Shown: one piece after another, positions 1 through 25,861 of the stretch
Numbering within the stretch: position 1 is the stretch's first letter
How the letters are laid out: each line of letters begins with the position of its first letter
Assembly (NCBI GenBank): GCA_021798855.1
Contig: JAJZBP010000002.1
Coordinates: 1 to 25,861, forward strand
DNA from: Bacillota bacterium
GTDB taxonomy: Bacteria > Bacillota > Sulfobacillia > JAJZIM01 > JAJZBP01
Length of the DNA stretch: 25,861 bases
Direction of reading: 5' to 3'
The notes under the pieces: generated by a model
What the model saw: only the letters and a program-made list of their open reading frames with translations
The model's database searches: none
What the model was told of the DNA's origin: nothing
Position numbers and translations under genes: made by a program

Positions 1-59
1 AAAAAAAAAAAATATAAAAAATATAATAAATTTAAAGAAGGCGATGAGAGGAGGTGAAA

Positions 60-191
60 ATGATGCCGAAGGCAAGCCGGAAAGTCACTCTGGGGGGAGG
101 GCTGGGCATTTGGGGGACGGGCTTTGCGTTGGGGGCGGCGATCATCCTGGGGGTGATCAGGCTGATCATGGGGCCGGGGGGGTTCGTATAG
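60..191 (+). CDS. 43-aa Gly-rich hydrophobic microprotein (paralog A), unknown function
   Basis: Not in the ORF track (<60 aa). SD AGGAGGTG at 49-56, ATG at 60, TAG at 189-191. Translates to MMPKASRKVTLGGGLGIWGTGFALGAAIILGVIRLIMGPGGFV. 17/24 identical, ungapped, to 405..521 over residues 8-31. Followed by a terminator. Confidence 0.8.
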   Translation: MMPKASRKVTLGGGLGIWGTGFALGAAIILGVIRLIMGPGGFV

Positions 192-213
192 AAAAATGAA
201 TGGGGTGGACGGC

Positions 214-244
214 AAAGGCGGGGATAACCTCCCTCGCCTTTTTA
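214..244 (+). terminator. Intrinsic terminator after microprotein A, possibly bidirectional
   Basis: AAAGGCG-GGGA / TCCC-T-CGCCTTT stem with a 5-nt loop, then a T-run. An A-run on the 5' side would give a U-tail on the minus strand. Confidence 0.7.
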
Positions 245-404
245 TATGTTATAAAGTAAATAAACAATAAATCGTTTAAAATTAACATTAAATTAAAATA
301 GATACAAAGAAATTTTCAATAACCCCTTGTTAATTCGAATAAAAAAGACTACAATTGTTTCAAGTGAGCAATGATAAAAGATTAACGCAAAGGGGGTGGA
401 AAAG

Positions 405-521
405 GTGGAGAAATACACGCCTCCTAAGATGAGCTTGGGCGGTGGTTTGGGGGTTTGGGGCACCTTGGCGGCCTTGGGAGTGGCGGTTATCCTTGGACTA
501 TTGAAGGTTGTGGGACTGTAA
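405..521 (+). CDS. 38-aa Gly-rich hydrophobic microprotein (paralog B), unknown function
   Basis: SD AGGGGGTG at 391-398, GTG at 405, TAA at 519-521. Translates to MEKYTPPKMSLGGGLGVWGTLAALGVAVILGLLKVVGL. Paralog of 60..191 with mostly synonymous codon differences at identical residues. Confidence 0.8.
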   Translation: MEKYTPPKMSLGGGLGVWGTLAALGVAVILGLLKVVGL

Positions 522-540
522 CGCCATTTTTGGGATGCCG

Positions 541-569
541 ACTCGCGGGCCGTTTGCCCGCGAGTTTTT
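541..569 (+). terminator. Intrinsic terminator after microprotein B
   Basis: Perfect 10-bp stem ACTCGCGGGC / GCCCGCGAGT with a 5-nt loop, ending in a run of 5 T. Confidence 0.8.
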
Positions 570-691
570 GCTTTCTCTCGGCCCCGGGAGAAGAAAAAGA
601 TAGCGGGTGTGTTCGCGGGACGAATCCAAGGAAGGAGTTCAAAGGTTCCAAACGAACGACGCAGCGTCGTCACCAAACAAATGGCCTCGCG

Positions 692-721
692 GGATACCTC
701 TCTTATTTGCCTCATATAGAT
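692..721 (+). promoter_or_regulatory. Possible sigmaE-type promoter for spoIIID
   Basis: ATA (694-696), 16-nt spacer, CATATAGAT (713-721). Partial match to the sigmaE pattern ATa-N16-18-cATAcanT; the last -10 base does not match. spoIIID is sigmaE-dependent in B. subtilis. Confidence 0.3.
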
Positions 722-752
722 GAGCAACCCGAAGAAGAGAGGGGTACCGCAT

Positions 753-1007
753 TTGAAGGAATACATTTGGAAGCGCGTTTTGGATGTGGGCCGGCACATT
801 GTGGACACCAAGGGGACGGTGAGGGACACGGCGCGGGGATTTGGGGTCAGTAAGAGCACGGTACATAAGGACGTGACGGAGCGACTGCCGAAGATCAATC
901 CGCAACTGGCGGGCGAGGTTCAAAACGTGCTCCAATATAATAAAGCCGAAAGGCATATCAGGGGGGGGGAAGCGACCAGGAAAAAATTCGAGGAAAGGAG
1001 TAGTTGA
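753..1007 (+). CDS. spoIIID: Stage III sporulation transcriptional regulator SpoIIID
   Basis: Signature TVRDTARGFGVSKSTVHKDVTERLPKINPQLA...YNKAERHIRGGEAT. TTG start at 753 after SD GAGAGGGGT is preferred over the track's ATG at 720. Confidence 0.97.
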   Translation: MKEYIWKRVLDVGRHIVDTKGTVRDTARGFGVSKSTVHKDVTERLPKINPQLAGEVQNVLQYNKAERHIRGGEATRKKFEERSS

Positions 1008-1083
1008 TGCAGGAAAATGCGGATCTAAGGAGAATTGCCAAAGAAGAGGGCAGTTTTTAGCGATCTGGGAGTGAAGCGAATTC

Positions 1084-2088
1084 ATGGAATTGGGAATTGA
1101 CCTGGGGACGGCCAACGTCTTGGTGCTTGTGCGTGGACGAGGGGTGGTTTTACAGGAGCCTTCCGTGGTGGCAATGGAAAGCGAAAGTCGCAAGGTCGTG
1201 GCCATCGGCAGTGATGCCCGGCGGATGCTGGGAAGGACTCCGGGCAGTATTGTGGCCGTCAGACCCCTGCGGGACGGGGTGATTGCCGATTACGAGGTCA
1301 CCGAGGTAATGTTACGCTATTTTATTCACCAGGTGGCGGGGGAACGCATGCTCTTCCGCCCGCGGGTGATGATCTGCATTCCGGCCGGGATCACGCCGGT
1401 GGAGCGACGGGCGGTGCGTGACGCCGGATTGCAGGCTGGAGCCGGACGGGTGAGCCTGGTTGAGGAGCCGATGGCGGCGGCATTGGGTGCCGGATTGGAC
1501 ATAACCAAACCAGCCGGGAGCATGGTGGTTGACATCGGTGGCGGAACGACGGACGTGGCCGTCCTGGCCTTGGGCGGAGTGGTGGTTTCGGAATCCCTCC
1601 GGATCGGCGGCGACAGGCTGGACGAGGCGCTCATTCGGTGGTTGAAAAAGGAAGAGAACCTGTTGATTGGCGAACGGACGGCGGAAACGTTGAAAATCGA
1701 GGCCGGAAGCGCTTTCCCGGGGGCAAGACAGAGCGTCAGCGACATTCGGGGACGGGATATGGTTTCCGGACTACCAAGGACCGTGCACGTAGATTCGGAA
1801 AGGATCAGGCTCGCGCTGCAGGAACCGTTGGAAGCAATTGTGGAGGCGGTAAAAAGGGTACTGGAACGGACGCCGCCGGAATTGGCGGCCGACATCTATG
1901 ACCGGGGAGTGGTCCTCACCGGGGGAGGGGCACTGCTGGGGGGTCTGGACCGGTTGCTGGCTGAAGAAACGGGGGTATTCACTCAGGTGGCGGAAGATCC
2001 CTTGACCTGCGTGGTCAGAGGTACGGCTAAAGCCATGGAATACGAAACGGGCGACGACCATTTGGTGGTTTTGCGCAAAGTGATGTAA
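1084..2088 (+). CDS. mbl: MreB-like rod-shape protein Mbl
   Basis: Actin-like motifs GIDLGTAN, VVDIGGGTTDVAV, GGDRLDEA, GERTAE and VVLTGGGALL. Directly downstream of spoIIID, as mbl is in Bacillota. Confidence 0.93.
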   Translation: MELGIDLGTANVLVLVRGRGVVLQEPSVVAMESESRKVVAIGSDARRMLGRTPGSIVAVRPLRDGVIADYEVTEVMLRYFIHQVAGERMLFRPRVMICIPAGITPVERRAVRDAGLQAGAGRVSLVEEPMAAALGAGLDITKPAGSMVVDIGGGTTDVAVLALGGVVVSESLRIGGDRLDEALIRWLKKEENLLIGERTAETLKIEAGSAFPGARQSVSDIRGRDMVSGLPRTVHVDSERIRLALQEPLEAIVEAVKRVLERTPPELAADIYDRGVVLTGGGALLGGLDRLLAEETGVFTQVAEDPLTCVVRGTAKAMEYETGDDHLVVLRKVM

Positions 2089-2142
2089 ACCAGCCGGGAT
2101 GTTTTTGAAGCAACTTTTGGATGGGTAGCGCATGGGAGGTGG

Positions 2143-2922
2143 ATGGACAAGTTGATGTTGGGAGTGTATACGGCGGCATCGGGGATGATCGCCCAAAGCA
2201 AGAAGGAGGATCTGTTGGCCAACAACTTGGCGAATTTGAATACACCCGGGTTTAAGGCCGGTGGGGCGACCCAACAGGCTTTCTCCAGTATCCTCATGGA
2301 GCGGTTGGGGAGAAACCCGACGCCAATCGGGGCGGTGGGCACGGGTGCCATTCTTGGCCAAACCCACGTTGATTTCTCTCAGGGGGCGCTGCAACACACG
2401 GGGCAACCACTCGACTTTGCCCTGGAGGGAACCGGTTTTTTCGCGGTGCAGGCGCCGGGCGGAACGGAGTACACGCGGGCGGGAGATTTCACCCTGAACG
2501 GCAACGGTGGGCTGGTGACCCAGGCCGGCTATCCGGTTTTAAGCGTCGGGGGGACTCCGTTGGTGTTGGGTTCCGGCACCGTGACCGTGGCCGGAGATGG
2601 GACGATTTCGGTCAATGGGAGCGTGGTTGGGCAGCTTCAGGTGGACAACTTCGCCAATGTCGGGGCCTTGGTTATGGGAGCGGACGGTTATTTCAAGGCA
2701 GGCACCAATGCGGGCAGTCCGGCTTCGGCCACGGCTTCGGCCACGGCTTCGGTCACCGGGACCAAGGTGCTGCAGGGGAATTTGGAAGTCTCAAACACCA
2801 ATCAACTCAAGGAAACGGTGGACATGCTCACGGTGTTTCGCGCTTACGAGGCCGACCAGAAGGCCATTCTGTCACAGGCTCAGACGTTGGCTTGGGCGGC
2901 AGGGCAAGTGGGCAAGGTCTAG
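2143..2922 (+). CDS. flhO: Flagellar basal-body rod protein, FlgF/FlhO type
   Basis: N-terminal [32 protein letters not shown] and C-terminal LEVSN...MLTVFRAYEA. Follows mbl. The flhO versus flgF name rests on synteny. Confidence 0.85.
   Translation: MDKLMLGVYTAASGMIAQSKKEDLLANNLANLNTPGFKAGGATQQAFSSILMERLGRNPTPIGAVGTGAILGQTHVDFSQGALQHTGQPLDFALEGTGFFAVQAPGGTEYTRAGDFTLNGNGGLVTQAGYPVLSVGGTPLVLGSGTVTVAGDGTISVNGSVVGQLQVDNFANVGALVMGADGYFKAGTNAGSPASATASATASVTGTKVLQGNLEVSNTNQLKETVDMLTVFRAYEADQKAILSQAQTLAWAAGQVGKV
2721..2756 (+). repeat. 3 x 12-bp in-frame tandem repeat inside the rod protein gene
   Basis: GGCTTCGGCCAC GGCTTCGGCCAC GGCTTCGGTCAC, encoding ASAT-ASAT-ASVT. Confidence 0.9.
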
Positions 2923-2973
2923 AGTCGCCCCAACATCGATTTGCTCGTCGACCTTGAAGGAGGAGGGGAAGAC

Positions 2974-3744
2974 TTGTTACGATCGGCGGCGACCGCCATG
3001 GCCGGGATGGAAGCGATTCAGGGGGGGTTGGACGTTGTCGCCAACAACCTGGCCAACCTGAATACGGTGGGATTCAAGAGCTCCAGGGCCGATTTCAACA
3101 GCCTATTGTACGAAAAGCTGAACGGCGGGCAGAAGGTCGGTACGGGAGCCGGTTTCACCACCCAAACCTCCTTCCAGGAGGGGAACCTCGTGGCGGGAAA
3201 TCAGCCCCTGGATCTGGCGATCGTGGGCAGTGGATTCTTCCAGGTGCAATTGCCGGATGGTTCGACCGCCTATACCCGCAACGGGGCCTTCCGGTTGGAC
3301 GGGATGGGCCGGGTGGTGGACGCCTCCGGCAATCTGCTTTTGGGTAGCGGCGGGGTCATCACCCTGCCGGCTGGGGCGACCGGGATCCAGGTGGATGCCG
3401 GTGGGAACATTACGGCGATGGTCAACGGGAGTTCCCAGGCGATCGGGCAGATCGCTTTGGCCACGTTTCCCAATCCGCAGGGGCTGCAGGACTTGGGAGG
3501 AGGGCTTTACGCCCCAAGCGTAAATTCGGGCTCGGCTGCGACTGTGGCAATGGGTTCAAGCTCCGGTTCGAGCACGGGCGCTCCCACGGCGACCATCCAA
3601 CAGGGGGTGTTGGAGAGTTCGAACGTTTCGTTGACCGATTCGATGTTGCGCATGATCCTATTGCGGACGGGCTATCAGTTGGGAGCCCGGGTGTTGCAGA
3701 CCGCCGATCAGATGTACGCCATGGCCGACCAGTTGGGAGGCTGA
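2974..3744 (+). CDS. flhP: Flagellar basal-body rod protein, FlgG/FlhP type
   Basis: [12 protein letters not shown]...[37 protein letters not shown] and [12 protein letters not shown] at 2974 follows SD AGGAGGGG. Confidence 0.85.
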
Positions 3745-3746
3745 AC

Positions 3747-4220
3747 TTGGAGCTTTCGGAAATCATGGAACTACTCCCCCATCGTTATCCCTTCCTTTTG
3801 GTGGACCGCATCCTGGAGTTGGAATCAGGGAAACGAGCGGTGGGACTAAAGAACGTAACCTGCAACGAACCGTTTTTTCAGGGTCACTTTCCGGGTTGGC
3901 CGGTGATGCCGGGGGTGTTATTGTTGGAGGCGATGGCTCAGGTTGGGGCCGTGGCCCTGCTGGCGCTTCCGAATAACCAGGGGAAGCTTGGTTTGTTAGG
4001 CGGTGTCAACAAAGCCCGTTTCCGGCGGCGGGTGATTCCTGGGGACGTCCTGCGGATTGAAACGGCCATTATAAAAAGCAGGAGTGGAGTCGGTCATGGC
4101 GAGGCCAGGATTACGGTGGATGGGGAAAGGGTTGCGGAAGCGGAATTGCTTTTTGCCCTGGTTCCAGCCAAGGGGGCCGGCGGCGAACGGGAAGATCGTA
4201 AACAGGAAAGTTTAAAATAA
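3747..4220 (+). CDS. fabZ: 3-hydroxyacyl-ACP dehydratase FabZ
   Basis: [12 protein letters not shown] and [23 protein letters not shown] signatures. SD GGGAGG at 3735-3740. Confidence 0.97.
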
Positions 4221-4238
4221 GTTTTGGGAGGCAAGCAG

Positions 4239-5411
4239 TTGGGACGGGTTTTGTTCACTTCCGAATCGGTGACCGAGGGACACCCGGACAAGTTGGCTGA
4301 TCAGATTTCAGACGCTGTTTTGGATGCGATTATCGCTCAAGACCCGAACGGGAGGGTGGCGTGCGAAACGGTGACGACCACCGGCATGATCCTTTTGGCC
4401 GGGGAGGTCAGCACTTCTTGTTATGTTGACATGGCCAAGATCGCCCGTAGCGTGGTCCGGGAAGTGGGTTATACCGATGCCGCCTCCGGGTTCGATGCCG
4501 ATACCTGCGCCGTGCTTACCGCCATCGATGAGCAGTCGCCGGACATCGCCCGGGGGGTCAACCGGGCGCTGGAAGATGAGCGGGAGCTGGGTGCTGGAGA
4601 CCAGGGTTTGGTTTTCGGCTTTGCCTGTGACGAGACCCCGGAATTGATGCCGCTGCCGATTGCCCTGGCCCACGGTTTGGCCCGTCGCTTGGCGCTGGTT
4701 CGGCGGCAGGGCGAGCTTCCTTACCTTTGGCCCGACGGGAAAAGCCAGGTTTCCATCGAATATCGCGACGGTGTGCCCGGCAGGGTGGACACGGTGGTGC
4801 TTTCATCGCAGCATCAGCCGGAGGTGAGCCAGTCTGAATTGCGGGACGCTCTCTTGGAAAAGGTGATTCGTCCCTCGTTACCGCCGGAGTTGTGGGATGG
4901 CCAAACCAGAGTCTTGGTGAATCCAACGGGGCGTTTCGTCATCGGCGGACCCCACGGGGATGCCGGCCTCACCGGACGGAAAATCATCGTTGATACCTAC
5001 GGAGGATACGCTCGCCATGGGGGAGGGTGTTTTTCCGGCAAGGATCCCACCAAGGTGGACCGTTCGGGTGCCTACGCGGCTCGCCATGTTGCCAAAACAA
5101 TTGTGGCAGCGGGGCTGGCCAGGAGGGCCGAACTCCAAGTGGCTTACGCCATCGGAGTGGCCCGGCCTGTTTCGGTTTTGGTCAACACCTTCGGCACCGG
5201 GGTCATCCCCGATGAAGCGATGGAGGGCTTGGTCGGCGAGCATTTCGACCTACGGCCCCGGGCCATCATCCAAAATTTGGATTTAAGGCGCCCGATTTAC
5301 CGGCAAACGGCGGCTTACGGTCACTTTGGGAGGGATGATCTGGATCTGCCCTGGGAACGGACCGATCTGGCGGAAACTTTGCGGGAAAGCGCCGGGCGAT
5401 TCGGCGGCTGA
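4239..5411 (+). CDS. metK: S-adenosylmethionine synthetase
   Basis: [33 protein letters not shown] and [10 protein letters not shown] signatures. TTG at 4239 follows SD GGGAGG (4226-4231). Confidence 0.98.
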
Positions 5412-5585
5412 TTCAGCCGGCGGAGGATCCGGGGAAGGTTCGTGCCGGCGTAAGGGGCCTCCGCCCATTCTCGGACGTTTCCGACCGTGCGCGGCTCAAA
5501 CGCTGGGATTCCAAAACACGAGAGCCGAAATGATAATCGTTTACAACCTTCCTTCATAATTATTAATGGAGGGAGGGGGTTGCGG

Positions 5586-6017
5586 ATGGTCTGGTGGGGA
5601 GATGTGGTGCTGATCCTCGCCTTGGGGGCAATCGGGTTGAAGTTTTGGACAGGGACGGCCACGGAAGAGCATAGGGACGAGATGGCGGACCTCCTTGTGC
5701 TGGTAAAGGACCGGGAAGAAGGGATCGAGGGCACGGTTCGAGAATTGTGCGGGTGGAAATGGGGCGACGTTGTGGTGGTGGACGACGGCTCACGCGACGG
5801 AACGCCGGCGATCGCGGAGCGTTTGTCCAGGGAGCTTCCTTTTTGTTTTGTGGCCGCTTGCGGCCGGGGTGGAGCGGTTGAGGAGGGGCTGGCCAAGTGT
5901 TCCAAACCGTTGGTGCTGTTGGCCAAGGTGGGCCGGCGGGAGAAGGAGGTTTGCGCCGCCGTAAGGCGTTTCGGCGATTTGGGGCGTGGACGGACGGCGT
6001 CTTCCGGCGATCAATAG
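5586..6017 (+). CDS. Membrane-anchored protein with a short GT2-like (GT-A N-terminal) domain
   Basis: SD GGAGGGAGGGGG before ATG 5586. N-terminal hydrophobic helix, then VVVVDDGSRDGT...IAERL. Only 143 aa and no recognisable downstream DXD motif. Confidence 0.7.
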   Translation: MVWWGDVVLILALGAIGLKFWTGTATEEHRDEMADLLVLVKDREEGIEGTVRELCGWKWGDVVVVDDGSRDGTPAIAERLSRELPFCFVAACGRGGAVEEGLAKCSKPLVLLAKVGRREKEVCAAVRRFGDLGRGRTASSGDQ

Positions 6018-6054
6018 TCCTGGGGTGAATTGGGGAAGGGAGAGGGAACCGAGA

Positions 6055-6453
6055 ATGGTCGGAAACTGCCAAACTTGCGGGGAACTGGCCGTGCTGGTGC
6101 GGGGGATCTGCCCGCGGTGCCTCCGGGGGGAAGACGAACTTTTCGAGAAGATCAGGGAGATTTTACACCGGGAACCGGGCTTGGGCATCGACGGTTTGAG
6201 TGAGCTGACCGGGGCCAAGCCGGAGGTGATTTTGCGCCTGATCGAGGAAGGCCGACTCCTCCTGCAGGGGGAAACCAGGCTGTTTTGCGCCGGTTGCCAC
6301 AAGCCCATCGCCGGCGGGCGCTTTTGTCCAGCGTGTTTGCAAAGACTGGGGAAGGGGCTTGGGCTGGCCACCCCTGGGAAAAAGTCGGAGGGGATGTACA
6401 TCAGGATGAACGATGTTCCGGGAGGGCGCGGAGGCGGAGAACGCCGCAAATGA
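6055..6453 (+). CDS. yvyF: YvyF-family flagellar operon protein (Cys-pair zinc-ribbon type)
   Basis: NCQTCG...ICPRC, central helical region, then CAGCHKPIAGGRFCPAC. Immediately upstream of flgM. Start chosen at ATG 6055. Confidence 0.85.
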   Translation: MVGNCQTCGELAVLVRGICPRCLRGEDELFEKIREILHREPGLGIDGLSELTGAKPEVILRLIEEGRLLLQGETRLFCAGCHKPIAGGRFCPACLQRLGKGLGLATPGKKSEGMYIRMNDVPGGRGGGERRK

Positions 6454-6527
6454 GTTTGTTTTAGGCGTTCCTGGCCGTGGGTAGATGATTTCGGGGTGCC
6501 AGGGCGTTATTGTGTTGTTTTTGCCCC

Positions 6528-6555
6528 TTAGCTCAATGGTCATGGGTGACGATAA
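6528..6555 (+). promoter_or_regulatory. Possible sigmaD/sigma28 promoter for flgM
   Basis: GACGATAA (6548-6555) matches the -10 GCCGATAA at 7/8. The -35 TTAG at 16-nt spacing is a poor match to TAAA. Confidence 0.35.
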
Positions 6556-6609
6556 AAAGATGAAGGGTGATTGGAAAGGCAGTCGGTACCGGAGAAAGGG
6601 GCGTGCGTG

Positions 6610-6960
6610 ATGGTTATTTCCGACAAGCAGATTCACGCCATCCTGGCCGGCTATCCGGGGAGTGGGGCCAACGCTCCCCAGGAAACCGGCGATTCCGCCA
6701 ACACCACGCAACTTTCTCCCGGCAAACAGCCCCGGAATCAAGGCCAAGCCGCACCGAGATCCGACAGGGTTACCCTTTCGGGCAGGGCCAAGGAAATAGC
6801 CATGGACCGGTCCGCAGCGACGAAGGCGACGGGAGGGGAGAACGCCGACCGGCTGGCTGGTTTGGCGAAAGCGGTGGCCGACGGTACCTATCGTCCCGGC
6901 GGTCTGGAGATCGCGGGGAAGATGCTGGGGAGGGCGATGGCGGATAAACTGCCCGAATGA
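6610..6960 (+). CDS. flgM: Anti-sigma28 factor FlgM
   Basis: DRVTLSGRAKE...DRLAGLAKAVADGTYRP...IAGKML pattern. Lies between yvyF and flgN. Start could be GTG 6607 or ATG 6610. Confidence 0.9.
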   Translation: MVISDKQIHAILAGYPGSGANAPQETGDSANTTQLSPGKQPRNQGQAAPRSDRVTLSGRAKEIAMDRSAATKATGGENADRLAGLAKAVADGTYRPGGLEIAGKMLGRAMADKLPE

Positions 6961-7011
6961 TGCGGCGGAAAAGGCGTGGCCCATGGTGCGATGAAGAGAA
7001 GAGGTAAGGTC

Positions 7012-7587
7012 ATGGGTGACCTGGTGGCAACTGGTGACGAAGAATGGTCCGACACCAGCGCCGGCCGGCCGGAATCGGAATCCCTGGAGGGAATGGCCGC
7101 GATCCTGGAAGGGGAGGCGATGGTCTATACGGATTTGGTGAAGTGGGCGGAGAAGAAAAGGGTCGCCTTGCTGGGAACCAAACTGGACGCTCTGGAGGAA
7201 GCGATCCGAGCCGAGCAGGCGCTTGTTTGGCAGGTGAACCGCTTCGAAAGGCGACGTCTTTCTTTGGAAGAGGAGATGGCGGCGGCCATGGTCGAACGGG
7301 GCGAGCCGGTCCCGCCGGGCGGGCAACGCACGTTGCGCTATTGGATCGAGCGTAGTCACAGGGTTGGTGTGGCCCGCAGACTAGAGGAGGTCCGGGTCAA
7401 ACTGCTCGGTTTGGCCGATGCTTTGCGTCGGCTGAATGAACTTAACGCCGTCTTGGTGAAACAGGGCATGGTGTTCTTGGAGTTTTCCCTGGAAGCGTTG
7501 CTGGGCGGCGGTGGTTGTGGTCTTTACGGCTCTTCGGGTGAACCTAAGAAGGTGGCTGCGGTCAGCCAGTTCAGCCGTCGGATCTGA
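7012..7587 (+). CDS. flgN: Flagellar export chaperone FlgN
   Basis: Helical protein with LRRLNELNAVLVKQGM.FL.FSL and a C-terminal LYG..G motif. Directly after flgM. Start approximate. Confidence 0.85.
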   Translation: MGDLVATGDEEWSDTSAGRPESESLEGMAAILEGEAMVYTDLVKWAEKKRVALLGTKLDALEEAIRAEQALVWQVNRFERRRLSLEEEMAAAMVERGEPVPPGGQRTLRYWIERSHRVGVARRLEEVRVKLLGLADALRRLNELNAVLVKQGMVFLEFSLEALLGGGGCGLYGSSGEPKKVAAVSQFSRRI

Positions 7588-7919
7588 TGGACGAGCGGAT
7601 GGGGGAGTTGCTGTCTCTATCCGAAAGATTGGAGGAAGCTCTTGCCGCCAAGGAATGGGGGAAAGCCGCTGAATTTTTGCGCTCCAGGGAGGATCTCTTG
7701 GACGGGTTGATGGAAAGCGGTTACCTTCCGGCCAACGACGACGAGGAGGCGTTGAGGGTTGCCGTGGCGGCGGACCAGCGTGGTAGGGAGACCCTGAGCG
7801 CGCAACTGGCCGAGTTGGAGGATAAAATTGGGAGATTGCAGGATATGAAGAAGCTTTTGCTTGAATTGCAGAGAATTGGAAGTGACCAGGGCGGCGCCTT
7901 TTTTGATCAAAGGGGTTAG
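7587..7919 (+). CDS. FliT-like flagellar chaperone
   Basis: 110-aa helical protein with a W...L.SREDLL pattern and C-terminal FFDQRG, similar to Bacillota FliT ends. Overlaps the flgN stop (TGATG). Confidence 0.6.
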   Translation: MDERMGELLSLSERLEEALAAKEWGKAAEFLRSREDLLDGLMESGYLPANDDEEALRVAVAADQRGRETLSAQLAELEDKIGRLQDMKKLLLELQRIGSDQGGAFFDQRG

Positions 7920-7998
7920 GGGAAACGGACAGGTTGGGGGGCGGGAATGGATGGGGGACGTGAGTGAACGCGATGCCTGTTCCGGACCCGCGACCGCC

Positions 7999-8502
7999 AT
8001 GGCTAAAAGATTGACCTCCGGTTTCGACCGTACTCTGGATCTGAATGGTTCCGGCCATCGTTTACGTGAATTACGCGAAAAACGAAATAGCCTGGAGGAA
8101 CAACTTATCGCCGGGATTTCCCTGCTCCGGGGCTCTTTGGTGAGCCAGTTTAAGACCTGCGGCAAGAAAAACTGCCATTGCCAAAACGGCAAAAAGCATG
8201 GGCCCTTTACGTATTTGTCCCTGCGGGTGGCCGGCAGGACCAAGATGCTGTTCATACGGGAGGCCGACCGTGCCGAAGTCGAGGAATTGGTGGGTAACTA
8301 CCGCGACTTCCGGCGGGTCAAGGCGGAATTGGCCGGCTTGAACCGCGAAATCTCCCGGCTGCTGGACGGAGTGGAAGCCGCCCGCCTGTGCGGGGGCGAG
8401 GCCTTGTTCCTCCAACAAGCGTCTCGTCCCCAGCGGTTCATGGTTGGCGCGGAAGGAACGGATTCCGGCGGGCGAAGTGAACAAAAAAGACGACTGACTT
8501 AG
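7999..8502 (+). CDS. DUF6788-like protein with a Cys/His cluster
   Basis: LRGSL...CGKKNCHCQNGKKHGPFTYLS...GRTK motif, recalled as DUF6788. Start uncertain (7951, 7960 or 7999). Confidence 0.7.
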   Translation: MAKRLTSGFDRTLDLNGSGHRLRELREKRNSLEEQLIAGISLLRGSLVSQFKTCGKKNCHCQNGKKHGPFTYLSLRVAGRTKMLFIREADRAEVEELVGNYRDFRRVKAELAGLNREISRLLDGVEAARLCGGEALFLQQASRPQRFMVGAEGTDSGGRSEQKRRLT

Positions 8503-8535
8503 TAGCCGCGACTGATTTTAAGTCCGCAGTTGCGG
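8502..8535 (+). repeat. GTAG followed by a 9-bp hairpin (REP-like architecture)
   Basis: GTAG (8502-8505), then CCGCGACTG (8506-8514) pairing with CAGTTGCGG (8527-8535, one G-T pair). 12-nt loop. Single copy in the window. Confidence 0.35.
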
Positions 8536-8566
8536 TCATGGGTCCCGAAAAGCCGAGGTTGCCACC

Positions 8567-8592
8567 GCCCCCGCGAGGGGTTATTTTATTTT
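8567..8592 (+). terminator. Weak intrinsic terminator candidate downstream of the DUF6788 gene
   Basis: CCCC-GCGA-GGGG (4-bp stem, GNRA loop) followed by TTATTTTATTTT. Confidence 0.4.
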
Positions 8593-8648
8593 CCAAACGC
8601 CAGGGCCAAAGCCTCTCGGCCGGCCGGGCGGCTTGGGCGTCCAACGTT

Positions 8649-8911
8649 TTCGCCAAGGGAGACGCAGGTTCGCGCCCGGAGTCATCCGTTACGCCAGCCT
8701 TCCTGCTCGAGCGACAATTCGACAGTAAAGCCGGAATGACTTCGACAAAAGAAAAAAGCCGACGGGGATAATTAACAGGGAGCAGCCTTGTCCCGATGCT
8801 TATCAACAGAATTATCAACCGTTTCAACAGAAAAACTATCCACAACCGAAAAGTTATCCACAACCGGAGAAGAACATTGGTGGTTTATTCGACAAAGAAG
8901 AAGATTCGCCA
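8649..8911 (-). promoter_or_regulatory. Cluster of five Spo0A (0A) boxes
   Basis: TTCGACA (= TGTCGAA on minus) at 8718-8724, 8741-8747 and 8888-8894. TTCGCCA (= TGGCGAA) at 8649-8655 and 8905-8911. All fit TGNCGAA in the same orientation. Confidence 0.65.
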
Positions 8912-9094
8912 TTGTCCGAGTAATCCTTCGCTCGGCGGAACATGGGCACCCGGAAACTTGAAAACGCAAGGTCGCCGTCCGAGCCGGACGGAAGAGTGGG
9001 GGGCGAGCCTGCGGGAGGTTTGGAAAGTTTGGAAGCCGGAGGAGGATTTGCCGGGGAGGTTGGGGAATTAAATCAAGCCGCCTGCTCCTGTTAA
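8772..9094. repeat. Imperfect inverted repeat pair enclosing the DnaA boxes
   Basis: TTAACAGGGAGCAG (8772-8785) versus CTGCTCCTGTTAA (9082-9094): 13 matches with one indel. CTTG (8787-8790) / CAAG (9074-9077) extends the pairing. Confidence 0.5.
8800..8862 (+). promoter_or_regulatory. DnaA-box cluster
   Basis: TTATCAACA (8800-8808), TTATCAACC (8812-8820), degenerate GTTTCAACA (8821-8829), CTATCCACA (8836-8844) and perfect TTATCCACA (8854-8862). The last two sit in an 18-bp tandem repeat (8831-8866). Confidence 0.8.
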
Positions 9095-9195
9095 AAGACC
9101 GAGAAATTGTTCAAGCTTGTGGAGACAAACAAAATGTCCCGGCGGTTCCCATTGCGGTCCCAAAAGGTCGGAGGCATTAAAGGAGGATGGAGAAG

Positions 9196-9726
9196 ATGGA
9201 GATCGTGATCCACGGACGGAACCTGGACTTGACCGACGCCATCCGCCGGCATACGGGCGATAAATTGCGCAAGATGGAGAAATATTTGGGGAACGTGGTG
9301 GTGCAATTGGCCCTGGGAGTGGAAAAAGAACGGCACCGGGCCGAAATAACGGTCGGTTTCCACGGGCTGACGCTCCGCGCGGAGGAGGAAACGGGTGACC
9401 TCTATGCCTCCATTGACGGGGCGGTCAAGGTGCTGGAGGGGCAAATCCGGCGCCACCGGGACAAAATAGCCGCAAGGATCCGTCATGGAGGCGGGAAGGA
9501 ATTACAGCCTTTTTGGCGGCAGAAGGCGGGAGAGCCGGAAGATTCCGAGAAAGTGGTGCGGCATAAACGTTTTTCCCTGAAACTGATGGTGGTGGATGAG
9601 GCCATCTTGCAATTGAACCTGCTGGGTCACGATTTTTATGTTTTTGCCAACGCCGAAACCCAGCGGATCAATGTGCTCTACCGGCGTAAAAGCGGTGATT
9701 ACGGACTGCTCGAACCGGAACTGTAA
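9196..9726 (+). CDS. hpf: Long-form ribosome hibernation promoting factor
   Basis: GRNLDLTDAIR, DLYASID and the C-terminal EAILQLNLLGHDFYVF...NVLYRRKSGDYGLLEP domain. ATG 9196 is 9 nt after SD AAAGGAGG. Confidence 0.96.
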   Translation: MEIVIHGRNLDLTDAIRRHTGDKLRKMEKYLGNVVVQLALGVEKERHRAEITVGFHGLTLRAEEETGDLYASIDGAVKVLEGQIRRHRDKIAARIRHGGGKELQPFWRQKAGEPEDSEKVVRHKRFSLKLMVVDEAILQLNLLGHDFYVFANAETQRINVLYRRKSGDYGLLEPEL

Positions 9727-9762
9727 GGTTGCGGGTCGCCGGCGGGGGGGGCGGCGGCGTGT

Positions 9763-9800
9763 GGGTCGTTGCGCGCGGGGCGGCGGCGACCCTTTTTTTT
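9763..9800 (+). terminator. Intrinsic terminator after hpf
   Basis: GGGTCGTTGC (9763-9772) / GCGGCGACCC (9783-9792) stem followed by T8. Confidence 0.75.
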
Positions 9801-9812
9801 GGCCTTCCGACG

Positions 9813-9821
9813 TGCTAAAAT
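9813..9821 (+). promoter_or_regulatory. Extended -10 sigmaA promoter element for secA
   Basis: TGcTAAAAT about 35 nt upstream of the secA start. No recognisable -35. Confidence 0.5.
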
Positions 9822-9854
9822 GCTCCTTTGGATGAGCAGAAAGAGGGTTTTGAC

Positions 9855-12371
9855 GTGCTCAAATTCTTGAGCAACGTATTTCTGGGCAATTACAACGAAA
9901 AGGAAATTAAGCGCCTGCGCCGCCGGTTGGAAGCGGTCAACGCCCGGGAAGGGGAGACCGCGGCGCTGGATGACGGGGCTTTGCGAGCCAAGACCGGTGA
10001 ATTCCGGGGGCGCCTCGAACGGGGCGAAACCACGGATGAACTTCTGCCCGAGGCGTTCGCCGTGGCCAGGGAAGCGGCGCGGCGAACCCTGCAAATGCGG
10101 CACTTTGACGTTCAGGTGATCGGCGGGTTGGTGCTCCATGAAGGGCGGGTGGCGGAGATGGCCACCGGGGAGGGCAAGACGCTGGTGGCCACCTTGCCGG
10201 CATACCTGAACGCCTTAACCGGGAAAGGGGTGCACGTCGTCACCGTCAACGATTACCTGGCCAGCCGAGACAGCGAGTGGATGGGCCGGATTTACGCTTA
10301 CCTTGGTTTGTCCGTCGGACTGAACGTGCACGGCCTCGACTACCCACAAAAGGTGGAAGCCTATGCTGCCGACATAACCTACGGGACGAACAACGAGTTC
10401 GGCTTCGACTACCTGCGGGACAATATGGTGCTGCGCCCGGAGGAGATGGTGCAGCGGAATCTCCACTACGCCATCATCGACGAAGTGGATTCCATCCTGA
10501 TCGACGAGGCTCGAACTCCATTGATCATTTCCGGGCCGGGAGAGCGTTCCAGCGCCTTTTATCAGAGTTTCGCCCGGATCGTACCGCGGTTGGTCGCGGA
10601 GAAGGACTTCACCGTTGATGAGAAAAATCACGCCGTGGCTCCCACCGAGGAGGGGGTTGCGAAGGTGGAAAAAATGATCGGGGTGAAGAACCTCTACGCC
10701 AACCGGGCCCAGGACCTGTCCCACTACCTGCTCCAGTCGCTGAAGGCTCACGTTTTGATGAAGCGGGACCGGGATTACGTGGTCAAGGACAATCAGGTGA
10801 TCATCGTGGACGAATTTACCGGCAGGCTCATGTTCGGGCGGCGCTATTCGGACGGCCTGCACCAGGCCATAGAGGCCAAGGAAGGGGTCAAGGTCGAGGA
10901 GGAAAGTCAAACCCTGGCCACGATCACCTTTCAAAATTACTTCCGGATGTACGAGAAACTGGCCGGGATGACGGGAACGGCGGTCACCGAGGAGGAGGAA
11001 TTCCGCAAGATCTACGGGATGGATACGCTGGTGATCCCGACCAACAAGCCCCTGATCCGCAAGTATGAGCCGGACGCCGGTGATATAACGGAGACCGCCA
11101 ATTTCAGCTCGGCGGAGGGGGACATTGTCGAGTGCGACAGGCGGGGACAACCGGGTTTGGTGGGCACGATTTCCATTGAAAAATCGGAGCGGCTGTCGCG
11201 GATGCTCTCCCAGCGGGGGGTAACCCACGAGGTGTTGAACGCCAAGTACCACGAGCGGGAGGCCCAGATCGTCAGCCGGGCGGGGCAAAAGGGGGCGGTC
11301 ACCATCGCCACCAACATGGCCGGACGAGGGACGGACATCGTCTTGGGGGATGGCGTGGCGGATCTGGGTGGCCTGCGGATCATCGGCACCGAAAGGCACG
11401 AAAGCCGACGGATCGACAACCAGCTCCGGGGACGCGCCGGACGCCAGGGGGATCCCGGAGTCTCCCGGTTCTACCTTTCCCTGGAGGACGATCTGATGCG
11501 CATCTTCGGGGGAGACAACGTGAAAGGTCTGATGGATCGATTTGGTTTGGAGGAGGACCAGCCGCTGGAATCCGGCCTTTTGACCAGGACCATCGAAGGC
11601 AGCCAGAGAAAAGTGGAAAACCGGAACTTCGACCTGCGCAAGCACGTTCTGGAATACGACGATGTGATCAATACCCAGCGCGAGATCATTTACGCCGAGC
11701 GACGCCGCGTGCTGCGGGAGGAAAATCTGCGGGATCAGGTGATGGACATGGTGGGACAACTGATCGGCGATCTGGTGGCTTCCCATTGTCCGGACAAGGT
11801 CCATCCCGAGGAGTGGGACATCGACGGCCTATTGCGCGGTATGGAGGCCCACTTTCTGCATCCGGGCAGGGTGGAAGCTTCGCGGCTTGCCGGTAAGACC
11901 AGGGAGGAGATCGAGGAATTACTTTTGGGGATAGCCGAGGAATTGTACGCCGAAAGGGAGAAAACCCTGGGTCCGGAGATGATGCGCGAATTGGAGCGCG
12001 TTTTGCTCCTGCGGACGGTCGACAGCAAGTGGATCGAACACCTGGACGGCATGGATGAACTGCGGGACGGGATCGGCCTGCGGGCCTACGGCCAGCGGGA
12101 TCCCCTGGTGGAATACAAGCGCGAGGCCTACGATATGTTCCAGGAACTGGTCCAGGCGATTCGCAATGATGTCTCCCGGCTTATCTATCAGGTCGATGTG
12201 GTGGTTGAACAGCCGGAGGCTCCCCGGCAGGTCTTCGAGAACCTGGGAGGGGAAGTGAGTCCGGCCATTCCGGCCCGGGCGACGCCGACGGTCAAGGTGG
12301 GGCGAAACGATCCCTGCCCTTGCGGCAGTGGCGTCAAGTACAAGAAATGCCACGGTCGCGAGGCCGGATGA
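9855..12371 (+). CDS. secA: Preprotein translocase ATPase SecA
   Basis: [62 protein letters not shown] and the C-terminal zinc motif [22 protein letters not shown] 9855 follows SD AAGAGGG. Confidence 0.99.
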
Positions 12372-12472
12372 GATCCGTGCGCGAGGCCGTTTCGCGGAAT
12401 CGGGGCGGAGCCGGGGCGGAATCATGATGTCGAAATTTTCCATGGCGAAACGCGGACAGGAGGAAGAAAAAA

Positions 12473-13595
12473 CTGAATTACGACGAACTGAGGCTTGAAT
12501 TGGCCGCGCTGGGGGAAAAACTGGAACACCTTGGGAGGTCTCTTTGACCGGGCGGGCCGGGAAGCGGAACTGGCGAAATTGGAAGATCGGGCGGCGGACC
12601 CGGGGTTGTGGGCCGATCAGGAGGGTGCCCAGAAACTCCTGCGGCGGATCGCCGAGGGCAGGGCGCCTCTGGAGCGGTTGGACAACCTGATCAGGCGACA
12701 CGGTGATTTGGCAATCCTCCGCGAATTGGGGCAAGAGGAAAACGACGCTCAGGTGCGCGAAGAGGTGGAAGAGGGTTGGCGGGAACTGACCAGAGAAGCC
12801 GAGCGCCTGGAAATGGGTGTCGTCTTTCGCGGAAAGTATGACCGGGGAAACGCCATCTTGGCCCTGCACGCCGGGGCGGGCGGAACGGACGCCCAAGACT
12901 GGGTGGAGTCCCTGGCGCGGATGTACAACCGTTGGGCGGGCAGCCACGGTTTCCAGGCCGAAACCCTGGACCTTCTGGAGGGTGACGAGGCCGGCCTGAA
13001 GAGCATAACCATACAGGTCACCGGGGAAAACGCGTACGGTTACCTGAAGGCGGAACGGGGAGTTCACCGCCTGGTCAGGATCTCTCCGTTCGACGCCTCC
13101 GGCCGTCGGCACACCTCCTTTGCCTCGGTGGATTGCCTGCCTCAGATGGAGGAAGACGACGCGGAGGTGACCATCAACCCGGAGGACCTGCGGATCGACC
13201 CCTTCCGGGCGGGTGGCGCCGGCGGCCAGCACGTCAACAAAACCGAATCGGCGGTGCGCATCGTCCACCTGCCCACCAACACCGTGGTGACCTGTCAGAA
13301 GGAACGCTCCCAGCACTCCAACCGTGACACGGCCATGGGGATCCTGCGGGCCAAGCTCACGGAATTGAAGCTCGAGGAAGAGGAACGGGAAATCCAAAAC
13401 ATCCGGGGGGACCAAGGCGAAATCGCGTGGGGGAATCAGATCCGTTCTTACGTTTTCCAGCCGTATTCCCTGGTCAAGGACCACCGGACCGGCGTGGAAT
13501 TGGGAAACGTCCAGGGGGTCATGGACGGAGAGTTGGATCCGTTGATTCTGGCCTGGTTGCAATGGAGCGCTTCCGCAGCGGGGGGGCGGGGTTGA
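12473..13595 (+). CDS. prfB: Peptide chain release factor 2, programmed +1 frameshift after codon 24 (join 12473-12544, 12546-13595)
   Basis: SPF and GGQ motifs present (RISPFD, GAGGQHVNKTESAVR). Frame 0 reads xNYDELRLELAALGEKLEHLGRSL-stop and continues DRAGREAEL in +1. About 373 aa. Start inferred at CTG 12473. Confidence 0.95.
12533..12548 (+). promoter_or_regulatory. RF2 autoregulatory +1 frameshift signal
   Basis: GGG AGG TCT CTT TGA C: an internal SD followed by the canonical CTT-TGA-C shift site with standard spacing. Confidence 0.97.
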
Positions 13596-13727
13596 GGTTG
13601 AGCCGCCGCCCGGGCGCGGGCGGCGGGTGTGGGGCGGGTGGCGGATTCGTTCAGGGTGGCTTTTGGGATGTGCTCGGGGGGCTGTTGGGTAAAATAAGGG
13701 CGATTTGGCCGGCGGGGGGAAAGGGAA

Positions 13728-14447
13728 ATGCGCGGGCAGCGTTGTCGGATCCTGGGGGTTTCGGTTGACGTTCTCACGCTGGAGGAGGCTGCGCGGCGGG
13801 CCGAAACCATGTTGGCGGAGGGGGGAACCCACCTGGTGGTTACGCCCAACGCGGAGATGCTGAACCTTGCCGGAAGGGATCTGGATCTGAAGGGGATTTT
13901 GTGTCGAGCTGACCTGGTTCTTCCCGATGGAGCGGGAGTGGTCTTGGTCGGGAGGCTCAGGGGCATAAGGCGACTGGTGCGGGTGCCCGGGGTGGACTTC
14001 GTTCGCCGGCTCCTTGGTCGGGGCCGGCGGTCGGTGTTCCTCCTGGGAGGTGAGCGCGGAGTGGCGGAGTCGGCGGCGGAAAGTTTGCGGGCGGCGAACC
14101 CGACGTTGGAGGTGCGGGGTACGGCTCACGGTTATTTCACTGCGGAGGAGGAAACGTCTCTGGTGGAGACCATCCGTTCCTCCCGGGCGGAGATCCTCCT
14201 GGCGGGGCTCGGCGTCCCGCGGCAGGAAAAATGGCTGGCGGCCCACCTGGAACGGTTGGGAGTGGGCCTGGCCGTGGGCGTCGGTGGAGCGTTGGATGTC
14301 TTCGCCGGTAGGGCCGTGCGGTGTCCCTCCTGGATGGGGCGGATCGGCCTTGAGTGGCTTTATCGCTTGATCCGGGAACCGCGCCGAGCGGGGCGGATGC
14401 TGGCCCTGCCGCAGTTTTTCTGGGCGGCCCTGCGGGAGCGGGCGTGA
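13728..14447 (+). CDS. tagA: WecB/TagA/CpsF family N-acetylmannosaminyltransferase-like glycosyltransferase
   Basis: VVTPNAE, LVLPDGAGVV, VFLLGG, GLGVPRQEKW, GVGGALDV and GLEWLYRLIREPRR motifs. Confidence 0.92.
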   Translation: MRGQRCRILGVSVDVLTLEEAARRAETMLAEGGTHLVVTPNAEMLNLAGRDLDLKGILCRADLVLPDGAGVVLVGRLRGIRRLVRVPGVDFVRRLLGRGRRSVFLLGGERGVAESAAESLRAANPTLEVRGTAHGYFTAEEETSLVETIRSSRAEILLAGLGVPRQEKWLAAHLERLGVGLAVGVGGALDVFAGRAVRCPSWMGRIGLEWLYRLIREPRRAGRMLALPQFFWAALRERA

Positions 14448-15379
14448 AAGTCGGGAACCGTTGCCCATTGGAAAGGGTGGGACGCGGTTTTTGCCGGGTG
14501 GCGTCCCGTTTCGCCGGTGCGGTCGGCATCGGCCGATGGTGGAAAAGCTATCTGGGGATCACCCTGGGGACCGCCGTCACGGCGCTGGGAATCAACGCGT
14601 TCTACGTTCCCAATCGCCTCAACGACGGGGGAGTGACCGGGGTGGCCATCCTCCTGCACCTTGTCTGGGGGGTGCCCCTGGGAGTGGGCATTTTCGGACT
14701 CAACGTCCCCCTTTTCCTGGCCGGAGCCAGGGTTCTGGGTGGAGGTTTCGGGGCGCGCACGCTGTTTGGCATCGCCGCGCTCTCCCTGTGGAGCCAGGTG
14801 TTGCGGCCGCCGCCGGCAACCCACGACCTCCTGCTGGGTGCGGTCTACGGGGGGGTGCTCTCGGGGCTGGGATTGGGGATTGTCTTTCGCTCCCAGGGAA
14901 CCACCGGGGGGACGGACCTGGTGGCCAGGCTGTTGGTCCGTTACGCGCCACTGACCATGGGACAAGGGTTGTTGGCCGCGGACCTGGTGGTGATCGCGGC
15001 CACCAGCTTGGTTTTCGGTCTCACCCTGGGCATGTATTCCCTTTTTGCCCTCTTCGTGGCCACCAGGATGGTGGATGCGGTCCAATGGGGTTTGGACTAC
15101 TCCAAGGCAGCCTGGATCATCACCGAACGGGGAGGCACGGTGGCCAAAGAGATCATGGATGCTCTGGGCAGGGGGGCGACGGTGTTTCAGGCACGTGGAG
15201 CTTATACCGGGCGTGACAAGGACGCGGTTTTGGTGGTGATTTCCCGTTCGGAGGTGTTTGCCTTGAAAGCCGTCACTTATCGGGCGGATCCGCAAGCCTT
15301 CTTGGTATTTGGGGAAGCCCACGAAGTTTACGGCGAAGGTTTTCGTCAGGTCGAACATTTGGAGAAACGTCATGGGTGA
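14444..15379 (+). CDS. YitT family membrane protein
   Basis: GGVTGVAILL, NVPLF, GTTGGTD and LGRGATVFQARGAYTG...DPQAFLVFGEAHEVYGEGF motifs. Start uncertain: GTG 14444 overlaps the tagA stop, but homology begins near 14540. Confidence 0.88.
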   Translation: MKVGNRCPLERVGRGFCRVASRFAGAVGIGRWWKSYLGITLGTAVTALGINAFYVPNRLNDGGVTGVAILLHLVWGVPLGVGIFGLNVPLFLAGARVLGGGFGARTLFGIAALSLWSQVLRPPPATHDLLLGAVYGGVLSGLGLGIVFRSQGTTGGTDLVARLLVRYAPLTMGQGLLAADLVVIAATSLVFGLTLGMYSLFALFVATRMVDAVQWGLDYSKAAWIITERGGTVAKEIMDALGRGATVFQARGAYTGRDKDAVLVVISRSEVFALKAVTYRADPQAFLVFGEAHEVYGEGFRQVEHLEKRHG

Positions 15380-15475
15380 TCGCGCACTGCGGAAATGGGA
15401 TGTTTCCGGAGGCTGGGCGTCTTGGCCGAAGGCCGACGAGCCGGCTGATCATTCGCCGGAGACCGTGGTTTTGGT

Positions 15476-17086
15476 TTAGGGATGAGCCGGTTTGCGACGG
15501 AATCGTTCGAGGAAGAAATCCAACAGGATGCCGACTTCTTCCGCGCCGAGCAGCCAACCAAGGGCGAGGAAAATTCCCCCCCCCAGCAGGAGGCCTGCGG
15601 CCACCTGCCCCCCCTCCAGGAGCAGGGCGGGGGCGTGGATGGATCCGGCGATGGCTTCCACCAAAAGGATGACGGCGCCTCCTCCGACGGAGGCGATCAG
15701 CGAACGGACCGCTGTTCGGGCCAAGGGATACCCTCCGATGCCGCCGAGGCGGTGGCGCAAGGACAAGAAAAGGAGCGCCAAGTTGAAGAAACCACTGAGG
15801 GAATAAGCCAGGGCGAGTCCTCGGTAGCCGAGGAGGTGAATCAGCCCCAGGCTGAGCAAAACGGAGAATAACAGGTAGGCCATGGCCAACTTGAAAGGGG
15901 TGAGAGTGTCTTCCAAGGCGTAATAGGCCCGGTAGACGATTTCGAGCGAACTGTAAGCGACGATGCCGATGGTGTAATAGACCAAGCTGGTGGACGTGAC
16001 CAGGGTATCGTGAGCCGTGAAATTGCCGTGTTGGAAGAGGATCGCCACCGCGGGTTTGGCCAGCAGGGCCAGACCCAGGGAAGCGGGGATGGCCAAGAAG
16101 ACCACGGCCCGGAGGCTCGCTCCGAGGAAACGGCGGAAGTCCTCGGTTTTATTGGCGCCGGCTTGGCCGGAAAGGGCGGGCAGGAGGGCCACGCCGACCA
16201 TGGTTCCGAGGGAAACCGGCAGGAGCATCAGACGGCTGGAAAGAACCAGAGCGTTGATCACTCCCGGCGGCTCGAATGAAGCCAAAAAGCTTTGGTTGAG
16301 AACCAGGGCGATTTGGGAGGCCGCACCGCTGATCATGATCGGCACCATCAGGCGAACCACCCGCCGCACGCCCGGATGGCGCAATTCCAAGCGGAAGTTG
16401 TAACGGGGGGAGAGGGAGATGGTGCCGGCGACCTGGGTGAGGAAGTTGACGATGCTTCCCAGGAGGGTGCCCAGAGCGAAACTGGCGATGCCCATTTTCC
16501 CGGCCAAGAGCACTCCGGTGGCGATGGTCACCAGATTGAAGAGAATCGGGCCGGTGCCGGTGGCCCAGAAATTGAAACGGGAACTTTGCACCCCGAAGAG
16601 GACACCGCACAGGGAGTTGAAAAGAATGCTTCCCAGAGTCAGGTGAGTGAGGTAAGCCGTGTAGGACTGGTCGGCGGGTGAAAATCCGGGAACCAGCCAC
16701 CTGACCCACCAGGAGGCGGTGAGAATACCGACGGCCACCAGGGAGGTCATACCCAAAAAGGTGATATTCACGGCGGTGGAAACCACTTTCCAGGCATCTT
16801 CATCCTTCCCGGCGGTGAAGTAGCGGGAGAGGACCGGGATGAACGCCGAGGATACGGCGCCGCCGATGAGGATATTGTAAATGGCGTCGGGGCCCAAGAA
16901 GGCCGCGCTGTACATATTGGCGGCCTGTCCCTGGCCGAAAATGGCGGCGATGGCCGCGTTGCGGATGAAGCCGGAAATTCTGGAGAAAACCAGCAGAACC
17001 CCGACGAGGCCGGCGGCCTTGGTGACCACGCGCCCGAGGGAGGAATTCGACGAAAGGCTGGTCCGGGGGGGATTGCCTTGGCTCAA
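15476..17086 (-). CDS. murJ: MurJ/MviN family lipid-linked glycan flippase
   Basis: SRISGFIRNAAIAAIFG, GGAVSSAFIPV, SRLMLLP and many TM segments. TTG at 17086 follows SD GAGGAG. Confidence 0.92.
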   Translation of the reverse strand: MSQGNPPRTSLSSNSSLGRVVTKAAGLVGVLLVFSRISGFIRNAAIAAIFGQGQAANMYSAAFLGPDAIYNILIGGAVSSAFIPVLSRYFTAGKDEDAWKVVSTAVNITFLGMTSLVAVGILTASWWVRWLVPGFSPADQSYTAYLTHLTLGSILFNSLCGVLFGVQSSRFNFWATGTGPILFNLVTIATGVLLAGKMGIASFALGTLLGSIVNFLTQVAGTISLSPRYNFRLELRHPGVRRVVRLMVPIMISGAASQIALVLNQSFLASFEPPGVINALVLSSRLMLLPVSLGTMVGVALLPALSGQAGANKTEDFRRFLGASLRAVVFLAIPASLGLALLAKPAVAILFQHGNFTAHDTLVTSTSLVYYTIGIVAYSSLEIVYRAYYALEDTLTPFKLAMAYLLFSVLLSLGLIHLLGYRGLALAYSLSGFFNLALLFLSLRHRLGGIGGYPLARTAVRSLIASVGGGAVILLVEAIAGSIHAPALLLEGGQVAAGLLLGGGIFLALGWLLGAEEVGILLDFFLERFRRKPAHP

Positions 17087-17133
17087 AGAATCGCTCCTCA
17101 AGAGAGTTTTCGGCGAGGTTTGGCGAGGTTTTA

Positions 17134-17142
17134 ATTATGGCA
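17134..17142 (-). promoter_or_regulatory. Extended -10 element for murJ
   Basis: Minus-strand TGcCATAAT about 48 nt upstream of the murJ start. Weak -35. Confidence 0.4.
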
Positions 17143-17193
17143 CAAAAACCGCCCAGGAAAAACTTTTTTTCGTGAAAATTGGAGGAGATCAAG

Positions 17194-17406
17194 GTGTTGA
17201 TCATCTTCGGGGCCACGGCGGTGACTTTGATGATGCTCTTTTACGCTCTGGAGAGCCGATCCAACTGGTTTACCTTCGCCTTCGCCTGGGCTTGTTTGGC
17301 TTCGTCGGCCTACGGTTGGCTGGCCGGAACGTGGCCGTTCGGCGTCGTGGAATTGATCTGGGCCGGGGTGGCCTTCGTTCGGTGGTGGCGGCAATCGGTT
17401 CATTGA
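17194..17406 (+). CDS. 70-aa conserved-looking small multi-pass membrane protein
   Basis: SD GGAGGAG at 17181-17187, GTG 17194. MLIIFGATAVTLMMLFYALESRSNWFTFAFAWACLASSAYGWLAGTWPFGVVELIWAGVAFVRWW has about 3 hydrophobic segments. Confidence 0.8.
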   Translation: MLIIFGATAVTLMMLFYALESRSNWFTFAFAWACLASSAYGWLAGTWPFGVVELIWAGVAFVRWWRQSVH

Positions 17407-17423
17407 GAAGGGGGAATGTCCCG

Positions 17424-19790
17424 GTGGTGGAACCGAAGACCGGCGAAGCGGCGAGAGGCGCGGCGCAGAGGGCGGCCGAGGATGGGGAAGGTCCGGCGCG
17501 GCGGGAACGGTTGACCGTTCTCCTGGCCGCCATGTCCCTTTCCCTGGGAGGGGCGGAAACCCACGTGGTGGCCCTGGCCAAAGAACTTTCCCGGCGTGGC
17601 CACCGGGTTTTGGTGGCTTCCCAAGGTGGGACACTGACAACAGAGCTGACCGCGGACGGCATTGTCCACTACTCTTTGCCTTTGGCCAGTCGCCGCCCCT
17701 GGCAATTGCGCCAGGCGATCCGGGGGATGCGGCGAATCATCACCGAAGAAGACGTCGAATTGATCCATGCCCATGCCCGGATTCCGGCCTGGGTGGCCGA
17801 GGCGGCCAGGAGGGGGCGGGGCGGGCGGCCGGATGTTCCCCTGGTAACCACCTACCATGCCGTCTACCGCTCCGGCCCATGGTGGCGTTTGTTCACCCGA
17901 TTCGGGGACCATACAATCGCGGTCAGCGAAGATATCGCGACCTATGTGAGCCGGAGTTTCGGCTATCCGCGGGGGAAAATCGCGGTGATCCCCAACGGGT
18001 TGGATACGGACCGCTTTTCCCCGCGGGGAGCGCAGGGCGGAGAAAGGCTGGAGCAGGAGATGGGGCTTCGCGCGCACAGTCCCCTGGTGGTTCACGTCAG
18101 CCGACTGGATGAATTGGGGATGGATCGGCCGGGAACCGTTCAGGCTGCGTTGGCCCTGGTCCGGGCTGCTCCGGCTCTTTTGGATATTCATCCGGACCTG
18201 CGGATGGTCATCGTGGGTGACGGACGGGAGGGGCGGTTGGTGCGGGAGGCCGCCGGGAGGGTCAACGGTGAACTGGGACGGCAGGTCGTCCTCTGCCCAG
18301 GGGGAAGGACCGACACCCCGGGTTTTTTTGCCCTGGCCAGCGTGGTGGTTGGAGTGGCCCGGGTTGCCCTCGAGGGAATGGCGTCGGGCAAACCGGTGGT
18401 GATCGCCGGTGAAGGTGGTTTCCGTGGGCTGGTTCAGCCCGACAATCTGGAGAACCTGAAGGCCGCCAACTTCACCGCACGGGGTAAGGGCGAAACCATC
18501 ACTCCCGAAAAACTGGTTGAGGCCATCGGGACCGTCCTCGCAAACGATGAACTGGCCGATTCCCTGGGACGACTCGGGCGCCGAACAGTGGAAGCGGGCT
18601 ATTCGGTCGGCTGGATGGTGGACGAGATCCTGAAAGTCTACCGGCTCTGTCGGCGCGGCGGGAAAGGCGCCGCTCGGCAGGCCGTCATCCTGGGCTATTA
18701 CGGCTTCGGCAACAGCGGGGACGAGGCCCTTTTACAGGGGATCCTCCAATCCTTGGAGGAGGTGAGACCGACCGTGCGGCCGGTGGTTCTTTCGGCGTCG
18801 CCTCGGGAAACCAGGGAAGCCCACGGGGTGGACGCGGTTCATCGTTACAACCTTCCGGCCGTCTGGCGGCTGTTTCGTCGGGCGGACGTTTTTATCAGCG
18901 GGGGTGGCACCCTTCTCCAAGACCGCACCAGTCTTCGGTCCCTGTGGTACTATGCGGGGATGGCCATGCTGGCCAAGCGGATGGGTTTAAAGGTGGCCTT
19001 TTACGCCAACGGCCTGGGGCCTTTGGAAAGCGCCACCGGGCGTTACCTGGCGCGCCGGGCGTTGCAGGCGGCCGACCTGGTGACCTGGAGGGACCACGGA
19101 TCGATGGAAACGGCCAAGCGTTTGCGCATGCTTCCCACCTGTCCGTGGGAGGTCACCGCCGATCCGGCTTTTTTGTTGGAACCGGCGCCGGAGGGGACGA
19201 GCCGGGAACTGTTGCGCCGGGCGGGCATCAGTTTTTCACGGCCGGTGGTGGGGGTATCCCTGCGGCCCTGGGAAGGGGAAAACGCATATCTGGGGGTGGT
19301 GGCCACCGCCGCCGATTGGCTGATCGAACGGGGATATGACATAATCTACCTGCCGTTCCAACACCGGAGGGATGAGAGGGTTTGCCGCCAAGCCCTGGGC
19401 AAGATGCGCCGGCAGGGGTACCTTTTACCCGGAGGGCTGGGGGTGTCGGAACTTTTGGGCATCCTTGGCCAGTTGGAATTGGTCCTGGGAATGCGGCTGC
19501 ACGCCGTGGTCTTGGCGGCGACGCAAGGGGTTCCGGGGGTGGGCTTGAGCTACGACCCAAAGGTTGAAGGCGTCCTGCGGGAAATGGGAGGGCCGATGGC
19601 CGGACGGATCGAAAAGATCAAAGTGGAGGACATTGTGGCGGCCGTGGAGAAAACTTTGGCTGAACGTTCGGCCACGGTGCGGGAATTGGCGGAAGCCGCC
19701 TCCCGATTGCGGGTGAGGGCCGCCAGGAACGCTCAATTGCTTTCACATTTACTGGCGGAAACGGAAGGGGCAGGGGAATATGTTGGATGA
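17424..19790 (+). CDS. csaB: GT4 glycosyltransferase fused to polysaccharide pyruvyl transferase CsaB (788 aa)
   Basis: N-half: GGAETHV, IHAHARIP and ALEGMASGKPVV (GT-B/GT4). C-half: VILGYYGFGNSGDEA, ISGGGTLLQDRTS, GMRLHA and SYDPKV (CsaB). No stop between them. GTG 17424 follows SD AAGGGGG. Confidence 0.92.
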   Translation: MVEPKTGEAARGAAQRAAEDGEGPARRERLTVLLAAMSLSLGGAETHVVALAKELSRRGHRVLVASQGGTLTTELTADGIVHYSLPLASRRPWQLRQAIRGMRRIITEEDVELIHAHARIPAWVAEAARRGRGGRPDVPLVTTYHAVYRSGPWWRLFTRFGDHTIAVSEDIATYVSRSFGYPRGKIAVIPNGLDTDRFSPRGAQGGERLEQEMGLRAHSPLVVHVSRLDELGMDRPGTVQAALALVRAAPALLDIHPDLRMVIVGDGREGRLVREAAGRVNGELGRQVVLCPGGRTDTPGFFALASVVVGVARVALEGMASGKPVVIAGEGGFRGLVQPDNLENLKAANFTARGKGETITPEKLVEAIGTVLANDELADSLGRLGRRTVEAGYSVGWMVDEILKVYRLCRRGGKGAARQAVILGYYGFGNSGDEALLQGILQSLEEVRPTVRPVVLSASPRETREAHGVDAVHRYNLPAVWRLFRRADVFISGGGTLLQDRTSLRSLWYYAGMAMLAKRMGLKVAFYANGLGPLESATGRYLARRALQAADLVTWRDHGSMETAKRLRMLPTCPWEVTADPAFLLEPAPEGTSRELLRRAGISFSRPVVGVSLRPWEGENAYLGVVATAADWLIERGYDIIYLPFQHRRDERVCRQALGKMRRQGYLLPGGLGVSELLGILGQLELVLGMRLHAVVLAATQGVPGVGLSYDPKVEGVLREMGGPMAGRIEKIKVEDIVAAVEKTLAERSATVRELAEAASRLRVRAARNAQLLSHLLAETEGAGEYVG

Positions 19791-20274
19791 GCGCGGCAGG
19801 CTTTTCGGTTTGGTCAACGTGATCGATCTGGTGGTCATCCTCCTGGTGCTGGCGGCGGCGGGAATATTCCTGGCGCCCCGCCTGTTGCGGGCGGTGGCCG
19901 GTCCGCCCGCCCTGCAGGAGATCAGGGTGACAGTCCTGGTCCCGGCGGTGCGGGCACCCACGGTGGCGGCCATCCGCCCCGGCACGCGGGTGGTCAACAC
20001 CACGAACAACTCAGCCTTGGGCAGGGTGTTTGCGACCGACGCCGTTCCCGCCGTCGTGCTGGAGAAAAAGGCGAACGGCATGACGACCGAAACCACCTCT
20101 CCCGTCTATGAGGACGATTACGTCACCCTGGTGGGACCGGGTACGGTGACGGCCGACGGAGTGGTCCTGGGGAGTACGCCCGTCAGGTTGGGGGCGCCTT
20201 TTCCCTTTTCCGACAACATCTTTGGGGTGCAGGGAACGGTCTGGAAGGTAAGCCCAATGCCGGCGGGACGCTAG
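19780..20274 (+). CDS. DUF4330 family membrane-anchored protein
   Basis: N-terminus MLDERGRLFGLVNVIDLVVILL, a single TM helix and a beta-rich domain. Overlaps the csaB stop. Confidence 0.85.
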   Translation: MLDERGRLFGLVNVIDLVVILLVLAAAGIFLAPRLLRAVAGPPALQEIRVTVLVPAVRAPTVAAIRPGTRVVNTTNNSALGRVFATDAVPAVVLEKKANGMTTETTSPVYEDDYVTLVGPGTVTADGVVLGSTPVRLGAPFPFSDNIFGVQGTVWKVSPMPAGR

Positions 20275-20283
20275 GTCGACGGC

Positions 20284-21072
20284 ATGGCTTCACTCAGTGT
20301 AACCGTCATCACCCGAAATGAAAAAGAGAAGATCCGCGATTGCCTGGAGAGCGTCCGTTTCGCCGACGAAATCGTGGTCGTCGATTCCGGCTCGACCGAC
20401 GGAACGCCGGAGATTTGCCGGGAATATACGGACAACGTGACCCAGCGCGACTGGACGGGATTTCCGGACCAACGGGAATTCGCTTGTTCCCGAGCCCTCG
20501 GCCCGTGGATTTTGGTGCTGGACGCCGACGAACGGGTCAGCGAACCATTGCGCAGGGAAATCGAGGAAGTGGTGGCGCGGGGTGACGGCGGTCCCGCCCA
20601 TTATGAAATTCGTCGCCGGGAACACTTGTTGGGAGACTGGGTGGCGGCCGGCGACTGGACCCGTTACCACCTGCGCCTCTTTCGCAAGGATCTTTGCGGC
20701 TGTGCCTACACGCGGGACGTTCATGAGCGGGTGTTGGTGCGGGGGGTGGGGGGCAGGCTTGAGGGACCGATCCTCCACCTGTCCCATCCCACCAGTGCTT
20801 CCTTTTTGGCCAGGCTCAACGGCTACACCGACTTGGAAGCAGCATACGCCGCCCGTCAGGGGAAACGTTTCAGTTGGAACAGAGCGTTGGCGCTGCCCGT
20901 GGTGGTCCTGTTTTACCGTTTCATCTGGCGGGGAGGTTACCGGGACGGGGTGAGGGGGTTCGCCCTGGCGGCTTTGCAAGGGTTTTACCACTTTCTGAAG
21001 GAAATCAAACTGTGGGAATTGACCGTCGCGGCGGGACGGGAGGGAGAGAAAAATGATGGGCGGCAAACGTAA
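20284..21072 (+). CDS. GT2 glycosyltransferase (KdtX/WaaE-like beta-glucosyltransferase group)
   Basis: LSVTVITRNE, DEIVVVDSGSTDGT, WILVLDADE, VHE and LEGPILH motifs. Confidence 0.92.
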   Translation: MASLSVTVITRNEKEKIRDCLESVRFADEIVVVDSGSTDGTPEICREYTDNVTQRDWTGFPDQREFACSRALGPWILVLDADERVSEPLRREIEEVVARGDGGPAHYEIRRREHLLGDWVAAGDWTRYHLRLFRKDLCGCAYTRDVHERVLVRGVGGRLEGPILHLSHPTSASFLARLNGYTDLEAAYAARQGKRFSWNRALALPVVVLFYRFIWRGGYRDGVRGFALAALQGFYHFLKEIKLWELTVAAGREGEKNDGRQT

Positions 21073-21526
21073 GCGTTGGATGTGGCTCGACATCCTGGTG
21101 GTGATTTTGGCCGTTTTCCTGGTGGCAAGATTCCTGTACCTGCATTACGGGCCGGGGAAAGAGATCGGGCGACAACTGGGCACGGTGAAAATTCAGATGC
21201 TCTTTGCAAACCTGCGGGGACCGGTGCTGAGAGCCCTCCGGCCGGGTGACCAACTGGTGAACGCTCACACCGGAAGCCCGCTGGGCACGGTGACCGCCGT
21301 GAAGCGGGTGCCGGTCGAGGTGTGGAAGAATGGCGTGGCGGGGACCTCCCCCGACTTTCGGAACCTGTACGTCACCGTTCGGGGGAACGGGCAGGTGACC
21401 CCGGTGGCCACTCTGCTCGGAAGCACTCAGATCCACATTGGGACGCTGGTCCCGGTCAGGAGCGGTTTCTTCCAGGACAATGACGGTATAGTATGGAAGA
21501 TCTATGCCGGTGGGGGCGCGCAATGA
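21053..21526 (+). CDS. Second DUF4330-like membrane-anchored protein
   Basis: LDILVVIL TM segment, then LRPGDQLVN...LGTVTAV...GSTQIHIG, paralleling IRPGTRVVN...LGRVFA...GSTPVRLG of 19780..20274. Confidence 0.75.
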   Translation: MMGGKRKRWMWLDILVVILAVFLVARFLYLHYGPGKEIGRQLGTVKIQMLFANLRGPVLRALRPGDQLVNAHTGSPLGTVTAVKRVPVEVWKNGVAGTSPDFRNLYVTVRGNGQVTPVATLLGSTQIHIGTLVPVRSGFFQDNDGIVWKIYAGGGAQ

Positions 21527-23028
21527 GCCGGCGGAATCTTTTCAGCGGCAGCGCCGTTTGGCGGATCGTCGGCCAAAGCGCCATTCTCAACGCGTTCCGG
21601 GCGTTGGGAATCGGACTGGAAGGCCGGCTGTCCCAGATGGCCGCTGGAAGTTGGGTGCTGGCCGGAGAAACGGGAAACGAATGGCGACTTGGTTACACCG
21701 GAACGGCCGTGGGCGCTTTGGGGAGGTGGGTGCAGGCCCTGGGGGAACGCTTGCGGGGAGCGCTCGGCGGGAGTTTCATCTTGGACAGATTGTCCGTGGC
21801 CGGGCTGTTGCCGTGGCTTTTGTTGGCCGAACCATTCCTGCCGACCACATTGAATGTGCTTTTAATCTGGGGAATAGCCGGAATCGCGCTGGGACGGCGG
21901 TTGGTCAGGGGACGATCCCTGCCGGAAATCCCCCTGGGTATGCCCCTGGGGATCCTTGCGGGGGTGTTGGTCATCTCGGCCACCGGCAGCATCGATCCGC
22001 ACGGCAGTCTCCTGGATTTGGTCCTTTGGTTGAGTTACCTGCTGCTTTTCGTGCTGGTGGCGGTGGATATCCGCTCCAGGCGCACCCTGCTCCGCTATGC
22101 TTATCTCCTGCTGGCGGGGGGGGGGCTCGTATCCCTGCCCGGCCTCTACCAGTTGGTGCGGGGAGTCAAGACTTCGGCCACCTGGGTGGACCTTGCCCAC
22201 AATCCGGGGTTGACCACCCGCATCTACTCCGTCTTCAGCGATCCGAATTTTTACGCCATGTACCTCACCCTCCTCCTCCCCCTGGCGGCGGCCCTGTTGT
22301 TCCGGGGGGGACGGCGGCGTCGGCTGCCGGTGGCGGTCACCGGCCTCCTGCTGGTGGCATCCCTCGTCTACACCTTCTCGCGGGGAGGGTGGGTGGCCGC
22401 GACCGTGGCTCTGGCCGTCTGGGTGGCCCTGGTGGCGCCGCGCTTTCTTTGCCTGGCTCCCCTGGCGGCGCTCTCCATCCCCTTCCTGCCGGGAACGGTG
22501 CGGCACCGGTTGGCCTCTTTCACCAACCTGGCCGGAAGCCACATGCTCCATTACCGGCTGTTGATTTGGCAGGGTGTTCTTCCCCTCATCCAGCGATACC
22601 CGCTGACCGGTCTGGGGCTGGGAGCGGGTTCCTTCGTTTTGGCCTATCCCAACACCATGTTGGCCGGCATTCCGGCCTACCATGCCCACAACCTGTATTT
22701 GGAAACCCTCTTGGAAACGGGTTTGCCGGGATTGGCCGCGTTTGCCTACTTCTTTTTGTCCTTTTACCGGTTGGGTCTGCGGGGATGGGCGGCTGTCCTG
22801 CGGCTGGGTGATCCGTTGACCGTGGGCATCGCCGCGGCTGCCGTTGCCGCCGTGTCCGGCAACCTTTTCCATGGACTGGAGGAGGATGTCTGGTATGACC
22901 CCCACATCAACTTCATTCTCTGGGCCGTGTTGGGTCTGGGAGTGGCCGCCCTGAGGCTATTGGGCGGCGCGGGAGGGGCAGCCAACGCCGAAGTGGTCGG
23001 GGCTCTCGACCGGAACGCAACCGACTGA
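21523..23028 (+). CDS. O-antigen ligase/polymerase (Wzy_C) family membrane protein
   Basis: RIYSVFSDPNFYA, TFSRGGW, RLLIW...GLG.G and HAHNLYLETLLETG motifs in a polytopic protein. ATGA overlap with the upstream gene. Confidence 0.9.
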   Translation: MSRRNLFSGSAVWRIVGQSAILNAFRALGIGLEGRLSQMAAGSWVLAGETGNEWRLGYTGTAVGALGRWVQALGERLRGALGGSFILDRLSVAGLLPWLLLAEPFLPTTLNVLLIWGIAGIALGRRLVRGRSLPEIPLGMPLGILAGVLVISATGSIDPHGSLLDLVLWLSYLLLFVLVAVDIRSRRTLLRYAYLLLAGGGLVSLPGLYQLVRGVKTSATWVDLAHNPGLTTRIYSVFSDPNFYAMYLTLLLPLAAALLFRGGRRRRLPVAVTGLLLVASLVYTFSRGGWVAATVALAVWVALVAPRFLCLAPLAALSIPFLPGTVRHRLASFTNLAGSHMLHYRLLIWQGVLPLIQRYPLTGLGLGAGSFVLAYPNTMLAGIPAYHAHNLYLETLLETGLPGLAAFAYFFLSFYRLGLRGWAAVLRLGDPLTVGIAAAAVAAVSGNLFHGLEEDVWYDPHINFILWAVLGLGVAALRLLGGAGGAANAEVVGALDRNATD

Positions 23029-23141
23029 ACCGGCGGGGGCTCCGCCGCGAGCCGGGCGGGCGGTGGTTGGCTGCGGGGCCGGCTCGCCGCATTTGCAATA
23101 ATCATCCAAGTTACGAAACCGACCAAGAACGGATTCCTTTA

Positions 23142-23150
23142 TGCTATAAT
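23142..23150 (+). promoter_or_regulatory. Perfect extended -10 sigmaA element for the UPF0182 gene
   Basis: TGcTATAAT in the intergenic region about 60 nt before the coding start. No clear -35. Confidence 0.6.
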
Positions 23151-23208
23151 CAATCAAACAGAGAATCCCGTTTCAACTCCGTCTCCGCCGCCAATCTCGC
23201 GAAAGCCG

Positions 23209-25861
23209 GTGTGTTGTACGCGGAAATCGACATTTTTCTGGATTGCGGGCCTGATCTTGATTTTCTTCGTCCTGCCCAACCTCATTTCCCTGGCGGCGGG
23301 AGCCATCTGGTTCAAATCGGTCGGCTACGCCGGTGTTTTCTGGACAACCTGGGCGGCCCAATGGGGATTCGGCATCCTGGCGGGCGTCCTGGCCGTCCTG
23401 GTTTTGGGTGGCAACCTGCTGGTGGTGCAACGTCGCTGGCGACGCCTCTACGGGACGGGAGTGGTCATCCCCATCGGCGGGCGGGCGATCCCGGAACAGC
23501 TCCTGCCCCTTTTCCGGGGGGCGTTCCCGCTGGTTGCCACCGGGGTCACCCTTCTCTTTGCTTTCTTCTACGGGTTGGCCGGCTCCAGTTCCTGGCTGAC
23601 CTGGCTCCAGGCCCTCCACGGCGCCGCCACGACCGTAACGGCATCCGCCCACGGACACGGCGCGGCCGCGTCCACCGTCACCGACCCGATTTTTCACCTT
23701 CCCGTCGGCTATTACATGTTCATCCTCCCGGCCCAGATGTCCCTGCAGCGGATCCTCCTGAGCCTGGGTATTTTCGCCCTGCTTCTGACGGCGGGCGGCT
23801 ATTTTCTCCTGTTTTTGGCCGGTGACCAGGACCGCCGAGGGGCCTACCGCCATGGCAGCCTGATCCTGGCGGCGATTCTCTTGGTCTGGGCTTGGGGTGA
23901 CTGGCTGGGGCGACCAAATCTCTTGGTTTCCCAGTCCGGGTATCAGTTCGGCCCCGACTACACGGCCATGCACGCCACCCTTCCCTTTCTCTACGCAAAA
24001 GCGGCCATAGCCTTGGCCGGCGCCGTTTATGTCGCTTGGTGCGGCCTGTCCGGGCGGGCCGCCCTTCGTCCCTCTCTCCTGGCCGGGCCGGTCGTCCTCC
24101 TGGCGGTGGTGGGCATCGCCGGCGGCATTTACGGCGCCGTGCTGCAAAACCTGGTGGTTTCCCCCAACCAGGCCTCCGCCGAACTGCCCTACATCGCCGA
24201 CAGCATCGCCTCCACCAACCGGGCCTACGGCACCAACCGGGTTCAGGTGCGCAACTACCCGGCCAAGGGGAGCGTCACCACGGCCGACCTGTCCGCCGAC
24301 GCCGGAACCATCCGCAACCTGCGGATCATGGATTACCGGCCGCTGCTCAAGGCCTACTCCCAACTGCAGGGTCTGCGTCTTTACTACAATTTTCCCAACA
24401 TCACCCTGGATCGCTACCGACTGGGCGGAAAGGAGACGGAGGTGATCCTGGCGCCGCGGGAACTGGAGCAGAGCCTTCTGCCCACTCAGGCCCAGACCTG
24501 GGTCAACCTGCACGAGAAGTACACCCACGGCTACGGCGTGGTCGTCAGTCCGGTCAACGTCGCCAATTCCCAGGGTGAACCCAAATTCATCGAGCAGAAC
24601 ATCCCGCCGGCGGGGGTTCTCAAAATCACCCGTCCGGAGATTTACTTCGGGCTGGACACCACCAATTGGGTGCTCACCGGCACCAAGGGTGGCGAATTCG
24701 ATTATGCCAAGGGTGGGCAAAACGTCACCAACTACTACCACGGCAAGGACGGCATCGTCCTGACCGGGTGGAACAAACTGGTCTATTCCCTGGCCATGGG
24801 CACCAGCAAATTTTACCTGGATAACGCTCTGACCCCGGCCACCCGCCTCCTCCTGCACCGGCAGATCCAAAACCGCGTCCAGCGGTTGGCCCCCTTCCTG
24901 CAGTACGGTTCCCATCCCTACATGGTGGTCAGCGGGGGCAGGCTCTACTGGATGGTGAACGCCTACACCACCAGCGTCGCCTATCCCTACGCCAATCCCG
25001 AGAGCTTCGGGAACGGCTACGTCAACTACATCCGCAACTCGGTCAAGGTCGTGGTGGACGCCTACAACGGTTCGGTGACCTTCTACCAAATGCCCGGCTC
25101 CGATCCGGTGGCGGCGACCCTCTCCCGCATTTACCCCGGCCTCTTCAAGCCCCTGTCGGCCATGCCGGCCGGATTGCGCCGCCACCTGCGTTACCCCGAG
25201 GATCTTTTCAACCTTCAGGCCACGGTCCTGGAGACCTACCACATGACCGACCCAACGGTCTTCTACAATCAGGAGGACGCCTGGAACCTGACCACCGAAA
25301 CCTACGCCGGCGGCCAACCCCGGTCGGAGTCCTACTACACCATGGTGCGCCTGCCCGGTTCGCGGCGGACGGAAATGATCCTGATGAACTCCTTCACCCC
25401 GGCCAACCGCCAAAACATGGTGGCCTGGCTGGCCGCCCGCATGGACGGGCCCCACTACGGGCAACTGGTCCTGGAGGAGTTCCCCAAGACGCGCCAAGTC
25501 TACGGTCCCATGCAGATCGAAAGCCTGATCCAGCAAAACCCCACCATTTCCCAGGATTTCACCCTCTGGAACCAAAGCGGTTCCCAGGTCATCCAGGGCA
25601 ACCTCCTGGTCATCCCCGTCCACGGCACCCTCCTTTACGTCGAGCCGATTTACCTCCAGGCCACCGGTAACGGCGGCATCCCCGAACTGAAGCGGGTGAT
25701 CGTGGCCAGCACCGACCGGGTGGTCATGAGCAAGACCCTCGGGGGCGCCTTGGCGCAGTTGGTGGGGGCTGCGCCCCCGTCCGGGAGTGGCGGCGGTGCC
25801 ACCCCCAACGCGGCCAGTTCCCCGCTGGCCACCTCGGCCGGCGTGTCTGCGGGGCTGGTCT
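23209..25861 (+). CDS. UPF0182 family membrane protein, 3' end beyond the window
   Basis: Absent from the ORF track because it has no stop in the window. The same frame, checked at several points, gives WFKSVGY..VF, DPIF, TIRNLRIMDYRP, DRY, REL, WVNLHEKYTHGYG, YIRNSVKVVVDAYNG and IPELKRVIVA. GTG 23209 start has a weak SD, so it is uncertain. Confidence 0.92.
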   Translation, partial: MCCTRKSTFFWIAGLILIFFVLPNLISLAAGAIWFKSVGYAGVFWTTWAAQWGFGILAGVLAVLVLGGNLLVVQRRWRRLYGTGVVIPIGGRAIPEQLLPLFRGAFPLVATGVTLLFAFFYGLAGSSSWLTWLQALHGAATTVTASAHGHGAAASTVTDPIFHLPVGYYMFILPAQMSLQRILLSLGIFALLLTAGGYFLLFLAGDQDRRGAYRHGSLILAAILLVWAWGDWLGRPNLLVSQSGYQFGPDYTAMHATLPFLYAKAAIALAGAVYVAWCGLSGRAALRPSLLAGPVVLLAVVGIAGGIYGAVLQNLVVSPNQASAELPYIADSIASTNRAYGTNRVQVRNYPAKGSVTTADLSADAGTIRNLRIMDYRPLLKAYSQLQGLRLYYNFPNITLDRYRLGGKETEVILAPRELEQSLLPTQAQTWVNLHEKYTHGYGVVVSPVNVANSQGEPKFIEQNIPPAGVLKITRPEIYFGLDTTNWVLTGTKGGEFDYAKGGQNVTNYYHGKDGIVLTGWNKLVYSLAMGTSKFYLDNALTPATRLLLHRQIQNRVQRLAPFLQYGSHPYMVVSGGRLYWMVNAYTTSVAYPYANPESFGNGYVNYIRNSVKVVVDAYNGSVTFYQMPGSDPVAATLSRIYPGLFKPLSAMPAGLRRHLRYPEDLFNLQATVLETYHMTDPTVFYNQEDAWNLTTETYAGGQPRSESYYTMVRLPGSRRTEMILMNSFTPANRQNMVAWLAARMDGPHYGQLVLEEFPKTRQVYGPMQIESLIQQNPTISQDFTLWNQSGSQVIQGNLLVIPVHGTLLYVEPIYLQATGNGGIPELKRVIVASTDRVVMSKTLGGALAQLVGAAPPSGSGGGATPNAASSPLATSAGVSAGLV

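Follow-up and report, generated by a model that had tools for sequence, protein, structure and literature searches.

Two short open reading frames, ORF1 and ORF2, lie upstream of the sporulation gene spoIIID at the left end of the window, by which we mean the whole stretch of 25,861 nt of DNA that was analyzed. They raise three questions: whether they are genes at all, what kind of peptide they encode, and whether their position reveals what the peptides do.

Two paralogous small genes upstream of spoIIID

An earlier note on this DNA had described two small ORFs here, each with a strong Shine-Dalgarno sequence and a terminator of its own, and we recovered both genes with these signals in place. 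The features are as follows, with the two Shine-Dalgarno sites read from the sequence.

49..56, + strand: Shine-Dalgarno of ORF1, AGGAGGTG, 3 nt before the ATG at 60
60..191, + strand: ORF1, ATG start, 43 aa; basic N-terminus, predicted hydrophobic helix of 23 residues rich in Gly/Ala, then Arg34 and a short hydrophobic tail ending in GPGGFV
214..241, + strand: intrinsic terminator of ORF1, a 10-pair stem followed by a T-run; fold energy -17.3 kcal/mol
242..390, + strand: AT-rich spacer, ~20-25% GC against 62% GC for the genome; holds the promoter-like site of ORF2
392..398, + strand: Shine-Dalgarno of ORF2, GGGGGTG, 6 nt before the GTG at 405
405..521, + strand: ORF2, GTG start, 38 aa; paralog of ORF1 with a like architecture and Lys35 after the predicted helix
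540..566, + strand: intrinsic terminator of ORF2, an 11-pair stem with 8 GC pairs and a T-run; -26.7 kcal/mol, z -4.9
753..1007, + strand: spoIIID, listed for context only and not a member of the family; likely start TTG at 753, 84 aa

The two peptides align without gaps. BLASTP finds 17 identical and 26 positive residues among 29 (E 5e-11), and within the core 17 of 24 residues are identical. Different synonymous codons are used at 13 of these 17 residues, and the nucleotides at codon positions 1, 2 and 3 are identical at 18, 24 and 9 of the 29 sites, respectively. The gapless paralogy and the codon differences proposed in the earlier note are thereby reproduced, and the 17 invariant residues are exactly those that it listed. 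A GTG at 396 offers an alternative start for ORF2 that would give 41 aa, but it has no Shine-Dalgarno site. Two other public assemblies match the window at 99.5% identity or more. Gene callers predict ORF1 in three public assemblies, while ORF2 is not called as a gene in other assemblies. Taken together, the evidence confirms ORF1 and ORF2 as genuine paralogous genes, unannotated or under-annotated, whose predicted products are Gly-rich membrane peptides with a single helix.

Four copies in three unrelated settings

The pair belongs to a family of four. The third copy is found immediately to the left of the window, following rplJ-rplL and in tandem with ORF1 and ORF2, giving three tandem copies between rplL and spoIIID and bearing out an earlier suggestion that more copies might be found on that side. 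The fourth is dispersed, on another contig, where it sits beside an anaerobic benzimidazole (bza) operon and is convergent with bzaE. A signature pattern for the family matches exactly these four loci and nothing else in the genome, and when the whole genome is searched in six frames, the paralogs retrieve each other at E 1e-7 to 3e-5, a likeness well beyond chance. The annotated or listed neighbors are rplJ/rplL, spoIIID, mbl, flgF/G, fabZ and metK, together with the bza genes on the other contig. Because the copies occur in three settings that have nothing in common (following rplL, ahead of spoIIID and convergent with bzaE), they seem to be autonomous genes that have no conserved partner.

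The layout is common to all four copies: a GGAGGTG or GGGGGTG Shine-Dalgarno sequence, a spacer of 3-6 nt, and a sense-oriented terminator hairpin 18-30 nt after the stop codon. Three of the four also have a sigma-70-like promoter, although these assignments are consensus matches only. Those upstream of ORF1 and ORF2 came from a promoter scan (TTGTTA-17-TACAAT at 327-355 for ORF2), and the one preceding the fourth copy, TTGTAA-17-TAATAT, was read by eye and at 8/12 falls under the threshold of the scanner. Each gene would thus form its own transcription unit, made up of an AT-rich upstream region, a strong Shine-Dalgarno sequence, a short ORF and an intrinsic terminator. Some copies may be decaying, since ORF1 carries a 29-nt deletion in one public assembly and the upstream (third) copy, as assembled, continues past its own terminator in a 71-aa read-through form. 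A collection of ~15 billion predicted proteins lacks two of the four copies.

Selection acts on the peptides

Identity by codon position follows the order 2 > 1 > 3 in all six paralog pairs, and pS (0.44-0.78) exceeds pN (0.27-0.39) across the same six, a pattern which indicates that the peptide itself is under selection. The flanks lead to the same conclusion, as the similarity is absent from them: upstream of the copies only AT-rich low-complexity matches are found, and downstream nothing stands out. The substitutions are conservative (I/V, L/M, K/R). The synonymous differences, together with pN below pS, support the earlier proposal of an old duplication under purifying selection.

These data also bear on whether the ORFs code for protein in this frame at all, or are instead chance ORFs in GC-rich DNA, reflections of opposite-strand genes, or leader peptides of attenuators. 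All four copies also keep the wobble-aligned antisense frame open, at 44% identity, and a terminator stands close behind each ORF, as it does in leader-peptide attenuators. However, of the six frames it is the sense frame that scores highest for substitutions, at 2.73 BLOSUM62 per site (52% identity) compared with 2.09 for the antisense frame. A Shine-Dalgarno sequence, a start codon, a promoter-like site and, in all four copies, correctly oriented terminators accompany the sense frame only, and both the conservative substitutions and a pN well below pS argue for coding. Two of the copies defeat the attenuator reading: beyond the fourth copy's terminator comes the 3' end of a convergent gene, and beyond that of ORF1 a new promoter-like site. 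We consider a non-coding origin of any of these kinds extremely improbable.

Predicted architecture of the peptides

The family peptides are 38-45 aa long with a net charge of +2 to +4. Both ORF1 and ORF2 have the architecture that the first reading of the locus had described, with a basic N-terminus, one long hydrophobic stretch and a Lys/Arg after it. The first 10 residues form a short, basic segment that is less conserved than any other part of the sequence, residues 11-33 make up an uncharged hydrophobic stretch, and the tails that follow the single Arg/Lys read LIMGPGGFV, VVGL and IIIGH. An AlphaFold2 model built from the four-sequence alignment consists of one helix (residues 11-37) with a mean pLDDT of 73 and ~90 centrally; it is a monomer model from four sequences, and hydrophobic 40-mers are usually modelled as helical anyway. 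The Gly-rich first third of this segment (residues 11-20) might not be helical but flexible.

Eleven columns are invariant: G13, L15, G16, G19, T20, L24, G25, A27, I29, G31 and G38. Small residues cluster on one helical face, where G12/G13, G16, G19/T20, position 23, A27, G31 and G38 form a stripe. Position 23 is Ala, Cys or Ile, which makes the zipper imperfect. G25 is invariant yet lies off the stripe. Kim et al. reportedly described transmembrane glycine-zipper packing motifs of this general kind in PNAS in 2005.

We propose that the short basic N-terminus would stay in the cytoplasm (N-in, single-pass), followed by one helix of ~23-27 residues with the conserved Arg/Lys at its end and then by the short hydrophobic tail. 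As positive charges are present at both ends of the helix, this topology is weakly predicted. The stripe of small residues could provide a glycine-zipper or small-xxx-small surface for tight packing of transmembrane helices, such that the peptides would sit in the cytoplasmic membrane and work through contacts between helices. Their packing partner may be the paralogs themselves, as homo- or hetero-oligomers, or a larger membrane protein. Helix-helix packing in the cytoplasmic membrane is the most likely mode of action.

A family without detectable relatives

Profile searches of Pfam, NCBIfam, PHROGs, PADLOC and the PDB returned nothing better than E 0.24. In the ESM Atlas the best score was 0.86 and the sole named cluster, DUF4027, scored 0.84, both under the level that the tool treats as meaningful. 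A word-indexed search of protein databases and a full profile search of 1.84 billion protein representatives returned only the species' own proteins and one low-complexity protein of 508 aa. No relative was found by six-frame profile searches (a single-peptide query against 40 relatives, then 210 genomes from the class and 400 from the phylum), in which the matches outside the family's own genome all had E > 0.01 and fell mostly within long ORFs. The best single-query match, in genome G037, turned out on reading to be a chance WGTGYA string. No relative emerged when 185,579 species genomes, JGI metagenomes and IMG/VR were scanned for motifs and signatures. The family has so far been found only in this one uncultured spore-forming bacterium, represented by a metagenome-assembled genome (MAG).

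The earlier note had recognized no described family and had judged the likeness to the YjcZ/SscA peptides to be superficial; both judgments stand after these searches of family libraries, proteins and genomes. The YjcZ/SscA model TIGR01732 (cut-off 21.35 bits) matched none of the peptides, an NCBIfam hmmscan of the peptides at E up to 10 gave no family, and TIGR01732 run against the six-frame translation of the entire genome found 0 matches at E up to 10. For GlsB/YeaQ/YmgE (PF04226), the peptides had no Pfam match at E up to 10, and the sole weak genomic match (E 0.7) lies on another contig. Our preferred reading, which we hold to be probably correct, is that ORF1 and ORF2 are two of four paralogous stand-alone genes for single-pass membrane microproteins of 38-45 residues that pack through a small-residue zipper and are known from one species only.

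The position before spoIIID

The identity of spoIIID is secure, with PF12116 matching at E 1.8e-39 and TIGR02844 scoring above its cut-off. The PF12116 match begins at residue 13 of a 95-aa ORF that starts at an ATG at 720 and represents the mechanical maximum; the 84-aa product is called in two other assemblies. As ORF2 lies directly upstream of spoIIID-mbl, the earlier note had suggested that the peptides might be sporulation-specific membrane microproteins, and they could be tied to spoIIID either as membrane factors of the mother cell or forespore or as a usd-like upstream ORF. There is precedent for both, as several sporulation factors are tiny membrane peptides (PMC10730256) and the small Bacillus subtilis gene usd, upstream of spoIIID, is needed for spoIIID translation (PMC4474612). 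usd shares a sigma-E transcript with spoIIID and acts via translation beside the spoIIID ribosome-binding site (PMC4474612 and its reference 29).

The locus itself argues against this proposal. Between the ORF2 stop (521) and the spoIIID start (753 or 720) lie a terminator of -26.7 kcal/mol and ~230 nt, which makes translational coupling of the usd type impossible; with the terminator at 540-566 in between, ORF2 neither shares one transcript with spoIIID nor ends beside its ribosome-binding site. Among 26 relatives with a locatable spoIIID, whose loci span only ~1.5 kb on either side, none has a comparable Gly-rich transmembrane ORF within ~1.3 kb upstream of the gene. Furthermore, only one of the four copies adjoins a sporulation gene, the others being found after rplL or by the cobamide lower-ligand operon, and the promoter-like sites are of the sigma-70 type. 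The suggested sporulation role is therefore not supported, and we regard any such tie as very unlikely, a usd-like role being unlikely too. Nothing found ties the family to spoIIID, which corrects the tempting inference from a position before this gene to a role in sporulation.

Exported peptides

Another suggestion was that the pair is a two-peptide bacteriocin. More broadly, the peptides could be exported as leaderless or two-peptide bacteriocins, as RiPP precursors, or as short hydrophobic pheromones. They are small, net positive and Gly/Ala-rich, with GxxxG-like spacing and tandem paralogs. Class IIb bacteriocins also show GxxxG-like spacing, and enterocin L50A/B are tandem paralogs. In addition, the fourth copy adjoins two radical SAM genes.

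Against export, every peptide gene has its own terminator and there is no common operon, and no ABC exporter, C39 peptidase, immunity gene or Rgg/RRNPP receptor is seen among the annotated or listed neighbors. The consensus of double-glycine leaders includes acidic and hydrophobic leader positions. Here the 10-12 residues before the first GG are basic and poorly conserved and have no acidic or hydrophobic leader positions, the opposite of a double-glycine or RiPP leader. The uninterrupted hydrophobic helix of 23 residues is unlike the amphipathic, cationic leaderless bacteriocins. The radical SAM genes by the fourth copy are part of a cluster of ThiC-like, CobS, CobT, O-methyltransferase and two B12-rSAM genes that is convergent with the peptide gene. 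This is an anaerobic dimethylbenzimidazole (bza) operon and not a maturase set, and we rejected the RiPP precursor on this basis. Separate terminators, the lack of a double-glycine leader and the lack of an exporter or immunity gene among the annotated or listed neighbors also leave the two-peptide bacteriocin unsupported. An exported product of any kind is very improbable, and a bacteriocin, RiPP or attenuator role is unlikely.

Type I toxins

Multi-copy, tandem, stand-alone transmembrane peptides are also a hallmark of type I toxins. The peptides would then be membrane-damaging toxins belonging to type I toxin-antitoxin systems, with their translation held down by putative antisense or divergent sRNAs, and the copies would be duplicated modules. 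It is possible, though unlikely, that the family is of this kind. The genes are stand-alone, lineage-restricted and without a partner protein. The search of Fozo et al. 2010 looked for proteins of < 70 aa with a predicted TM region, tandem repeats in one intergenic region and a polar, charged or aromatic C-terminal cluster (PMC2887945). The family shows the first three features, plus a dispersed copy, but its C-termini are hydrophobic (...GPGGFV, ...VVGL, ...IIIGH) and have no such cluster. The similarity between copies ends at the limits of the coding region, unlike that of zorO/zorP, which runs beyond it (PMC2887945), and there is no Rfam match.

The evidence for an antisense partner is similarly divided. 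Two opposite-strand sigma-70-like sites in the AT-rich spacer before ORF1 converge on the 3' end of the upstream copy. The RatA/txpA and SR4/bsrG pairs are arranged in this way, with a convergent antisense promoter that reads into the toxin 3' end. However, these matches fall within AT-rich DNA, in which matches by chance are to be expected; on the opposite strand no terminator was found, nor any promoter-like site near ORF2 or downstream of ORF1, and the opposite-strand sites near the fourth copy point away from it. Type I toxin mRNAs typically have occluded Shine-Dalgarno sites, whereas all four copies here have a strong one. The leader of ORF1 is AT-rich and therefore likely to be little structured, judged from its sequence rather than by folding, and in the folded ORF2 mRNA sequestration of the Shine-Dalgarno sequence is not clear.

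Going further, glycine-zipper peptides might oligomerize into ion-leak pores and constitute a new type I-toxin-like or membrane-potential-modulating system, in which the paralogs might form mixed pores and the G8-A-G9 tract of the upstream copy might be a slippage switch that changes the C-terminus of that copy. We offer this as a speculation that is quite unlikely to be correct as it stands.

Significance and comparison with known systems

Small membrane proteins are routinely missed by annotation, and a four-copy family under purifying selection in one deep-branching spore-former lineage provides a clean case of taxonomically restricted microproteins. If the peptides form pores or modulate a membrane complex, they would represent a new sequence class among glycine-zipper peptides. 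The practical value is limited, with an uncultured, metagenome-assembled host and no orthologs for comparison.

Several known systems resemble the family in part. B. subtilis usd is likewise a small ORF just upstream of spoIIID-mbl, but here a terminator and ~230 nt stand between ORF2 and spoIIID, and members of this peptide family are also found at unrelated loci; usd was compared by description, not by sequence. The YjcZ/SscA peptides (TIGR01732) are also Gly-containing single-TM peptides of ~40 aa from spore-forming Bacillota and are often multicopy, whereas their model has no match here and, according to the earlier note, their characteristic hydrophobic core is absent. The GlsB/YeaQ/YmgE proteins share a Gly-rich, small-membrane-protein character with I-x-LG and PG-x-GG-like strings, but are about twice as long and have 2-3 helices. 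Ibs, Ldr/Fst and ZorO/ZorP are similar in being < 70 aa with one predicted TM helix, in their stand-alone tandem and dispersed copies, in their narrow taxonomic range and in often being missed by gene callers (PMC2887945). They differ in that there is no sequence similarity and in the hydrophobic C-terminus, strong Shine-Dalgarno sequence and coding-only similarity seen here. With the transmembrane glycine-zipper and small-xxx-small motifs, which are a motif class and not a homologous family, the peptides have in common an invariant Gly, Ala or Thr every 3-4 residues along one face of the helix (G16, G19/T20, position 23, A27, G31).

A four-member family of short genes

The two short open reading frames upstream of spoIIID, ORF1 and ORF2, are paralogs, which BLASTP aligns without gaps at 17/29 identities and 26/29 positives (E 5e-11). 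The earlier note had described this pair from the sequence and its description holds in all details: the 17 invariant residues are those it listed, 13 of them use different synonymous codons as it had counted, and each ORF has both the Shine-Dalgarno sequence and the terminator assigned to it, with 18-22 nt between stop codon and hairpin.

Features of the peptide genes and of the cluster beside the fourth copy (window coordinates unless a contig is named)
60-191, + strand: ORF1, ATG start, 43 aa
AGGAGGTG, 3 nt from start: Shine-Dalgarno of ORF1, by sequence reading
214-241: terminator of ORF1, G+C-rich hairpin and T-run, folding energy -17.3 kcal/mol
405-521, + strand: ORF2, GTG start, 38 aa
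GGGGGTG, 6 nt from start: Shine-Dalgarno of ORF2, by sequence reading
540-566: terminator of ORF2, G+C-rich hairpin and T-run, folding energy -26.7 kcal/mol
Contig C273: fourth copy, 40 aa, convergent with a cobamide-type gene cluster
L076:472-8190 (contig C273), minus strand: benzimidazole lower-ligand cluster; ThiC-like HBI synthase, CobS, CobT, O-methyltransferase fused to DUF2284, two B12-binding radical SAM proteins

Searching all six frames of the genome from which the window comes (2.15 Mb in 312 contigs, 84% complete, 62% GC) brought up two further copies. One lies on contig C275, the reverse complement of which ends in 126 bases identical to window 11-136, so that C275 directly adjoins the window. 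The whole region is uninterrupted in an independent public assembly (ENA ERZ27236962, contig k141_504916), in the order rpmG, secE, nusG, rplK, rplA, rplJ, rplL, upstream copy, ORF1, ORF2, spoIIID, mbl, flgF/G, fabZ, metK. Three copies therefore stand in tandem, and the guess that more would be found to the left was correct. Beyond the window's own assembly, two public assemblies contain the locus; both show at least 99.5% identity to the window and thus represent the same organism. The A run at window 1-10 differs at three positions from these two assemblies and from C275, and looks like a contig-end artefact.

Each of the four genes is preceded by GGAGGTG or GGGGGTG, at 3-6 nt from its start, and followed by a terminator hairpin, and the genes appear autonomous from their neighbors. 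A promoter scan places TTGTTA-17-TACAAT at 327-355 before ORF2, and immediately left of the window ORF1 has TTGCCT-16-TAGAAT and an overlapping TTGCAT-17-TATAAT, the latter from reading of the sequence. The fourth copy has TTGTAA-17-TAATAT, found by eye (8/12, under the scanner threshold), and no clear promoter site was seen for the upstream copy. The sites lie in spacers of 19-30% GC, in a genome of 62% GC; taken as consensus matches only, they point to a housekeeping rather than a sporulation sigma factor.

As assembled, the upstream copy encodes 71 aa (L078:6001-6216, equivalent to C275 just left of the window; L078 is the stretch covering the ribosomal genes, peptide array and spoIIID). 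Past the shared ...RLIMGPGG, its frame stays open across a G8-A-G9 tract and the gene's own terminator hairpin, to about 30 nt beyond the T-run. With one G fewer, the sequence would read to a stop as ...GGVV after 45 aa, parallel to ...GGFV in ORF1, and the terminator would then follow at about 30 nt, matching the other copies. A third assembly (GCA_027330865.1) breaks exactly at this tract, its contig ending in 24 G, which makes a homopolymer error the simplest reading and the most likely source of the 71-aa form; a real frameshift or a slippage-prone tract is possible. In the same assembly (L079:221-331 in DAHWCA010000105.1, the counterpart of window 60-191), a deletion between two GGGGGT repeats removes 29 nt from ORF1, giving a 36-aa product that ends ...ILGVRIEK and retains the helix. 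Either the assembly has collapsed here or the deletion is a natural allele.

The peptide array and spoIIID-mbl follow rplL in place of rpoB-rpoC (L078:5454-7272), and rpoB sits on other contigs (C67, C164); rplJL and rpoBC are not linked in this genome as they usually are. Directly upstream of rpmG-secE-nusG come genes for a phage-type integrase and a tRNA (L078:336-1562 and 2275-2348), which may mark the edge of an integrated element.

Selection on the encoded peptide

Across the six pairs of copies, the 29-codon core is most alike at codon position 2 (21-26/29 identical), followed by position 1 (14-18/29) and position 3 (9-15/29). Synonymous divergence is at or near saturation (pS 0.44-0.78) and nonsynonymous divergence is far lower (pN 0.27-0.39), as expected of selection on the protein. 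The antisense frame whose wobble register matches the sense frame contains no stop in any of the four copies and is 44% identical among them, versus 52% for the sense frame (BLOSUM62 2.09 versus 2.73 per site). Shine-Dalgarno sequence, start codon, promoter-like site and correctly oriented terminators belong to the sense frame only; the antisense frame has no Shine-Dalgarno site and no terminator, and presumably arises from GGN/NTN codon usage. Its product would be Pro-rich (window 32-169, minus strand; same register in the three remaining copies). When 200 nt upstream and 120 nt downstream were compared among the copies, there was no meaningful similarity, only AT-rich low-complexity matches upstream. 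Judged from these comparisons, conservation lies in the peptide and not in any RNA element or regulatory site.

The flanks also bear on the proposal that the genes are type I toxins, which we consider unlikely. The size, transmembrane segment and tandem repetition of the peptides agree with the criteria of Fozo et al. 2010 (PMC2887945). However, the polar or aromatic C-terminal cluster is missing, the ribosome-binding sites are strong (that of ORF1 within an AT-rich leader), and similarity between copies ends at the ORF boundaries. For ORF2, folding of the mRNA gave no clear sequestration of its ribosome-binding site. Promoter-like sites on the opposite strand face the upstream copy only and occur only in AT-rich DNA, where chance matches are expected.

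Predicted structure and proposed mode of action

In the alignment of the four copies, a variable, basic N-terminus of 8-10 residues with 2-3 Lys/Arg precedes an uncharged segment (residues 11-33), after which come a conserved Arg/Lys at 34 and a short hydrophobic tail. G13, L15, G16, G19, T20, L24, G25, A27, I29, G31 and G38 are the same in every copy. AlphaFold2, run on the four-row alignment, predicts one helix spanning residues 11-37 (mean pLDDT 73, about 90 centrally). On a helical wheel G12/G13, G16, G19/T20, position 23, A27, G31, R34 and G38 fall inside a single 140-degree arc, which in this model makes up a stripe of small residues resembling a glycine zipper. The greater positive charge at the N-terminus weakly suggests an N-in orientation.

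The account we favor, and think rather probable, is that these are stand-alone genes for single-pass, N-in membrane microproteins that act by helix-helix packing. The peptides would insert in the membrane and the conserved stripe would form the packing surface, with either one another or a larger membrane protein as partner; we infer insertion, topology, oligomerization and physiological role alike. Apart from this account and the toxin proposal, each further reading is very improbable. That holds for the bacteriocin suggested in the earlier note and for RiPP precursors, as each peptide gene has its own terminator, the N-terminus is not conserved in the manner of a leader, and no exporter, immunity or receptor gene was seen among the annotated or Pfam-listed neighbors. 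The two radical SAM genes facing the fourth copy belong to cobamide lower-ligand synthesis. Their cluster is complete-looking and presumably the anaerobic benzimidazole (bza) operon; no cobalamin riboswitch was seen in the C273 stretch around it.

Relation to spoIIID

Downstream of ORF2 lies spoIIID (PF12116, E 1.8e-39; TIGR02844 above cut-off) and then an MreB/Mbl gene. The link to sporulation drawn from this position is not supported: between ORF2 and spoIIID there are a strong terminator and about 230 nt, and two of the four copies have neighbors unrelated to sporulation. Hits to spoIIID occur in 29 of 30 relatives, and in the 26 where the gene was located, with up to about 1.3 kb upstream readable, none has a comparable Gly-rich transmembrane ORF. 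One relative (G009, stretch L052) has a stop-to-stop ORF of 50 aa about 340-490 nt upstream of its spoIIID. Translation from an internal ATG of this ORF would yield just the C-terminal 25 residues (MQVTISIPVVVVLVVALAYVYVKNR) as a small hydrophobic product; its sequence is unrelated to the four-copy family.

Within window 720-1007, spoIIID probably starts at TTG 753 (84 aa, after GAGAGGGG) and not at ATG 720; the Pfam match begins at residue 13, and the 84-aa form is also called in two other assemblies. At about 711-719, CATATAGAT resembles a sigma-E -10 element.

In B. subtilis, usd reportedly acts through translation next to the spoIIID ribosome-binding site (1997 work). It lies on the spoIIID transcript (PMC4474612). 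Such geometry is absent at ORF2.

Relatives and placement

The peptides match nothing in Pfam, NCBIfam, PHROGs, PADLOC or PDB, and among 1.84 billion protein representatives a profile search recovered only the species' own two called proteins and one low-complexity protein. Because gene callers skip such ORFs, DNA was also searched. Six-frame profile searches of 210 class and 400 phylum genomes gave nothing at E < 0.01 beyond the own genome. A degenerate 56-nt signature built on the invariant residues recovers exactly the four own copies, with no match in 185,579 species genomes or IMG/VR, and motif scans of JGI metagenomes revealed no relative. The collection contains no other genome of this family or genus and just one more of the order, and at such sparse sampling an apparent orphan family is unsurprising. 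On the sequence evidence this is a real, well-supported gene family without a detectable homolog, limited to a single uncultured organism. In sequence the family is new, inside the familiar class of bacterial single-transmembrane microproteins.

Follow-up and report, generated by a model that had tools for sequence, protein, structure and literature searches.

A candidate DnaA- and Spo0A-box element upstream of hpf in a member of the Bacillota

Described DnaA-box clusters and replication–sporulation devices

The replication–sporulation devices of B. subtilis include Sda, SirA and the Spo0A boxes in oriC. For the B. subtilis DnaA-box clusters (DBCs), two roles have been proposed, titration of DnaA and control of the genes beside them (2012, PMC3245932; Smith and Grossman 2015, PMC4447404), and one of them, DBC[gcp-ydiF], is experimentally bound by DnaA (PMC3245932, PMC4447404). 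The locus described here resembles these DBCs in having several closely spaced DnaA boxes in an intergenic spacer outside oriC, and its triple-box core also occurs in many Bacillota at the tsaD (gcp) 3′ end, where DBC[gcp-ydiF] is located in B. subtilis. Unlike the B. subtilis DBCs, the present cluster lies upstream of csp-hpf-secA and is accompanied by Spo0A boxes (0A boxes) at fixed offsets. We found no mention of such offset Spo0A boxes at B. subtilis DBCs in the accessible text of PMC3245932 and PMC4447404 or in the literature searched. None of 269 regions bound by DnaA in vitro in B. subtilis is near yvyD, fliT or secA. Similarly, our literature search returned no description of a csp-hpf DnaA-box cluster or of Spo0A boxes at a non-origin cluster, and no paper that links DnaA boxes to csp or yvyD, or to 0A boxes at a site other than oriC. 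B. subtilis does not have a cluster at csp-hpf, which could explain this lack of description.

Three other systems are close enough to warrant comparison. At B. subtilis oriC, binding of Spo0A~P affects chromosome copy number at sporulation (reviewed by Jameson and Wilkinson 2017, PMC5295017). Both there and here, Spo0A and DnaA boxes with similar consensus sequences share one short stretch of DNA; however, at oriC, the origin proper, the boxes partly overlap, which allows competition for binding, whereas in the present element the Spo0A boxes flank the DnaA boxes without overlap, there is neither an unwinding element nor a GC-skew switch, and dnaA is distant (as judged from relatives). The sda promoter is comparable in that a DnaA-box cluster couples replication status to sporulation entry. 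The DnaA-activated sda checkpoint blocks Spo0A phosphorylation, whereas the coupling proposed here would be direct: the two proteins would share a DNA element, and no kinase inhibitor would act between them. Finally, datA and DARS of E. coli are likewise origin-distal DnaA-box clusters of fixed geometry, which modulate the pool of initiation-active DnaA, but they belong to a different phylum, differ in box arrangement and depend on IHF and Fis. The second protein proposed to act on the present element is a developmental regulator.

The spacer upstream of hpf and its boxes

The window (the whole stretch of DNA analysed, 25,861 bp) is an entire contig (C40) of a metagenome-assembled genome recovered from a mine drainage metagenome. 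The assembly is 2.15 Mb in 312 contigs, is 84% complete and has a 62% GC content. The lineage is isolated: the nearest Hpf proteins, which are from metagenome relatives, are about 49-50% identical, and no match to an identical hpf product is on record. As hpf relatives are at best 49% identical, nucleotide alignment is impossible; a comparison of the spacer DNA with 40 relatives gave no nucleotide-level match, and an Rfam search of the whole window returned no family. The metatranscriptomes of the same mine drainage study contain nothing from the locus.

The upstream neighbour of the spacer is a DUF6788 gene (7861-8502, assigned by domain search). An intrinsic-terminator-like hairpin followed by a T run (8567-8596, plus strand; stem 8567-8581) ends this gene and marks the left limit of the regulatory spacer. 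The first gene downstream is hpf (9187-9726, plus strand), which encodes a long-form ribosome hibernation factor with Ribosomal_S30AE and Ribosom_S30AE_C domains, and is followed by secA (9828-12371, SecA domains); spoIIID is located at 756-995 of the window. The spacer is locally A+T-rich, with a GC content of 36–50% compared to 62% for the genome. Positions 7800-8250, which take in the first (5′) half of the DUF6788 gene together with adjoining DNA, are also low in GC (48–53%, in a 62% GC genome), suggesting acquisition or remodelling of the DNA between the flagellar chaperone genes and the box cluster.

Small ORFs in the spacer (57, 91, 77, 141 and 50 aa) were rejected as genes, as they are not conserved and those of 91, 77 and 141 aa have no Pfam family. 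The DnaA boxes do read as Leu-Ser-Thr in one frame (the 57-aa frame, with LST repeats), but the variable box spacing in relatives breaks any such frame. The small unannotated product suggested in the initial sequence-only reading of this DNA is thus not supported in this genome; in relatives, the gene directly downstream of the cluster is an ordinary cspA-family gene, which is missing here.

All of the DnaA boxes are on the plus strand. Box TTATCAACA (8800-8808) is the anchor of a conserved triple and is found at position 0 in 76 of the 79 csp/hpf-type loci. It is followed by TTATCAACC (8812-8820; two mismatches) at the conserved +12 offset and by an abutting degenerate box, the weak GTTTCAACA (8821-8829), at the conserved +21 offset, matching the +21 peak of relatives. 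In an alternative model alignment, the third box is instead that at 8836, with a 15-nt insertion. This box, CTATCCACA (8836-8844; one mismatch), is at +36, and additional boxes occur in this range (+36 to +44) in some relatives. A perfect box, TTATCCACA (8854-8862), is located at +54 and is one of only 7 in the assembly. The boxes at 8800, 8836 and 8854 each have no more than one mismatch to TTATCCACA, giving at least three such boxes in a span of the order used to define a DBC (approximately 100–200 bp); those at 8812 and 8821 are weaker. Nowhere else in the whole assembly are three or more DnaA boxes of this quality (≤1 mismatch) clustered. By box content and position, the cluster is predicted to be a non-origin DBC bound by DnaA.

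The candidate Spo0A boxes are all on the minus strand. Perfect TGTCGAA boxes are found at 8718-8724 (-82 from the anchor; relatives have perfect boxes at -79/-80), 8741-8747 (-59, an offset shared by several relatives) and 8888-8894 (+88; three relatives of other families have a perfect box at +88/+89), the last two in the extended form TTTGTCGAA. Two TGGCGAA heptamers of the 0A type are also present. That at 8905-8911 is 17 bp from the +88 box, and one relative has, on the same side, a TTCGCCA/TTCGACA pair 11 bp apart (L098). That at 8649-8655 (-151) is weak, is in a GC-rich stretch apart from the other boxes and has no recurrent counterpart at this position in relatives; it is possibly a chance occurrence. 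Five heptamers matching TGNCGAA, three to the left and two to the right of the DnaA boxes, are thus present as first described, in an organism whose Spo0A has a canonical recognition helix (discussed below).

Strong Spo0A sites typically consist of tandem boxes 10-11 bp apart. The window's boxes do not have this arrangement (which is found at abrB), their spacings being 23 and 17 bp. The gaps between the Spo0A boxes and the DnaA boxes are 52 and 25 bp, without overlap, so that the layout is not that of direct competition for sites, one of the two modes first envisaged, as at B. subtilis oriC.

TGTCGAA occurs 158 times in the 2.15 Mb assembly (approximately once per 13.6 kb), making it rarer than the once per 8 kb originally assumed; TTTGTCGAA occurs 18 times, two of which are at this locus. 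This is the only place in the whole assembly where three or more TGTCGAA heptamers are found within 200 bp. In a simulation with 158 uniformly placed sites, three fell within 177 bp anywhere in the genome with P ~0.011. In windows of ≤50% GC, the density of TGTCGAA is 3.6 times the average, and the genome-wide P is then ~0.02, in keeping with the original argument that such proximity is unlikely by chance. TGGCGAA is far more common (540 copies in the genome), and the window's two copies alone are not significant. Across the assembly, a genome-wide motif scan gave no other locus where TGTCGAA or the DnaA box is clustered three or more times.

As anticipated from the presence of spoIIID, the genome encodes Spo0A (contig C256). 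When its C-terminal domain was aligned to that of the B. subtilis Spo0A–DNA complex (PDB 1LQ1), the recognition helix, SRVERAIRHAIEVAW, was identical. Two further loci serve to calibrate the motif in this genome: TTTGTCGAAAA is present just upstream of spo0A, and two TGTCGAA boxes 10 bp apart (L060 2072-2088) are found ~130 bp upstream of an 86-aa AbrB-type gene on contig C63 (MazE/SpoVT-AbrB domain; gene 2212-2472).

Between the boxes and hpf, no sigmaA promoter was found. A sigmaH-type promoter (AGGATTT, 15 nt, and GAAT within GGGAATTAA; 9043-9071, plus strand) is located 116 bp upstream of the hpf start codon and 130 bp beyond the last box, with a predicted transcription start near 9078. 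The motif AGGAnnn-N14/15-GAAT is found upstream of hpf in 16 of 29 relatives, mostly 50–66 bp before the start codon, and a stricter form (AGGAWWW-N11-15-GGAATW) has only 7 sites in the whole assembly. From these sequence matches, a dedicated stationary-phase promoter that is distinct from the box cluster probably serves hpf.

The Spo0A-activated spoIIG promoter has an over-long spacer. The arrangement at 8741-8774 of the window, where 21 nt separate the 0A box TTCGACA from a GATAAT downstream of it, resembles that promoter; this arrangement is not conserved in relatives and is a weak lead.

Conservation of the element in relatives and across Bacillota

The comparison of hpf upstream regions proposed in the sequence-only reading revealed that 16 of 29 class-level relatives have a co-oriented DnaA-box cluster 150–800 bp before hpf, in which the core TTATCAACA-N3-TTATCCACA-nTATCCACA recurs. 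A model (R1) was built purely from nucleotide sequence, using an alignment of the elements of 15 relatives with the window left out. R1 has matches in 119 of 151 class genomes, mostly as one strong copy each (E 1e-10 to 1e-22). Its sole match in this genome is within the window (C40:8774-8854; E 3e-6 when the window is the search space), and this copy scores low (21.5 bits, compared to 40–79 bits) because the upstream TCCACA/TTATCCCCA part is missing. The element is absent altogether from one order-level relative (G001). Another relative (G014) has two strong copies (contigs C143 and C86; E 8e-20 and 4e-17) as opposed to the usual single copy.

A wider scan with the pattern TTATCAACAGNNTTNNNCNCANNNNCCACA, using one genome per species, identified at least 120 loci, nearly all of which are in Bacillota (Syntrophomonadaceae, Thermincola, Clostridiaceae, Alkaliphilus, Paenibacillus, Brevibacillus and others). 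Among the matches listed, 53 have csp and/or hpf as a neighbour, 37 directly adjoin tsaD at its 3′ end and the other 30 are elsewhere. At 79 csp/hpf-type loci, 280 DnaA boxes are co-oriented and 20 are opposite, with peaks at -31, 0, +12, +21 and +44. The identical triple DnaA-box core is found at tsaD-type loci in Syntrophomonadaceae, Thermincola, Brevibacillus and Ornithinibacillus (for example, L122 6203-6232). Because tsaD is gcp, this group matches the position of B. subtilis DBC[gcp-ydiF]. The gcp-ydiF cluster appears to be an ancient, widely conserved element, and the tsaD match supports, by analogy, the interpretation of the triple box as a probable true DnaA docking module. Based on these similarities, 8718-8911 would be this genome's copy of an ancient single-copy, origin-distal DBC that heads csp-hpf-secA in many Bacillota.

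At the 30 best loci, a cspA-family gene is directly downstream of the element in 24, with hpf after csp in most of those. Five of the 30 are like the window in that they have no csp and hpf is directly downstream. The csp genes of relatives have a strong sigmaA promoter. While most class relatives have csp after the cluster, tblastn detected neither a csp gene nor a remnant in this 84%-complete assembly.

The Spo0A heptamers are also conserved. In 107 non-identical loci, 51 perfect heptamers are found between -130 and +160 of the anchor compared to 2.5 expected (approximately 20-fold enrichment), the expected number being taken from the remainder of the same loci. Most are oriented as in the window (37, versus 14 opposite), and four control heptamers of the same composition are not enriched (0–3 per flank). 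TTCGACA matches inside the csp genes of relatives are coding (VEFDIV) and were left out of these counts. As related loci are not independent, P values are overstated. In the pattern-defined sample, which was chosen independently of the 0A heptamers, 22 of the 53 csp/hpf-type loci among the matches listed (~40%) have a perfect 0A box, with 27 boxes compared to 1.4 expected; the corresponding figures, also among the matches listed, are 5/37 for tsaD-type loci and 6/30 for other loci. In the 30 class loci, 10 of 12 families include a member with a perfect box, as does the window's own family.

These heptamers recur at particular offsets: -92, -80, -68, -59 and -48 (a phase of ~11 bp) on one side, and +67/69, +82/89 and +100 on the other. 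The offsets from -68 to -48 fall inside the R1 span and so are partly selected for in the class loci; the other offsets, and the pattern sample, are unselected. The window's perfect boxes at -82, -59 and +88 compare to recurring offsets of -80, -59 and +89. The distance between the anchor and the csp -35 varies from 49 to 1032 bp while the 0A box offsets stay constant, indicating that the heptamers are tied in position to the DnaA boxes rather than to the promoter. The DnaA/Spo0A box pairing first noticed in this single window is therefore conserved and positionally fixed in many families. The new part is the Spo0A component, here quantified and fixed in position, in a class for which a search of 151 genomes found no Sda.

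The element was described from the outset as non-origin, and the evidence agrees. GC skew is positive over 1–22 kb on both sides of the element, with no switch. As dnaA is absent from this 84%-complete assembly, the distance between the two was read from three complete relatives with dnaA at position 1, in which the element's coordinates are 142 kb, 179 kb and, in a 3.47-Mb genome, 2.79 Mb (~0.7 Mb away). Neither dnaA nor dnaN is within 8 kb at any of the 80 pattern loci listed, and the sequence following the DnaA boxes is GC-rich in relatives. An oriC was rejected based on GC skew, the lack of an unwinding element in relatives and the distance from dnaA. An sda-type checkpoint promoter was also rejected: there is no Sda downstream, the local small ORFs have no family, and Sda (PF08970) was found neither in this genome nor in 150 class relatives (151 in total), with a positive B. 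subtilis control.

No rep or transposase gene is beside the element (its neighbours are the DUF6788 gene and hpf), and there is no second copy of the spacer in the genome beyond a 31-nt GC-rich match. A mobile element bounded by a TTAA inverted repeat was rejected: a second copy is lacking, and the conserved element reaches further left than that boundary. An imperfect inverted repeat, TTAACAGGGAGCAGCC and its near-complement (8772-8787 / 9080-9094), brackets the DnaA boxes and the hpf promoter; it has no second copy in the genome, and its boundaries differ from those of the conserved element.

Possible functions of the element

Because the spacing of the Spo0A boxes is constant relative to the DnaA boxes but not to any promoter, we take the unit to be an autonomous docking platform for DnaA and Spo0A. 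ATP-DnaA would form a co-oriented oligomer on its boxes, as at the B. subtilis DBCs, and rising Spo0A~P would bind the flanking boxes. By stabilising or capping the oligomer, Spo0A~P would change the amount of DnaA held, such that sporulation entry would feed back on free DnaA. A second, local output may affect adjacent stationary-phase genes: csp in relatives and, in this genome where csp has been lost, the sigmaH-driven hpf. We consider the chances of this composite reading, including its local csp/hpf output, to be about even, and are less confident in the direction of the Spo0A~P effect on the DnaA held. Deletions of single DBCs in B. subtilis have little effect on initiation, so any titration role may be weak. 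A bolder version is doubtful: in spore-forming Bacillota that lack Sda, a single origin-distal site would couple replication and sporulation directly, with Spo0A~P beside the DnaA oligomer trapping or releasing the initiator at the onset of sporulation, setting chromosome copy number and switching the csp/hpf dormancy genes.

The main alternative, possible if on the whole rather unlikely, is that this is an ordinary upstream regulatory region, where DnaA and Spo0A~P are only transcription factors for csp/hpf and have no role in replication or DnaA availability. Transcriptional regulation by DnaA is known from sda, ywlC, yydA and dnaA. The element is upstream of and co-oriented with csp even in the one family where hpf is inverted to the other side; in approximately one third of loci, the last DnaA box is ~20 bp from the csp -35 (anchor to -35, 49–55 bp), and the higher frequency of 0A boxes at csp/hpf-type than at tsaD-type loci, among the matches listed, is also in line with such a role. 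This explanation is, however, harder to reconcile with offsets that remain fixed to the DnaA boxes across the full range of promoter distances, with the Paenibacillus element, which is flipped relative to csp, and with the absence of both csp and its promoter from this genome, where the nearest promoter (the sigmaH-type promoter at 9043) is too far past the last box for the usual geometry of Spo0A activation.

The TTCGACA heptamers might instead be low-affinity DnaA sites, forming a phased, co-oriented array that extends the ATP-DnaA oligomer as do the low-affinity arrays of E. coli oriC. We consider this to be quite unlikely, although the ~11-bp phase of the upstream offsets, the co-orientation of most heptamers with the strong boxes and the mutual resemblance of the 0A and DnaA consensus sequences (PMC5295017) would all fit such an array. 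Many relatives keep just a CGACA or TGACA core, and members of family f8 are mostly without a perfect 0A box although most have spo0A; genomes without spo0A are too few to serve as a control, and f8 lacks perfect heptamers whether or not spo0A is found. Against this, what is enriched matches the canonical 0A heptamer exactly, frequently in its extended version, and differs from the DnaA box at 4 of 9 positions. In this genome, that heptamer is also found upstream of abrB and spo0A, and the 14 boxes in the opposite orientation would be unusable by a DnaA filament that extends in one direction.

The last alternative, that these are chance A+T-rich words in an A+T-rich spacer (or, as minor variants, a small coding ORF, a mobile element or a plasmid-type iteron origin), is very improbable: the low GC content of the spacer, the raised heptamer density of such DNA, the LST frame and the inverted repeat that can be drawn around the boxes could each be cited for it, but the locus is unique in the genome for both motifs, orthologous geometry is found in more than 100 genomes without enrichment of control heptamers, the ORFs lack Pfam families and a constant frame, and there is no second copy, GC-skew switch or, in relatives, nearby dnaA, such that chance, coding repeat, iteron origin and mobile element are essentially excluded.

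The DnaA/Spo0A docking platform, if correctly read, bears on how spore-formers outside Bacillaceae tie sporulation entry to the replication cycle. It is a compact, single-copy unit of ~200 bp, found in many families with DnaA and Spo0A boxes at fixed relative positions, and is a candidate replication–sporulation link in spore-formers without a known Sda checkpoint. The element lengthens the short list of non-origin DnaA-box clusters by one that is widely conserved and found at csp-hpf, a locus linked to growth arrest; it is also present in cultivable genera such as Paenibacillus and Alkaliphilus.

Two other sites in this genome have closely spaced 0A boxes. On contig C57 (L057 2044-2063), the extended boxes TTTGTCGAAAA and TTGTCGAA are 13 bp apart, with no confidently called gene nearby. 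On contig C275 (L055 2062-2078), two TGTCGAA boxes 10 bp apart are found 26 bp upstream of a 431-aa gene of the phage integrase family, a locus that may represent a Spo0A-controlled prophage or excisable element.
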